From Candidatus Multivoradales bacterium (GTDB lineage: Bacteria; Acidobacteriota; Thermoanaerobaculia; Multivoradales; J023), in assembly GCA_965248925.1 (NCBI GenBank), contig CBDFLE010000005.1, positions 1,792,001 to 1,856,000 of the forward strand: a stretch of 64,000 nt of DNA, read 5' to 3'. Both the position numbers and the translations under genes were made by a program. Of the stretch, positions 1-64,000 are shown piece by piece. Positions within the stretch are counted from its first letter, which is position 1; each line of letters begins with the position of its first letter. The notes under the pieces are model-generated. The model was not told the DNA's origin and ran no database searches. It saw only the letters and a list, made by a program, of their open reading frames with translations.

Positions 1-1206
1 CCGGCGAGCGACCGCGACGCCCCGGCGGCAGTCGAGGTCGACCAACTGGAGAAGGCCTACGACATCTTCGACGTCTGGTTCGAATCCGGCTCCTCGTGGA
101 ATGCGGTGATCCGCCGGCGGGGCATGGACTACCCGATCGATCTCTACCTGGAGGGCTCCGACCAGCATCGCGGCTGGTTCCAGCTGTCCTTGCTACCCGC
201 CCTGGGAGCCACCGGCGACCCCCCCTTCAAGCGGGTCCTCACTCACGGCTTCATGGTCGACAAGAACGGCCGCAAGATGTCGAAATCCCTCGGCAATGCC
301 CTCGAAGTCGAGGACTTGCTGAAAGACTTCGGCGCCGATGTCTGCCGCTGGTGGGTTTCATCATTGGCCTACGAGAACGACTTCAAAGTCGATCTCAGCT
401 TCTTCCAGCTGGCTGCTGAGTCGTACCGCAAGGTGCGCAACACCCTGCGGTTCTTGCTCAGCAACTTGCAGGACTACCAACCGCCGCCAGGTGATTCCCA
501 ACCACAGCTCAATCCAACCTCGATCGACGCTCTTGCTCTCGAGCGTCTGGCTGAGCTGAATAACAAAGTGCAAGCGGCCTACCAGGCTTTTGCCTTCCGC
601 CGAGCCCACCAGCTGCTCTTTGACTACTGCAACGAGACCCTCTCGGCGCTCTACCTCAACGCGGTCAAAGACCGGCTGTACTGTGATCGCCCGGACTCGC
701 CGCGGCGGCGCCAGACCCAATACGTTCTCTGGCAAACCGTCGATGTGCTGGCTCGCTTGCTAGCGCCGATCGTGCCGCACACCGCTGAGGAAGCCTACGC
801 AGCGCTGCACGGTGACGGCACTCCCTCCATCCACCTGCGGCACTTCGCCGACTTCACCGCCACCGCCGACGCCGCCTGGTCGACCGTGCTAGAGCTGCGC
901 GAAGCGGCCCTCAAGGCCCTCGAAGAAGCCAAGAGCAGTGGGCTAGAGAACCCCCTCGACGCCGGCTTGAAGTTTGCCGACCCAGAGGGCCTGCTAGCCC
1001 CTTTCAGCGCTGATCTGGCCGACTTGATGGGGGTGTCGAGAGTCGAACTCAGCAGCACAGCTGGCGACTTGGCGGATGATCTAACCGTGACGGATCTGCG
1101 CGACCAACCCCGCTGCGAACGCAGTTGGCGCCGAGATGGCACCGTCCGCCAACGCCGCGATGGGGGCTCGCTCAGCGACCGCGATGCCGACGCGGTGGGA
1201 GCCTGA
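1..1206 (+). CDS. ileS: Isoleucyl-tRNA synthetase, C-terminal part (5' end outside window)
   Basis: YLEGSDQHRGWFQ, THGF and KMSKSLGN motifs, YRKVRNTLRF anticodon-domain start, KDRLYC; frame is open from the window edge. Confidence 0.96.
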   Translation, partial: PASDRDAPAAVEVDQLEKAYDIFDVWFESGSSWNAVIRRRGMDYPIDLYLEGSDQHRGWFQLSLLPALGATGDPPFKRVLTHGFMVDKNGRKMSKSLGNALEVEDLLKDFGADVCRWWVSSLAYENDFKVDLSFFQLAAESYRKVRNTLRFLLSNLQDYQPPPGDSQPQLNPTSIDALALERLAELNNKVQAAYQAFAFRRAHQLLFDYCNETLSALYLNAVKDRLYCDRPDSPRRRQTQYVLWQTVDVLARLLAPIVPHTAEEAYAALHGDGTPSIHLRHFADFTATADAAWSTVLELREAALKALEEAKSSGLENPLDAGLKFADPEGLLAPFSADLADLMGVSRVELSSTAGDLADDLTVTDLRDQPRCERSWRRDGTVRQRRDGGSLSDRDADAVGA

Positions 1207-1340
1207 GGGGCAGCTCCAAGACCGAATCGATCTTGGTTCAGCAGCGCTCAACCACCGGCCGGCTGCGACTCGTCGAGCAGCCGGCTGACCGTCTGGCGCC
1301 AGCCCTGCTGGCCAGCGGCTTTGCCCGCCGGCACGTCAAG

Positions 1341-2843
1341 TTAGCGTCGCTGGGCTTCGAGCTGTAGTGCCGCCAGCTGTTCTTCGGCGGCTTGCTGACG
1401 CTGGTTTTCGAGGTAGATAGTCGGCGCCGCCGCCCGTTCCTCGCAAGCATCACCGATCAGTCGGCATCGCTGGCACGTCAGGTCGACCTCGACTCGCGGC
1501 ACTGCCGGGTCGTTCCACCAGCGCACCCGCCGCTTGAAGTCGGCATTGATGCGAAAGCCAAGGGAGACGCTGGAGTGACGATCGGGAGCCAGGGAGAGCT
1601 GCCGGGACACACTGACGACGAAGAACTCACTACCGTCGCGGAGGAACGAGGAGCGTTGCACGTCGATCCGTAAACCATCTTCCCCCACGACCTCGGCAAC
1701 CGCTGCGCCTAGGGTGCGCAGCCCCGGCCAGCGGCGGCAGTAGTGCTCGTCGAGACCGACTCCATGGGGCACCGGCACCTGGCTCATGTTGAGTATCTTG
1801 GTCAGCTCCACCCGTTCGCTATCGGCCTCGCGATGGAAGCGAACAAAGAAGATCTCGCCGAGTCCAAAGAGTCCCGGCAGCAGCTGGCTGAGACGGTAGA
1901 AAAGGGTTTCCGGAGTCGCCTGATAGCGACCCATAAGGGCAAGAAACTGCGCTGAGGACCACTCCGGCAAACGCAAAAACAGGCGCAAGTCCGCTTGTAA
2001 CTGGCGTCGGTTGACCAACAGGGCGCCAGCAAAGTAGGCGGCTCTGAAATCGTTGATCACCTGTTCCAGCGAAGCCACCGAAAGTTGGGTCGAACAGGTG
2101 GAGCGCTCCACTAGACCGAGCCGCCGATAGCCCAGTTCCCGCCCCATCAAAAAAGCCTGCTGCGAGGGCTTCAGCCGCCGATTGATCAGTAGCAGCGGCT
2201 TCTCTCCTTCAACCCACACCGAGCGCATGCCTTGCAACTGCGGGTAGTCGTCGAGGCGCTGATGATCGATCTCGATGCCCTCCCGGGCCAACAATCGCCG
2301 CAACTGCGCGGCGCTCAGGGTCAATTTGTCCTGCCAACCCTGCTCGGCGAGCAGCTGCTCGGCGGCTTGCTCGATCTCCTCGAAGTAGTTCTTGTGCAGG
2401 CATTGGTAGGCCCGCAGGGCGGCGAACTGAACATGCTCGACGCGCACATCGTAGGCGCGAGCGACCTCGACAATGGTGCGCACCAAGGCATCCGCCTGAT
2501 CTGGCGAATTGGACACCAGAGCGAGTACATCTTCCGGTTCAAGTCCGAAGTGGGCGAGAGGAAAATCTTGCAAGAACGAAGACGAGAACAAAGCTGCGAC
2601 CGAGCCCAATTCAGCCCCCACTTTGACCGACACCAGATCGTCGTAAGGCACTTCGAGGGCTTTCGCCAGCTCGACCAATTTGTCCGGCTTGGGATATTTG
2701 CGTCCCTTCTCGATCTCACTCAAATACGACACCGACAAACCGGTCCGCTGGTGCAGCTCCTTGAGCCCATAGCCGCGTTGCTGGCGATAAGTACGCAGCT
2801 TGAGGCCGAGAATGTAACGCAGATTGTCGGGATGAAGATCCAT
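1341..2843 (-). CDS. XRE-family HTH regulator with ImmA/IrrE-like middle domain and Cys-rich C-terminus (RamB/ScfR-like regulator of the glyoxylate shunt)
   Basis: N-terminal HTH (LSVSYLSEIEKGRKYP), AFLMGRELG, HYCRRW and TCQRC..C..R motifs; divergent from aceBA. Confidence 0.85.
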   Translation of the reverse strand: MDLHPDNLRYILGLKLRTYRQQRGYGLKELHQRTGLSVSYLSEIEKGRKYPKPDKLVELAKALEVPYDDLVSVKVGAELGSVAALFSSSFLQDFPLAHFGLEPEDVLALVSNSPDQADALVRTIVEVARAYDVRVEHVQFAALRAYQCLHKNYFEEIEQAAEQLLAEQGWQDKLTLSAAQLRRLLAREGIEIDHQRLDDYPQLQGMRSVWVEGEKPLLLINRRLKPSQQAFLMGRELGYRRLGLVERSTCSTQLSVASLEQVINDFRAAYFAGALLVNRRQLQADLRLFLRLPEWSSAQFLALMGRYQATPETLFYRLSQLLPGLFGLGEIFFVRFHREADSERVELTKILNMSQVPVPHGVGLDEHYCRRWPGLRTLGAAVAEVVGEDGLRIDVQRSSFLRDGSEFFVVSVSRQLSLAPDRHSSVSLGFRINADFKRRVRWWNDPAVPRVEVDLTCQRCRLIGDACEERAAAPTIYLENQRQQAAEEQLAALQLEAQRR

Positions 2844-3050
2844 GCAGTGGTCGGCCGGCTATCGGGTGCTCGGCCTGAAACCGATTGTAGCAGCTACTAG
2901 GCCCCCACCAGGCAGCAGTGGGGGCCCCGGTTTCAGCTCAGGGATCGCGGCGGGTCTGGAAGTCGATCATGTTGCCCCACACCACCTGAGGGTTGGCGCA
3001 AGAGCCACCTAACGGCACCGCCCATCTGCCGAAGACAAGGCCGGAAGTTC

Positions 3051-3109
3051 AGCGAATAATTGAATTTAGCGAAATTTCGCTTGACACGACCTTTCGCTAG
3101 CTCTAACCT
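3051..3109 (+). promoter_or_regulatory. sigma70 promoter of aceBA overlapped by a four-half-site operator
   Basis: TTGACA 3081-3086, 17 bp, TAACCT 3104-3109; palindrome AGCGAAATTTCGCT 3068-3081 plus outer half-sites AGCGAAT 3051 and TTTCGCT 3092. Confidence 0.8.
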
Positions 3110-3156
3110 GATCACAGGCCAAAAGAAACGACCCACGCCCCAGGAGGATCTCGCCG

Positions 3157-4827
3157 GTGACCGCCACTGCTATCGCACTCCCCTCCCGTTCCACCTCAGA
3201 GCTTGCTTGGTTCGAGATCGGCGCCGGGGTATCGACCCACCCAGCCGCCTACAGCAGCGCCGCACGGCGGCTGCTGACCGACCGGGCGCTGCGCCTGCTG
3301 GCCAGCCTGCATCGCGAACTCGAAGGCGAGCGCGATACCCTGCTGCGGGCCCGGTTGGCACGTCAGCAAGAGTACGACTCGGGGGCCCTGCCGGACTACC
3401 TCGACCGCGACTCCGAGGCTGTGGTCGGCAATTGGCGGGTGGCCGAGATTCCGCCAGAGCTGAGGGTGCGGCGAGTAGAGATTACCGGCCCGGTCCATCA
3501 CCCCAAGATGGTGATCAACATGCTCAGCCGCAATGCCGCTGGCGACCGCGCAGACACCGCCATGTTGGACTTCGAAGACTCTATGAAGCCGACTTGGGAG
3601 AACATCGTCCAGGGGGTCCACAACGTCATCGCGGTAGCCCGCGGCACTCTCAGCTTCGTCCGGCCGGCGACAGCAGATCGCCCGGACAAGATCTACACAC
3701 TGGATGGCGACGATATGGCTCTGCCGATGGTGCGGGTGCGGGGCCTGCACTTGGAAGAATCGAACCTGCGGGTCGACGGCCAACCGATCGCCGCCGGCTT
3801 GCTCGACTTCGCTCTCTGTCTGCTGCACGCTGGCCCACTCTTTGTCCGCCGTGGATTGACCCCGACCTTCTACGTGCCGAAGACTGAGCATTATCTGGAA
3901 TCCCGGTGGTGGAACCGGCTCTTTGTTCTCGGCCAACGGCTGGTGGGTCTCGAGCCCGGCACTCTGCGCGCCACCTTCCTCATCGAAACGCTGCCCGCAG
4001 CATTGCAAATGGAAGAGATCTTGTACGAAGTGCGGCAGCATGCCGCCGGCCTCAACGTCGGCCGCTGGGACAAGATCTTCAGCGATATCAAGGTGCTGAA
4101 ATTCCACCCAGATCGGGTGCTTGCCGACCGCTCCTCGATCGGCATGGAGCAGCCTTGGATGCGCGCTTACGCCCAGCGCCTGATCCAGATTTGCCACCGT
4201 CGCGGCGCTTTCGCCATCGGTGGCATGGCCGCCTTCACCCCGGGCCGCGACGCTGACATGCGGGCCGCGCAAAGCGCCAAAGTGAAGGCCGACAAAGAGT
4301 TCGAAGCCAGCCTCGGCCACGACGGCTGCTGGGTCTCACATCCCTACTTCATCGGCATCGCCAAGGCCGCTTTCAAAAGCCCCAACCAACTCGACATCAC
4401 TCTCGCCGAAGTCGATCCTTACCCCGATCTAATTCCCGCCGGCGGCGGCTGGCGCACCCTCGACGGCCTGCGCACCAACCTACGGGTCGGCATCGCCTAT
4501 CTCAAGGGCTGGCAGGAGGGCGTCGGCTGTGTCGCTTGGGACCATCTGATGGAGGATCTGGCGACCCTGGAGATCAGCCGCGCCCAGACCTGGCAGTGGC
4601 TACAGCACGGCGCAACTCTCGACAGCCCAGACGGTGCTCTAGAAATGAACCGTGGCCTGGTAGCGAGGATCTTCGCCGAGCAGCTCGAGGTGATCCACCG
4701 CGAACTCAATGCCGCCGGCCAGAGTGACCAGAAGGCTGCCTACAGCCGCGCGCGCGACACCGCCGAGGCGCTCTTTACCCGCCGCCAGTTCAGCGAATTC
4801 ATGACCCGCAGCTCGGAGTTCGCCTGA
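3157..4827 (+). CDS. aceB: Malate synthase A
   Basis: [53 protein letters not shown]; AGGAGG RBS before GTG start. Confidence 0.95.
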
Positions 4828-4900
4828 ACTCCACCCTCAGCCTGCGACAGACCCAAGATCCGAGTCGCCACAATTGATCGCCCTCTACCAGGAGCAAGCC

Positions 4901-6175
4901 ATGGCAACAGACGCAGACGAGATGAAGCCAACCCATCAAGCCGACGACCCGCGCTGGGCCGATATCCACCGGCCCTACTCCACCGCCGAAGTCGACCAGC
5001 TGCGCGGATCGATCCGCCTTCGCCACACCTTGGCCGAGCTCGGCGCCAGCCGGCTTTGGCGGCTGCTCAAGAACCAGGACTACGTGCAGGCGCTCGGTGC
5101 TCTGACCGGCAATCAAGCTATGCAGCAGGTCAAAGCCGGGCTGCAAGCGATCTACTGCAGCGGCTGGCAGGTGGCCGCCGACGCCAATGTCTCGGGCCAG
5201 ATGTATCCCGATCAAAGTCTCTACCCGAGCAACTCGGTGCCGGCCTTGGTCAAGAAGATCAACCAAACCCTGCTGCGAGCCGACCAGATTCACCACGCCG
5301 AGGGCGGCCAGCGGGTGCCGTGGTTGGCACCGATCGTCGCCGATGCCGAGGCCGGTTTCGGTGGCCCGCTGCACGCCTTCGAGCTGATGAAGTCGATGAT
5401 CGAAGCCGGCGCCGCCGGCGTCCACTTCGAAGACCAGCTGGCGTCTGAGAAGAAATGCGGTCACCTCGGTGGCAAGGTGCTGGTGCCCACCCGGCAGTTC
5501 GTCCAGACCCTGGTAGCCGCCCGTCTCGCCAGCGATGTCTTGGCGGTGCCGACCCTGGTGATCGCCCGCACCGACGCCGATTCGGCCCGCCTGATGACTT
5601 CCGACATCGATCCGGCCGATCACCGCTTCATGACCGGCGAGCGCAGCGCCGAAGGCTTTTACCAGATCACTGGTGGCCAGGATCAGGCCATCGCCCGCAG
5701 CCTAGCCTACGCCCCCTACGCCGACCTCCTGTGGTGCGAAACCTCGACTCCCAACCTAGAGGAAGCACGACGCTTCGCCGAGGCCATCCACGCTGAATTC
5801 CCGCACAAGCTGCTGGCCTACAACTGCTCACCCTCGTTCAATTGGGGCCACAAGCTCGACGCCACCACCATTGCCATCTTCCAACGCGAGTTGGGCGCCA
5901 TGGGCTATAAATTCCAATTCGTCACCCTGGCCGGTTTCCATGCCTTGAATCACTCGATGTTCGAGCTTGCCAGCGGCTACCGTGATCGCGGCATGGCCGC
6001 CTACTCGGAGTTGCAAGAGGCCGAGTTCGCCAACGAAGCCGCGGGCTACACCGCCACCAAGCACCAACGCGAGGTCGGCACCGGCTACTTCGATCAGGTG
6101 CGGCAGGTGATCTCCGGCGGCCTGGCGGCCACCAGCGCGATGAAAGAATCTACCGAATCGGCACAATTCGCTTGA
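4901..6175 (+). CDS. aceA: Isocitrate lyase
   Basis: [26 protein letters not shown] catalytic motif, [20 protein letters not shown]; ATG 4901 after AGGAG. Confidence 0.98.
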
Positions 6176-6197
6176 GTTTGACGGCCAGGCTCTGGAC

Positions 6198-6563
6198 TCA
6201 GTCCTCGTCACGGTGAACGGTGTCGGGAGAGAACGCCGGCAGGCAAACCGCGACATATTCGGCACCCTCGGCCTCGGGGGTGCTGTAGCGCACCCACTCA
6301 CCGGCTTCGGTCACCACCGCCTGACCGGCTCGAACCTCAAGCGCACCCTCGCCATGTTCGACCCTGAGCATGCCCGTCAGCACCACTGTCAGCTCTTCGA
6401 ACTCAGGTGTCTGCCCCGGCTCAACCCAGCCGGCTGGAGATTGCATCTGAGCGATGCTGATCCCTCGGTGGCCGCTGTTGATCCGGCCCACAAACTCTTC
6501 GATCCGCTTCGGCTTGGTGCCGGCGGCGGCGATGACGGTAGGTGCTGCGATCATTTTCGGCAT
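6198..6563 (-). CDS. Cupin domain protein
   Basis: KPKRIEEFVGR, PGQTPEFEE, GEWVRYSTP, AVCLPAFSPDTVHRD typical of this small cupin family; start placed at MPKM. Confidence 0.85.
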   Translation of the reverse strand: MPKMIAAPTVIAAAGTKPKRIEEFVGRINSGHRGISIAQMQSPAGWVEPGQTPEFEELTVVLTGMLRVEHGEGALEVRAGQAVVTEAGEWVRYSTPEAEGAEYVAVCLPAFSPDTVHRDED

Positions 6564-6701
6564 AGGCGGGATGATATCCCAGCCAGGCCGTAAGGAAGAA
6601 CCGGGCGCAGGCCGGTGCATTTCCCCTGCCGGCCAATGTCGACTAGACTCGGTGATCGGCATCCGGTAAACGGCTGTACAACATTTGCATTTAGCTAAAA
6701 G

Positions 6702-7448
6702 ATGATCTATCTCGTCGCCCTATCAGCTGCGGCCTCTGAGGCTAGCGTGCTGGCGGCGCTCTTCGGCGCCGGCTTCCTCACTTTGGTGCTACTGGCCCTG
6801 CTAGCCCTGGTGATCAATGCCAGCATTGTCTACTTGGCGGCCCGTCTCACCGGGTTGCGGGGCCGTTTTCGAGTCGCCTGCAAGACCACTTTGGTCGGCT
6901 GGATGCTGGCCATGGTCGGCGGTATCGTCATTGGTTTCCTGGTGCGCTTGGTTTGGCCGGGACTGGCCCTTCCCGTGGGTCTGTTCGTCGTTGCTTTATT
7001 TGGCACCATCGCGGTCCGAACTTGCTATGGCACCTCTTGGATCCGAGCCCTGGCCACCCACCTGGCGACCGCCCTACTGACCGTTCTGACCCTCTCGGGT
7101 CTCGGCATGCTGACCTACCAATCGCTGGGCAGTGATCGTGTGGCGGCGATCGCCCGCCAGCTGGGCGCCGAGAATGTCCCTCGGGTGTGGGTCAACAAGG
7201 TCAACGGCAACAGCAAGAACTCAGAGCCCGAAGAACCCATGTTGATCGCCACGCCGCTGGCCCGTGCCGCCGACCACCTCGGCCAAGAAGTCTTGATAGC
7301 ACTCACCGATGGCCGCACCGCCAGAGGTCAGCTCCTCGAAGCCGACGCCGACTCCTTGACCCTGCGAGAAGATCTCCAAGGTGGCAGCATGTCGATCACC
7401 ATCGACTTCGCCGACGTGCTGCAGCTGCAGCGAGTAATCCGGCAGTAG
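6702..7448 (+). CDS. Membrane protein (about 4 TM helices) with C-terminal Sm/LSm-like beta domain
   Basis: Hydrophobic N-terminal half; C-terminal GQEVLIALTDGRTARGQLLEADADSLTL pattern. Confidence 0.65.
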   Translation: MIYLVALSAAASEASVLAALFGAGFLTLVLLALLALVINASIVYLAARLTGLRGRFRVACKTTLVGWMLAMVGGIVIGFLVRLVWPGLALPVGLFVVALFGTIAVRTCYGTSWIRALATHLATALLTVLTLSGLGMLTYQSLGSDRVAAIARQLGAENVPRVWVNKVNGNSKNSEPEEPMLIATPLARAADHLGQEVLIALTDGRTARGQLLEADADSLTLREDLQGGSMSITIDFADVLQLQRVIRQ

Positions 7449-7518
7449 TTGTCGAACCTGCCTCGCAACCTGCAGTCCGCCGCGGAAGCTGCCGTGGTCG
7501 CTGCACCAGAACCCTTGT

Positions 7519-9918
7519 TCAGCGCTTCTTGATGCGCGCCAAGACCGCGAAATCAGGGGCCAATTCGAGCTTGGCGGGCCGAATCGGCAGCGGAATTTGG
7601 AAGCTGTCTTGCTCAGCGCTGACCTCTACCAAGAACGTACCGGAGCGTCCATCGGCGAGTCTGAAGACCACTGGTAAAGGCATGTGGAAGCCCGCCGGGG
7701 CGTCGCGCTGTTCGATCTTGAGGTCGACCAGGAAGTGCCCCTCGGCATCGGGCTGTTGGGCGATGTGGTAGCTCCAGACGTAGGTCGGAATGGCGGTGCC
7801 ATAGATCCACTGGTCGAAGAAGAAGCCCCAGTCCATGCCGGTCTGGCGTTCGAGCACCGCCTGAAAATCGGCCGTGGAGGCGTTCTTGCCCTGATTCTGG
7901 CGCACGAAGTCCCGCAGCGCGGCGAGGAAGAGGTCGTCTTTACCCTGCGACTTCGCTTGCAGGATCTTGCGCAACATATGCAGCACCAGCGGCCCTTTGT
8001 AGTAGGCCTGAATGACGTAGCCCTGTGGCATTGCCGCGTTAGAGGCTCGGTAACCGAGGCCAATCGGACCCATGCGCCGCTGATGGCTGAGGTCGACATC
8101 GATCAGGCCCGGCCGGGCAAACTTACTAAAGGCGCCCTTCAACGAGCCCATCAGTAGGCGGGTGTAGGTCTGCAAGATCTCCTCGAAGAGCTTGTCACCA
8201 TTCTTCAACGTCGCCTGGACGAACATCATCGCTGCATATTCGGCGAAAGACTCTGACAGCCACTGATCGCGATAGCTGTGCCAACCGATCCGGTGGCCCC
8301 ACCATTGGTGCGCCGTCTCATGAGCGCGAAATAGCTCGCTGGCTCCGGGGCTCTCCGCCCGGTAGGTGAATTCACTCATGTGAATGAATCCTTCAAAGGC
8401 CTGGCCGTGGCCGGCGTTGATACCGGTCAACTGGACCTTCTCGGTCGGCAGCTGATCGTCGAACAGCCATTGGAAGAATCGCAGGCTGTTGACGACGTCG
8501 GCACCAACATTCTTGATCATCTTGCTGCCGAAACCGCCCGAGACCTGGGGCCCGAAAGACACCACCGTGGGCACCCCTTCGACCTCCAGCACTTCTTCTT
8601 TGAAGCGCGAGCCGTAGGTCAGGCTGCACATTTTGGTGGGCTTTTCCATCACCCACACCGAGGTGGTGACGTCATCGCGAGTGCTCTCTTCAACCTGCTT
8701 GCCGATCGCCCGGACTTCGTGCTTTTTCGGCGCCCGCACGGTGATCCGCGCGGTGTGCAGATTGTTGAGGTTGTCCGGCAGGTTGGGATACCAAGAACGG
8801 CCGGGCAAGAAGTTGCCCACATCGAGCTTGTAGTGCACCTGCAACCGCCGCTCTTGCCCCTCGACCAAAGGGTCATCGAGCAGCACCACCAGCGAGCCGT
8901 CGTAAACCCGCTTGTCGAGATCGGTGCTGCGACCACCGATGTGGTCGCGCAGGAACAGCTGCTCAGCACCCGATTCATCTTTAACCGACCGCACTTCCGC
9001 GGCAGAACTCAGCGCCAGGGGAAGGGCCTTGGCGCCACTCACTAGCGGGGCCAGGTGAATTTCGGCGACAATCTCGGCGACCACCACGTTCAAGCCGCTC
9101 AGACCGACTCGGACCGAGCGCCGCTCACCCGCCAAGTCGACGGTCAGATCGACGTGGTGAATATCGAGCATCGCGCCCCGGTCGCCGCGCGGACGGCCAT
9201 CGGCCAAGCGCTCTTCCGGTGGCTCCAAGCTCAGCCATATCTCGTTGTAGTAGTTGCGCTCGAACTTGGTGAGGCGAATCTCCTCACGCCGTAGATCGTC
9301 CCACTCGTAGGTCAGCCAACCGAGTTCCTCGGTGTCCATCTCGATGTACAAGAAACGGTCGTCGGGAATCTGCAGGCCAGCGACTACTCGCGCATCGAGG
9401 TCGCGAAAGCGTTTCACCAAGCTCAGCTGGTGTCTCTTGCCGAACTCCTTGTGCGGACCATAAGTCAATCCCTGCGGCAGCGCGATCCACTCGGTAACCA
9501 GCGATTCCGAGGTCCGCAGCAGCGCTTTGGTGAAGGTCACGTCGAGCTGCCGCGCCCCCCGCTGATCGAGCTGGCGCTCCAGGTTGTCGGCTTCCACCGG
9601 ATCTGGAACAGTCATCTCGAAATGACCTCGACCCTCGAACCAAAAACCACTGACCAGGCCATCTGAAGTCGGCGGTAGAGTCCAAAGCTGGCCCGACTCG
9701 AGTGCCCAAGAAGCCGTGTCCCGGCGCCAGACGATGCCTGCATCCGGCACCGCCACCGGTGTCGTGCTGGTATGCCATTCGAGCAAGCGCTGATAGTCAG
9801 CATAGGCCTCGGCGGCGCTGCTGGCATCGCTCGGCGGCGCCAGGGCCGGGCTGAACAACAGCGCCAAGGCTAGACAGAGCGCCAGCGAAGGGACAGAAGG
9901 CGGCGATGAACTCGACAT
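7519..9918 (-). CDS. Secreted M1-family (gluzincin) metallopeptidase
   Basis: AHETAHQWWG and downstream WLSESFAEY zinc ligands, YYKGPLVLHMLR, FFDQWIYGT; signal peptide; GGAG before ATG 9918. Confidence 0.9.
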   Translation of the reverse strand: MSSSSPPSVPSLALCLALALLFSPALAPPSDASSAAEAYADYQRLLEWHTSTTPVAVPDAGIVWRRDTASWALESGQLWTLPPTSDGLVSGFWFEGRGHFEMTVPDPVEADNLERQLDQRGARQLDVTFTKALLRTSESLVTEWIALPQGLTYGPHKEFGKRHQLSLVKRFRDLDARVVAGLQIPDDRFLYIEMDTEELGWLTYEWDDLRREEIRLTKFERNYYNEIWLSLEPPEERLADGRPRGDRGAMLDIHHVDLTVDLAGERRSVRVGLSGLNVVVAEIVAEIHLAPLVSGAKALPLALSSAAEVRSVKDESGAEQLFLRDHIGGRSTDLDKRVYDGSLVVLLDDPLVEGQERRLQVHYKLDVGNFLPGRSWYPNLPDNLNNLHTARITVRAPKKHEVRAIGKQVEESTRDDVTTSVWVMEKPTKMCSLTYGSRFKEEVLEVEGVPTVVSFGPQVSGGFGSKMIKNVGADVVNSLRFFQWLFDDQLPTEKVQLTGINAGHGQAFEGFIHMSEFTYRAESPGASELFRAHETAHQWWGHRIGWHSYRDQWLSESFAEYAAMMFVQATLKNGDKLFEEILQTYTRLLMGSLKGAFSKFARPGLIDVDLSHQRRMGPIGLGYRASNAAMPQGYVIQAYYKGPLVLHMLRKILQAKSQGKDDLFLAALRDFVRQNQGKNASTADFQAVLERQTGMDWGFFFDQWIYGTAIPTYVWSYHIAQQPDAEGHFLVDLKIEQRDAPAGFHMPLPVVFRLADGRSGTFLVEVSAEQDSFQIPLPIRPAKLELAPDFAVLARIKKR

Positions 9919-10093
9919 GTTGTAGATCTCCAGGAGGGGAATATTCTCCAATCTCGGCCAGTAAGGCTGAGCAGCCTCCTTCCCTACTCAAGGCGCTTCG
10001 CCTGGCAATTTGTTACCAGCCAACCTAAGAAAAGCTCCTCAATCTAGCATCGAGATGAGGATCGACCGCAAGATCGGCGGCAAAGAGACAGAA

Positions 10094-10122
10094 GCCGCTG
10101 CCCCGGAATACGAAGCAGCGGC
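10094..10122 (-). terminator. Probable intrinsic terminator after the di-heme oxidoreductase pseudogene
   Basis: GCCGCTGC/GCAGCGGC stem followed on the minus strand by TTCTGTCTCTTT. Confidence 0.45.
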
Positions 10123-10148
10123 CTTTCAAGTCCTTGGTCGAGCGAGGA

Positions 10149-11690
10149 CTATTCAGGTCCTTCGGAGGCGATCTGGAACAACGCTCCCAGGTTGATGCTG
10201 CCGTGGTTGCCAGGCACCCGCGGGTCGTTGGCTTTCGGGTCGCCCAGGTTCAGGTTCGACGCCGTGTCGTCGGGCGGGAACAGGATCAGGGTCTCCAGGA
10301 ACTCGAGGATCTTGCGCTGGTTGTTGTCGCTCAAGTGTGCATACGCCAAGGTCGAGTGCGCTGCTTCGCCACCATGCCGGCGGATCACCGCGTCGAGGTT
10401 GATGCTGCGACCATCGTGGCCGTAGGGCCCGGTGGTGCCGACGCCCCACAATGGCTCGGTAACGTGCATGAAGATCCGCGTGCCATCGAAATCACGCTCC
10501 TCGAAATTGGGGCCAAGATAGTGACCCTTCAAGTCCGAGAAGAAGTTACGCACCACGAACGAATCCTCGTTCGGCAAAAGCTGGGGAAAGGGATCGCCAT
10601 CGGCCATTACGTGGAAGAGGGTCGATGCAGTGCGAAGAGCTCGTTGAAGATCCCGTTCACCGGATCGAAAACCGTCTCGACATCGGCCACCCGGCGGTCG
10701 TGCTCGATCTCCAGATTGGCCACATGGCAATCGGTGCAACCGATCCGACTCATCAGGCGTCGCCCCTGGATGGCGCGGTGGCTGACCAGGTATTGCCCCG
10801 GCTTGAAGTAGTTCAGCAGATAGAAATCCAGGTGGTCCACCAAAGCCGGATCGAATTCGTCGACCACCCCGTCGCCGTCGACATCGGTAACCGTGTCGCA
10901 GACCGGCGGCCTCTCGAAGGTGTCTTCCGCCGGGTCATAGTGAAAACCGGCGGGGCTGGTCATCGCCTGCGGATTGCCGGGATCGGTCACCGCGCAGAGC
11001 ACCGGGTCAGAGGCCTGCATACCCATCTCCGCGTTCAGCGCGCCGATGATGAACTCGCGCATGGTGATCGTCGCACCCTGGTGGAAGAACGGCTTGACCC
11101 GCAGATCGGCGTCGACGCCCTCGACTTGCGAGGTATCCACCGAGCCATTGGCAAGGGCGGTGATCTTGCCGAATCTGATCTGCTTGGTCACCAGGTGTCG
11201 AGTGACAGCATGGCCGCTGTTCTGGGCATCAGTTTTGGCCTGATCGCGGATCGCTCGCAGATCCGTGGTCATCTCGTCGGCCAGCATCTCGACCAAGCCG
11301 AGGCCATCGAGGTGCGGAGAATCGCGACTATCCGGGAAGGTGTTGACGTCGCCGCCGAATTCAGCCCACCCCGCGGCCTACCGTGGCAAGACGCACAGCT
11401 GTCAGAGATGCCGGCACCGAGCGCCCGCATCTGAGTGATGTCGCCCGTCGACCAGAGGTCAACCCGCGGGCCTTGGCCTTCGTCGTGGGTGAACTTGCGC
11501 TGGAAGAGCTGACGACCCCGACGCACCGACCGTGCTGGATGGCGCTTGATCAGATAGACCGCCGAGCCGGGGGTGTTGACATCACCATGACCGGCACCGA
11601 CCTGGTCGGCCAGGGTGCGGGCGATACACTGAGCGGAGTGCGGATCCAACCTTGCCGCTTTCTCATAGAGCTGAAGTGCCGCGGAGCATG
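10149..11690 (-). pseudogene. Di-heme oxidoreductase (DHOR / thiol oxidoreductase-like) gene, two frameshifts and 5' truncation
   Basis: Three overlapping ORFs give SCASCHGRP, PHLDGLGLVEMLADE, GCTDCH, FFSDLKGH, TEPLWGVGTTGPYGHDGRS, RHGGEA; shifts near 11370 and 10635. Confidence 0.85.
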
Positions 11691-11905
11691 CATCGAGAGT
11701 GTCGCGTCGCTAACCACCCGCCCTTGCCACACTGCGCGCCACAGCTCGTCTTTCGAGACGACCCGGCCGGCGTTACGGATCAGGTGCGAAAGCACCTCCA
11801 ACACCTGCGGTTCGCCAGCGATCAAGCGGCCGCGACAGCGCAATTCGTAGCTCTCCAAGCAGAGTTCGAATTCACCGAAGCGCAAAGTCTCACAGCGAGC
11901 TGAAT
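11690..11905 (-). pseudogene. Winged-helix (Trans_reg_C, CadC-like) regulator N-terminal fragment
   Basis: LRFGEFELCLESYELR..EPQVLEVLSHLIRNAGRVVSKDELWRAVWQGRVVSDATLS, then abrupt loss of similarity; boundaries approximate. Confidence 0.8.
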
Positions 11906-12241
11906 GTTGCTGAGCAAGCATCTTTCGGGAAATTGCCATCGGCGGCTGATCTCTTCCGTATGCTGGGTCTTCCCGGCTTCCACCCGCACTGGACCCAGGA
12001 GTTGTCGCAAGCATCGAACCAAGAATATCGCCACTAGTCTATGCAACAAAAGCCGCCGGGGCAAATTTGGCAAGTTTTTCCGTGTTTTTTGAAGTACTCG
12101 GTAAGTACTCGGTACAGGATCTCGAAATCGGTGACCCGCGGCTTGGTCAGAGCCAGAACTGACACCCACGGGTCAACATTGTGGCGCCGCCACGGCGCTG
12201 CTAATCTTGGCCGCTCGCACGGATAGGATTCAGGAGCCCCA

Positions 12242-13489
12242 ATGTTCGATGATGTCGCCCTAGCACCGGCTGACTCCATTCTTGGCTTGGTCGAGGCCTT
12301 CGAGGCCGATCCACGGCCGGACAAGATCAATCTTGGTATTGGCGTCTACCGCGACGACACCGGGCGCACGCCGGTCTTTGCCGCTATCACCGAGGCCGAA
12401 AGACAGCTGGTGGCGGCACAGCGGCCGAAGACTTATTTGCCGATCGCCGGCATAGCCGACTACAACCGCCAGATCGGCGAATTGATCTTCGGCGCCGCGC
12501 ACCCGGCACTGGCTGATCGGCGCTTGGTGACGGTACAGTCCCCCGGTGGCACGGGCGGCCTGAGGATCGCCGCTGACTTCTTGCGCTCGATCACTCCGCG
12601 GCCAGTGTTGTGGCTCGGCGAACCCAGCTGGCCCAATCACCGGCCACTGTTCGAAAGCGCCGGCTTCACCGTCAATACGTATTCGCACCGCGACCCGCGC
12701 AGCCACAGTTTGGCTTTTGCTGAACTGGCCGAGGCTCTCACTCAAGTGCGCCCCGGCGATGTAGTCCTGCTACACGGCTGCTGCCACAATCCAACCGGCA
12801 TCGATCCGACTGGCGATCAGTGGCGGCAGATCATCGACTGGCTCAGTGAGCGTCAGGCGCTGCCGCTGATCGACCTCGCCTACCAGGGCTTCGGCGCCGG
12901 CATCGAGGAGGATGTGGCCCCTTTGCAGCAGCTCGCCGAGCGCTGCGGGGAACTATTGGTGGCGTCGAGCACGTCGAAAAACTTCGGTCTCTACGGCGAG
13001 CGGGTCGGCGCCCTGCATGTGCTCACCGACAACCCCCGGGCCGCTAGCGCGGTGCTCAGTCAACTGAAAGTCTGTATTCGGCGCAGTTACTCCAGCCCGC
13101 CGACCCACGGCGCGGCCATGGTCGCCGCCGTGCTGGCGGTTCCGCGACTGCGCTCCTCCTGGCACCGTGAACTCGACACCATGCGCCAGCGCATCCATCG
13201 CCTTCGCCGGGATCTGGCAGCCGGTCTCGATCGGCGCGGTATACGGCTAAGCGCCGTCGGCAATGACTTTATGACCCGGCAGATCGGCATGTTCTCTTTT
13301 ACCGGCCTCGACCCCGAGCAGGTCCTGCGGTTGCGAACAGAGCATGGCATCTATGTTGTCGATTCGGGGCGGATCAACGTCGCTGGCATCCGCGAAAGCG
13401 ACCTCGACCGGGTGTGCGACGCGATCGGCGCGGTCAGCCTACTCACCAAGGTTTCACCCGCCGCCAGCTTAGGGCCCGCGAAAGCATAG
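12242..13489 (+). CDS. Aspartate / aromatic amino acid aminotransferase (class I, AspC/TyrB family)
   Basis: KINLGIGVYRD, QSPGGTGGL, HGCCHNPTGID, DLAYQGF, SKNFGLYGERVG (PLP lysine), GRINVAG. Confidence 0.95.
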   Translation: MFDDVALAPADSILGLVEAFEADPRPDKINLGIGVYRDDTGRTPVFAAITEAERQLVAAQRPKTYLPIAGIADYNRQIGELIFGAAHPALADRRLVTVQSPGGTGGLRIAADFLRSITPRPVLWLGEPSWPNHRPLFESAGFTVNTYSHRDPRSHSLAFAELAEALTQVRPGDVVLLHGCCHNPTGIDPTGDQWRQIIDWLSERQALPLIDLAYQGFGAGIEEDVAPLQQLAERCGELLVASSTSKNFGLYGERVGALHVLTDNPRAASAVLSQLKVCIRRSYSSPPTHGAAMVAAVLAVPRLRSSWHRELDTMRQRIHRLRRDLAAGLDRRGIRLSAVGNDFMTRQIGMFSFTGLDPEQVLRLRTEHGIYVVDSGRINVAGIRESDLDRVCDAIGAVSLLTKVSPAASLGPAKA

Positions 13490-13794
13490 ATTCTCAGACG
13501 CAAAGTAGAGAAATCTCTGGCAGACGCTGTTTCTCAGCACCACTAAGCCGACTGTTCTAGAATTGTGGCTCAGATATCCGAAGCTGGCTCGCCGGTCGTC
13601 TGGACCCTCTCCGCGAGATCTCTTTGGCTATCGTTTGAGTTTCAAAACTAGGAGACTTGCGACCGACTTGCGGTCGTCGTCTTCCGATGGGGCTCCCGGA
13701 CAGCCGGGATCGTTCGAAGGAGTGTCGGCTCACTCTGGCTTAGGCTTTGCGGTGGGCAGACAAATCCTCTTCAGACAACACTCAGGAGAAGTCG

Positions 13795-16194
13795 ATGAAA
13801 CGTTTGTCGTGCGCCTTGCTCATCTCATTGCTGCTGGCGCTACCAGCTATCGCCGCCGACGAAGGCATCCAAGCCGAGAGTGTGCAGCTGGTCAAAGCCG
13901 GCTCCGCCCCGACCCTCAAAGAGATCCTCCGCCAACACCCAGCCGACACTCCGACCTCTTTCGGCGAGGTCCGCGAGGTGGTCAACCGCTCCCCCGAATG
14001 GCTGCTTGATCGTCAGCCCAGCAGCTCCCCCGCCGACCCGCTGCTCGACCTGGGCCTGATCGAAAGCCTGGCGCCAGCCGCCTCGTTGAGCGTCGAGGGC
14101 TACGCGAATACCGACAACGGCGCGTTGTTCGGATTCCTGATCTCGCCGCCGGATACCAATGGCGATGTCGGGGTTGAGTTCTACGTCCAGTACGTCAACC
14201 TTGGCTGGGAAGTCTTCGCCAAGGCCACCGGCGCATCGGTGGGCGGTGGCCCCTTTGCCGGCAACATCTTCTGGCAGGGATTCGGCGGTGTTTGTGAGAG
14301 CGACAACGCGGGCGATCCGATTGTGCTCTACGATCACTTGGCTGGCGAGTGGGTGTTCTCTCAGTTCACCTCGTCGGGCAATCCCGACGGCCACCAATGC
14401 TTCGCCATCAGCCAGGGTGGCAGCCCCTTTGGCCCCTACCTGCTCTATGACTTCCTGGTCAGCCCAGCGGCCTTCAACGATTATCCGAAGATTGCCCTGT
14501 GGCCCGATGCCTACTACATGACCACCAACGAGTTCACCGCCAGCTTCGTCGGGGTCAACATCACCGCTTTTGATCGCGCCGGTCTGCTGACCGGTACCGG
14601 TAACGCGGTGCAGGTCTCGCTCCCCTTCACCGGCGCGGCGCCGGTCCGTTTCAGCTTGCAGCCATCGCACCTCGAAGGTGGCAGTCCGCCGCCGGCCGGC
14701 GGCACTTGCAATCTGATCGTCCAGTCTTTCGACGACGATACCTGGGGCAATGGCGGTGGGCCGGATGGCTACCAATTCTGGGAATTCTGCCCGGACTTCG
14801 TCACCGCCGCCAACTCGACCTTCACCACCGGACCTTTCCTCACCGCGCCGGCCTTTAACTTCGGCCTGACCAGCGTGCCGCAGCGGGGCACCACTCAGGT
14901 CTTGGATCCCCTCGGCCAATTCACCATGTACCGCTTTGGCACCCGTGCCGAGGGCGGCAATCTGGTGGGCGCGTTAGCCCACACCGTCGATGTCGGCGCG
15001 GGTCGCAACGGCATTCGCTGGGCGACCTTCGACCTGCCAAGCTTGGCCGGGGTTGGGATCAGCGATACCGGCACCTTCGCCCCCGGCAGCGAACACCGCT
15101 GGACCCCCTCGGCAACCCTCGACAGCGTCGGCAACCTGGGGATCGTCTACTCTCGGTCCAGCAGCGAGTCCTTCCCCTCGGTGTACTTCAGCGGCCGGGA
15201 GTCCAGCGATCCGGCTGGCACTCTGCAGGCCGAGTCGGTGTGTATCGATGGCACCGGCAGCTACCTGGGCTCGTCCCGCTGGGGCGACTACGCCACCGCC
15301 AGCGTCGATCCGGTCGACGGTTGTACCTTCTGGGTCACCAATGAGTATGTCGAAACCACCGGCGCGGTGCCCTGGAAGACCCGCATCTGCTCCTACAAAT
15401 TCCCCTCTTGCGGCAGCACCGTCGGTGGCCCCTTGCAAGCCGCCCAGCAGACCACTGACGAGCAGATCCGCACGGTGGCACTGACCGGCTTCACCAACCC
15501 GGTAGTGACCATGGGACCGCCTTCGTTCGTCGGCAGCCAACCGACCACGGTGCGGGTGCGCAACGTCACCGCAAGTAGTTTCCAGCAGAATCTCCAGGAG
15601 TGGGACTACCTCGATGGCAGCCATGTTGAAGAGACTATCGGCTACCTGGCCCTCGATGCCGGCGCGCAGAACCTCGGCAGCTTGGCCGCGGAAGCCGGGA
15701 CGGTGAACCTGAACCAAAACTGGACGACGGTGAACTTCTCCCAGACCTTCGCCAGCGCCCCGGTGGTATTCGCCCAGACAGCCTCCTTTGCCGGTAGCCA
15801 GGCAGTGACCGAGCGCATCCGCGACGTCACCACCACCAGCTTCCAGGTGCGGTTGCAGGAGGAAGAGGCTAACGACGACATTCACAACACCGAAATAGTG
15901 CATTGGATCGCGGTGGCAACCGGATCCACCACGGTGGATGGCCGTCCCTTGCTAGTCGGGCGCACCACAAATTCCGTGACGCAGAATTTCACTACCATCA
16001 ACTTCGGCGCTAGTGTTACCAACCCGATTCTGATCGCCGACATGCAAACCTACGATGGCCGCGACACGGCTGCCCTGCGCTACCTCAATTTGAGCGCCAC
16101 GACAGTGGAGATCAAGATCGAGGAAGAGAAGTCGGCCGACACTGAAATCAACCACACCTCCGAGGTAGTTGGCTGGTTGGTCATCGGTCCCTGA
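13795..16194 (+). CDS. Secreted protein with beta-rich N-terminal domain and three C-terminal H-type-lectin-like repeats
   Basis: Signal peptide MKRLSCALL..; PPDTNGDVG, GDPIVLYD, DYPK, RWGDY motifs; repeats ending QEWDYLDGSH, QEEEANDDIH, EEEKSADTEINH. Confidence 0.8.
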   Translation: MKRLSCALLISLLLALPAIAADEGIQAESVQLVKAGSAPTLKEILRQHPADTPTSFGEVREVVNRSPEWLLDRQPSSSPADPLLDLGLIESLAPAASLSVEGYANTDNGALFGFLISPPDTNGDVGVEFYVQYVNLGWEVFAKATGASVGGGPFAGNIFWQGFGGVCESDNAGDPIVLYDHLAGEWVFSQFTSSGNPDGHQCFAISQGGSPFGPYLLYDFLVSPAAFNDYPKIALWPDAYYMTTNEFTASFVGVNITAFDRAGLLTGTGNAVQVSLPFTGAAPVRFSLQPSHLEGGSPPPAGGTCNLIVQSFDDDTWGNGGGPDGYQFWEFCPDFVTAANSTFTTGPFLTAPAFNFGLTSVPQRGTTQVLDPLGQFTMYRFGTRAEGGNLVGALAHTVDVGAGRNGIRWATFDLPSLAGVGISDTGTFAPGSEHRWTPSATLDSVGNLGIVYSRSSSESFPSVYFSGRESSDPAGTLQAESVCIDGTGSYLGSSRWGDYATASVDPVDGCTFWVTNEYVETTGAVPWKTRICSYKFPSCGSTVGGPLQAAQQTTDEQIRTVALTGFTNPVVTMGPPSFVGSQPTTVRVRNVTASSFQQNLQEWDYLDGSHVEETIGYLALDAGAQNLGSLAAEAGTVNLNQNWTTVNFSQTFASAPVVFAQTASFAGSQAVTERIRDVTTTSFQVRLQEEEANDDIHNTEIVHWIAVATGSTTVDGRPLLVGRTTNSVTQNFTTINFGASVTNPILIADMQTYDGRDTAALRYLNLSATTVEIKIEEEKSADTEINHTSEVVGWLVIGP

Positions 16195-16328
16195 CCCTGG
16201 TTTCAGCAGGCGTAGCCAACACTGTAACCAGCCCGCGCGACGTGTCGTTCCCGAGAACGGCGAGTCGCGCGGGGTTCTTGCCGTGACTGGCTGCCCACCT
16301 TTGAAAAAGGGTCCCAAGGGCGAAGTCA

Positions 16329-16590
16329 ATGCGTCGTTCAATGCTCTTAATACTCGCCCTCTCGCTGCTGGCGCTGCCCGTGCTTGGCCAAAGAAGAAGT
16401 CAGTTTCAGCTCTGTTGAGCTGGTCAAGTCCGGCACCGCGCCGACCCTGCAACAGATCTCGCGGGCGCACCCGCAGACTACTCCCACCGCCTACGGCGAA
16501 GTCAGCGAGGTCGTCAACCGATCCCCGGAATGGCTGCTCAATCGGGGGAGCATTTCGAGTCCCGCTGACCCGCTGCTCGACCTGGGCCTC
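16329..16590 (+). pseudogene. 5' fragment of a paralog of the upstream secreted protein, frameshifted and cut by IS3
   Basis: VELVKSGTAPTL..GEVSEVVNRSPEWLL..SSPADPLLDLGL closely matches the N-terminus of 13795..16194. Confidence 0.9.
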
Positions 16591-17426
16591 TGGAGTTGAC
16601 CCGGTTTAGTGGCCACTTCACCCACTGGGTGCAAGGAGGTCACAATGCCGAGAACACGGGTAGCATATACGCCGGAGTTTCGCTGCCGGCTGGTGGAGTT
16701 GGCACGTTCGGGTCGATCACTGAGTTCGTTGGTTCGGGAGTTTGAGCCGACGGTCGAGTCCATCCGCAAATGGGTCCGCCAAGCAGATCTGGACGAGAGG
16801 CATCGCGACGATGGTCTGACGACGGTTGAACAGCAAGAGATTCGTCGGCTTAGGCGCGAGGTTCGTCGGCTGGTCCATGAGGACACACCTTCGCTCCGGC
16901 CTGGTGCTTGAGGCGCTTGAGATGGCGCTTCATCAACGGCGGCCGAAGTCGGTCATCCATCACTCGGATCAAGGCACGCAATATACCTCGATCGCCTTGG
17001 GTCTACGCCGCAAGCGGGCAGGCGTGAGGTCCTCGATGGGCTCGGTCGGTGATTGCTTTGATAACGCCGCCATGTGCGAGAGCTTCTTTGCAACGCTCGA
17101 GTGCGAGTTGCTGGAGCGACACAAATTTCGCACGCAGATCGACGCTCGAGTGGCGACCTCCGATTTAGTCGAGGGCTGGTACAACCCACATCGACGCCAC
17201 TCTGCCTTGGGTTATCTCGGTCCCATGACGTTTGAAAGTCGTGAACTGGAACGCGCCGCATGAACGGCGACGATCAGAGGGGTATGGAAGCTGCCGCTGC
17301 TGCGGAAATCGCTGTGAGCTTACCGCATCCGCTTGGAAAACGCTGCGCGTTTCCCACAGCTCCCACACCCCCGACGACGACAGAGGTTCGAAGAGATAAA
17401 CTGTCCACCAAACCGGGGTGGCTCCA
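16591..17426 (+). mobile_element. IS3-family element with internal deletion
   Basis: Terminal IRs TGGAGTTGACCCGGTTTAGTGGCCA / rc TGGAGCCACCCCGGTTTGGTGGACA; CTC on both flanks; orfA (16645, YTPEFR..) fused near 16870 to the orfB tail (HHSDQGTQY, DNA..ESFFATLECE, WYNPHRRHSALGY). Confidence 0.92.
17285..17379 (+). other. Structured IS-associated element, copy 1 (3' of IS3 orfB)
   Basis: Colinear similarity to 20496..20606 (minus); outer stem plus two hairpins. Confidence 0.75.
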
Positions 17427-17437
17427 CTCTTAGGCAA

Positions 17438-17473
17438 CTACTTAGAAAGCTACTTAGACAGCTACATAAACAG
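17438..17473 (+). repeat. 12-bp tandem repeat, 3 copies plus a degenerate preceding copy
   Basis: CTACTTAGAAAG CTACTTAGACAG CTACATAAACAG. Confidence 0.8.
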
Positions 17474-17490
17474 CGAAAGAAGAGTTAGCG

Positions 17491-18111
17491 ATGATCGATC
17501 ATTTACTGTGGGCGGTGCCCGAACTCGAACGTGGTATCGACCAATTCGCCGAACTCAGCGGCGTCCGCGCCGCCCACGGCGGCAGCCATCCGGGGCTCGG
17601 CACTCACAACGCACTTCTCGACCTCGGTGCAGGGCGCTACCTGGAGATCCTGGCCAGCGATCCGGCTCAGCGCGGCGACCGGCGGAGCTTTGGTCGCTGG
17701 CTCGATGGGCTAACAGAACCTCGCTTGCTGACTTGGGCGGCACCCACCACCGACGCTGAAGCACTCGCCGCCCGAGCACTCGCGGCCGGATTGCAGCCCG
17801 CGACGATCGTCGAAATTACCCGCCAACGCCTTGAAGGAGGTCAGTTTCGCGGCCGCCTATTGGAGATCGGCGGCCATCCTTTTGGCCTCATCTTGCCGTT
17901 CTTCATCCAACGAGACCAGAACTCGGCCCATCCGAGCCGCGATGCGCCACGAGGAATCGAGCTAACCAACTTCGAGTTGAACCACCCGGAGGCCGAGGAT
18001 CTCCGACGCACTCTCACTCATTTGGATCTGGAATTCAGCGTTCGAGCCGCCGGGCAAACCGCCCTGCGGGCGACGCTGGCAACCCCGCAGGGCTTGATCA
18101 AGCTCGGCTGA
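17491..18111 (+). CDS. VOC / glyoxalase-like domain protein (Glyoxalase_3 type)
   Basis: IDHLLWAV, GGSHPGLGTHNALL, YLEILA.DP, LPFFIQ. Confidence 0.9.
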   Translation: MIDHLLWAVPELERGIDQFAELSGVRAAHGGSHPGLGTHNALLDLGAGRYLEILASDPAQRGDRRSFGRWLDGLTEPRLLTWAAPTTDAEALAARALAAGLQPATIVEITRQRLEGGQFRGRLLEIGGHPFGLILPFFIQRDQNSAHPSRDAPRGIELTNFELNHPEAEDLRRTLTHLDLEFSVRAAGQTALRATLATPQGLIKLG

Positions 18112-18230
18112 CGGCCTCGGCCCGTCCGTAGACCCGATCTCTTGACACAATCTTGGATACATAGTCTTGCTCGGGGATTCTTGGACTCGAGGTAAACTAA
18201 GGCCATCGAGTTCCCTGAGAAGGTCAAGCG

Positions 18231-18425
18231 ATGGGCAAGAGAAGTCAGCTGCCGTTAGCAGAACGCGAGGAAGTGGTACTGCGTTTGCTGCGCAAGGAAG
18301 AGCCGCTAGCAGCACTCTCGCGCCGGTACCAAGTAAGCGAACAGACGCTGTATCGGTGGCGTGACGAGTTTCTGACCGGCGGTCGTGAACGTCTGGCCAA
18401 GAGCCGGCGGTCGGCCGCTGGCTAG
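18231..18425 (+). pseudogene. Transposase OrfA-like HTH fragment (IS remnant)
   Basis: EVVLRLLRKEEPLAALSRRYQVSEQTLYRWRDEFLTGG; truncated, no catalytic orf follows. Confidence 0.75.
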
Positions 18426-19180
18426 GATCCCGGCCACACCGAAAAGCAGTGGTACGACGATCAGAACTTGGGGATCGAAGGGTGAAGTCTTGTAGAGCAG
18501 CGCCCATAAGGATCTGAGCCCGGCCATGGCAAGTAGCAAGGCGCAAGCGGATCTCCTTAGCCCGGTCCTCGGCCCGGGCAAGCATCAGGTTGGTGACGTT
18601 GAGGCAGGCGAGCAGCAGAAGCAGGGCGACCGCGGCCAGCAAGAGGTAGTTGGTATGGCGGCCGACCGAGCCCAAGAAAAACTCGTCGATCGGCTCGAGT
18701 TCGGCACCCCAGCCGGAGTTCGAGTCAGGGAACTGCTCGGCGAGTCGTCTAGCAAGCGCGCCGATCTCCTGATTCGCCGATCAGAGATCGACCTCGGGCT
18801 TCAAGCGGGCAAAGGCGGTGAGCCGACGATCCCCCGCGGGCGTAGGAGAATCGAGGCTGTGGAGCAAGAACAGGTCGTCGTCCTGGTTCCAAAGCCGAAA
18901 CCCCTCGGGCAGTACGCCGATGACCGTCCAGAACTCTCCATCCAGGTCGATACGCCGACCGATGATCTGAGGATCGCTGGCAAAATATCGCCGCCAGCCG
19001 CCGTCAGTCAGCACGACTTGCCGAAGCGCCGACCCACGACGCTCTTCGGCGATAGAAAAGGTACGGCCTTGACTAGCTTCGACCCCGAGCACACGAATCA
19101 AGCGCCGCCTGCCGGTGGCTCCTTCCTGCAAGGTGAATACACCGCCGGAGTCCACAGGAGCTAGTTCTGCCCAGGGCACT
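18420..19180 (-). pseudogene. ABC permease (MacB/FtsX, ADOP-type) fragments
   Basis: VVLTDGGWRRYFASDPQIIGRRIDLDG..TVIGVLP; LLLLLACLNVTNLMLARA..KEIRLRLA; LLYKTSPFDP; internal stop and large deletion. Confidence 0.8.
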
Positions 19181-19345
19181 CGGACTTGACGCCTGCACTT
19201 GATCTTGGTCTGATACCTGAGTTATCTCCGGGGCGCCGCCGCTGGCAGCGCACACCATGCCGCCGAGAGGCGCTGCAGCGGATCCAAATCCGTCACGCTC
19301 GACGCTGGTTCGGGGAATAAGGGCGCCCTCTCAGGAGGCTGCTCT

Positions 19346-20089
19346 ATGCATGGCTCTCGAAGCGGCAGGCGTGTCGGTCGCGTTGTAGGATTGTGGCTTT
19401 ACCCGGTCAAGTCGATGGGAGCGGAGGCACTGGCTGAGGTCGACGTATCCTGGCATGGCCTTACCGGCGATCGCCGCTGGGCATTCATCCTAAACGACAT
19501 GGCACAGAGCGGGTTCCCTTGGCTCACCCTTCGGGTTTGCGGGAATATGAGTCACTACACCCCGTCGTTCGTCCAGCAGTCTCGTCCAGACAAATCGCCA
19601 GCGGTCGTTCGGACTCCGTCGGGGTCCACCTTCGACGTTGCGGATCCAGCGCTGGCCGCAGAACTCTGCTCGCGCGAAGTGCGGGTGATCAAGCAGAACC
19701 GTGGCATCTTCGACACCTTCCCGCTGTCCCTCATCTCGACCCAGACGATTGGCCTGCTCGGCGACTTGGTTGGCGCCCGGCTAGAGGTCCAGCGTTTTCG
19801 ACCGAACATCTTGGTAGAGGCGGCCGATGGAACGCCGTTTCCCGAGGACGGCTGGGTTGGATGCGTCTTGCGAATCGGCAGCCTGTGCCTGCGCGTCGAC
19901 AAGCGCGACGGCCGTTGCGCCGTCGTTACTATCGATCCTGTGACGGCGGAGCGCAACCCCGCGATCCTGCGGACAGTCGCTGGTGATCGTCAGGGTTGCC
20001 TTGGGGTTTACGGATCGACCGTGGCACCTGGTCACCTCTCAGTAGGTGATCCCGTTCTAATCGAGTCGTCTCCCACGCGCTCTGGCTGA
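19346..20089 (+). CDS. MOSC domain protein
   Basis: LWLYPVKSM, GDRRWA, RFRPNILV, FPEDGW, RCAVVTIDP, LGVYG. Confidence 0.92.
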   Translation: MHGSRSGRRVGRVVGLWLYPVKSMGAEALAEVDVSWHGLTGDRRWAFILNDMAQSGFPWLTLRVCGNMSHYTPSFVQQSRPDKSPAVVRTPSGSTFDVADPALAAELCSREVRVIKQNRGIFDTFPLSLISTQTIGLLGDLVGARLEVQRFRPNILVEAADGTPFPEDGWVGCVLRIGSLCLRVDKRDGRCAVVTIDPVTAERNPAILRTVAGDRQGCLGVYGSTVAPGHLSVGDPVLIESSPTRSG

Positions 20090-20495
20090 CAACCCCGTTG
20101 ACACAACTCAGGGGGTCGCTCGCCGCACGCCAGTTGTCAATGAACACCATCCCGTTTCTGGACCTGGGAAACTGGGTGGCGACGAGAAGACCTGCCGGAG
20201 CCCGCCGATGGGTAAAGGCGGGCCGAGGAGTGGCCTCAGCGTTGGCTGGGATCCCCCACCCGAGTTTTGACCTGATCGCTCCTGAAGGGGTGCAATAGCT
20301 GCCGCAGATAGCCTTTGGGAAAGCTCTCCCGCCCCATGCCTATTCCGACGAAACTGACCAGCCATTCCGATCGAAACCGACCACTTGTCGGAGCGAAGCG
20401 ACGCTGGCGCTCTCCTCAGTTGTAAGTGTCCACTTTCGCTGTAGCTGGAGCCCTCCTTCCGGCTCTTCTTCTTGATTGATTGTATTCAAATAACC

Positions 20496-20606
20496 CGTCG
20501 TCGGGGCTGTGCGTAGCTGTGGGAAACGCAGGTTGGGGGGCAGGGGGGCGTTTTCCAAGCGGTTGTGGGAATCGCAGAGCGATTTCCACAACCGCGGCAG
20601 CTTCCA
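20496..20606 (-). other. Structured IS-associated element, copy 2 (3' of istB)
   Basis: Colinear similarity to 17285..17379. Confidence 0.75.
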
Positions 20607-20691
20607 CAGTCCATCTTGGGTCGGGTCCGGATCGGGCCGCAGGCCCGCTGATGGGTCCGGATCGGCGATCGCTTCAGCATGCTCTTGGATC

Positions 20692-21456
20692 TCACCTTGC
20701 CTCTCGCTGGGCGGCCTTGCGAATACCGCCGGCTCTCTTCGCCCGCATGGAGTCACCGTCCACCGCGAGCTTGTAGGCGCCGTGGACAGTGCGATCGAGG
20801 ATGGCGTCGGCCAAGGTCGGATCGCCGATGACCTCGTACCAGCTCTCAACCGGTAGCTGGGAGGTCACCAGCGTGGAGCGGTTGCCGTAGCGGTCCTCAA
20901 GAATCTCGAGCAGGTCGCGCCGCTCGCTGGCCCCGATCGGCGCCAGCCCCCAGTCGTCGAGGATGAGCAGGTCTGTGCGAGCATAGCTCTTGAGCAGCTT
21001 CTCGTAGCTACCATCACCCCGCGCGATGGCGAGCTGGCGAAACAGCCTCGGCACCCGCAGGTACAAAGCGGTGTAACCCTCCCGACATGCCTTGTGCGCG
21101 AAGGCGCAGGCGAGAAAGGTCTTGCCCACCCCGGCCTTGCCGGTGATCAGCACGTTGAGATGCTCGGCGATCCACTGGCACGAGGCCAGGCGCAGGATCT
21201 GGCCTTTGTCCAGGCCCCTCTTGGCTCGCCAGTCGATGTCTTCGATGGCCGCCTGCTCGCGCAGCTTGGCTTTTCGCAACCGCGCTATCAAGCGGCGGCT
21301 GGATCGCTCGGTCGCTTCGCGCTCGACCAGCAGCCCGAGGCGCTCTTCGAAGGAGAGCTCTGAGACATCGACCATCGACAGCTGCTCCTCAAAGGCTTTG
21401 GCCATACCGTGGAGCTTGAGCGCGGCGAGTTGATCGAGCGTCGCGTGCCTCAGCAT
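20692..21456 (-). CDS. istB: IS21 helper ATPase IstB
   Basis: GKAGVGKT Walker A, LLILDDWG Walker B, TSQLP, ADAILDR; ATGCTGA overlap with istA. Confidence 0.96.
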   Translation of the reverse strand: MLRHATLDQLAALKLHGMAKAFEEQLSMVDVSELSFEERLGLLVEREATERSSRRLIARLRKAKLREQAAIEDIDWRAKRGLDKGQILRLASCQWIAEHLNVLITGKAGVGKTFLACAFAHKACREGYTALYLRVPRLFRQLAIARGDGSYEKLLKSYARTDLLILDDWGLAPIGASERRDLLEILEDRYGNRSTLVTSQLPVESWYEVIGDPTLADAILDRTVHGAYKLAVDGDSMRAKRAGGIRKAAQREAR

Positions 21457-23024
21457 GGCGGCGTCTCCTCGCGGCGCGCGGCACTGTAGTAGCTGGCGCC
21501 GCGGACGTTGCGGTGCTCGATCGGCGCCGTCACTTCGGTGGGCTCGGGCGCTGCTTGCTGGTCCAGGCCGCTCTTCAGGATCGACTTCACGCTCTTGTAG
21601 GACAGGCCGTGAATGGCGAGCGCGCGGCGGCACGCAGCCTCCAAACGATTGGCACCATAGGTCTTGCCCAGGCGCATCAGCCCCAGACACGAGCGAAAGC
21701 CGTGCTGAGGATGGGAGCGGTTAAGCATGATGGTCTCCACCAGTTCGGCCGTCGCCTGGCCTGTTTTCGCCGCCCAGCTGATCAGCCGTGTCGGTGTCCA
21801 CTCCAGGTACGCCTGGTGCGCTTTGGGCATGTGCTCGCTCTGGGTCGTGTGCCGACCCCGACACCGATTGCGACGATGAGCAGCCACACGCTTGCCGCGA
21901 TCGAGCACCTCCACCAGTTGCGCCGTCGCCCGCAGATCGAGCTGCTTCTTGATCAGCTGGTACGGCACACTGTAATAGTGGCCCTCGAACTCGACGTGGT
22001 AGTCCGGGGCAACGCGTACCTTCTTCCATTCGGCAAGCTCGTAGGGCTGGAGCGGCAAAGCACCCAGAGCAGGACGATCGACCTGCTCGAACAGCGCTCG
22101 GCGCGAGACGCCCAACACCTTCAGCGGACGGTCGTTAAGCTCGACCAGAAGCTTCGCGATGCTCTCGTTGAGCTCTCGCAGGCTGAAGAACTGCTGGTTA
22201 CGCAGCCGGGCCAGAATCCAGCGCTCCACTTGCAATACACCGTTTTCGACCTTCGCCTTGTCTTGGGGCTTCCTCACCCGCGCCGGCACCACCGCCACGC
22301 CGTAGTGCTCGGCCAACTCCGCGTAGGTGCGATTGATCTCCGGCTCGTAGCGGCACGGGCTGGTCACGCCGCTCTTCAGATTGTCCGGCACCACCAGCTC
22401 GCTCACCCCGCCCAGAGCCGCGAAGGTCCGCACATGAGAGCCGATCCAGTCCTCCAGGCCCTGGCTCCACGTTGATTCGGCATAGGTGTAGTTGCTCGCC
22501 CCCAGCACCGCCACGAAGATCTGCGCTTCGCGCGCTTTGCCAGTCGCCGGGTCGATCACCCTCACGGTCTGTCCGGCATAGTCGACGAACAGCTTCTCGC
22601 CCGCCCGGTAGGCTTGGCGCAGGCACACATCCAGGCGCCCTTCCCAGATCCGGTACAGCTGACAGAAGCGGCTGAGACCGTAGCCGTCAGGATGGTCCTC
22701 CCGGTACTCCTGCCACAGCAGCGACAGGGTTACGCACTTCTTCTTCAGCTCGCCATGCACCTTGGTCCAGTCGGGCAAGGCTCGCTGACCACCCCTCCGA
22801 AGCGGCTGCGGCCGAGGGTACAGGCGTTGCTCCAGCTCAGCGTCGCTCAAAGCTGCTACTTGCTCCCAGCTCAGGCCTTCAACCTTGGCTCGCAGCAGGT
22901 AGTTGCACACCGTCCCGTGGCCCAGCCGAACCGACCGTCCGATCTGGCGGTGCGACAGGCCATGCTGCCATTTCAGTCTCAGTACCTCGCGTATCTTGCG
23001 CATCGATGTCCTCACTCTCGGCAT
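21450..23024 (-). CDS. istA: IS21 transposase IstA
   Basis: MRKIREVLRL, FVDYAG, FVAVLGASNYTYAE, VPDNLKSGV, PQDKAKVE, YYSVPY. Confidence 0.97.
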   Translation of the reverse strand: MPRVRTSMRKIREVLRLKWQHGLSHRQIGRSVRLGHGTVCNYLLRAKVEGLSWEQVAALSDAELEQRLYPRPQPLRRGGQRALPDWTKVHGELKKKCVTLSLLWQEYREDHPDGYGLSRFCQLYRIWEGRLDVCLRQAYRAGEKLFVDYAGQTVRVIDPATGKAREAQIFVAVLGASNYTYAESTWSQGLEDWIGSHVRTFAALGGVSELVVPDNLKSGVTSPCRYEPEINRTYAELAEHYGVAVVPARVRKPQDKAKVENGVLQVERWILARLRNQQFFSLRELNESIAKLLVELNDRPLKVLGVSRRALFEQVDRPALGALPLQPYELAEWKKVRVAPDYHVEFEGHYYSVPYQLIKKQLDLRATAQLVEVLDRGKRVAAHRRNRCRGRHTTQSEHMPKAHQAYLEWTPTRLISWAAKTGQATAELVETIMLNRSHPQHGFRSCLGLMRLGKTYGANRLEAACRRALAIHGLSYKSVKSILKSGLDQQAAPEPTEVTAPIEHRNVRGASYYSAARREETPPC

Positions 23025-23238
23025 CCAATTCTCCTTTCAAGGAGGCTGGAATACCCCAATTGTGAGGAGCGCGCTACCGTCGAACTCCGCCGTGGCCAGG
23101 ATTCCGATCCAATCTGACCACCCATTCCGATCGACCCGGAAAAGTGGTCACTTTCGATCGGAATCGATGGTCAGATTCCGTTGGAATCACTGGTCACTTT
23201 CAATCGGAATCGGTGGTCGGTTTCCGTCGGTGCAGGCA

Positions 23239-23355
23239 CCCCGGGCCCATGGCATCGGGCCACGCGGTAGGCGGCAGGAGATAGGTACCGAAGATGCGAT
23301 CGATCCACGGGAAGTGGATGGCGAAGTTCTGCTGGTGGTAGCGGGGATCCATTGG
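23239..23355 (-). pseudogene. Sterol desaturase / fatty-acid hydroxylase family 3' fragment, split by IS21 (continues at about 20336..20236)
   Basis: NFAIHFPWIDRIFGTYLLP..WP; removing the IS and one 5-bp flank restores in-frame GRESFPKGYLRQLLHPF. Confidence 0.75.
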
Positions 23356-23569
23356 CTCTCTCTCTGAATGGAAAGTGAGTCCTAGCATCATCGAGAGTCC
23401 GAGAATAAACTGGAATCAGGAGCCTCGATTCAGACCCGGAAGCGGCTCAAGAGCAGCGGGCTATCCCTGGCGTGTTGCTCTACTTGACATTACCGGCGAG
23501 GGACGGCCATGGGTAGCCGGTACAACAACTCTCAAGGTTGCAGCTGGCTGTACTTGACCAGCGGATCGG

Positions 23570-24390
23570 CTAGGCACTCGGGCGCGAGCGAGGCGTAGAC
23601 CGTGGTCGCGATGCGGGCAACCGGGATGCAGGGGACCGACGTGCGCCCGAGGCGTCGCCGAAGCCACGAGCAAAGCTCGACCCAGGGATGCGATCGCGAT
23701 GACGAAAGGTGCGCCCCGCCTCCGTCTGCGCAACCGCCGGGACCCCCGCACCAGCTTCTATCATGCCCAACAACTCAACGAGGCGCAGCATCACGAGATG
23801 TTCGGCGCGGCAATAAAGTGACTCATCGTCGTCGCCGGGGTAGATCGGCGGGCGTACGACCTCGACGAGCGCGCCGCCGTCGAGGTCCGCGCTGACTTCG
23901 TGGAGGCTGGCGCCGACCTGCTCGTAGCGACCTTCGGCGAAGGCGAAGAACACCCCATGGTTGCCCTTGAAGTCGGGCAGGCAACCCCCGTGGATGTTGA
24001 ACGAGCGACCGGCAGGGGCCAGCACCCGCTTGTGGACATAGGACGTGCCACACACCACCGTGACGTCGGGGCGCCAGCGCGCCATGGTCTCGACCGCCAA
24101 CTTCGAGTTGATCCACTCGACCTCAACGGTCTCGAAGTCGGGCTCGGCCACGGCCCGATCAGCGAAGAAGCGGTCACGGTAGGCTGCGTGACCGCTGAGC
24201 CGGCGCCTGAGCCTGTGATAGCGACGGTAGGCCCAATCGACATAGCGGTGGCGCCGCCAAAGGTGGGCTTTTTGCGCGCGCCCGGGCTCGAAAATCACGC
24301 CTCGGATCTCGAAGTGCGCGGCGAGCAACGCGACGAGGTACTCGTTGTGTGGGTCGTCCGAGACCAGCAGCGCCAGCTTCGATATCTTGG
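23570..24390 (-). pseudogene. Formyltransferase-domain (Formyl_trans_N) gene, no clear start and probable 3' frameshift
   Basis: VEWINS, PDVTVVCGT, NIHGGCLPDFKG, GASLHEVSADLDGG. Confidence 0.7.
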
Positions 24391-24394
24391 TGGT

Positions 24395-24503
24395 CGCGCT
24401 CGATGCGTCAAAAGAAGTAGAAGTGACACTGGATATCCTCCAGCGAGAACTCCTCGGGCAAGGTGTCAAGAATCTTCTGAGCCTCTTGTCTTGCGGTCGC
24501 CAT
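24395..24503 (-). pseudogene. Small putative antitoxin fragment
   Basis: Manual translation MATARQEAQKILDTLPEEFSLEDIQCHFYFF*RIER resembles the LPDD.SLEDIQYHLY..KIERG type found upstream of RelE/ParE toxins. Confidence 0.55.
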
Positions 24504-24933
24504 GGTTCTAAAGTAAACCGCCGATTCGGCTAATTGGCTCTGTTCTCTACTTTCGGTCCCTGGCGCGGATCCTGGCGACTGTCCAGTAAGGTGTCCCCCT
24601 CCGGCAGGTCTTCGTCAAAAGGGTAGGCACCTTCTTGGCTCCTACCACGCTCGAAAAGCTCTTTGAGAATCTTGTGCCGGAAGTTCTTGTTCACCGCCGA
24701 AGTGTAACATGGGCCGTGAAACTCCGCTGCCCCCATGAGGTACTTCCGTGGGTTGTGGATAGCCAAAACCCCATCCGCTTTTGTCCGCAGCGCGCTGGCC
24801 AGCGTCTTTGATGTCAGGAAGTCGACGTTGGGGTCGAACTCCCTAACGATGGTCGGCGCCGCTAGGCCATCGCGATCATTGCCACCAACGACCGTCATGC
24901 GGAGTCCACCAAGAAACCAAGAGGAAAGACATC

Positions 24934-26481
24934 ATGCACTTTCGCAGCTTGACCACTGTCTTAGTCTTCACCCTGACGCTCAACGCTGGCGGACCGACCT
25001 TGGCCCAACCGTCGATCAACCCGACTACCTCGAAAGTCAAGGACGTCCGCAGCCAGTTCGTCACCATCAACGACCACGGTACGCCGTCGGGCTTCACCCG
25101 CGGTTCGATCAACCCGACGATGAGCCATCACTACCAAGGGATCACCCGCCACCCGAGCCGGCCGGCAGCCTTCTTCCTCAGCAAAAGCGGCGATTCAAGT
25201 TCACCGGCTGCCCTTCTCGGCACCTACCTCTCTACCGAGACCAGCTCGCGACAGATGAACCACAACTTGTGGGCCAAGGGTGCAACCAACACCCACGGTA
25301 CTTACCCGGTGGGCTCCGCCTTCACCTATTGGGAAGAGACCGCCGGCGAGATCTGTGACCACCTCGGCGGCCTGCAAGCTGCTGGCAAAGTGATAGCGGT
25401 CGCCGCCGAGAAATGCAGCGGTGGCGATCACGGCACTCAAGCCCGGGTTTTATTCTACTTCCTGCACAACACCTACTATCCGATCGCCATCGACATCACC
25501 GCCGACGGCTGGGCTGGACAGGACTCGCTCAACGTCGGCTACTCCACCGCCGGCGCGGCCGGCATCATCGAAGACAGTGGCAACCGCTATACCGTGATGG
25601 TCTTTACCGACGGCAATCGCCGGCTGCGTTTCCGCCAGTTCGGACTCAATGGCTACACCCTGACAGCCACCGGCCCATGGCGTACATGGGTGACGCCGAC
25701 CAATCAATCCAGCGGTTGGGAAACCGGTACCGGCGCCCACCAGGCGCTCAACCTGATCCGCCAGAACGACAACGCCCTGTTCGTTGGCGGCACCCAGCGT
25801 GGATGGGCGGAGAACGACTACATGTTCCTCTATCGGGTCTACGGCCTGAGCTACGATTCTGCCGGCACCTTGCAAGGCAACCCGTGGCTTTCCTACCAGG
25901 CCAAGCGTCATATCTATTGCACCAACTGGGAGAACACCGGCTCACGGATGTGCGACTTGATGGCCGCCGGCGGCTTCTACGTCGCTCCGGCAGCCAACAG
26001 CGACAGCCACGGCGAGCTGATCCTACTCGCCAGCGCCCATAACGACGACAAGGGTCCCGCTGCCAATTTGGCGCCGATCACCGAGTTTCGCAACCGCAAC
26101 ATCCGCACCCTCGACAACAGCTACGGCGACTGTGGCACCAGCAGTTGGGCGACACTCTATGACGACGATCACATGGACGGTGACCGCAACATCACGATCA
26201 CCGAGTACAACAGCGATCGCGAGGACTTCAAGTATCTGCACAACAGCACTATCGACTTCGGCGACAAGGCCAGCGCGTTTTCCTATTGCATCCGCAACGG
26301 CTGCACCCTGACCGCCTACAAGCACAGCGGCTACAGCTCGCCACTGATCACCATCTACGGCTCGGGCTCTGGCACCTACGGCTACGACAACGACCTCAAA
26401 CGCTCCAGCGGCGGCTACGTCGGTAGCAACTGGTCCGGCAAAGGAGATGAGATCTCGTCGATTAGGATCTCTTGCCCTTGA
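24934..26481 (+). CDS. Secreted protein with C-terminal beta/gamma-crystallin-like domain
   Basis: Signal peptide; ATLYDDDHMDG..FGDKASAF..LTAYKHSGY..GDEISSIRI; consistent codon bias; RBS GAGG. Confidence 0.7.
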   Translation: MHFRSLTTVLVFTLTLNAGGPTLAQPSINPTTSKVKDVRSQFVTINDHGTPSGFTRGSINPTMSHHYQGITRHPSRPAAFFLSKSGDSSSPAALLGTYLSTETSSRQMNHNLWAKGATNTHGTYPVGSAFTYWEETAGEICDHLGGLQAAGKVIAVAAEKCSGGDHGTQARVLFYFLHNTYYPIAIDITADGWAGQDSLNVGYSTAGAAGIIEDSGNRYTVMVFTDGNRRLRFRQFGLNGYTLTATGPWRTWVTPTNQSSGWETGTGAHQALNLIRQNDNALFVGGTQRGWAENDYMFLYRVYGLSYDSAGTLQGNPWLSYQAKRHIYCTNWENTGSRMCDLMAAGGFYVAPAANSDSHGELILLASAHNDDKGPAANLAPITEFRNRNIRTLDNSYGDCGTSSWATLYDDDHMDGDRNITITEYNSDREDFKYLHNSTIDFGDKASAFSYCIRNGCTLTAYKHSGYSSPLITIYGSGSGTYGYDNDLKRSSGGYVGSNWSGKGDEISSIRISCP

Positions 26482-26635
26482 GGTCGGACCCAAGTGAACT
26501 AGGGCACGGTCCACAGCCGGCGCCGGTCTGCCGCCAGTCCATCGCTGGCAGCAAGATCATATGCTCGCCTACGTTTCCTTTTCTTGGCGCGCAATAGCGA
26601 TCGATGAACAGAATTAACCACTACAGGAGTAGAAA

Positions 26636-28132
26636 ATGCAAAAGCAGATACGAACTAGAGAACACCAGTGGATGCTCACTAGTTGGACCGTCATCCCGGT
26701 ATTGGCGCTACTGACCTTGGCGCTGCCCGCTATGGCGCAAGTGGAGACTCCGACTTACGCGGCAGCAACGGTCAACGTCAACACGCACCATTTTCAGGAC
26801 GTTTACTACATCCAACCCCATAACACCTACGAGCACGGCAGCTCGCTGACGGCATGGCTCGAGGCGGGCTTCCGCTCGGTGGAGCTGGATGTTCAGGATC
26901 CGGGGTTCTGGGAGTTTCACCCGGACGGACCGATTGTCGCCCACACTGGATCTGGACAACAGAACAATTGCAGCTCGGGCACGGCCAACGATCGTCTCGG
27001 TCATTGCCTACGGGACATCGTGAACTTCATTGGGGCGGAATCGCCGGATGTTCCGATCCTGCTTCTGGTCGACATGAAAGGCGGCACAGGGTCTTCGGAA
27101 TGGCAGAATTGGGAAGTGGCTTTCCTCGATGAATACATCCGTAGCTTTCTCGGTTCGACCCTCTACTCCTTCGAGGATCTCTATTGGAACTACCTGGTGC
27201 CGAGGGGCGGCCAGAGCACGCCGCGGTCTCTGGCTGCTCAGCACGGCTGGCCGCTGCTGCGTGATTTGCGCAGCAAGGTTATCGTCGGCTTGACCGGCGG
27301 CCAGTATGGGGACGTCAATGGAGGTATGGAAGACGGGCGCCAAGCCATCCAATCCATATTTGGCCGCTATCCAGCGACCTTCCTGTGTCCCGATGTCGAG
27401 AACGACCCCTCGGAAGTCGATGTCGGCGGCAAGCTCGACGCCATCAGCACCAGCAACTCGCAGTTTTTTCTCTGCTCGAACTTGAAATCTCGCGATCACT
27501 ACCAAGTGACGGCGAATCGGGCGGCCCAGAACAACCAGATTCTCCACTTGTGGGGCGGTCATGTCTGGGGAAATACGAGCTACACCTACAACTACATCGC
27601 CGTGGCGCACGGCGTCCAAGCGGTGGGACGGGACTTGAATCAGCCTTGGTTGGGAACGACCTGGGGAAACAGTATTCCCTACGTCGGCGTGCGGCGATCA
27701 CTGCCGGGTTATTTCAAACTTCGGCCGACCAACAGTACGAACTTGTGTTTGGAAGTCGAAGGTGCGTCCTACGGCAATGGTTCGGACCTCAACCAGTGGT
27801 CCTGCCACAGTGGATCCAACCAGCGTTTCGTCTACACCGCGGAGGGTCAGCTGCGGCCCAGGGGCAACAACAAATACTGTGCCGACATCGACGGTGGTGA
27901 CGCGGGCAATGGCAAGAAGATGCACATCTGGGACTGCGACGGCGGCGCCAGCGAGAAGTGGCAAATCACTCCGGAGGGGCGCTTTCGCAGTCGTGAGAAC
28001 TCTGGTTACTGCATGGATTCGACCTCATCGACCTGGAATGGCGTTCAGTTCCGGACCTATGCCTGCAGCAGCGCATCGTCGCAGAAGTTCTGGCTCGAAA
28101 CGGTTGCGGATTGGACCCAAAAATCGTTCTGA
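26636..28132 (+). CDS. Secreted PI-PLC-like phosphodiesterase with ricin B lectin domain
   Basis: PHNTYEH, GFRSVELDV, VAH, WPLLRDLRSKVIV; C-terminal CLEV..NQRF, CADI..SEKW, CMD..SQKF ricin repeats. Confidence 0.85.
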   Translation: MQKQIRTREHQWMLTSWTVIPVLALLTLALPAMAQVETPTYAAATVNVNTHHFQDVYYIQPHNTYEHGSSLTAWLEAGFRSVELDVQDPGFWEFHPDGPIVAHTGSGQQNNCSSGTANDRLGHCLRDIVNFIGAESPDVPILLLVDMKGGTGSSEWQNWEVAFLDEYIRSFLGSTLYSFEDLYWNYLVPRGGQSTPRSLAAQHGWPLLRDLRSKVIVGLTGGQYGDVNGGMEDGRQAIQSIFGRYPATFLCPDVENDPSEVDVGGKLDAISTSNSQFFLCSNLKSRDHYQVTANRAAQNNQILHLWGGHVWGNTSYTYNYIAVAHGVQAVGRDLNQPWLGTTWGNSIPYVGVRRSLPGYFKLRPTNSTNLCLEVEGASYGNGSDLNQWSCHSGSNQRFVYTAEGQLRPRGNNKYCADIDGGDAGNGKKMHIWDCDGGASEKWQITPEGRFRSRENSGYCMDSTSSTWNGVQFRTYACSSASSQKFWLETVADWTQKSF

Positions 28133-28452
28133 TCCTTCACCTGAACAGCTCTTCGCCGGCTTGCTAGATGATCTGGGTGATTTTCTCGGGCCTCGACGTC
28201 GGGTAATCTGCTGATGGGCGGGGACGATACCGCAACTCCGAGCCCGCTGCCCGGCGTCGCGTGCAAAGCGCTCATCGGTCCTTGATTCTCGTGCCTCTAG
28301 GAGCGGTCCATGGCTCGGTATTCTCGTCGTCCGGGTCCGCCACCGGGCGAGAGTCTATCGCCCATACACCTCTCGCCAGGGGCACCGAGATGCGCGAGCT
28401 CGTGGTGCCCCTCGGCCGGAAGCAAAGGCGAGTCTCGTCTTGCTCCGTCACA

Positions 28453-30045
28453 CTAGGAAGGATTATCAAGAACCAATATCTCGACCCATCGAGGTGCAGC
28501 TGGGTCGAGCAACAAGTCGGCGTGGAGCTGCCCGAGTACCGACTCCCCAGAAGCGACTGATGCCTGGACCCCACCGACTCCGCGCAGCGTCTCGGCGGAT
28601 CTCCCGACGACCGGAGCTTCGATCGGTCGGTCGTGGTGAGCCCGACGATGCGTTTCTTGGAAGTGTTCGAGCCGCGGCACGATGGCGTCGGAGCCGACGA
28701 TCAGAAACAGCTCCTTGCCCCCAGCGCTAGTGACCCGCCAGCTTTGTTCCGCGCCATCGAGGACGCCCGGAAGCAGGTGGATCCCCGGGCCCAGCGGATT
28801 GGCCGGCTGGAGACCGGGCAGGGGGAAGAGCACAAAGAGATTGCCTTTTTCGTCTTCGTTGAAAACATAGACATGAGTCGGCTCGTCGAGCTCGACGCGC
28901 AGGTTCAGCCGGTCGCCCGCCTGAACCGAGGATCCGTTGGCGAGGCGTACTTGAGAGCCGGTGCGCCGGCCCCAGAGGCTGGCTCGAACTGTGCCATCGG
29001 CAGGTGAAGGAGGTAGGTTGAAGCGCCACCACCCGAAAACGGCGACGGCGAGGAGCAGCACGGAGATCGCCGCCGAGAACCAGCGCCATCTTTGGGTGCG
29101 CGGCTCCGGCTCTATCCTCTCGGAACGGTGTTGGAGAAGCTGCCGCTCCGCATGGCCAGCCGAAACGGGTCGCTCGGTCGGCCGCTTGGCAAGCAACGAA
29201 TCGATCGTCGCCACCAACTCGCTCGGTAGATCGGGTCGCAGGTCCCTGAGCGTCCGCCTTGCTCCCGCCGACCGGTGCCGGCCGGTCGCCATCCGGAAGA
29301 GTAAGGCCCCCAGGGCAAAAAGATCGGAAGCTGGTGTCGAGGCGCCGCCAACCGCGACCTCCGGAGCCAAATAGCCGGCCGTTCCTTGCGGCATCACCCG
29401 CTGGCCCTCAGCCGGTGCGTGCGCGGCGCCGAAGTCGACGAGCACGGGCCGACCGTCTTCGTTGCGGACGACATTGCTGGTCTTGATGTCGCCGTGCACC
29501 AGCCCTTCGCCGTGCACGGCGGCGAGGGCGCGGCATAGCTCGCTGCCGACGGCCACCAGCTCGCTGGCACCCAATGGCCCATCCTCTTCGAGCCGCTGTT
29601 CCAGAGTCTTGCCCGGCAAGAGATCCGTCCAAATTCCAGCCCGCTCCTGGTTCACCGCGGCGCCGAAGACGGTCACGACGTTCGGATGCCGCACGCGGGC
29701 GAGCCGTTGCGCTTCAGCCAGCCAGGGGCGGGCCAGTGAGCCCCTACCGCGGCTCAGCTTGAGGGCAACTTCTCGGCCTACTTGTGGGTCCCAAGCGCGG
29801 AATACCTCGCCAAACTGGCCCGCTGCCAGTTTTTCTAGGATTTCGAGCGGGCCCCAGCGGAAAAGGATGTCGGTCTCCTGCGGTCGACTCTGCTGCGTCG
29901 CGAAGGCTTCGGCGACCTGCGACAGAGTTCTCAACCCCTCCAACCCAGCGCTGAGGCCAGCTTGTTCCTCACTCTCCCAGGCCACCGTGGAGCCGTCGCT
30001 CACCGAGCCGGCGAGCTCGACCAGGCGCTCATCGAGATCGTTCAC
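28453..30045 (-). CDS. Membrane Ser/Thr kinase with extracytoplasmic DUF4384-like domain
   Basis: GQFGEVF, VALK, HGDIKTSN, DFG, YLAPE; TM helix; GDRLNLRVELDEPTHVYVFNEDEKGNLFVLFP. Confidence 0.9.
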   Translation of the reverse strand: MNDLDERLVELAGSVSDGSTVAWESEEQAGLSAGLEGLRTLSQVAEAFATQQSRPQETDILFRWGPLEILEKLAAGQFGEVFRAWDPQVGREVALKLSRGRGSLARPWLAEAQRLARVRHPNVVTVFGAAVNQERAGIWTDLLPGKTLEQRLEEDGPLGASELVAVGSELCRALAAVHGEGLVHGDIKTSNVVRNEDGRPVLVDFGAAHAPAEGQRVMPQGTAGYLAPEVAVGGASTPASDLFALGALLFRMATGRHRSAGARRTLRDLRPDLPSELVATIDSLLAKRPTERPVSAGHAERQLLQHRSERIEPEPRTQRWRWFSAAISVLLLAVAVFGWWRFNLPPSPADGTVRASLWGRRTGSQVRLANGSSVQAGDRLNLRVELDEPTHVYVFNEDEKGNLFVLFPLPGLQPANPLGPGIHLLPGVLDGAEQSWRVTSAGGKELFLIVGSDAIVPRLEHFQETHRRAHHDRPIEAPVVGRSAETLRGVGGVQASVASGESVLGQLHADLLLDPAAPRWVEILVLDNPS

Positions 30046-30620
30046 CCGTCCATCTCCCTGGCCATGCGGGCGAGGGCCCTCGAGACCGTCATTCGGGCGC
30101 CGTTGGCGGTCGGACTGGCGATGGACTCGGCGATTTGAAGGTAGGAATAGCCAAACTCGACCCGCAGCAGGACCGCTTCTCTTTGGCGTGGCTCCAACAA
30201 GGCCAACGCGCTCTCATAGGCGACCATCGCTTGGCGTCCGATGACCCGCTCGACTGCTGAAGGCGACGAGTCGGGCAGCTCGCGATCGATCGGGTCGTGG
30301 GGCGGACGACGCCCAACCCGACGGACTTCGTCGCGCACCGCGTTGAGCAGGATCTGGCGCAAGTAGGCGAGAAAGGCTCCCTCGCCCCGGTTTTCGAACC
30401 GCGCCACATTCTGCAGGGCGCGTAGAAGCGTCACCTGCACCAGATCGTCGGTTTCCGCTGTAGCGCGGGCAAAGAGTGGCAAGCGACCGCGTGCCCACCG
30501 TTGGAGTAACGGTAAGAAACGCTCCATCAGCCGTTGCCTTGCCGCTTCGTCTCCCGACCGGGCCTGATCCAACAGCTCGCCGGTTGGCTGGTCGCGGCCG
30601 GTCTGTTTGGGCTTGGACAT
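30042..30620 (-). CDS. ECF RNA polymerase sigma factor
   Basis: GDEAARQRL, ETDDLVQ, FLAYLRQILLNAVRD, LEPRQREAVLLR..SYLQIA; 4-bp overlap with the kinase gene. Confidence 0.92.
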   Translation of the reverse strand: MSKPKQTGRDQPTGELLDQARSGDEAARQRLMERFLPLLQRWARGRLPLFARATAETDDLVQVTLLRALQNVARFENRGEGAFLAYLRQILLNAVRDEVRRVGRRPPHDPIDRELPDSSPSAVERVIGRQAMVAYESALALLEPRQREAVLLRVEFGYSYLQIAESIASPTANGARMTVSRALARMAREMDG

Positions 30621-31096
30621 GGCAGAAACCACGGGTCCGGACTCGAGGTTGCGCTGCCCTTCCCGGCCCCGGGTCGGGAACGGTAGGAGATTGGGCCTCG
30701 ATTCGACCCGCGGCGCCGAGTTTACCCGACGTCTCGGTGATGAAAACAAAGATTTCGTCACGTCCTGGCGCTCGTGTTCCATTCACCCGAGAGAAACGTC
30801 GACCTGGCCGAGACCGCACGCGTTTCATCGTGGCTTCAAGAAACCACCAACAAGAAACTACGAATCATGCGACCGCAGCGCGGTAGGCACCGCCCGTGCG
30901 GTTGAGCTCGTGGCGACGTTTCTTATCTCGAACGCAGCCATCACCACCGACCGAGAGGGCCGATTCACGGCTCGCGAAAGGACCACGATGAGATTAGACT
31001 CGAAATCGCAGAGGCGCGTGAGCCAGCGGGTAGGTTCTCTCCGCCACAGGTTCCCGATCCGGGAATGCTGATGGCCGCGAACCTCCAGGAGAGCCG

Positions 31097-31786
31097 ATGA
31101 TGCGACGTTTCGTATCGAGGGTCCTCGCCGTGGCGCTGCTGGTTTCCGCTGGCTGCGCGGCAGCGCGAGCCGAGGGCACCGCGGCGTTGACCGACGCCGA
31201 GATCGAGACGGCGTTCGCCGCCGGCTGTAGCCGGGCTCATCGCATCGAGCATTACCGAGGGGTGGGCAATCGCCACCAGGTGATCGGCCCTCTTTGGTTG
31301 GAGAAGCCCGGGGAGGACCCTCCGCGGGGGGTGATCCTGCCGCCTTTCTTGCGCGTCTTTCTGGAAGGGCGGTCCCGGCGCTGCAAGAAATTCGATGTCG
31401 AAGCTTTGCGCCCCTTAGCAGAGGCTGAGATCTGGGTTGTTCTATGGCGCCATGAAGATCCACCGAGCCCGCCGTTTCGGTCGTACACCACGTCCGATCA
31501 GAAGGTGCTGCGCCCGACCGAAGTGAGGCACCGAGCAGACGACACTTGGCACCAGCCGCTGTGGACGCGAAGCGAAGACCGCTGGATCCTCCGCTGGTTT
31601 GCCCACGACTGGAACGAGAAAGAGAGCCTACTGGCGTCTTTCGCCCAACTGGATGAGACCGGCGCTCTGCATGTGGACTACAAGGTCGAAGAGAACGGCC
31701 GTTCCTATCTCCGGGAGTCGGCGGTGTTTCCCTTGACCTCCTACAGCAAGACCTGGTGGACCGCGGCCTTTGGAGAGGCGCCATGA
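31097..31786 (+). CDS. Hypothetical exported protein
   Basis: AGGAG RBS, signal peptide, ATGA overlap with next gene. Confidence 0.65.
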   Translation: MMRRFVSRVLAVALLVSAGCAAARAEGTAALTDAEIETAFAAGCSRAHRIEHYRGVGNRHQVIGPLWLEKPGEDPPRGVILPPFLRVFLEGRSRRCKKFDVEALRPLAEAEIWVVLWRHEDPPSPPFRSYTTSDQKVLRPTEVRHRADDTWHQPLWTRSEDRWILRWFAHDWNEKESLLASFAQLDETGALHVDYKVEENGRSYLRESAVFPLTSYSKTWWTAAFGEAP

Positions 31787-32520
31787 TCTCTAAGCTCCAG
31801 CAATTACCTGAGTGGTTCTTCATCCTCGCATTTCTCGCGCTGGTGGTGGTGTTGTGGATCTACGCGGCGCGTCACTGGAAGAACCGAAAGGAAGAGCTCA
31901 AGATCTTGATGCCGAATCTTGGTTATCAACCCATCGCCGAGCCCTCCTATAAGGCCCTCTTGCCGGAGCTTCTATTTCACCCCAACGGCTTCGAATCCAT
32001 GTGGGGGAAGTCCAGTTCGCGCTTTGTGGAGAATGACATTAGGGCCTTTGTGCCCTCGGCTTGGACCGGCCACTTAGGAAGGCGCGAGGTGACCGTATTG
32101 GACGCTTCCATCAGCCGCCGAAGCGCCAAGAGTGAACGGGAGGTCGGTAAATCGATCAAGAACCGGGACTTCACCGTGATCAGTTGCCGTCCGGACGGTG
32201 ATCGGGTTCCTCCCGACTTTCTCATTGAAGAGAGGGTTCTCTTTAAGGGGCAAGTCAGGGGTGAGCGCTCGGTGAATGGCCCCGCCTTGATGGGAAAGCA
32301 CTACTTTCTTTTCTCCGACGCTCCCCAAGAGGAACTGGAACCTTGGATTACTCCGCGCCTTCGCGACCAGCTGGGCCAAGTTCGTTTGTGGGACTTGGCG
32401 GTGCACCGAGGGGTGTTTTACTTGACGCGAACCACCTTTTACCCCGAGAAGGCTGCCGCGATCCCCGATTTCTTGAGGGAAGGGGAAGCCTTGCTCGCGG
32501 GGCTCTTCGCTGCCCAATGA
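31783..32520 (+). CDS. Hypothetical protein with N-terminal TM helix
   Basis: WFFILAFLALVVVLWIYA helix; GGAG RBS. Confidence 0.65.
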   Translation: MISKLQQLPEWFFILAFLALVVVLWIYAARHWKNRKEELKILMPNLGYQPIAEPSYKALLPELLFHPNGFESMWGKSSSRFVENDIRAFVPSAWTGHLGRREVTVLDASISRRSAKSEREVGKSIKNRDFTVISCRPDGDRVPPDFLIEERVLFKGQVRGERSVNGPALMGKHYFLFSDAPQEELEPWITPRLRDQLGQVRLWDLAVHRGVFYLTRTTFYPEKAAAIPDFLREGEALLAGLFAAQ

Positions 32521-32974
32521 TGGGATTTCGAGAGTAACTTAAAGTCGAAGGAAAGATTCAATTGAAAAATGAGATCCATACGACGGACGCCAAGGAGGAT
32601 ATCCGGCTAACGGGTAGTTGGGGTCACTACTTGGTCGTAGATGCCGCCTAGGAACTAGCTGCGGCGGACACTGCCCGAGCATGTCGGTCTCGGTTCCGGC
32701 GCTTTGAGTGAGCCTCCCAATCTCTGACTGGCAGGGGCTCGGCAAGAAATCCTGGGTGCATGGCCCGATCCGTCCGCCTTGTGTCCGTTAACGGTCTCTT
32801 GCTTGAGGATCCGAGGGATATATAATGTCCGATATGGACCAGAGCCACTCCGCCGGTCAGATGGCACTGAAAGCTCAAGGCTATCTGGCGATTCCCAGTT
32901 CACCGGTGTTTCGCAGTCAGCGCTCCGCCGATTTCGGAAGCCGTTGGCAGCGCTAGAGACTTGGAGAGGTTTTG

Positions 32975-33280
32975 ATGATTGTCCGAATCTGGCACGGTCG
33001 TACCCAGCGGAGCAGCGCAGAAGAGTACTCGAGGTTTCTCGAGAAGCGGGCTATTCCTGACTATCGGTCAGTGGCCGACATCATCGAGGTGCAGGTGCTC
33101 CGTCGCGATGATGGAGAGGTGACTCACTTCCTTACAGTGACGCGCTGGGAGTCCGAAGAAGCGATCCGGTCGTTCGCTGGGCTGGATATCCTCAAGGCGA
33201 AGTACTACCCCGAAGACGACGATTTTCTGCTCGAGTTCGAACCTGAGGTCCAGCACTTTGAGATTGTTGCCACCGGCTAG
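32975..33280 (+). CDS. Antibiotic biosynthesis monooxygenase (ABM)-like protein
   Basis: MIVRIWHGRT, AIPDY, HFLTVTRWES.EAIRSFAG, KAKYYPEDDDFLLE. Confidence 0.85.
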   Translation: MIVRIWHGRTQRSSAEEYSRFLEKRAIPDYRSVADIIEVQVLRRDDGEVTHFLTVTRWESEEAIRSFAGLDILKAKYYPEDDDFLLEFEPEVQHFEIVATG

Positions 33281-33339
33281 CGTTGGCAGCCGGGTGAGCG
33301 AGCCGTGCATCGACATCGTTGGGAAACCCGAGCAGCGAG

Positions 33340-33935
33340 CCCCCTTTTCGGCGTCGCATGGTTGCCCTTGTTAGGCCCTAACTATCCGTTAGGCCGATGA
33401 CCATAGCTAAGTACTCTAGTGATTTGCCAATGGCCGTTTTGATTTCTCCACACACTTACGAAATCTGCCAGCCCTTCGCAATCACTACTATCAAATTGGA
33501 AAAACCGATGAGAACCAAGAGCAATGGCGCCGAAGCCTTTTATTGGGAAAACCTTTAACGTTTCCGGAACGAGCACGCGCCGGAAATTGCCGCACACATA
33601 TTTCTCTGTATTGGCGATCATCTCCTTTCGTGACCAAGTAACTCCGCCATTGTCGTGATAAAACTCAACGCCTGCTGCAAAATAGCTGGCATGCTTTTCA
33701 AGCTGTGCTAGAGAGCTGCAATTGTTAAAAGCGTTGAATACAGCAGTGTCAAGTTTTGAGATAGTTTCATACAATGGATCGGCGACTTGAGCAGTGACGG
33801 ATTGCTCGCCAGCGGCTGAGCAACCGGAGACTGCCAGCGTCATGACAGAGAAAAATAATCTAAAGTGTGTGCTGCGATTTTTCATGTGATCTCCGTACAG
33901 ATTATGAGGGCCTAACGAGACTGCAGGTTAACCCA
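33340..33935 (-). mobile_element. Probable integron gene-cassette remnant
   Basis: Minus strand: GTTAGGC(CC) core site about 25 nt before ATG, (GG)GCCTAAC inverse core just after the stop, followed by a half attC-like arm. Confidence 0.55.
33382..33885 (-). CDS. Nuclear transport factor 2 / DUF4440 family exported protein
   Basis: LDTAVFNAFNNC, VEFYHDNGG, GAIALGSHRF, WQITRVLSYGH; visibly AT-richer than flanks. Confidence 0.85.
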   Translation of the reverse strand: MKNRSTHFRLFFSVMTLAVSGCSAAGEQSVTAQVADPLYETISKLDTAVFNAFNNCSSLAQLEKHASYFAAGVEFYHDNGGVTWSRKEMIANTEKYVCGNFRRVLVPETLKVFPIKGFGAIALGSHRFFQFDSSDCEGLADFVSVWRNQNGHWQITRVLSYGHRPNG

Positions 33936-34074
33936 GGGTGAAAAACTGGCCGGCTCCTTGGCACCGGGGCGACGACCAGAACGGTGAGCGCAGCCGATGC
34001 CCGAGCCAGCATATGCCCAATTACCATGAGGTTACTTAACCACGCGATGATCCGCGCCCGCAAGCTTTTGGGCG

Positions 34075-34929
34075 TCAGTCGACGCGTGACTCGTCCGGCA
34101 CGTGATAGCCGAGCGCGGTGAGCAAGCGCACGCTGGCCTCGAACCGGGCCCGGGTGAAATCCTTGTGGTCGAACGGGTCGTCGGCAAACAGGACTGTGGC
34201 GAAGCACACCCGCGTCTCCCCATCGAGGCAGCCGGTATACCAACCGCGATTGGTGTCCGACGCGCGGCGGAACCACCCGGTCTTGCCGCGCAACACCGCG
34301 ACGTCATCGCGACTGCGCTCGGTCATGGCGAGGACGTGGTCGGTCGCCGCCTGGCTCACCCCGAACTCACCGTCGTGAAACCGATGCCAAAACGTGACCT
34401 GCTCGACGGCGGAGATTCGCAGAGACGCATCGAGCCAGAACACATCCACCGCGCCGCCGATGGTTCGATTGCCGTAGTCGAAGCGCTCCAGAGCGGCTTG
34501 CATACGTTCGACACCGACCATCCGCGCAACGGCCTGGAAGTACCATACCACCGAGTGGCGAATCGCCGACGCGAGGCTGTGATCGCGGTTCCATGTGTCG
34601 AGCCAGCGTTCCTCGCCATCCCACGGCAACTCGTGCTGTGGCCCGTCGAGCACACCGTAGTCGAGGGCGAGCAGCGCGTTCGGAACTTTGAATGTAGACG
34701 CTGGCGGAAAGCGTTCGTCGCACAGGACACCGCCGACACACACGAGCGTATCGGCGCCGACCTCGCGGGCGACGAACACGCCTTCGTAGCCGGACTCGAG
34801 CAAGATTGGCATGAGGTCGTCTCGGGCTGGATCGTACGGCCCGGAACTCTCGGAGCTCTCGGGGCTCGACGAGCACGCAGCCAGCGCCGCCAACACGCAC
34901 ACCCAGAGATGAAGCTGCAGCCTCGTCAT
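34075..34929 (-). CDS. Class D beta-lactamase-like lipoprotein
   Basis: PASTFK, SVV, YGN, FWLD, GKTG motifs in the OXA order; LAAC lipobox. Confidence 0.9.
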   Translation of the reverse strand: MTRLQLHLWVCVLAALAACSSSPESSESSGPYDPARDDLMPILLESGYEGVFVAREVGADTLVCVGGVLCDERFPPASTFKVPNALLALDYGVLDGPQHELPWDGEERWLDTWNRDHSLASAIRHSVVWYFQAVARMVGVERMQAALERFDYGNRTIGGAVDVFWLDASLRISAVEQVTFWHRFHDGEFGVSQAATDHVLAMTERSRDDVAVLRGKTGWFRRASDTNRGWYTGCLDGETRVCFATVLFADDPFDHKDFTRARFEASVRLLTALGYHVPDESRVD

Positions 34930-34985
34930 GAACCAACCAACGTACGACCCGTGCCGACTATTCCCGGACTACCACCACTCGCATC

Positions 34986-35309
34986 GTGACACCTGCACGA
35001 GTCACCGCCCACCCCGACTTCGGCAGCCAGACCTACGACGTCCTCGACATTTCGTTCGAGGCGATCGCGGAGGTCGACTTCGTCTACATTCAGCGAGGTA
35101 CCGAGGCGCTCACCGTCGGGTCGTTGCGGCGTTTTGTCCTCACCCAGGACACCGGAGGTGCGATTCGCTGGGCCCACCGTGCCGACTTCCTCTGGGGACG
35201 GGGCGACGACGACGCAATGCGCGCCGGAGTGATAAAGCAGCCAGGAAAGCTGTACGTCCTGATGGCGAAGACGGCCACACCGGCGCCTGCACAGCCGTCA
35301 GAGAGGTAG
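34986..35309 (+). CDS. Hypothetical protein (possibly fragment)
   Basis: ORF with GC3-rich codon usage; no recognised motif. Confidence 0.4.
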   Translation: MTPARVTAHPDFGSQTYDVLDISFEAIAEVDFVYIQRGTEALTVGSLRRFVLTQDTGGAIRWAHRADFLWGRGDDDAMRAGVIKQPGKLYVLMAKTATPAPAQPSER

Positions 35310-35454
35310 CGCTCGGAGAACCAGACTGCCAGCTTGTGTGGCTGTATCTATCTTCAAGGCGCTGGCGAGGTGCTGCCGCCGAGCCCTGGGATTTGGCCCG
35401 ATCCGTCCACTTCGTGTCCGCTTGCAGCCTTGCGATTAAAGATTCGACATCCTT

Positions 35455-36456
35455 ATGATGTCCGAGATGGACCGCACCCATGCTACCGAACCTCTCGACC
35501 CACGGCCCCGGCGGCAGGTCGCTTTCCTGTTGCTGCCGGACGCCCACCTGCTCGATCTCGCCGGGGCGACGCAGGCCTTCTACGAGGCGGACCGTTTGGG
35601 AGGCCGCTACCGGCTCCGCCACGTTGGGGTCGAGCCGGAGGTGGTTACGGCCCAAGGGCTCGTGCTCGCCGGGCTCGAGCCGCTGTCAGAGGTTGGCCCG
35701 GAGGACATCGTCGTCGTCCCCGGTACCGACTCGGAGCGGCTCGACGACCTCGCCCCGGCGGTGCCGCGGGAGTGGCTGGCGGCCGCGCACGCCGCGGGAG
35801 CGACCGTCTGCTCGGTCTGCACCGGCGCTTTCGCCCTCGGGCTCGCCGGCCTCCTCGAAGGCCGCGAGTGCACCAGCCACTGGCGCATCGTGGCGCGCTT
35901 GGCGCGCCAGTTCCCGCGCGCCCGCGTGCTCGAGGACCGGCTGTTCGTCAAGAACGACCGTGTCTACACCAGCGCCGGCGTCGCCTCGGGGATCGACCTC
36001 GCCCTGTCGATAATCGAGGACGACAACGGCCCCCTGGTTGCCGCGCGGGTGGCCCGCGAACTCGTCGTCTACATGCGCCGCAACGGCTCGAACGGGCAGC
36101 AGAGCGTCTTTCTCGACTACCGCACCCATCTGCACCTGGGCGTGCACCGGGTCCAGGACTGGCTCTTGGCGCACCCAAGCTTCAGCCCGACACTCGCCGA
36201 ACTCGCCGCCATCGCCGGGATGAGCCCCCGCCACCTCACTCGCAGGTTCCGCGACCTCACCGGCATCAGCGTCAAGGAATTCTCCCATGCGCTCAAACTC
36301 GCGGTGGCGCAGAACCTCCTCTGTAACCCCAGCCTGACCATCGCCGCCGTCGCGAGCCGTTGCGGGTTTGACGATGCGCGGCAGCTTCGCCGCCTCTGGC
36401 GGCGCCACTTTCAGACCAGCCCCGCGGCCTGGCGCGAGCGTGAACTCGCCACCTGA
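35455..36456 (+). CDS. GlxA-family (DJ-1/PfpI + AraC) transcriptional regulator
   Basis: SVCTGAFALGLAGLLEGRECTSHW, TSAGVASGIDLAL, MSPRHLTRRF, CGF. Confidence 0.93.
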   Translation: MMSEMDRTHATEPLDPRPRRQVAFLLLPDAHLLDLAGATQAFYEADRLGGRYRLRHVGVEPEVVTAQGLVLAGLEPLSEVGPEDIVVVPGTDSERLDDLAPAVPREWLAAAHAAGATVCSVCTGAFALGLAGLLEGRECTSHWRIVARLARQFPRARVLEDRLFVKNDRVYTSAGVASGIDLALSIIEDDNGPLVAARVARELVVYMRRNGSNGQQSVFLDYRTHLHLGVHRVQDWLLAHPSFSPTLAELAAIAGMSPRHLTRRFRDLTGISVKEFSHALKLAVAQNLLCNPSLTIAAVASRCGFDDARQLRRLWRRHFQTSPAAWRERELAT

Positions 36457-36458
36457 CC

Positions 36459-38594
36459 GTGACAGGAGACCGTATCGTGCCCAGCTCCCGACTCGTGCCC
36501 GTCCTGCTCGCCCTCGCTGTCCTCGTCCCGTTGGCCGCTCCGGCGGCGGAGCCCGCGCCCGAGGCCGGCTGGGTCTGCCCGCCCTGTGTCCACAGCGACC
36601 TCGACAGGATCTACGACGAACCCGGCCAATGCCCGATCTGCGGCATGCGCCTGATTCCCCGGAGCGAGCTGGTCTACGCCGCCATTCTCGTCTTCGACGG
36701 CGTCCAGATCATCGACTTCGCCGCTCCCTACGAGGTCTTCGGACAGGCCGGCTTTTACGCCTACACCGTCTCGCCCGACGGCGGCCCGATCACCACTACC
36801 ATGGACATGCATGTGACACCGCACTACGGGCTCGACGACGCTCCCCGGCCCGATGTCCTACTGGTCCCCGGAGGCCAGGTCGACGAAATGCGCGCCGACG
36901 AGAGAGTGCTCGCCTGGATCCGGGAGAGCGCCGCCAGGGCCGACCATGTGCTGTCCGTCTGCACCGGCGCCTTTCTTCTGGCCGAAGCAGGGCTGCTCGA
37001 CGGCACCCCTGCCACTACTTTCCACAACGCCCTGGACGATCTCGCCGTCGCCTTTCCCGCCGTGGAGGTGGTCCGCGGGGTCCGCTTCGTCGATAACGGC
37101 AAGGTCGTCACAGCGGCGGGCCTGTCAGCCGGCCTCGACGCGGCGATCCATCTGGTGAAGGAGATCCAAGGCCCGCAGGCGGCCCGGAGACTTGCCGAGC
37201 ACATCGAGTACGCGTGGGATGGTGAGCCTGGTGAGCCGGAGCCGGTGGGGCGGAAGCTGTCCGCCGAACGGCTCCACGCCTACGACGGGGTCTACGAGTT
37301 CGAAGGCGGGGGGCGAGCGACCCTCGCCGGGTCGCCTAAGGACCGCGCTCTGTACGCCTTCATCGAAGGTGCACGCTACCCGCTCGTGGCGCTCGCCGCC
37401 GACGCCTTCCTCGCCACCAATGGCAAAGAGCTGCTCTTCGTTCGCGGCGAGGACGGGGAGGTCGAGGGCTATCGGACGCGGGGAGACGACTCGGCGGGAG
37501 TCTACCGGCGGCTGGAGCAGGGGGTCGAGCTGCCGGCGAGCACCTGGTTCGCGCGCCCGCAGGCCCGGGAGGGTGCCTTCCAGTACGAGTATTCGCCGCC
37601 GCCTGACCTCGGCGACGGTCTCGCCGTCGGCACGCTCGCCGGCACCGGACTCTCCCCGGACCTGCTGCAGGATCTGGTCGAACGCATCGTCGACGGCACC
37701 TACCCCGACATCCACAGCTTGCTGATCGCCAAGGACGGCAAGCTCGTCATCGAGGAGTATTTCTACCAGTACGGGCACGGGACAGCGCATCAGCTCCGCT
37801 CGGCCACCAAGAGCGTCGTCTCGGCGCTGGTGGGCATCGCTATCGAGCAGGGGCTGATCACCGGGGTCGAGGCGAGGGTCCTGCCCTTCTTCGAGGAGTA
37901 CCAGCTGCTCGCCAACCCGGCGGACGAGAAGGCGGCAATCCGCATCGTCGATCTCCTCACCCAACGCTCCGGCCTCGACTGCGACGACTGGGATGCCGGC
38001 TCGCCGGGCAACGAGGTTCGGATGATCGAGACGGAGGACTGGGTGCGATTCGTCCTCGACCTGCCAATGGCTGCCCCGCCGGGGCAGGTTACTTCGTACT
38101 GCTCCGGCGGCGTGATCCTGCTGGGGAGGATCGTCGAGAAGGTCACCGGTATGCTGCTCCCAGCGTTTGCCGAGAAGTACCTCTTCGGGCCTTTGGGGAT
38201 CAGCGACTACCGCTGGCGCTTCGCGCCCGACCACTCCAGCGTGCAGACCTTCTGCCAGCTTTCCTTACCGCCGCGCGACATGATGAAGCTCGGCATGCTC
38301 TTCGCCGCCGGCGGCCGCTGGAACGGACTGCAGGTTCTCTCTGAGGCGTGGATCCGGGAATCGACCGGCAAGCACTCGCGCCTCGATGGCTCGGACTACG
38401 GCTACCTCTGGTGGCACCACGATCTGGAGGGCGGCGGCACGAAGAGGCATGCGCTCCTCGCCACCGGCAACGGCGGCCAGAAGATCCATCTCTGGGAGGA
38501 ACTCGGCCTGATCACCGTGCTTACCGGCGGCTACTACAACCGCCAGTCCCCGGCCAACGAGATCCTCAGCCGCTACGTACTCGCCTCATTCTGA
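36459..38594 (+). CDS. Exported fusion: heavy-metal-binding motif + DJ-1/PfpI + class C-like serine hydrolase
   Basis: CPPC..PGQCPICGM; IDFAAPYEVF, SVCTGA; RSATKS, SYCSG, YGYLWW, ATGNGGQ. Confidence 0.85.
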   Translation: MTGDRIVPSSRLVPVLLALAVLVPLAAPAAEPAPEAGWVCPPCVHSDLDRIYDEPGQCPICGMRLIPRSELVYAAILVFDGVQIIDFAAPYEVFGQAGFYAYTVSPDGGPITTTMDMHVTPHYGLDDAPRPDVLLVPGGQVDEMRADERVLAWIRESAARADHVLSVCTGAFLLAEAGLLDGTPATTFHNALDDLAVAFPAVEVVRGVRFVDNGKVVTAAGLSAGLDAAIHLVKEIQGPQAARRLAEHIEYAWDGEPGEPEPVGRKLSAERLHAYDGVYEFEGGGRATLAGSPKDRALYAFIEGARYPLVALAADAFLATNGKELLFVRGEDGEVEGYRTRGDDSAGVYRRLEQGVELPASTWFARPQAREGAFQYEYSPPPDLGDGLAVGTLAGTGLSPDLLQDLVERIVDGTYPDIHSLLIAKDGKLVIEEYFYQYGHGTAHQLRSATKSVVSALVGIAIEQGLITGVEARVLPFFEEYQLLANPADEKAAIRIVDLLTQRSGLDCDDWDAGSPGNEVRMIETEDWVRFVLDLPMAAPPGQVTSYCSGGVILLGRIVEKVTGMLLPAFAEKYLFGPLGISDYRWRFAPDHSSVQTFCQLSLPPRDMMKLGMLFAAGGRWNGLQVLSEAWIRESTGKHSRLDGSDYGYLWWHHDLEGGGTKRHALLATGNGGQKIHLWEELGLITVLTGGYYNRQSPANEILSRYVLASF

Positions 38595-38829
38595 GCTGAG
38601 GCGGGGCAGGTGGTGGCGACCGGTCCATGCCTGGGGCGCTCCGGGCGTTAACGGCACCGTTCTCAACCTACCAAAGTTCGCCGAAGCCATCGCGAGAGGT
38701 CTGCAAGGTCTGGTAGTGAGCGGCGCCGGCCGTGCGCTTCTCGGGTGGAGTGCGTTTGAGTCATTGAAGCCCGACAGCAAGCATCAGGGCGGAAACCACC
38801 GGACCCATGAGGGGCCAAAGGAGACGAAC

Positions 38830-39348
38830 GTGAGGTTGAAGCAGACGATCCTTGTACTCGGAGGACTCATCCCGCTGCTCGTAGCGGGATGCGCGGCAGC
38901 CGCAGTGGATCAGTGCACTGTGGAGATGTCGGGAGAGACTCGCTCCTTCGACAACGTGTACGCGGTGCGCGCGCACGACCCCTACGACCTCGATGATTCA
39001 ACTCGCCTAACGCGCCTGCTCTGCTTCGAGGCAGAAATTCCACAGCCAGCCTTGGCGACGGAAGAGAACCTCATGAAGTGGATGAGACAAGAAGAACCCA
39101 ACGGCCTGGTGATCGAAATTCGAGATACCGGCGACGTGGTCAAGGTTATGAGGATGGAAGATGGGGACTTCCCAGTCCATTGGGGAGGCCCGTTTGGAGG
39201 CTCATCGAAGGTGGGTTTCACCGGCAGCAACGATGCCGAATCGATCATCGGTACGGTGACCACGTCCTCACCGCTGGAAGACGGCAACAGCGGACACAGC
39301 ATCGAGTTGTCCGCCACTCTGGACCATGCCATCGATGTGACCTGGTGA
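38830..39348 (+). CDS. Hypothetical exported protein / lipoprotein
   Basis: AAGGAG RBS, GTG start, signal with VAGC; similar to next ORF. Confidence 0.7.
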   Translation: MRLKQTILVLGGLIPLLVAGCAAAAVDQCTVEMSGETRSFDNVYAVRAHDPYDLDDSTRLTRLLCFEAEIPQPALATEENLMKWMRQEEPNGLVIEIRDTGDVVKVMRMEDGDFPVHWGGPFGGSSKVGFTGSNDAESIIGTVTTSSPLEDGNSGHSIELSATLDHAIDVTW

Positions 39349-39451
39349 CCTGGGCCGATCGGTACCGAGGTGAGCTGCTGGGGAGCTTCTCGAGTACCTC
39401 GAGCAGGAAGGACGCCGGAATGAACAAGCTGGAAACCCAAGGAGAACTCAC

Positions 39452-39928
39452 ATGAAGGTCACTATCTGTGTACTGATTGCACTCGTCTTGAGCTCCGGGG
39501 TTGGCGCTTCGGAGTGCGGCTTGACGGTGGATGGCGAGACGATCGTGTTCCCGCACGTTCTCGCTATCGGCAAGCCGAACGACTTCGATGCCACCAAGGA
39601 AGACGTCACGATCTACTGCTTCCGTGAGGAAGTGCCGGCGGAAAAGCGGTCGCCCTCTGAGCTGATCTGGGTCCACAGGAGCGATCGTATGCGGATCACC
39701 GTCGCCTCCAGCGGGCAGGTCACATGGGTCGAAGTCACCACGGAGGAGCTGAGCGGCTCCATCTCGGGCGTTGGATTCGGAGTCGGGTTCGAGGGCGCCA
39801 GGAAGTCGGGGGGAAACCTGGAAGGCGAGATCACCACCACGAGAGATCTCGTCACGCACTTCGACGGCGAAGAGAGCGCGCCTTGGAGAGTGTCTGCGGG
39901 CCTCGACGTTACGGTGATGTCGGAGTAG
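39452..39928 (+). CDS. Hypothetical exported protein, paralog of upstream gene
   Basis: AAGGAG RBS, signal peptide; C...GET..F..V.A....D.....CF..E.P pattern shared with 38830..39348. Confidence 0.7.
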   Translation: MKVTICVLIALVLSSGVGASECGLTVDGETIVFPHVLAIGKPNDFDATKEDVTIYCFREEVPAEKRSPSELIWVHRSDRMRITVASSGQVTWVEVTTEELSGSISGVGFGVGFEGARKSGGNLEGEITTTRDLVTHFDGEESAPWRVSAGLDVTVMSE

Positions 39929-39970
39929 ACGAGGTGCAAGGTCAAGGTCTGTCGCGGCGCCGCCTAGGCG

Positions 39971-40483
39971 CTACGAGCTCGTCGATGTGTCGATCAGCTC
40001 AGCGAAGCGATTGAGTAGATCCGGCGCATGCTTGGCGAGGTAGGCGGCAACCTCTCGTTGCTCCACATCCGCTCTGACAAGGCGCACGATGTCTGCGCGA
40101 TCCTGGGGACGATTCGCCGAGAGCTTCATCAGGATCAGGGCCTCGGGGGCGATCACATGCACCTCGCCGGCTTTGACGATGGCGAGTTGATCGAGCAGGC
40201 ACGGGTAGGTGTCAGGCACGGCGAGAAGATCGATGACTCCCTTCTCGACGCGGTTCCTCAGCTCCTCGCGGAAGACCAGGGTCGGCGACGTTGTCTCGAA
40301 CGCCTCGGATCCGACGAGGTAGTCCACATCGCTCGTGGCGCGAGGGAAGCCGTTGAGTCCCACGGCGAGTCCGCCGACCAACGCGTGCGGAATCTGGAGC
40401 TTGACCAGCAGTTCCCCCATCTCGATAGCGTCTTCGATGACCCTCGGCGAGACCGCCGCTTCGAGCTCCTGCAGACGGCTCAT
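39971..40483 (-). CDS. Nucleotidyltransferase-fold protein (AbiEii/DUF2204-like)
   Basis: LVGGLAV..RATSDVDYLV (GG..DxD), IDLL, LILMKLSANRPQDRADI. Confidence 0.8.
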   Translation of the reverse strand: MSRLQELEAAVSPRVIEDAIEMGELLVKLQIPHALVGGLAVGLNGFPRATSDVDYLVGSEAFETTSPTLVFREELRNRVEKGVIDLLAVPDTYPCLLDQLAIVKAGEVHVIAPEALILMKLSANRPQDRADIVRLVRADVEQREVAAYLAKHAPDLLNRFAELIDTSTSS

Positions 40484-40941
40484 CCATGTTCCTTGCCGAC
40501 GATGGCCTGCATCCCGTTCTCATATTCGACAGCAGCGAGCGAGCGGGGCCTGCGTTCCGGCGACAGCGCCGCCTGAGCACGAATTCGCTCCCTGAAATCA
40601 GGCTCGACGCGATGAGTGTGGGGCCGAGCCGGCGGCGCCGGCCCAAGCGACTCGGCCCCACTCGGACGGACCCAGTACCGCCCCGGGAACTTCTCGATTC
40701 TGTCCGCCCTGGACGCGACCCGGGCCAGGTCGTAATCTACCTGCAGGTCCATGAACCATTTCGGCGGCACGCCGAAGAACGCTCCGAGCCGCACGGCCGT
40801 GTCCGCAGTGATCGCGCGCTTACCGTGCATGATCTGTGAGATCCGCATCTGGTCGACGGCGATGCTCTTCGCCAGCCGGTAGGGGGTGATGCCCAAGGGG
40901 TCTAGAAAGCGCTTCTTGAGTAGCTCGCCGGGATGCTGCAT
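40480..40941 (-). CDS. HigA-family XRE antitoxin with C-terminal extension
   Basis: HPGELL..FLDPLGITPYRLA..RISQIMHGKRAITADTAVRLGAFFG..WFMDLQVDYDL plus about 80 extra residues. Confidence 0.85.
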   Translation of the reverse strand: MQHPGELLKKRFLDPLGITPYRLAKSIAVDQMRISQIMHGKRAITADTAVRLGAFFGVPPKWFMDLQVDYDLARVASRADRIEKFPGRYWVRPSGAESLGPAPPARPHTHRVEPDFRERIRAQAALSPERRPRSLAAVEYENGMQAIVGKEHG

Positions 40942-40947
40942 GTTCCA

Positions 40948-40988
40948 GAGCTTAGTGTTTGTCGATAGTATCGTCAAACACTAAGCTC
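40948..40988. promoter_or_regulatory. 41-bp palindrome forming the promoter/operator of the HigA-NTase operon
   Basis: GAGCTTAGTGTTTG-N13-CAAACACTAAGCTC; minus strand TTGACG-17-TAAGCT then 7 nt to ATG. Confidence 0.85.
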
Positions 40989-41185
40989 GCCGCAGCCTGC
41001 GCATCTTGAATCGTAGGCAAGCGGATTGGTTCCTTCAAGCCGGTGCCAGATCCTGCCGTGCGGTTGCTCGGAAAGCGGCGTTTGAATAGTCAGTGGAAGA
41101 GCGGCGCGATTAAGCGGGAGGTACTGACCGGAGCATTGACCCGCCGAGGAGATTCGCCGCCGGGTCACCATGAGAGGAGATCCCA

Positions 41186-43261
41186 ATGAACTCGAGACGA
41201 CGGATTGCTTTGCCGTTGCTAATGCTTTTTTTGGGCGCTGCAGCGACCCCCCACGCTTGGGCGGCAGGCGCACCGATACCGCCCACAATGCCTACCTTCG
41301 ACCCGACCGCGATCGACGCCTCCGCCGATCCCTGCGAGGACTTCTACCAGTACGCCTGCGGCGGATGGCACGCTGAGAACCCGATGCCGGCCGATGTGAG
41401 CTTCTGGTCTCGCCCCTACACGCAGTTCTCGCGTCGACTCGAGGACTACTTGCGGGCCCTGATCGAGGACGCTGCCCAGGACGGCTCCAAGCGCACCGCG
41501 GACCAGCAGAAGGTCGGCGACTACTACAGCGCCTGCCTGGACACCGACGCCATCGAGGCTCGCGGCCTGGTGCCGCTGCAGACCGAGCTGGCGCTGATCG
41601 ATGGCATGGGGTCGATCGACCAGTTGCCGACCCTGCTTGGTGTGCTGGATCGGAGCTTGCCGTACGAGACGGACGCGGTCGTAGGCCTGAACCTGTATGC
41701 CGGGAGTGACCCGGTCGACGGCGGACAGGCGCTGAGACTGTGGATTGATGTGAGCAGTCTTGGGCTGCCGGGGCGAGACTACTATCTCGACAACGGCGAG
41801 AAGAGCGAGGTCCTCCGAGAGCAGTTCCAGGACCACATCGCCGGGATGCTGCGGCTGCTGGGCGAGGGTGAATCCCAGGCAGGCGACTCCGCGCAAGCCA
41901 TTCTGGCCCTCGAGACCACCCTCGCCGAGGCTGGCCTGCCCTACAGCACGCTGCGCAACGATCCCTCAGCCTACTCGAACCCGATGACTCTGGAAGAGCT
42001 GCAATCGTCCACGCCGAATTTCCGTTGGGACGACTTGCTGCGCGCCTATGGTTTGCCCATCGACCCGCGAGTCAACGTCGTGCAGCCCGCCTTCCTGCGT
42101 GTCTTTGATCGGCTCCTGAGCGAGGTTTCCCTCGATACCTGGAAGGCGTACTTGCGCTGGAAGCTCGTCGTCAGGCGCGCCGAGTTGCTGCCGGCGGCAT
42201 TCAGTGAAGCTCGTTTTGAGTTCTACGGCAAGGCGCTCAGCGGTCGAGAGACGCCACCCGAGCGGTCTCGACTGTGCATCAATCACCTGGAGCGCGATCT
42301 GCCCGATGCCCTGAGCCGGGTGTTCGTGGCGCGGGGTTCAAGCTCCGAGATGAGCGAGCAGACGGTCCTCATCTTCGAAGAGATCAAGGCCGTTATGCAT
42401 CAACGCATCGAAGGTGCCGAGTGGATGGCGTCGGAGACCAAGCATGCAGCGATTGCCAAGCTCGCCACCGTGCGCCTGAGCGTCGGCCACCCAACCGAGT
42501 GGCTGGATGACCAGCGCGTGGTCGTCCGTCGTGACGATGCCTACGGTAACGTCCAGCGAAGCAGCGCTGCCCTGCGACGGGCCAAGTTAGCGGGACTCGG
42601 GCAGCCCCAGGACATCAATGATTGGTGGCAACCCGCGACCTGGGTGGGTGGCTATCAAGCAAACAATCTGAACGCCCTCGTCATTACCGCCGCCTACTTG
42701 CTCCTCACGGAGGAAGGGGCGAGCGACCCGGCTGTGCACTACGGACTCCTCGGCCTGTCGATGGCCCATGAGCTCATCCATGGCTTCGACCCTCTAGGCC
42801 GCGAGTACGATGCTCAAGGCCGCCTGCGCGATTGGTGGACGGATGCCGACGCGACCCAATTTGACCAGGCCGGACAATGTGTGACCGATCATTTCTCGTC
42901 GCTGGAGTATGCGCCCGGAATCCCGGTGGACGGCGCCCTCGTCGTCTCTGAGGAAGTCACCGAGCTGGCGGCCGCGAGCATCGCCTGGCAGGCATATCAG
43001 TTGGCCACCGCGGGGCAGCCACAAGTCAAAGTCGGGGGGCTGACGCCGGCCCAGCGGTACTTCCTGACCGGTGCTCAGTCCTGGTGTACCGACGCCACCG
43101 AAGAGACCTGGCGCTCCCTGTCCAAGGGCGATGGCCACGCTTGGGGCACCCCGGCGGTCAACGGTATCGTCCCGAATTTGCCGGAGTTCGCCGAAGCCTT
43201 CGGCTGTCAAGCCGGGGACGCCATGGTCAAACCGGCAGAGGAGATTTGCAAGATATGGTGA
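41186..43261 (+). CDS. Secreted M13-family metallopeptidase
   Basis: DPCEDFYQYACGGW, LGLPGRDYY, AHELIHGFD..G..YD..G.LRDWWT, EFAEAFGC. Confidence 0.93.
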   Translation: MNSRRRIALPLLMLFLGAAATPHAWAAGAPIPPTMPTFDPTAIDASADPCEDFYQYACGGWHAENPMPADVSFWSRPYTQFSRRLEDYLRALIEDAAQDGSKRTADQQKVGDYYSACLDTDAIEARGLVPLQTELALIDGMGSIDQLPTLLGVLDRSLPYETDAVVGLNLYAGSDPVDGGQALRLWIDVSSLGLPGRDYYLDNGEKSEVLREQFQDHIAGMLRLLGEGESQAGDSAQAILALETTLAEAGLPYSTLRNDPSAYSNPMTLEELQSSTPNFRWDDLLRAYGLPIDPRVNVVQPAFLRVFDRLLSEVSLDTWKAYLRWKLVVRRAELLPAAFSEARFEFYGKALSGRETPPERSRLCINHLERDLPDALSRVFVARGSSSEMSEQTVLIFEEIKAVMHQRIEGAEWMASETKHAAIAKLATVRLSVGHPTEWLDDQRVVVRRDDAYGNVQRSSAALRRAKLAGLGQPQDINDWWQPATWVGGYQANNLNALVITAAYLLLTEEGASDPAVHYGLLGLSMAHELIHGFDPLGREYDAQGRLRDWWTDADATQFDQAGQCVTDHFSSLEYAPGIPVDGALVVSEEVTELAAASIAWQAYQLATAGQPQVKVGGLTPAQRYFLTGAQSWCTDATEETWRSLSKGDGHAWGTPAVNGIVPNLPEFAEAFGCQAGDAMVKPAEEICKIW

Positions 43262-43313
43262 AGCGCACTCCTTCTCGGTCGATTACCAACGGACCCACCC
43301 AGGAAGGCGTTCC

Positions 43314-44651
43314 GTGAGACTTGTCTCAGACCTTATGGCGGTTCTCGTCCTCCTCGCCGTCACACCTCAGTTGGGATCGAGCGAAGGTACGCAGACGATT
43401 CATGCCGGCCGGCTTCTCGATGTCGGCGAGGGTTCACTGCGCTCGGATATTCTGATTCGAATCGAGAACGGAGTGATCACCGGGATCGTGGATGCGGGCG
43501 AAAGCGAGATCCCCGCCGACGTCCTCGATCTCTCCGACTACATCGTTCTCCCGGGCCTGATCGACGTGCACACTCATCTGTGCGACAACACCTGGCTGGG
43601 AGAGGCGTTCGACCACTGGGCCCTGCCGGCGCCGGCGTTCGGCGTCGTGGGGACGGTCAACGCGCGCAAGGTACTGCGCGCCGGATTCACCACCGTCCGC
43701 AATGTCTCGGAGCCCTACTACTGCGGCCTCGCCCTCCGCGATGCGATCGCCAGGGGGTGGACCGAGGGGCCGCGCATCTACGCCAGTGGGCCGATGATCT
43801 CGATGACGGGCGGGCATGGTGATTGGGGAGGCTGGATGGGTCCTTCGCACTCGGGTGATACACCGGCCGAGGCGGTCGCCGATGGCGTCCTCGAAGTCAG
43901 GAAGCAGGTGCGAGAGCACCTGAAGCACGGCGCCGACCTGATCAAGGTCGCCGCGACCGGCGGTTTCTCCAGCCACGGCACCGTTCCGGGCGCGGCCGAG
44001 TACGCGATCGACGAGATGCGGGCTGCGGTCGAGGAAGCCGCGAAGCGGGGACTGACCGTCGCCGCCCACGCGCACGGCGCGGAGGGAATCCAGAACGCCA
44101 TCGCGGCGGGGGTGCATTCGATCGAGCATGCCAGCCTCATGGATGACGAGTCCATCCGGCAAATGAGAGAGCACGGCGTGTTTCTGGTCGCCGATCTTCT
44201 GGGCGCGCACTACGATCTGATCGAGGCGGGTACGGACTGGAGCCACAAAGGGGTCACGGACAACAGGGAGGAGTACCTCGCCTACGCTTCCCGCGTAGAA
44301 AAGGCCTACCGCGCTGGAGTGAGAATGGCCTTTGGCACCGACTCGGGCGTCTACCCGCATGGCAGGAACGCCGAACAGTTCGCGCTCATGGTCGATGCCG
44401 GCTTTACACCTATCGACGCTCTCCGTTCGGCGACCATCCAGGCGGCCCGGTTGCTGGGGGTCGAGACGGATACCGGCAGCATCGAGGTCGGCAAGCGAGC
44501 CGACCTGATCGCCGTCAAGGGCAACCCACTGACCGACATTTCAACCTTGACGAAGGTCGACTTCGTCATGAAACAGGGGGCCATCGTCAAGTGGGACAGG
44601 CAACCAGGAGAGGCCGCGACGACGGGCCTCGGCTCACATGGAAACAACTAG
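43314..44651 (+). CDS. Secreted metal-dependent amidohydrolase (Xaa-Pro dipeptidase-like subgroup)
   Basis: PGLIDVHTH, AGFTTVR, GADLIKV, AAHAHG, SIEH, AFGTDSG, GKRADLIAV.GNP. Confidence 0.92.
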   Translation: MRLVSDLMAVLVLLAVTPQLGSSEGTQTIHAGRLLDVGEGSLRSDILIRIENGVITGIVDAGESEIPADVLDLSDYIVLPGLIDVHTHLCDNTWLGEAFDHWALPAPAFGVVGTVNARKVLRAGFTTVRNVSEPYYCGLALRDAIARGWTEGPRIYASGPMISMTGGHGDWGGWMGPSHSGDTPAEAVADGVLEVRKQVREHLKHGADLIKVAATGGFSSHGTVPGAAEYAIDEMRAAVEEAAKRGLTVAAHAHGAEGIQNAIAAGVHSIEHASLMDDESIRQMREHGVFLVADLLGAHYDLIEAGTDWSHKGVTDNREEYLAYASRVEKAYRAGVRMAFGTDSGVYPHGRNAEQFALMVDAGFTPIDALRSATIQAARLLGVETDTGSIEVGKRADLIAVKGNPLTDISTLTKVDFVMKQGAIVKWDRQPGEAATTGLGSHGNN

Positions 44652-47283
44652 TTTGGGAGCGAAGATGATGGCTGCAATGGAAGAATCTCATCGATTGAAG
44701 TGGTCGCAGATCCTCGCTGTGCTCTTGCTCTCGTGCCTGCCACCAGCGGGCCTCGGCTCAGATGACATAACAGCCACCGCGACTGAAGGCGACCTGCTGA
44801 TCACTGGTGTGTCGATTATCGATCCCGAGGCCAATCGGGCGTCGCCTCCTCGGGACATTCTGATCAACCAGGGCTTGATCGTAGAGGTGGCGGAGGCTGG
44901 AGAGATCTCGGCTGATCGGGCGTCCATCGTTCTGTCCGCCGGCGGCATGTTCGCCCTGGCCGGCCTCATCGACGTGCACGCGCATCTAGGGGATGGTGGT
45001 CTTGGGGTCTTGACGGCAGAAGATCGCCGGGGAGCACTGTCGCAGTTCATTCGCTACGGCGTGACGACCGTCTTTGTCCCGGGAGGAGGCGGCGGCAACG
45101 ACCATCAACTGACTCGGTGGAAAGAGCGCTGCGACGCGCGGGAGTTTCTCTGCCCGGGGCTCTATGGATCGGGCGCCTTGATCACCGCGCCGGGGAGTCA
45201 CCCCATAGGCACCATCTGGGACCTGCCGGAAGATGTCGATCCGGCTGTGGTCTATGAGCGCGGCGCGGTGGCGCTGGCGGAAGATGAGCCGGCAGGGCCG
45301 CTGCTCGACCGCAAACTCGCCATGGGTGTCGATGCGATCAAGATCGTCGTCGAGGACGGGCCGGGCCCCTGGTTCCCCAAGCCCCGGCTCTCCACCGCGA
45401 AGATCGCGGAACTGGTGCAGGCCGGCCACGATCGAGGGTTGCGTACTTTCGCCCACGTCAGCATGCGTTCCCACGTCGAGAACGCTGTCGCCGCCGGGGT
45501 CGATGGCGTGATGCACTCGGCCGAGGATCCGATCCCGGACTCTGTGTTAGCGGACATGGCGAGCCAGGGAATCTTCTACATCGCTACCTTGGCTCTCTAC
45601 GATGGGTTCTACAACCACGACCTCGGTCAGTTCGAGCAGGAGGCGTTTGCCCTTGCGGGTGTCTCGAGACGGGCACTGGCCAGTCTGCAAGATGAAGAGT
45701 GGCGAAGCCGACCGGGCGATCCTCCCGAGCTCCTCGAGTCCCAGAAAGAGTCTCTCTACGACAATCTGCGGCGTGCCCGGAAAGCCGGCGTTCCTCTGGC
45801 CCTGGGCTCCGACGTCAATAACCCGATGGTCTTCCCCGGCTACTCGGCACATCAAGAGCTGGCGCTCATGGTGGAAGCCGGTCTGACTCCAGCTCAGGCC
45901 TTGCAGGCGGCGACGCTGGGCGGTGCGTCGTTTCTGGAGAAGGAGACGGGCCTGGGGAGGATCGCGCCCGGACACGAGGCCGATCTCCTAATCCTGAGAG
46001 AGAACCCACTAGAGAATATTCTCAACACGCGCACCTTGTATGCCGTGGTCGACGATGGTCGGGTGGTCGACGACGTCGTTTCGGACACCAGGTCAGAGCG
46101 CGTTTCCACCGCTGCGGAGTTCGAGCCCCAGGAGACGATCTGGATGACGTGGCCGGAGGAAGCCTGCCTCGGCGGTCCCTCCTGGGGCGACTCGGTACTC
46201 GACGTCACGGAAGTGCTGGCCGGGTACGTCAACGTTCGCCTCCACGTCTTCGATGAAGAGCAAGAGCAGAGGCTCGCGGCGAAGCTCGCGCAACGCAAGC
46301 TGGCCGGGCCGCGGGTCGAGGTCTTCGTCTACCCCAATTCTCCCGGCATGATCCGGGACTTCGGGCCGGCCTTCGTGCGCCGTTCTTCCGGCGGGCTCGG
46401 GGTGGCCGACTTTAACTGGAACAACGGCGGTGTGCGCCCGGTCGGGCACGCGCGTACCCTTAAGAGTGAAGCGCTAGACCGCAGCTGGGCCGAGCGGCTC
46501 GGGCTGCCGGTGACCAGCCGGTCGCGACTGGTGAGCGAGGGTGGTGCCCGCGAGGTCAATGGCCGAGGTACGATACTTCTGGTGGCAGCGGTGGAACTCC
46601 AGCGCAACCCTGGATGGACCAGGGAGAGCATCGAGGCCGAGTACAAGCGGCACCTTGGAGTGAAGAAGGTGATCTGGCTGAAGAAGGGTCTCTACGAGGA
46701 GGAAGCGCTGATCAGCCTTCCCGGCGGGCTCTTCAGCTACGGCACCGGCGGCCACGTCGATACGATCGCCCGCTTCGCCGATGCCACTACGATTTTGCTT
46801 GCCGAGGTCTCTGCCGAGGAACGCGACACGAGCCCGATCTCCGCCGAGAGTTTTGCCCGCATGGAGGAGAACTACCGGATTCTCGAAGGCGCTACCGACC
46901 AAGATGGGAGTCCATTCCGCGTCGTGCGAGTTCCCGCCGCCGATCTGGCGGAGGGCGTCGTGCCCTGGGAGGACCTCGGCGCCGAGAAGATCCTATTCCC
47001 CGAAGCCACTCCGGGCGAGCCGCTGCGTTATCTACTCGGCGGCAGTTACCTCAACTACATCATCGCCAACGGCGTCGTCGTGCTACCCAAGTTTGGGCGC
47101 CCGGACGGTCCCGAGTCGACCCGAGCCAAGGACGCCCAGACGCTCGAGATCTTCCAAGAGGTGTTTCCCGGGCGCCGGGTAGTCCAAGTGGACATGGTCA
47201 ATCTCAGTCACTGTGGAGGTGGTTTCCACTGCAACTCGCTGCACCAGCCGGCGGTCTCCTTGCCCCCTGCGGGAGGCGATTGA
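44638..47283 (+). CDS. Fusion: amidohydrolase + agmatine/peptidyl-arginine deiminase
   Basis: GLIDVHAH, DAIKI, FAHV, LGSD; then AEFEPQETIWMTWP, IRDFGP, SEGGA, GHVD, SYLNY, GGFHCNSLHQP. Confidence 0.88.
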   Translation: METTSLGAKMMAAMEESHRLKWSQILAVLLLSCLPPAGLGSDDITATATEGDLLITGVSIIDPEANRASPPRDILINQGLIVEVAEAGEISADRASIVLSAGGMFALAGLIDVHAHLGDGGLGVLTAEDRRGALSQFIRYGVTTVFVPGGGGGNDHQLTRWKERCDAREFLCPGLYGSGALITAPGSHPIGTIWDLPEDVDPAVVYERGAVALAEDEPAGPLLDRKLAMGVDAIKIVVEDGPGPWFPKPRLSTAKIAELVQAGHDRGLRTFAHVSMRSHVENAVAAGVDGVMHSAEDPIPDSVLADMASQGIFYIATLALYDGFYNHDLGQFEQEAFALAGVSRRALASLQDEEWRSRPGDPPELLESQKESLYDNLRRARKAGVPLALGSDVNNPMVFPGYSAHQELALMVEAGLTPAQALQAATLGGASFLEKETGLGRIAPGHEADLLILRENPLENILNTRTLYAVVDDGRVVDDVVSDTRSERVSTAAEFEPQETIWMTWPEEACLGGPSWGDSVLDVTEVLAGYVNVRLHVFDEEQEQRLAAKLAQRKLAGPRVEVFVYPNSPGMIRDFGPAFVRRSSGGLGVADFNWNNGGVRPVGHARTLKSEALDRSWAERLGLPVTSRSRLVSEGGAREVNGRGTILLVAAVELQRNPGWTRESIEAEYKRHLGVKKVIWLKKGLYEEEALISLPGGLFSYGTGGHVDTIARFADATTILLAEVSAEERDTSPISAESFARMEENYRILEGATDQDGSPFRVVRVPAADLAEGVVPWEDLGAEKILFPEATPGEPLRYLLGGSYLNYIIANGVVVLPKFGRPDGPESTRAKDAQTLEIFQEVFPGRRVVQVDMVNLSHCGGGFHCNSLHQPAVSLPPAGGD

Positions 47284-47309
47284 AGTTGGTCATCCGAGGA
47301 CGTAATCCC

Positions 47310-50300
47310 GTGACAACCGCTACCGTGATTCCGCTCGCCTGGAGCCATCGTCGGGCGAGCTTCGCCGCGACCGCTTTTCTTTTCCTGATCGGAGGGTGCA
47401 CCCCTCTGGTAGCTCCGCAACCCGCCGACCGAGCTGAACTTCGAGAGCCGTGCCAGTTTGCAGCCGTGACGGACGATTATCACGGCGAGCTCGTCACCGA
47501 CCGCTACCGTTGGCTCGAGGACCTTACGGAGCCCTGCGTCTCCAGCTGGATTGAGCAGCGCAACGTCGAATCCGAACGCTTCCTCGAGTCGGCGCAGGAT
47601 TTCCGCACCTGGGCCTCCGAACTGGTGGCGGAGTTCGCCAGAATCCAATCGGGCTCGACCCGCGTCGAGGGCGGATTTCTCCTCTCCGAGGAGGGTGGCA
47701 GTGGCGACAATCTGCCCGTCTATTTATTCGCCCGGCCGGGGATGGAACCTGGGACGCTAATCGACCCCGAAGCACTCGGAATCGACCCGGCGAGCACGAT
47801 TCGTCACATCCAGCCGTCACCGGATGGGGAGCACGTCGCTTTCGGACTATCGCCCGCTGGGCAGCGCTTGATGAGCATCCGTGTCGCCCATGTCGCGACT
47901 CAGCGCCTGCTCCCCGATCGCATCGAGGGAGTCAAATACTCGGGCGCCAGCTGGGCCAACAACAGCCGTGAATTCGTCTACTCAAAATACACCTCTCCCG
48001 GCACTCTGGATGGGGACACGCTCGATCGCGGACCGCTGGTCGCCGTCCACCGCCTGGGCACCGAGGCTGCCGGCGACACCATCCTCCTCAAGGGTCATGC
48101 GACGGCTCCCGATCTCTTCTTGGGAGCGGAGCTCAGCGACGATGGTCAGCTGCTCTTGGTCTGGGATTGGAGCGGCAAGGAGCAGGGCGAGGATCTGCTG
48201 GTCGCCGACCTCGTCGATGCCGAGACACCGCGGTGGCGCGCGCCACTGAGGGCTGCATTGGGCCGGCGCGCAGGGCATCATCGCTACATCGGGGGCAGCG
48301 GCCAGGAGGTCTACCTGCAGACCAGCCTGGATGCTGCCAAGCAACGCATCGTGCGGCTGAGGGCCGACCGGCCGGACCCATGGGAGACGGTCGTGGCGGA
48401 GGATTCCCGGCCGCTGCAGCACTCGGCCTTCACCGACGGCCATCTCGTCTTGTCCTATCGCAAGGACGTCATTACGGAGATCGATCTCTACGATGTCGAG
48501 CGCCAAACCACCCGACAGCTCGAGCTGCCCTCGCCGGGCTCTGCCTTCGTCTTCCAACGCGGCCCGAGGCCGAACTCGGTTTCTTTTCTGTTCGACTCGT
48601 TCACCCGACCGCCGACGGGCTATGAAGTCCAACCTCGAAGCGGCCGGCTACGTCCGTTGGCGGCACCTCTTAGCGAGCTCGAAGGAGTGGTCACCAACCA
48701 ACACTTCGCGAAATCCAAAGACGGCACGAGCATCCCCTTCTTCCTCGTCTCGAACTCCACGGCGCTCGGTGCTGCCTCGCCCACCCTCTTGGTTGGCTAC
48801 GGTGCTTCGCGGGGCACCCTGGAGCCGGAATTCGACGCCGAGTGGGTGACCTGGTTGAAGATGGGCGGGAAGCTCGTCTTGGCCAATATCCGCGGCGGTG
48901 CTGAGTACGGCGAGGAGTGGTACGCCGCTGCCACCCTCGCGAACAAACAAAACTCCTTCGACGACTTCATCGCAATCGCGGAACGCCTCATCGAAGACGG
49001 CGAAACGAACCGGAACCAGCTGGTGGCCTACGGTAGCTCCAATGGCGGTTTGTTGATGGCAGCGGTGATGGTCCAGCGGCCCGACCTTTTCGCGGCGATC
49101 CTGGCCGATGTCGGAATTTACGACGCCCTCCGGTTTCCTCTCTTTACCGCCGGTCCACGGTGGGTCAGAGAGATGGGCGACGCTCGTATTCCCGAAGAGT
49201 ATCCTTGGGTCCGCGCCTGGTCGCCAATTCACAATCTAGTGGCGGACACCTGCTATCCCGCCACCTTCCTGACGACGGCTCAGGACGACGACCTCGTCCA
49301 CCCGAGTCAGTCCTATAAGTTCGCCGCCGCCCTCAGCGATGTTCAAGGGTGCCCGAAACCGATCTTGCTACGGGCCTATCCGTCCGGGGGACACTCGAGC
49401 CGCGAAGCTCATGGCCTGCTCTCTGAACGGGCGGCGGACCGACTGACCTTTGCCGCGATCGAGAGCGGACTGGCCGCGCCGGCCGCCCTGCTGGTGCAGT
49501 CGTTTGATCTGCTCATTGAAGGCGGGCGGGTGATGGACCCGGACTCAGGCCTCGACGCCATTCGGCACATCGGCATAACGGATGGGGTCATCCAGGCCAT
49601 CAGCGAGACGCCCTTGGTAGGCAAGACCGAGATCGACGCCACCGGGCGGGTGGTCGCGCCGGGTTTCATCGACCTGAACACCTACCAACACAGCGACTCG
49701 TTTTTCCGCCTTCGCGTGGCCGACGGTGTGACATCCGTGCTTCATCTGGAGGGTGGGGCGGTGGATGTCTCAGCCTACTACGACGCGCTCGAGGGCCGTG
49801 CGCTCATCCACCACGGCATCAGCGTCAGCCACGGCGGTTTGCGGCTCGTCGCACAGGGCGATACATCGCTGGAAATCCTCAACGGCATGACCGACATGCC
49901 GGGCATCAATGAAACGCGTGCCTCTCCCGAGCTGGATGATCGGCCACTCACTCCCGCGGAGTTGGACACGCTGGCCGCACTCGTCGAGCAAGGCCTACGA
50001 GAAGGCGCTGTCGCCGTCGGGTTCGGCATTGCGTACACCCCCGGCACGACGCATTCGGAGATCCTGCGCATGGTCGAGCTGGCAGCCCGATACGACGCCT
50101 CGGCGCACCTGCACCTGCGGGACTGGGATGCGACGCGAGAATGGGGCGAGCTCTACGAGGTCTTCGCTGCCGCAATCCATACCGGGGGCGATCTCCACGT
50201 CAACCATCTCCAGAGTCATATGGGGAGCTTCACCGAACCTGCGCTCACATTCATCGACCGGGCGCGTTCGTTCGGCCTTCCCATCACCACCGAGTGCTAC

Positions 50301-52268
50301 CCCTACACCGCGGCGCTGACCTCCATCGATTCCGCGTTGTTCGACGATTGGGAGACCCGGTCTGACGAGAACCTCGGCCTCTTCGAGTGGCCTCCGACCG
50401 GCGAGCGACTGACGCGGGAGAGCTTCGGGCGCTACCGCGAGCAGGGCGGCGTGGTGATCATCCACGCCCGCGATGAAGCCCGGCAGGAAGCCGCGGTGCA
50501 AAGGTGCCTGGCGCACCCACTGCCGATGGTTGCCAGCGATGGGGCATGGGATGACGGTAAGACGCACCCTCGCTCGGCCGGCACCAACAGCCGCATCCTC
50601 GGCCGTTATGTTCGCGAGAAGGGCGTCCTCACCTTGATGGAGGCGCTCCGCAAGATGAGCCTCGCACCCGCGCAGCACCTCGAACGGCGCGTACCGGCGA
50701 TGCACAACAAGGGCCGTATCCGCATGGGTGCTGACGCAGACCTGGTCATCTTTGACCCAGCCACCGTGATCGATCGGGCCACGTACCGCGAGCCGACGGT
50801 GCCGCCGGCGGGCATCGAGGCGGTGCTCGTAGGCGGTGTGCCGGTGGTGCGAAGTGGTGTCATTCAGGATGGCGTATTTCCTGGCCGTCCCATCCGTGGC
50901 CCGATGATTCCCGTCCCCGGTCGAGAGGTCAGCGCATCGCGGCGGCGAGGCTCGTTCGAGCAGGCTGACGAGGTCGTCCGCGCTCACCTGGCCGATCGGC
51001 GCATCCCGGGCGCCTCGATCGCCATCATCACCGCGGATGGCGGCGTCGAGACCGCGGCCTTCGGTACCGCGGTGATTCAGCACAACGTTGCGGCGAAGGT
51101 CGATACGGTTTACGAGATCGCTTCGCTGACCAAACAGTTCACCGCCACCGCCGTGCTCATGCTCTGCGACGAGGGCAAGCTCGATCTCGACGATCCGATC
51201 GATCGCTACATCGAGGCGGCGCCCGAAGCGTGGCGTGGGATCACTGTCCGGCACCTCCTGACCCACACCGCCGGGATCGCCCCGCAGGAGGTCGAGTTCG
51301 CTTCCTTGAAAGGAGACTGGCGACGCTATTCGTCGCGGGAGCTGATGCTGGCTTCGGCGATTGCCGACCCGGTCGTGAGCCCGCCCGGCGAGCGGTTTCA
51401 GTACTCCAGCGAGGACTACTTCCTCGCCGCGCTCGCCGTCGAGAAGGCGTCGGGAGTGAGCTTCCGTGAGTTCATGCGGCAGCGCATCTTCGAGCCCCTC
51501 GGTATGGCCCAGACCCTGATGCAAGACGAGCTGCGAATTATTCCCAACGAAGCTCAGGGCTATTCGCTCAAGCACGGCGAGCTGGTCAACATCTGGCGCG
51601 ACGCGGTCGAGGAGACCGCCGGTGGCTGGGGGATGTTCTCGAACATCCCCGACCTGGTCCGCTGGGATCGAGCGCTGCGCGACCAAGAGCTCCTCTCCCC
51701 GGAGTCCTACGCGGCGATGTTCTCGCCGACGACACTGAAGGACGGCTCCCGATTTCGTTACGGCCTGGGCTGGTGGCTCCCCGAGCGAAATGGGATCCCC
51801 TACCAGTACCACAGCGGAATCACGGGCACCGAACTCCTGCGAATTCCCTCCCGCGGCCTGACGGTGATCGTGCTGACCAACCTCGGTCGGTCGGGGGCGG
51901 TGGGTTCCGACGAAGCCAACCCCTGGGGGCTGGCGGACGCCATCGCCTCGGCTCTCGTGCCCGAGTTTGCCCTGGAGACAAAAAACCTGCCGTTGTCGCC
52001 GAAGGCAGTGAGTGCCTACACCGGCCGCTGGCGTTTCGTCTATGGTGAGGCGACTCTGTTCGAGCGCGAGGGGAGGTTGTGGATCGAGGACAGCCAGGGC
52101 GCCGACCCGATGCTCTACCAGGGCGACGACACGTTTGGTTTCGATGGCGACTCCGAGCGCCTGGTCTTCCATCGCTCGGCGGACGGCGCGGTGACCGGCG
52201 CGCAGTGGATCGGCGAGGTCGACGAAGAGGCTCCGGGAGTGCGGGTCGTCCCGGAAGGCCTCGACTAG
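47310..52268 (+). CDS. Triple fusion: prolyl oligopeptidase (S9A) + D-aminoacylase-like amidohydrolase + beta-lactamase-family serine hydrolase
   Basis: DRYRWLED, NIRGGAEYGEEW, GSSNGG, DDLVHP; VVAPGFID, YPYTA, SDG, HPRSAGT, KGRI..GADADLVIFDP; ASLTKQF, HLLTHTAG, YSS, HSG; start placed at GTG 47310. Confidence 0.88.
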   Translation: MTTATVIPLAWSHRRASFAATAFLFLIGGCTPLVAPQPADRAELREPCQFAAVTDDYHGELVTDRYRWLEDLTEPCVSSWIEQRNVESERFLESAQDFRTWASELVAEFARIQSGSTRVEGGFLLSEEGGSGDNLPVYLFARPGMEPGTLIDPEALGIDPASTIRHIQPSPDGEHVAFGLSPAGQRLMSIRVAHVATQRLLPDRIEGVKYSGASWANNSREFVYSKYTSPGTLDGDTLDRGPLVAVHRLGTEAAGDTILLKGHATAPDLFLGAELSDDGQLLLVWDWSGKEQGEDLLVADLVDAETPRWRAPLRAALGRRAGHHRYIGGSGQEVYLQTSLDAAKQRIVRLRADRPDPWETVVAEDSRPLQHSAFTDGHLVLSYRKDVITEIDLYDVERQTTRQLELPSPGSAFVFQRGPRPNSVSFLFDSFTRPPTGYEVQPRSGRLRPLAAPLSELEGVVTNQHFAKSKDGTSIPFFLVSNSTALGAASPTLLVGYGASRGTLEPEFDAEWVTWLKMGGKLVLANIRGGAEYGEEWYAAATLANKQNSFDDFIAIAERLIEDGETNRNQLVAYGSSNGGLLMAAVMVQRPDLFAAILADVGIYDALRFPLFTAGPRWVREMGDARIPEEYPWVRAWSPIHNLVADTCYPATFLTTAQDDDLVHPSQSYKFAAALSDVQGCPKPILLRAYPSGGHSSREAHGLLSERAADRLTFAAIESGLAAPAALLVQSFDLLIEGGRVMDPDSGLDAIRHIGITDGVIQAISETPLVGKTEIDATGRVVAPGFIDLNTYQHSDSFFRLRVADGVTSVLHLEGGAVDVSAYYDALEGRALIHHGISVSHGGLRLVAQGDTSLEILNGMTDMPGINETRASPELDDRPLTPAELDTLAALVEQGLREGAVAVGFGIAYTPGTTHSEILRMVELAARYDASAHLHLRDWDATREWGELYEVFAAAIHTGGDLHVNHLQSHMGSFTEPALTFIDRARSFGLPITTECYPYTAALTSIDSALFDDWETRSDENLGLFEWPPTGERLTRESFGRYREQGGVVIIHARDEARQEAAVQRCLAHPLPMVASDGAWDDGKTHPRSAGTNSRILGRYVREKGVLTLMEALRKMSLAPAQHLERRVPAMHNKGRIRMGADADLVIFDPATVIDRATYREPTVPPAGIEAVLVGGVPVVRSGVIQDGVFPGRPIRGPMIPVPGREVSASRRRGSFEQADEVVRAHLADRRIPGASIAIITADGGVETAAFGTAVIQHNVAAKVDTVYEIASLTKQFTATAVLMLCDEGKLDLDDPIDRYIEAAPEAWRGITVRHLLTHTAGIAPQEVEFASLKGDWRRYSSRELMLASAIADPVVSPPGERFQYSSEDYFLAALAVEKASGVSFREFMRQRIFEPLGMAQTLMQDELRIIPNEAQGYSLKHGELVNIWRDAVEETAGGWGMFSNIPDLVRWDRALRDQELLSPESYAAMFSPTTLKDGSRFRYGLGWWLPERNGIPYQYHSGITGTELLRIPSRGLTVIVLTNLGRSGAVGSDEANPWGLADAIASALVPEFALETKNLPLSPKAVSAYTGRWRFVYGEATLFEREGRLWIEDSQGADPMLYQGDDTFGFDGDSERLVFHRSADGAVTGAQWIGEVDEEAPGVRVVPEGLD
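52201..52257 (+). repeat. 57-bp direct repeat, copy 1 (3' end of triple-fusion gene)
   Basis: Matches 55812..55868 with 3 mismatches. Confidence 0.9.
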
Positions 52269-52359
52269 GGTCCATCCTCTCCATCGGCCTGCGCTCCTGT
52301 TCCGCCGATCGAGCCGTGAGTGGTCGCCTCTCAAGGCCGGCCAGACTACACTCATTGGC

Positions 52360-55300
52360 ATGAACAGAGACCGCTGGATCATTGCGCTAGTCGCACTCGT
52401 CACGATCGCATCGATGGCGGTCTGCCTGGAGTCCGCCGAGGGGAGCCGTGAGGGGGTGGTCATCTCGGCCCCAGGGCGAGAGGGGGTGCTCCCGAAGGGG
52501 GGTCTGTTCACTTCCTGGGGGCTCGAGGACGAAACGGGCTTGCAACTGGAAAGTGGCTCGCTGTCCAACCCGATCGATCTCAATCTCGCCTGGATCACCG
52601 CGGCGCCGCGCGGCAGGTTCATTCTCCACGGTACCGACGAGAACCATGAAACCAGCTATGAAGTTCCTGTAGCTGGGATTGGTGCCGAAACCCGGCCGTG
52701 GCTGCCCTTGGCCGAGGCAGGTGCCTACGAAGATGCTTGGAGAAAGAGGGAGGCCGAGCCCGATACTGCCTCAGCGTCGCTGTTGAGTCTGGCTAGAGGT
52801 CTGGCTCGGCGCGGCAGGCTCGGCGCGGCGAGTTCGGTGGCTCTCCAAGCCCTAAAACTCGCGCAGGACGCCGGGCTGGCGAACGAAGCGTACCGCGCGA
52901 CAAGAGGGTGGCTCACCGAGCCGGCTCAGCTGGCCTTGGCTGCCAGGACACGTGGGAGCTGGGAGAGTCACGAGCAACGATGGGCCGAAGCGACACTCTA
53001 TTTCGCGGAGGCGCTGGCGATCGACCAAGGCAACAGTTCTTCAGAGCTTCTCATCGCGCTTGACTACATGGAGCTTGGGCGAATCGCGGACAGCGCCGGT
53101 CGGGCTCTAGAGGCGTTGGACTTCTACCAGAAGACTGTCGCAATTCGGCAGCGAGTGGCTCCGGCATCCATGGCGCTCTGGATCGCCCTGTTCAATCGGC
53201 ACATTCCCGAGTCCGTACTCGGTCAGCTCGATCAGTCCGTCGACACGCTAAAGACGGCTCAGGCACTGATCGAAGAGCTGGCACCCGAGTCGTTGAGAGC
53301 CGGACTCACGATGGCCGGACTGGGCCGCCTGGCCTGGCAACGCGCCGATCTTCGGCAAGCCGAACTCCTCTATGGCAGGGCGATAAGGGTCGTCGAGCCG
53401 CTCGCCCCGGGGTCTCTCAGACTTGCGAGCCTATGGAACAACATGGGACTCGTCGCCTACAACCGGGGAAACCTAGTACACGCAGAGCGCCTTTTCTCTG
53501 ATGCTCTCGATGTCCAACAGCGGCTCGGCTCGGGCACGCCCTCGGTGGCGAACACATTGAACAACCTGGGCATGATCTCCAACGAGCGCGGCCGGTACCA
53601 AGATGCGGATGCTTTCTATGGGCGAGCTCTAGAAATCTACGAGGCAATTCAACCCGAGAGCCTGGCGGTAGCCCGAACGCTCAACAACCGCGCCAACAAC
53701 GCGCGACGAGCAGGCCGGCTCGAGTCCTCCGAAAGGGACGTCAAACGATCTCGAGCGATCACTGCCCTGGTCGCGCCCGAATCACGAACTCACTCGACGG
53801 GACTCGAGGTGCTGACCTTGCTCTACGAGGTGCGTGGAGACTACGAGCAAGCTCGAGAACTCCTGGAGGGAGCGATCGCGGACTTCGACAAGGCGGCGCC
53901 CGACACCCTGCGTGTGGCGCGGCCTCTAAACACTCTGGGCCGGATACTACGCAAACTTGATCAGGGTGAGACCGCCAAGAAGAAACAACAAGAGGCGCTA
54001 GGCATCGTTCAGAAGGTTGCTCCAGGGAGCGTCCTGGAGGCGCGGATTCTCAACGAGCTCGGCCTGGTTGAGCGCCGTGGCGGCGATGCGCGCGCAGGAG
54101 CCCGGTTTCTGTGCCGGGCCGTTCGTTCGCTGGATGAACAGAAGCTGCGACTGGGTGGGAACCGAAAAGCCGGAAACCCATTCGATCGTGAAACGGCCCA
54201 CATCTACAGGGACTGCATCGAAGCACTGCTCCAGTTGGGGCGGACCTCTGAGGCGTACGAGATCCTGGAGATGTCCCGGGCCCGCGAGCTACTGATTCTG
54301 CTGGCTGATAGGGATCTCGGACTCGACGATGATCTTCCGGAGGAGCTCCGCGATTGGCGCCGGAAGCTCCACCGTGAATACGACAAGGTGTTCGCCGAAC
54401 TGCTTACCAGCGAAGCGCTGGAATCGTCGCCTGAGCGGGCTCTCATCGAGACCCGTTTGGCAGAGCTGCGTCAGCAGCAGGAGCAGTTGGATCGCCAGCT
54501 GCGAGACGCCAACCCGCGTCTCGCGGCACTCGAGTCACCGCGAAGTCTCAGCTCCCAGCAGGCACTGCGGGCGATCGATGCCGGCACCTTGCTGCTCTCC
54601 TACTCGCTCGGGGAGGAGAGTACGCACGTCTTCGCCATCGGTACGGGGGTCCCGTCAGGCCTCGAGGCTCACCAGATCCCAATGGGAGCCAAACAGATTG
54701 AAGAGTTGGTGGGTACCTTCCGTAGGCAGATCGTCGAGCGCGCACCGGGTGCTAGGTCGTCGGCTCGGGCACTCTGGGATCTCCTGATCGCGCCTCTCGA
54801 GCCGAGGCTCAGGAGCCATGATCGAGTCCTCTTCTCTCTTGAGGGCGGCCTTCACGGCCTTCCCTTCGCGGCGCTGCTCTCCCCGGAGAAGCAGTACCTG
54901 ATCGAGCATCTTCCGATCCACTTCGTATCCTCCGCTACCGTCTACGCAGAACTGCGCCAAAGGAGTAGCGGGAAAAAAGGGCGGCTCCTGGTCTTCGCGG
55001 ATCCGGAGGTTCCCGAGGGTCTTGGAGTGGGGCTCCGGATGGCTACCGAGGCCGGCGAAGACCCTACGGCATCGGGTCTGCCTGCCCTTCCAGGCTCACG
55101 CCGGGAAGCGAGTGTCATAGCCAAATCGTTTCCGGGACCGGCGGAGGTCTTCTTGGGCGCCGAGGCTTCGGAGGGGCGATTCAAGTTGCTGGCAACTGGG
55201 GCCTCGCATCTTCATCTCGCGACCCATGGCTACCTGGATACGATGTTTCCGTTGGATTCAGGCCTTGTATTCGCTGCGTCGCAGGGCACTGAGGCCAAGG

Positions 55301-55713
55301 AGAACGGGCTCCTTCAGGCATGGGAGATCTTCGAGCAGCTCGAGCTGGATGCAGACTTAGTCACTCTGTCATCGTGTGAAACAGCCCTGGGCCAGGATCT
55401 TCCAGGAGAAGGCCTAATCGGCCTCACCAGGGCCTTTCAGTACGCCGGCGCGAGGTCGATTGTCGCCTCTCTCTGGAAGGTGGAGGACGACAAGACAGCA
55501 CGCTTCATGGAGCGTTTCTACCAGGAGCTGGGACGTGGACTGCCAAAGGACGAAGCACTTCGACTGGCCACTCTGGCGCTCCTCCAGGGTACGTCGGGAG
55601 TCGACCAGGGCAGCCCGCCGGCGCGCGGAGTCGGCGGCTTGGGTCCCTCTCTCCCAGCACAGGAACCCTCTTTCGCCTGGGCGGCCTTTCAACTGATCGG
55701 CGATCGTCGGTAG
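52360..55713 (+). CDS. Exported TPR-CHAT (caspase-like) protease
   Basis: N-terminal hydrophobic signal, TPRs (LNNLG repeats), LHGLPFAAL, HLATHG (His), LSSCETALG (Cys), WAAFQLIG. Confidence 0.93.
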   Translation: MNRDRWIIALVALVTIASMAVCLESAEGSREGVVISAPGREGVLPKGGLFTSWGLEDETGLQLESGSLSNPIDLNLAWITAAPRGRFILHGTDENHETSYEVPVAGIGAETRPWLPLAEAGAYEDAWRKREAEPDTASASLLSLARGLARRGRLGAASSVALQALKLAQDAGLANEAYRATRGWLTEPAQLALAARTRGSWESHEQRWAEATLYFAEALAIDQGNSSSELLIALDYMELGRIADSAGRALEALDFYQKTVAIRQRVAPASMALWIALFNRHIPESVLGQLDQSVDTLKTAQALIEELAPESLRAGLTMAGLGRLAWQRADLRQAELLYGRAIRVVEPLAPGSLRLASLWNNMGLVAYNRGNLVHAERLFSDALDVQQRLGSGTPSVANTLNNLGMISNERGRYQDADAFYGRALEIYEAIQPESLAVARTLNNRANNARRAGRLESSERDVKRSRAITALVAPESRTHSTGLEVLTLLYEVRGDYEQARELLEGAIADFDKAAPDTLRVARPLNTLGRILRKLDQGETAKKKQQEALGIVQKVAPGSVLEARILNELGLVERRGGDARAGARFLCRAVRSLDEQKLRLGGNRKAGNPFDRETAHIYRDCIEALLQLGRTSEAYEILEMSRARELLILLADRDLGLDDDLPEELRDWRRKLHREYDKVFAELLTSEALESSPERALIETRLAELRQQQEQLDRQLRDANPRLAALESPRSLSSQQALRAIDAGTLLLSYSLGEESTHVFAIGTGVPSGLEAHQIPMGAKQIEELVGTFRRQIVERAPGARSSARALWDLLIAPLEPRLRSHDRVLFSLEGGLHGLPFAALLSPEKQYLIEHLPIHFVSSATVYAELRQRSSGKKGRLLVFADPEVPEGLGVGLRMATEAGEDPTASGLPALPGSRREASVIAKSFPGPAEVFLGAEASEGRFKLLATGASHLHLATHGYLDTMFPLDSGLVFAASQGTEAKENGLLQAWEIFEQLELDADLVTLSSCETALGQDLPGEGLIGLTRAFQYAGARSIVASLWKVEDDKTARFMERFYQELGRGLPKDEALRLATLALLQGTSGVDQGSPPARGVGGLGPSLPAQEPSFAWAAFQLIGDRR

Positions 55714-55811
55714 TTTCCGGCGGCTTGTTGATTGCCACCAAGGGACTCCGCAGCCGCAGCTCGCCTCCGGTCCCCCCATTTGGCGGCTCCGCGCCTGCAC
55801 AACGACAGGTA

Positions 55812-55868
55812 CGCAGTGGATCGGCGAGGTCGACGAGGAGGCTCCGGGAGCACGGGTCGTCCCGGAAG
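55812..55868 (+). repeat. 57-bp direct repeat, copy 2 (downstream of CHAT gene)
   Basis: CGCAGTGGATCGGCGAGGTCGACGAGGAGGCTCCGGGAGCACGGGTCGTCCCGGAAG. Confidence 0.9.
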
Positions 55869-56208
55869 AGCCCTAGCCGGTACTCCCTCCCCGCCGGCAA
55901 CGCCTGATGCCCGTGCGCTCGCGCGATGTTGCGCGTTTATACAAGAGCAGGCGGGCAGCGGGTAGTTCCGGCCGCCCCCTCCTGCCGTGCATCTTGGATA
56001 TTTAGGGGTAAGGGTCCGCGAAGAGATAAGTTCCGAATACTGGAAGTTATTCTTTCGCGGGCTCTTAGAGCCATGGAAAGACCGGCCGGGCCTGAGATTG
56101 CGTTCCCAGATCGGCTCACACACTCGACCCACGGTCCTCCGCAGACTCTCCTCCTCGTGGGATTCCTCTTCTTGCCGACGGCTGCCCAGGGAATCGAAGT
56201 CAGGGACG

Positions 56209-58929
56209 CTACGGCGAAGTCGTCGACCACATCGTGGTGCCGCCGCTCTCGAAGCCATCTTCAAAGAGCGATGGCTCCCAAGCCCAGAGCTCGTGGCCGG
56301 CACCGTCGGTCCCGACTGCGCTGAAGAAGACGCGGCTTCCCGAGGCCACGGGCTCGACTTCTTGCCCAGCCGGGCCCGGTAGGATTTCACCGAGGGGCTT
56401 TGTCCCGGCGACGGTGCCGTCGGAACTCCAGAGCTCGAAGCCGCGGTCGGCGCGAAAAGCGGAGAAAACGAAGACGTCTCCCAAGGTGGCGCCGGTGCTC
56501 GAGGAGCTCATCGACGGAGCGGCTCCTGGGACGAGATCGATCAGGGTGGTCGTGATGCCGTCGGTGAACCAGAGCTCGCTACCCGAATCCTCGTGCTCAT
56601 CGACGTAGAACCATCCACCGCCCGTCGCACCAATCACCCGCGGGATATTGGCGGCAGAGAAGCCGCCGTCGAGGCCACGCTGGGTGAGCTGCGATGTGCC
56701 CGCCGCCGTGCCATCGGTCACGAAGAATTCGCGGAAGCCCGTGTGACCGCTCACGAATAGAGCTCTGTTTTCCGAGCCAACGATGACCTCTGGAAATGAC
56801 GGTGAGATGCTGGGGAGAACCTGTACCGTGCCTCCAGAGGTACCATCGCTGGCCCAGAGCTCGCTCGAAGTCAGGAATACGACCAGGGGTAGCGTTGCAC
56901 CCTCTCCATGGACCAGAGTCGCTCCTGCCCTGAGAGTACCCGGAGTCGTGATCGCCATAGTACCGGTAAGGGTACCGTCGGTTCTCCAGAGGTGGCCGCC
57001 GGAAGTGTCGAAAGCGGTGAAGAAGGCGGCGTTTCCGGCCGAAATCACCGGGGCAAAAGGGACGCCGACGATCAGCTCTTCCGCCGCTCCCGAGGTCGGA
57101 TCGAGTGCCCACATCACCCGGTCGCCGCTGGCATTGAGGGCCAGCGTCAGCACGAGATCATCGGCTGGGTACAGGCCTTCGGGATTGGAATCACCAGCAC
57201 CGAGCAGATTGATCTGTTGCACGGCGCCACCGTCCCAACGGTAGGGTTCTCGCGGAGCATCCGAGCTCGAGGCGATCATCAGCGTTCGACCCGAGTGCAC
57301 AAGAAACTCGTCTGCATTCAGCGATTCCGTACCGACGACGACATCTTCGATCAGGCGGGTCCCCTGGCTATCGAGTACCCAAGGTTCGTTTCCGATGTCG
57401 GGTCGCCGGGCGCTGAAGCGCAGACCACCTTGGCCATCTGCCTCGAGAGACGTCGGCAGAGAAGAGGCATCCTCGACCTCCGAGTTCAGCCACAGCCACG
57501 ATGCCGGCGCAAAGAGCGCCGCAAGCTGCTGACTGACACCTGCCGCCTCATAGAATCCGATCTGAACCAGCAAATCCGTGCCCAGCGAAATGAGTGGAAG
57601 CGGATCGCTCAACGTCTGTTGGCCGAAGTTGAAATCAACGAAGAGATCGGTTTCAGCCTCCGTCCTGCGCCAGAGCGCGTCGCCTGATAGGGCGGTCGAT
57701 GCGGCAAAGAAGAGTGCGCCGTCGTGCAGAGTGAGATGGCGTGGATCCGAGCCATCCAACCCCGGATTGATGTCTTTCACCACTGCCGTTCCGTTCGTCT
57801 CGTCATAGCACCAAAGCTCTTCGCCGGTATCGAGCTCAGTAGCCGTGAAACAGACGCCGTCGCCAAAAGCGACGATCTCGGTGACCGGCTCGAGACTGTC
57901 AGCGGCTCCAAGTTGAATGTCGGTAAGGCGCACGTTGGATCCGTCGGCTGAGGAGTAGCGCCACAGCTCGCAGCCGTGGGAAGAGGTCTGGGCGGTGTAA
58001 TAGAGCCTCTGACCATCGACCGCGAAGGGTTCTGACCCTGAATCGGCGTTGCACCTCTCGATACTAAAGATCGTCTCCACTTCGGCAATCGTGTCCCAGC
58101 TCACCAATTGATTGCCGAGGCCGCCGAAAGTGGCGGAAAGGAGGAGCAAGCTCGAATTGATGAAAGTGAGGTTTCTTGGCCGGTAGTCGATCTCTGAGGG
58201 AAGGAATCCGGGCACTAGCTCCGTGCCTGCAGCGGTACCGTCACTTCGCCAGAGTGTATCGCCAGTCGTAGGGGTAACAGCGGAGAAATAGATGCCGCCA
58301 CCCGGGGCAGCGACCTTTCCTCGAGGAGAGCTACTGCCTCCGCCGGGAACAATTTCGAGCACAGCGACCTGAGTTCCGTCCCATACGGCGAGCTCCGAAC
58401 CTTGAGAACTAGAATGGGCGGTAAAGAAGAGTACCGTGCCATCGAAGACGAAGTCCGAGAGAATCAACAAGCTGTTTCCCGACGCCAAGTCGGTCAACCG
58501 CCGGGTACCTTCGGGCGTACCGTCCGTTACCCAAACCTCAGTTCCATCTGCAAACGTAGTGGCGCTGAAGAAGACCTTGGCGCCCGTCCGAGTAAGGTTC
58601 CTTGGGTTGCTCCCAACGGGGCCCGGCTCGACGTCTACGAACAAGGCCGTTCCGTTCACGCTGCCGTCGCTGATCCACAGCTCGCAGCCATGATCAGTGT
58701 CTTCGCCGGCGAAAATGTAGATTCCTGCGAGCTCGACACCTACGCCACTCGAACACAGGAATTCGTCCTGGGGAGAGGGGGTCGTATTGAGATCGGCAAC
58801 ACGAAACGGGTTGCCGAGTACCCTGCCCAGCGGAAAGGCGAGAAGCACGGCGGCGATGAGCAAGGCTCGGGTCGACAGGGCTGTGATGGTCGACTTCTCG
58901 AGTGAATGCCGGTTGGGGATGAGTTTCAT
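56209..58929 (-). CDS. Secreted ELWxxDGT-repeat beta-propeller protein with C-terminal DGFES motif
   Basis: ELWISDGS, EVWVTDGT, LWRSDGT, LWRTDGT, ELWASDGT, ELWSSDGT; ends LFEDGFESGGTTMWS. Confidence 0.92.
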   Translation of the reverse strand: MKLIPNRHSLEKSTITALSTRALLIAAVLLAFPLGRVLGNPFRVADLNTTPSPQDEFLCSSGVGVELAGIYIFAGEDTDHGCELWISDGSVNGTALFVDVEPGPVGSNPRNLTRTGAKVFFSATTFADGTEVWVTDGTPEGTRRLTDLASGNSLLILSDFVFDGTVLFFTAHSSSQGSELAVWDGTQVAVLEIVPGGGSSSPRGKVAAPGGGIYFSAVTPTTGDTLWRSDGTAAGTELVPGFLPSEIDYRPRNLTFINSSLLLLSATFGGLGNQLVSWDTIAEVETIFSIERCNADSGSEPFAVDGQRLYYTAQTSSHGCELWRYSSADGSNVRLTDIQLGAADSLEPVTEIVAFGDGVCFTATELDTGEELWCYDETNGTAVVKDINPGLDGSDPRHLTLHDGALFFAASTALSGDALWRRTEAETDLFVDFNFGQQTLSDPLPLISLGTDLLVQIGFYEAAGVSQQLAALFAPASWLWLNSEVEDASSLPTSLEADGQGGLRFSARRPDIGNEPWVLDSQGTRLIEDVVVGTESLNADEFLVHSGRTLMIASSSDAPREPYRWDGGAVQQINLLGAGDSNPEGLYPADDLVLTLALNASGDRVMWALDPTSGAAEELIVGVPFAPVISAGNAAFFTAFDTSGGHLWRTDGTLTGTMAITTPGTLRAGATLVHGEGATLPLVVFLTSSELWASDGTSGGTVQVLPSISPSFPEVIVGSENRALFVSGHTGFREFFVTDGTAAGTSQLTQRGLDGGFSAANIPRVIGATGGGWFYVDEHEDSGSELWFTDGITTTLIDLVPGAAPSMSSSSTGATLGDVFVFSAFRADRGFELWSSDGTVAGTKPLGEILPGPAGQEVEPVASGSRVFFSAVGTDGAGHELWAWEPSLFEDGFESGGTTMWSTTSP

Positions 58930-59124
58930 ATTCAAGCACCTACTCTCTTCTCATGTCCTACTCGGTAGTCGAGGGTCGATAGCTGCTCGAGTGCCCTCAT
59001 CCATCAACGCACCGTTGGGCGTCGGAAAGGGTCATCTGTGCTGCGCCTCTTCATGGACCCACCGTGCTGGGCATGGGATCATGGGAGCGGATCGAGGAGA
59101 AGCCGCCTCGGGAATCGAGTTCGC

Positions 59125-59718
59125 ATGACCCCATACCCGGCACCGAAACCCACCGAGTCCGAAATCACCCGACTGCTACAGCGAAGCAGTGCAGGCGATC
59201 TGGAGGCTCTCGACGAGCTGATGCCCCTGGTCTATGACGAGTTGCGCCGGCGAGCCTCCGCCCAGATGAGGGGCGAACGCGACGCACACACGCTGGGGAC
59301 TACCGGGCTGATCCACGAGGCGGTCCTGCGTTTGGCGGGCCAGCGCGGTGCGCAATGGGCCAATAGCGCCCAGTTCTACGCCCTCTCCTCCACGGCCATG
59401 CGGCGTATTCTGGTGAATTGGGCACGCGACCGAAATCGCGCCAAGAGGGGCGGCGGAGTCTCTCCCTTACCCCTCGACGAGATCGAGGTCGCTGGCCAAC
59501 AACCCGAAGCCGATACGGTCCTGGCCGTCGACCAAGCCTTGAAGCGCCTCGCAGAGTTCAGTCCACGGGCCGTGCGGGTTGTCGAATGCCGATATTTCGC
59601 CGGCTTCTCCGTCGACGAGACGGCGACTGCCTTGGAGATATCGAAGTCGACGGTCAAGCGCGAATGGCGACTCGCGAAGGCCTGGCTCGGCAAGGAGCTC
59701 TCCAGCGAAGGGATCTAA
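59125..59718 (+). CDS. ECF sigma factor, kinase-associated type (TIGR02999-like)
   Basis: EITRLL, LMPLVYDELRR.A, HTLGTTGLIHEA, AMRRILVNWAR..KRGGG, VVECRYFAG, TVKREWRLAKAWL. Confidence 0.95.
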   Translation: MTPYPAPKPTESEITRLLQRSSAGDLEALDELMPLVYDELRRRASAQMRGERDAHTLGTTGLIHEAVLRLAGQRGAQWANSAQFYALSSTAMRRILVNWARDRNRAKRGGGVSPLPLDEIEVAGQQPEADTVLAVDQALKRLAEFSPRAVRVVECRYFAGFSVDETATALEISKSTVKREWRLAKAWLGKELSSEGI

Positions 59719-62615
59719 TGAGCCTGCAGATCGCGCAAGGCTCGTTGGGTCCAGAGGGTGCTCGGATGACGGGGTCCAACGGCGCTGTCGAGCCTCTCTA
59801 GCGAGTCGCCCAGCAAATCCTCGGCTTCCTTCTTGCTGCCGACGGCAGCAAGCTGGGAACCGAGCCGGCCCTTGACCTCGGCGATTCGCCAATGCCCGGC
59901 CTCGAGCTCTCGCTCTCTGACCGACAACGCCTGGCGGTATAAGGCCCCGGCCTCCCCCGTACGGCCTGCCCGTATGGCGAGATCGCCCAGGAAGAGAGCC
60001 ACCGTGCCGAGTTCGGGATGCCCGTCGGGATAGAGTCGCTCGTAGCTTCTCCCAGCCTCTTCGAGCATAGACCGCGCCTCCTCATCCTCGCCGGTCGCCA
60101 CCAGACCTCGGCCTAGGAGGAGCAAAGTTCTCGCCACCTTGGGGTGGTCGCCACCGCCGACTTGCTGGTGTATCTGCAGAGCGCGTTGCAAAAGCTCGCG
60201 CCCCTGTTCGGCAACACCCTTCCTATAAGCGATCCCAGCCAGGACATCCAGCGAGTACGCGACCGGGATGCCATCGGCACCGAACAACCTCTCGCGGCTA
60301 GAGAGGGATTCCCGCGCCAGGGTCTCCGCCTCGGAATTAAGACCCTGAATCGAGAGAACATCCGCCAGATAGGCCTGCGAGGCCGCGACCATCGCATGCC
60401 CCTTGTCCAATACCGCCTCTCGAATTTCGAGCGCTTCCCGATGCAGCTCCGCCGCTTCGTCGAGGCGCCCGAAGCTCAAGGCCAGATTTCCTAGATGCAC
60501 CAGACTGAAGGCAACATAGGGATGCCTGTCCCCCAAGAGCTGCCTGCGCTGAAACAGCACCTGGGTATGGATCTCGAAAGCCGCCTCGAAGTCGCCCATG
60601 GCCGCCAGGGTCGCACCCAGGTTGTTGAGCTCGTGAACCACCGAGTGATGGGTCGGGCCGAGAGCCGCGGTCTTGACCTCGATCGCCTCACGCATGAGAG
60701 CGGCGGCTTCTTCGAATTCGCCCTCGGCATAGCGAAGAACCCCTAGACCACCCAGCACCTCAGCAGTCTTGTGGTGGTAGACACCCAGAAGCTCTCGCCT
60801 AATCTCCAACGCCCGGCCGTAATTAGCTAGTGCTAAATCCCTGCTCCCCAAGCGCTCTTGAATCGAGCCCATCTGAATGAAGAGCTTGGCTTCCAAGAGC
60901 TCGTCGCCTTCGATCTCGAGCGACAAGGCTTCCCGGATCGTGACTTCAGCCTCCGGGTATCGAGCCTCCAGCGTCAACGTCTGGCTCAGAGCCAATAGCG
61001 TCTCGGCGAGATCGACATGCCCCTCTGGAAATAAGTCCCGTTGCTGCTCCAGGCTGGCCTCGAGAAGCTGTCGTGCCCTCTCGTAATGGGCCAGGTTGAT
61101 CTGCAATCGAGCGATCGCCGTGCGCAGCTTGGCCTGGATTTCCGGCTGACTTTCGAGCTCGGCGACGACTCCGGCCTCCGCCTGAAGAGCGAAGTCGTGC
61201 AGGGTGAGCTCGTCGGCTCCCTTGGTGCGGATCGGATCGGCGACCTCGAAGACATCGATCAAGAGGTCGGTCACCTGGGAGGCCTTACGAGCCTCGACTC
61301 GGGCACGATCACGCTCGCTGCGCGCCACCCGCGCTTGCCAGATCGTCATCACGACGCCAAGAAGCCCAATCACCACGAGCATCGCGGTGACCGAAACTCC
61401 CACCTTATTGCGTTGCAGAAACCTGCGCGTGCGATATCCCAGGGTCTGAGGGCGTGCCGAGATCGGTCGCCTGTCCAGCAATTTCTGGAGATCGGACGCC
61501 AACGCCTCCACCGAGGAATAGCGCTCCTCGGCTCTCTTTCGCAAGGCCTTGAGCACGATGGTGTCCAGATCCTTGGGAATCAGGATCTGCGCCTGTTCAC
61601 TCGGTCGGAGCGGATCTTGCTCGCGGATAGATTTCGATAGGTCCCCATTTTCTGCGGCCGAAATATGGGGCCGCCTTGCCGTCAAGACTTCATAGAGAAC
61701 GACTCCCAGGCTGTAGATATCCGTCGCGGTGGTCAGCGGCTCGCCTCGAAACTGCTCGGGCGAGGCGTACTCCGGAGTCATCGGACGCACCTCCACCCGC
61801 GTCACGAAGCCTCCAAGCATTTCCGGGTCGAGTAGCTTGGCGATCCCGAAGTCCACCAGCTTGACCTGTCCCCGACTGGAAACCAACAGATTCGAAGGCT
61901 TGAGATCGCGGTGGACAACCAGCCGACTATGGGCGTGTTGCACGGCATCGCAGACGGCCAGGAAAAGCTTCAGGCGAGCCTCGATGCCGAGCCGATTCTC
62001 CTCGCAGAAATCGGTAAAGGGCCTTCCTTCCTGCACGTAGTCCATGACGAAATAGGGCCGACCGTCTTCGGTGAGGCCACCATCGAATACGCCACAGATA
62101 CCCTCGTGGTCCAGGTGCGCGAGGATTTGCCGCTCCGCCTCGAAGCGAGCGAGGATCTCCTCACTGTCCATGCCCCGTTTGAGGACCTTGATGGCCACCA
62201 CTTTGCGAAACGGTTTCTGACGATCGGCAAGGAAGACCCTGCCCATGCCGCCTGTCCCGATCTGGCTGACGATCCGGTAGGGCCCGAAGCACTCGGGGAG
62301 TGCAGGCTCGGCTCTCGAATCCTCCAGCGACAAGGCCTGGAGCGACGCCTCCTGGAGAGAGTGGTCGAGCAGGTCGGTCGCTGAAAGGTGCTCCTCGAGC
62401 AAGGCCTCGATCTCGTCTCGCAAGGTGCTGTCTTGCCCACAGAGATCGTCGAGAGCTGCATCCCTCTTCTCACGAGGGAGTTCGACGACCCGGTCGAAGA
62501 TATCGAGGATTTGACCCCAACGGTCTCGCACTGCCTCGCTATCGGCCCCTACCCCCTCGTCGGCAGTCGGCAAGTCCTGCCGTATTCCTCCCTGGCCGGG
62601 CCTTTTTCGCAGCAT
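59715..62615 (-). CDS. Membrane Ser/Thr kinase with extracytoplasmic TPR array (start uncertain, likely near VRDRW)
   Basis: GTGGMGRVF, VAIK, HRDLKPSN, DFGIAK, MTPEYASPEQ; TM helix; many TPRs. Confidence 0.94.
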   Translation of the reverse strand: MLRKRPGQGGIRQDLPTADEGVGADSEAVRDRWGQILDIFDRVVELPREKRDAALDDLCGQDSTLRDEIEALLEEHLSATDLLDHSLQEASLQALSLEDSRAEPALPECFGPYRIVSQIGTGGMGRVFLADRQKPFRKVVAIKVLKRGMDSEEILARFEAERQILAHLDHEGICGVFDGGLTEDGRPYFVMDYVQEGRPFTDFCEENRLGIEARLKLFLAVCDAVQHAHSRLVVHRDLKPSNLLVSSRGQVKLVDFGIAKLLDPEMLGGFVTRVEVRPMTPEYASPEQFRGEPLTTATDIYSLGVVLYEVLTARRPHISAAENGDLSKSIREQDPLRPSEQAQILIPKDLDTIVLKALRKRAEERYSSVEALASDLQKLLDRRPISARPQTLGYRTRRFLQRNKVGVSVTAMLVVIGLLGVVMTIWQARVARSERDRARVEARKASQVTDLLIDVFEVADPIRTKGADELTLHDFALQAEAGVVAELESQPEIQAKLRTAIARLQINLAHYERARQLLEASLEQQRDLFPEGHVDLAETLLALSQTLTLEARYPEAEVTIREALSLEIEGDELLEAKLFIQMGSIQERLGSRDLALANYGRALEIRRELLGVYHHKTAEVLGGLGVLRYAEGEFEEAAALMREAIEVKTAALGPTHHSVVHELNNLGATLAAMGDFEAAFEIHTQVLFQRRQLLGDRHPYVAFSLVHLGNLALSFGRLDEAAELHREALEIREAVLDKGHAMVAASQAYLADVLSIQGLNSEAETLARESLSSRERLFGADGIPVAYSLDVLAGIAYRKGVAEQGRELLQRALQIHQQVGGGDHPKVARTLLLLGRGLVATGEDEEARSMLEEAGRSYERLYPDGHPELGTVALFLGDLAIRAGRTGEAGALYRQALSVRERELEAGHWRIAEVKGRLGSQLAAVGSKKEAEDLLGDSLERLDSAVGPRHPSTLWTQRALRDLQAH

Positions 62616-62965
62616 GGAATCGGGACTTACCCCAAGAGGCCGTCGATCGCCTCGCCGGTCAGGCAGAGCATGAGACAGCCGGTGAGGTCGGAGAGGGATA
62701 GCATGGACAGAGGGTATCAGGGCCGCTCTATTGACCTCTTCATTGCGAAAATGGGGGGCTGTCTATATCGAGACTCCGGTTCCTGCGCTAGCGAATGGAG
62801 ATGGCAACGCCGGGGTTCCCCGTGCCTTCGGTGGTGCCTCCCACCGGACGGCGGTGTCCTGTGCTCTACACCAACTATGTACGCTTTCCCGCAGCCACCA
62901 ACACCGCGGTCCTGGTAGCTCGAGACTGCCGGGACAGGTCCCGGTGCTAGCATCGGGCCGTTGCT

Positions 62966-64000
62966 ATGAGCACGGCCCCCGGAACATCGATCGCCCTCAC
63001 CCTCGGACTTGCCCTAGACTGCCTGGCGTCCGCCGGCCCGCTGCGAGGTGCGGTCATCGTGGTCTCGGTAGACCAGGTGGAGCAGCTCGAGGCCGGTGAT
63101 CGGGTCGCCGAGTGGCTGCTGAAGGATCGAGATGGCTCGCTGATCTCGAGTGGGCCGATCGAGAGTCCGGCCGACCTGGCCCTCTGCCGGGTGGAGCAAG
63201 GACCCCGTGGCTCGCTCTTCCTGGTCATCGATGACGGCACTGTCTCGGGTGAGTGGGGTCGCCGCGCTTCGGTCGTGGTCCGGCCGGAGTTGGATGGCGA
63301 CGAGCTTTCGCTCTACAAGGAACTCAGCAGCGGGGCGGAGGTCTCGAAGGGAGATCTCTTGTCGCGCCTCGGTGAGCACCTCGAGCGAGCCGAACGGCCC
63401 ATAGACGCCGCCTGGGCTTTCGCTGAATCGGGCGCTGCTGCCGAGGATCTCGCTGGAAATTTCCTGCGGGCCCGTAAGCTAGCCCGGCAGAAGCGGGCCT
63501 ACGTTGGTGAGCTTTTCCGCCGCGAAGCGAAAGCTCTTCGCAACCGAGGCGCAGAAACGGACACCCGTCGGCGGGAGCTTATCGGGCTGGCTCTCGATCT
63601 CGATCGAGATCTGGACCCCACCGGCCCGGCAGTCGCGACCGATCTCGAGCAGCTGGCCCTGCTGGATATGTACGGATCCAATCCGGCGGTCGCGGAGGAG
63701 CTCTTGCTCGAGGCTTTGCAATTGCGCCGAGCGATCGAGCCAGACAGCCTCTACAGCGCCGAGACGATCAGCCGTCTCATCCTGACCCTGGCTCAATTGG
63801 GTCGGTTCGAGTGCATGCTCGAGCGCAACCGTCAGCTCTATGAGCTGTTGGTTCGGATCGACGCTGCGCCGATCGAGAGGGTTCGCGTTCACAGCGTCTG
63901 GGGCCAGACTCTGTCGAAGCTGGGCCGGCTGCAGGAGGCGCGCGAGCAACTCGAAGCTGCCGCTGAGTTGGTCGAATCGACTCCCTTGATCGAGCCGAGC
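62966..64000 (+). CDS. Exported TPR protein, paralog of the TPR-CHAT N-terminus; runs off window end (absent from ORF track)
   Basis: Manual translation MSTAPGTSIALTLGLAL..GAVIVVS..SGPIESPADLALCRVEQGPRG..EALQLRRAIEPDSL aligns with GVVISA..SGSLSNPIDLNLAWITAAPRG..AIRQRVAPAS of 52360; no stop to 64000. Confidence 0.8.
   Translation, partial: MSTAPGTSIALTLGLALDCLASAGPLRGAVIVVSVDQVEQLEAGDRVAEWLLKDRDGSLISSGPIESPADLALCRVEQGPRGSLFLVIDDGTVSGEWGRRASVVVRPELDGDELSLYKELSSGAEVSKGDLLSRLGEHLERAERPIDAAWAFAESGAAAEDLAGNFLRARKLARQKRAYVGELFRREAKALRNRGAETDTRRRELIGLALDLDRDLDPTGPAVATDLEQLALLDMYGSNPAVAEELLLEALQLRRAIEPDSLYSAETISRLILTLAQLGRFECMLERNRQLYELLVRIDAAPIERVRVHSVWGQTLSKLGRLQEAREQLEAAAELVESTPLIEPS

Follow-up and report, generated by a model that had tools for sequence, protein, structure and literature searches.

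What function, if any, keeps the same short, structured block of non-coding DNA next to the transposition genes of unrelated insertion sequences (IS)? The question is raised by the window analyzed here, a stretch of 64,000 nucleotides from a Candidatus Multivoradales bacterium (Acidobacteriota), in which an initial annotation had described a shared element of about 100 nt in the 3' regions of an IS3-family and an IS21-family element. The customary description of an IS is a transposase gene with ends specific to its family. This block, hereafter the module, departs from that picture, as one homologous, selected non-coding module is common to six or more mechanistically different IS families across phyla.

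The two module copies and their carriers

The features of the two carriers and of the module copies within them are as follows:

16591..17426, plus strand: defective IS3-family element with an internal deletion, 836 bp (terminal inverted repeats and Pfam)
16591-16618 and 17399-17426: terminal inverted repeats of the IS3 element (inverted-repeat search)
16588-16590 and 17427-17429: flanking 3-bp duplication CTC (read from the sequence)
16609-16911: Pfam HTH_Tnp_1 of the IS3 element
16826-17263: Pfam rve/rve_3/rve_2 of the IS3 element
17279..17385 (core 17285-17379), plus strand: module copy 1 (covariance-model match, 107.6 bits, E 1.3e-25)
17285-17293 and 17357-17365: 5' and 3' arms of the outer stem of copy 1
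about 17296-17333: hairpin 1 of copy 1, decayed
17334-17356: hairpin 2 of copy 1
17279-17283 with 17367-17371: outermost pairing of copy 1, GGGGT/ACCCC
17372-17379: conserved tail of copy 1
20337..23238, minus strand: complete IS21-family element, IS21a, 2902 bp, with a CCCC duplication (Pfam IstB_IS21, Mu-transpos_C_2 and rve)
21450-23024, minus strand: IstA frame of IS21a
20692-21690, minus strand: IstB frame of IS21a
20490..20612 (core 20496-20606), minus strand: module copy 2 (covariance-model match, 145.5 bits, E 1.8e-35)

Both copies were found where the initial annotation had placed them, with matching sequences and strands, and its statement that they lie past the last transposition gene and inside the IS ends is borne out by the orfB and IstB stops and by the IS boundaries. 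Copy 1 follows the orfB stop (17263) and precedes the right terminal repeat of the IS3 element, and copy 2 lies 86 nt past the IstB stop and 159 nt inward of the IS21a right end. IS21a carries subterminal motifs repeated at each end (ends read from the sequence), and its boundaries, including the end at 20337, were set by more than 20 copies at 99.3-100% identity.

The two copies align at 75-76% identity over about 95-111 nt and their flanks are unrelated. RNAalifold recovered the proposed three-way junction, an outer stem enclosing two hairpins; the compensatory change between the copies (TGTGG/CCACA versus TGCGG/CCGCA) is real, as is the variation in length of the second loop, which has 3 nt in copy 1 and 19 nt, C-rich, in copy 2. 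Copy 2, in which the three-way junction is intact, is identical or near-identical in 24 copies of its own genome and folds better than its shuffles (z -4.78, 0 of 200 as good). The IS3 copy alone is no better folded than shuffles (z -1.09, 29 of 200 as good) because its hairpin 1 has decayed.

Covariation, hairpin architecture and fold stability of the two strands

The module is a structured cis-element kept by selection. To assess covariation, 47 distinct sequences were aligned with MAFFT, without fitting to the structure, and compared with 500 shuffles and with slid controls; compensatory changes stood above these controls: (i) pairing cells amounted to 88.5%, against 77.0 +/- 0.5 in shuffles and 33-50% in slid controls; (ii) 26 of the 38 pairs changed on both sides; and (iii) double-change cells numbered 170, against 47 +/- 6 in shuffles and 19-63 in slid controls. 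None of the 500 shuffles equalled the observed values on any measure. Among 21 copies of IS21a that are otherwise more than 99% identical, a T>C and an A>G change at paired positions both occur in the same five. Nine of the 63 variable columns among these copies fall within the 112-nt module (binomial p 7e-4). Targeted variation of the loops was considered and rejected, since the whole non-coding 3' end of IS21a is more variable than the coding part (15 variable columns at alignment columns 2701-2800).

In its general form, the module is a discrete non-coding block of about 95-160 nt made of two to four imperfect hairpin units of a single type. Each unit opens with the foot TGGAA on the 5' side and closes with the foot T(T/C)CCCA(CAG) on the 3' side; between the feet, a freely covarying stem encloses a loop of 3 to about 45 nt. 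The three-way junction consists of two units side by side closed by a third copy of the unit, and in some lineages an extra unit is nested within the hairpin 1 loop. The outermost arms form an inverted repeat (13/15 matching), and an unpaired conserved tail, CCYCGACGAC, follows. An A.C mismatch is conserved in the foot of the unit (hairpin 2 in 41/47, hairpin 1 in 33/47 and the outer unit in 32/42 sequences). On the outward strand C exceeds G in 45/47 sequences, with 42.8% C versus 22.2% G in unpaired columns.

It had been noted that the hairpin arms lie one mismatch from the DnaA box, which is literally true, but the box-bearing hairpin 1 arm is not conserved elsewhere. The IS50 outside end has a DnaA site, and by this model the module would be a weak DnaA-box cluster, or an array of other duplex-binding host-protein sites, aiding assembly of the transposition complex. 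The conserved 3' motif TTTCCCACA differs from the consensus TTWTNCACA at one position, two or three box-like motifs stand in direct repeat in each module, the only two strict boxes near dnaA in the own genome read TTTTCCACA, and a DnaA specificity conserved across phyla would suit the wide host range. However, the mismatch of the 3' motif sits at a fixed consensus position, the complementary arms of hairpin 1 vary through compensated forms (TGCGG, TATGG, CTTGG) instead of being conserved as boxes, no such box cluster was seen at dnaA, and no box cluster is conserved across the module copies, whose best motifs carry one mismatch. Duplex binding would also leave the covarying inner stems and the variable loops unexplained; together, these stems and loops argue against an array of duplex sites and in favor of a strand that folds. 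We therefore regard DnaA docking as a weak proposal, and duplex-protein sites in general as very improbable.

Of the two strands, the inward-reading one gives the more stable fold in 47/47 sequences (median difference 15.8 kcal/mol; in the window, -56.4 inward versus -40.0 kcal/mol outward), although part of the added stability comes from its G-rich composition. Every outward A.C also becomes a G.U wobble on the inward strand, and the mismatch site, mostly A.C versus A-T outward, reads as G.U versus A-U inward, a typical neutral change in RNA. Outward non-canonical pairs are more often A.C or C.A (48) than G.T or T.G (17), counts that come from model-fitted alignments with uncertain lower-stem columns in hairpin 1 and are suggestive only. 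These features would fit a structured RNA made from the inward strand, acting as an antisense or 5'-leader RNA or as a barrier to transcription entering from host DNA, and so would the arrangement in IS110, whose left-end leader has the inward strand as its sense strand. Nevertheless, a sequence scan found no promoter-like site at the module, and in IS3, IS21, IS481 and IS256, where the module is at the 3' end, the RNA would run antisense to the transposase gene and bring the IS no evident advantage; we consider this explanation distinctly unlikely.

Carriers, polarity and possible roles

In the own genome, 29/29 module copies lie inside IS elements, belonging to three IS21 lineages and one IS3 lineage, and 48 of the 51 strict unit hairpins fall within module copies, the three elsewhere being at chance level (controls 20-22). 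Several other IS lineages of this genome lack the module: ISL3, an rve element present in 28 copies, and IS21d (x6), in which a modest hairpin was all that followed IstB. Within Acidobacteriota, which provide most hosts, the module is present in 19/40 relatives, 40/150 genomes of the class and 20/150 of the phylum; it also occurs in Gemmatimonadota MAGs. The only match in a plasmid collection was one Bradyrhizobium plasmid, and viral contigs gave 0 exact matches to the gapped motif. Carriage by different IS families was correctly recognized in the initial annotation, but its count of two was too low: at least six families carry the module (IS21, IS3, IS481-like, IS256, IS110 and IS66). A few copies adjoin other mobile genes, and one is located after a plasmid RepA_C gene.

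Variants of the module track host lineage rather than IS family. The IS3 and IS21b copies of the own genome are 86-90% identical, the homology block being the module alone; IS110 and IS21 copies within one genus are 92% identical, and IS481, IS21 and IS256 copies within one family 81-90%. The earlier idea of a cis-element transferable between IS families is consequently upheld by the six or more carriers, the covariation and the variants common to different families within a host lineage. No Rfam 15 family matched either window copy at E up to 1, nor eight module-bearing IS110, IS256 and IS481 loci at E up to 0.1. A literature search, with subscription journals and ISfinder outside its reach, found no description of the module.

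Sharp homology boundaries between unrelated IS, and the occurrence of one variant in different IS families of a single host lineage, would be expected of a selfish REP- or MITE-like hairpin that spreads by itself and survives where it is least harmful, in the non-coding spacer between gene and IS end, with no function for the IS. Such an element would be a parasite of parasites. The module has the terminal inverted repeats and small size (95-160 nt) of a MITE, and units are nested in the hairpin 1 loop in several lineages, with differing inner sequences. The mobile/repeat candidates of the Breaker laboratory are comparable covarying hairpins near transposases (PMC11109978). On the other hand, the 11 inspected junctions showed neither a target-site duplication nor a conserved flanking target, and no free copy was found in the own genome, nor were copies dispersed in its extragenic DNA as REPs are. 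The 14 solo copies in a further genome (G179) are not free modules but miniature derivatives of IS110, whose termini they carry. No candidate mobilizing enzyme was found: a link to RAYT and REP was rejected, as the 11 Y1_Tnp loci are repeats of their own, about 1.4 kb long, none adjacent to a module and all without the motif. Gene conversion would explain the lineage-specific similarity equally well, and the orientation bias described below requires an extra assumption. For these reasons, a purely selfish hairpin appears rather unlikely.

The position of the module follows a polarity rule. Among 143 distinct contexts, 83 have a recognized mobile gene within 700 nt, and this gene is on the 5' side of the module in 80 and on the 3' side in three (two DUF222-HNH loci and one IS110 locus). 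The C-rich strand therefore points toward the nearest IS end, and the module lies between the transposition gene and that terminus. Of the 80 genes on the 5' side, 68 are on the same strand, the module usually lying 11-100 nt past the stop, and 12 (in IS110, some IS256 and one integrase) are on the opposite strand, so that here the module precedes the gene in antisense orientation. The distance from module to element end is 85 nt in IS110 carriers, and IS256-like carriers have about 90 nt of common sequence beyond hairpin 2.

Our tentatively preferred reading, although still short of an even chance, is that the module is an orientation-dependent boundary or 3'-end element of the IS, read by a hypothetical host factor. 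A transcript leaving the IS, normally the transposase mRNA, would end or gain protection at the folded module by means of its hairpins and its C-rich, G-poor unpaired stretches, through factor-dependent termination or 3'-end stabilization, and transcription would stop short of the terminal repeat and the host DNA beyond. The stem feet, invariant and mismatched, could be the docking site of the conserved host protein, and co-resident copies in different IS families may be homogenized by gene conversion over the roughly 100 nt that they have in common. A consensus scan found no intrinsic terminator at 17279-17385 or 20490-20612; the hairpins are followed by no T-run and the tail is C-rich. Several observations fit this reading poorly: a plain terminator or stabilizer needs no invariant stem feet; perfect pairing would be expected, yet the outward RNA bears the A.C mismatches and is the less stable strand; in the 12 of 83 antisense upstream cases the transposase mRNA cannot have its 3' end at the module; the polarity rule is broken at the three loci named above; and IS21d, the 28-copy rve element and ISL3 do without the module.

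The same polarity may be read at the level of DNA, as the defined strand has the nearest IS terminus as its 3' end, with the module near that end. IS3, IS21, IS256, IS110 and probably IS481 form circular or tandem-junction intermediates, and hairpins that are recognized as single-stranded DNA, such as integron attC sites and the ends of IS608, typically have a conserved mismatch in a stem that otherwise covaries. The hairpins could accordingly be a strand-specific signal, extruded during circle formation (copy-out-paste-in) to recruit a host enzyme, for example for priming complementary-strand synthesis as at the single-strand origins of rolling-circle plasmids, and the copy after the RepA_C gene would fit. 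This seems improbable: the A.C mismatches are on the strand that is proposed to fold, which has the weaker fold of the two, the mechanism of IS66 is not established, and IS110-family recombinases exchange duplex strands without needing replication. Just as doubtful is its fuller version, a self-nesting hairpin cassette that unrelated IS plug in and that a host enzyme reads as a folded single strand; it could be a priming or processing signal, resembling a single-strand origin, on the strand ending at the IS terminus. If true, many IS families of soil phyla would depend on the host at one common point, the cassette, and exchanges between elements residing together would be traceable in its lineage-specific variants. 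If the module has a function, it would mark a requirement common to unrelated transposons, which could be for a host factor, for a boundary to transcription or for a single-strand step.

Comparison with known elements

REPs stabilize upstream mRNA and act as terminators or protein-binding sites. The units of the module resemble REPs and BIMEs in being short, imperfect palindromes that are clustered in arrays and in which a foot and an irregularity are conserved. Unlike them, they all have one orientation, nested or in tandem, lack the REP 5' tetranucleotide and any link to the Y1_Tnp genes of the genome, and lie inside IS rather than dispersed between genes, whereas REPs are themselves IS targets. 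Associations between REPs and IS elements have been described (Tobes and Pareja, 2006; PMC1525189).

Narunsky et al. (2024; PMC11109978) described motifs near transposases as mobile/repeat sequence candidates. Both these and the module are small, multi-copy, covarying hairpins near transposases, ambiguous between a DNA and an RNA form. The example published there differs in having another repeat and in forming one long stem. In contrast to MITEs and such candidates, the module lacks both a target duplication and a parent IS whose ends match its own, and its position and polarity are fixed within six unrelated IS families.

Non-coding modules are also known from the IS110 family, namely the bridge RNA (Durrant et al., 2024; PMC11208160) and the Ssr9 small-RNA module of ISPpu9 (PMC12288879). 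The IS110 copies of our module lie in the part of the element that encodes such RNAs, the long left end, and the miniature IS110 derivatives retain them. Nonetheless, the module is antisense to the recombinase gene, matches no Rfam family and is equally present in DDE-transposase families that use no guide RNA. A bridge-RNA reading of the IS110 copies was rejected, as the module is on the opposite strand in 9/12 IS110 cases and its helices have no internal loops beyond a single mismatch, and hence no guide loops.

Finally, host-factor sites and protective structures occur near IS ends, among them IHF sites, the DnaA box of IS50 and the structures that shield IS10 and IS50 from outside transcription. 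Like the module, these lie subterminally, between the gene and the terminal repeat, and presumably depend on a component of the host, but they are short and family-specific, whereas the module is one homologous structured block of 100 nt across families and phyla. It is also a sensitive marker of IS ends in Acidobacteriota and Gemmatimonadota assemblies, where it likely causes contig breaks and recombination between different IS.

The two window copies and their host elements

The initial annotation described a ~100-nt three-way-junction element, an outer stem around two hairpins (hereafter, the module), occurring once in an IS3-family and once in an IS21 element. Both sequences are present in the window at the places it reported, within the following features:

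17279-17385 (core 17285-17379), + strand: module copy 1, in the IS3-family element
16591-17426: internally deleted IS3-family element of 836 bp, with HTH_Tnp_1 (16609-16911) and integrase-core domains (16826-17263) by Pfam
16591-16618 and 17399-17426: IS3 terminal inverted repeats, flanked by a CTC duplication
20490-20612 (core 20496-20606), - strand: module copy 2, in the IS21 element
20337-23238: complete IS21 element of 2902 bp (IS21a), with IstA and IstB by Pfam

The two copies are 75-76% identical over ~95-111 nt, and their flanking DNA cannot be aligned. More than 20 further copies in the window's own genome (G000), 99.3-100% identical, set the boundaries of IS21a. From the element ends and the positions of the Pfam genes in both IS, it follows that the copies lie 3' of the last transposition gene, on the same strand and inside the IS, as had been claimed. 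The proposed outer stem and two hairpins were recovered by RNAalifold. The IS21 copy folds better than shuffles (z -4.78); the IS3 copy taken alone does not (z -1.09), because its hairpin 1 has decayed.

A sibling of the window IS3 (95% identical; G000 contig C4, 27254-27743, locus L005) is missing 71 nt at the centre of the module and retains both module edges, which identifies it as a deletion derivative; the sequence looks like that of a deletion between short CCG repeats. At four IS3 loci (L020, 602-1636, + strand; L062, L081 and L085), the OrfB frame is open through the module and stops only beyond it, and the last 40-50 codons would come from the hairpins. In the window IS3, unlike in these carriers, the OrfB stop lies ahead of the module. 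Elsewhere in the window, 19259-19335 (+ strand) matches the SAH riboswitch aptamer below threshold (31 bits against a gathering score of 37, E 0.009), and a MOSC-domain gene (19346-20089, Pfam) lies directly downstream.

Anatomy and structural conservation

The module is built of repeats of one unit, in which a 5' TGGAA foot and a 3' T(T/C)CCCA foot, the latter mostly extended as CAG, enclose a stem-loop whose two stem arms are complementary but free in sequence; when the feet pair, one A.C mismatch is left. Hairpins 1 and 2 are units of the same design, and the third unit is the closing stem, TGGAAGCTG paired with CAGCTCCCA, which is lengthened by an additional helix that also covaries (GGGCT/AGCCC in one copy, GGGGT/ACCCC in another). 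An unpaired conserved tail lies 3' of the paired part. Several lineages carry an extra unit nested in the hairpin 1 loop, its inner sequence different each time, and in one IS21 lineage of G000 the module is reduced to two tandem units.

To evaluate this structure, we aligned 47 distinct module sequences from many genomes with MAFFT, not fitted to any structure, scored pairs according to the structure of a single reference row and used 500 shuffles as control. Standard pairs made up 88.5% of cells (77.0 ± 0.5% shuffled), 26 of 38 pairs were changed on both sides (16.8 ± 1.9 shuffled), as were 170 cells (47.4 ± 5.6 shuffled), and none of the 500 shuffles was as high on any of these counts, figures which are not probabilities because the module sequences are related. 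With the partner columns slid by 1-3, pairing was 33-50% and cells changed on both sides numbered 19-63. Many of the both-side changes exchange GC for CG, a step with no possible wobble intermediate. At the shortest evolutionary distance, within IS21a, five of 21 copies have in common both a T>C and an A>G change at positions that pair, all 21 differing at only 63 of 2902 columns.

The A.C mismatch is kept in 41 of 47 distinct sequences in hairpin 2, 33 of 47 in hairpin 1 and 32 of 42 in the outer unit, A-T being the usual alternative. A role as a docking site for DnaA or for another duplex-binding factor appears very improbable. The strand reading TGGAA to CCCACAG (the outward strand) has more C than G in 45 of 47 sequences; its unpaired columns contain 42.8% C and 22.2% G.

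Distribution, carriers and polarity

A profile search of G000 (7.98 Mb, 6 contigs) identified 27 full module copies and two partial ones. IS21a accounts for 24 (21 full, one interrupted, one diverged and one fragment); the others lie in a second IS21 lineage (one), a third IS21 lineage (two) and IS3 ends (two). In a gene census of this genome, the module was found within 600 nt of 26 of 34 IstB loci and was absent from a fourth IS21 lineage (6 copies), a 28-copy integrase-core element, the IS256-like and IS481-like loci and all 11 ISL3 loci; only one ISL3 locus lies within 600 nt of a copy, and it adjoins an IS21a end. Searching strictly for individual units gave 51 matches (perfectly paired control motifs, 20-22), and since 48 of these fall within known copies, the module is confined to IS elements in G000.

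The 28-copy integrase-core element is the commonest IS of G000, and one IS21a copy (C5:696179-700726) is split by a 1.6-kb insertion containing it. Eleven loci (e.g., C6:3366815 and C5:709232) in several ~1.4-kb repeat families gave weak Y1_Tnp (IS200-like) matches; these repeats are not related to the module. An ISL3 transposase gene directly past the right end of a module-carrying IS21 was observed in three different genomes, which may reflect chance or an ISL3 preference for IS21 ends:

G000 C6:1355177-1356409: ISL3 gene beyond IS21 right end
L025, 3-1238: ISL3 gene beyond IS21 right end
L052, 1712-2794: ISL3 gene beyond IS21 right end

Thirteen variants from G000 went into a covariance model, with which other genomes were searched. 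Matches were obtained in 19 of 40 family and order relatives (E <= 0.001), 40 of 150 genomes of the class (E <= 1e-6) and 20 of 150 of the phylum (E <= 1e-6; 19 of 149 without G226, a genome flagged as unpublished), in samples that overlap and contain related, non-independent genomes, with up to 23 copies in one genome. An exact 27-mer was present at 32 loci, 31 in MAGs labelled as Acidobacteriota lineages and one (L078) labelled only "uncultured bacterium". A gapped motif matched at least 65 loci, with 49 Acidobacteriota, 5 Gemmatimonadota, 10 other phyla and 1 unlabelled among the matches listed; where the label is unexpected, the contig often measures 1.7-5 kb and binning error may be the cause. 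One cultured carrier is a Bradyrhizobium plasmid with a diverged copy (31 bits) directly 3' of an IS3 OrfB remnant. No module was found in viral contigs.

Neighbouring genes were identified by Pfam scans and by tblastn with transposases from the module loci themselves. They include IS21, IS3, IS481-like integrase-core genes, IS256, IS110 and IS66, together with a plasmid RepA_C gene, tyrosine integrases and DUF222-HNH genes; the IstB lineages beside the module share only 30-40% identity. The 165 instances reduce to 143 distinct contexts, of which 60, many at contig ends, have no recognised gene nearby and the other 83 a recognised mobile gene no more than 700 nt away.

Position of the recognised gene relative to the module
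Gene 5' of module, same strand: 68 of 83; module 3' of the stop, the distance usually 11-100 nt
Gene 5' of module, opposite strand: 12 of 83; module upstream and antisense (9 IS110, 2 IS256, 1 integrase)
Gene 3' of module: 3 of 83 (2 DUF222-HNH, 1 IS110)

Wherever ends were fixed (IS21a, IS3, IS110 with 85 nt to the left end, and an IS256-like element), the module is inside the IS. As a rule the gene is on one side of the module and the nearest terminus on the other, with the module's C-rich strand pointing to the terminus. The initial annotation's inference that a transferable cis-element is shared by unrelated IS families is strongly supported; all G000 copies are in IS, and the gene is on the 5' side in 80 of 83 classifiable contexts. 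A role as a single-stranded DNA signal, specific to one strand and linked to circle formation, was also considered, and seems improbable.

In G179, another of the genomes searched, fourteen solo copies (L102-L115) are miniature derivatives of the resident IS110, and L165, in a named Thermoanaerobaculia MAG, was grouped with these. In the G179 copies, 7-9 bases from one end of IS110 are joined through microhomology to the module, at its 5' edge in 9 copies and at a position 60 nt inward in 4, one copy being diverged; the module and the 85-nt opposite IS110 terminus follow.

Candidate function, evolution and relation to known repeats

We tentatively read the module as an orientation-dependent boundary or 3'-end element, which would act in folded form and on whose invariant mismatched feet a host factor would dock. 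This is suggested by its usual place directly after the stop codon and ahead of the terminal repeat, its strict polarity, its strong helices, the C-rich, G-poor unpaired stretches of the outward strand and its restriction to mobile elements. However, the module has no T-run, the 12 upstream-antisense cases are unexplained as mRNA 3' ends, and other IS lineages in the same cell manage without it. In addition, the outward RNA is weakened by its mismatches, and all 47 sequences fold more stably on the inward strand. A function as an inward-strand RNA is a distinctly unlikely alternative.

In nearest-neighbour comparison, module variants sort by host lineage rather than by IS family. The IS110 copies of one genus, which lie upstream in antisense, share 92% identity, loops included, with its IS21 copies, which lie downstream in sense; in another family, identity among the IS481-like, IS21 and IS256 copies is 81-90%; and in G000, the IS3 and second-IS21-lineage copies are 86-90% identical, the similarity beginning and ending at the module edges. 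These patterns would fit either a module passed repeatedly from one family to another or gene conversion between copies residing together, acting on the only 100 nt that they share. No target duplication was found at module junctions. That the module is a selfish hairpin element is possible, if rather unlikely.

The module matched no Rfam family, and no description of it was found in the openly accessible papers searched. It resembles REP/BIME repeats in unit size, imperfection and clustering, but lacks their defining dispersal, RAYT gene linkage and 5' tetranucleotide; it resembles MITEs in size and terminal inverted repeat, but lacks target duplication, free copies and a parent element. Bridge RNA was considered and rejected. 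We rate the module as belonging to a known kind, the structured repeats associated with mobile DNA, within which its presence inside at least six unrelated IS families, its fixed polarity and its host-tracking variants are unusual.
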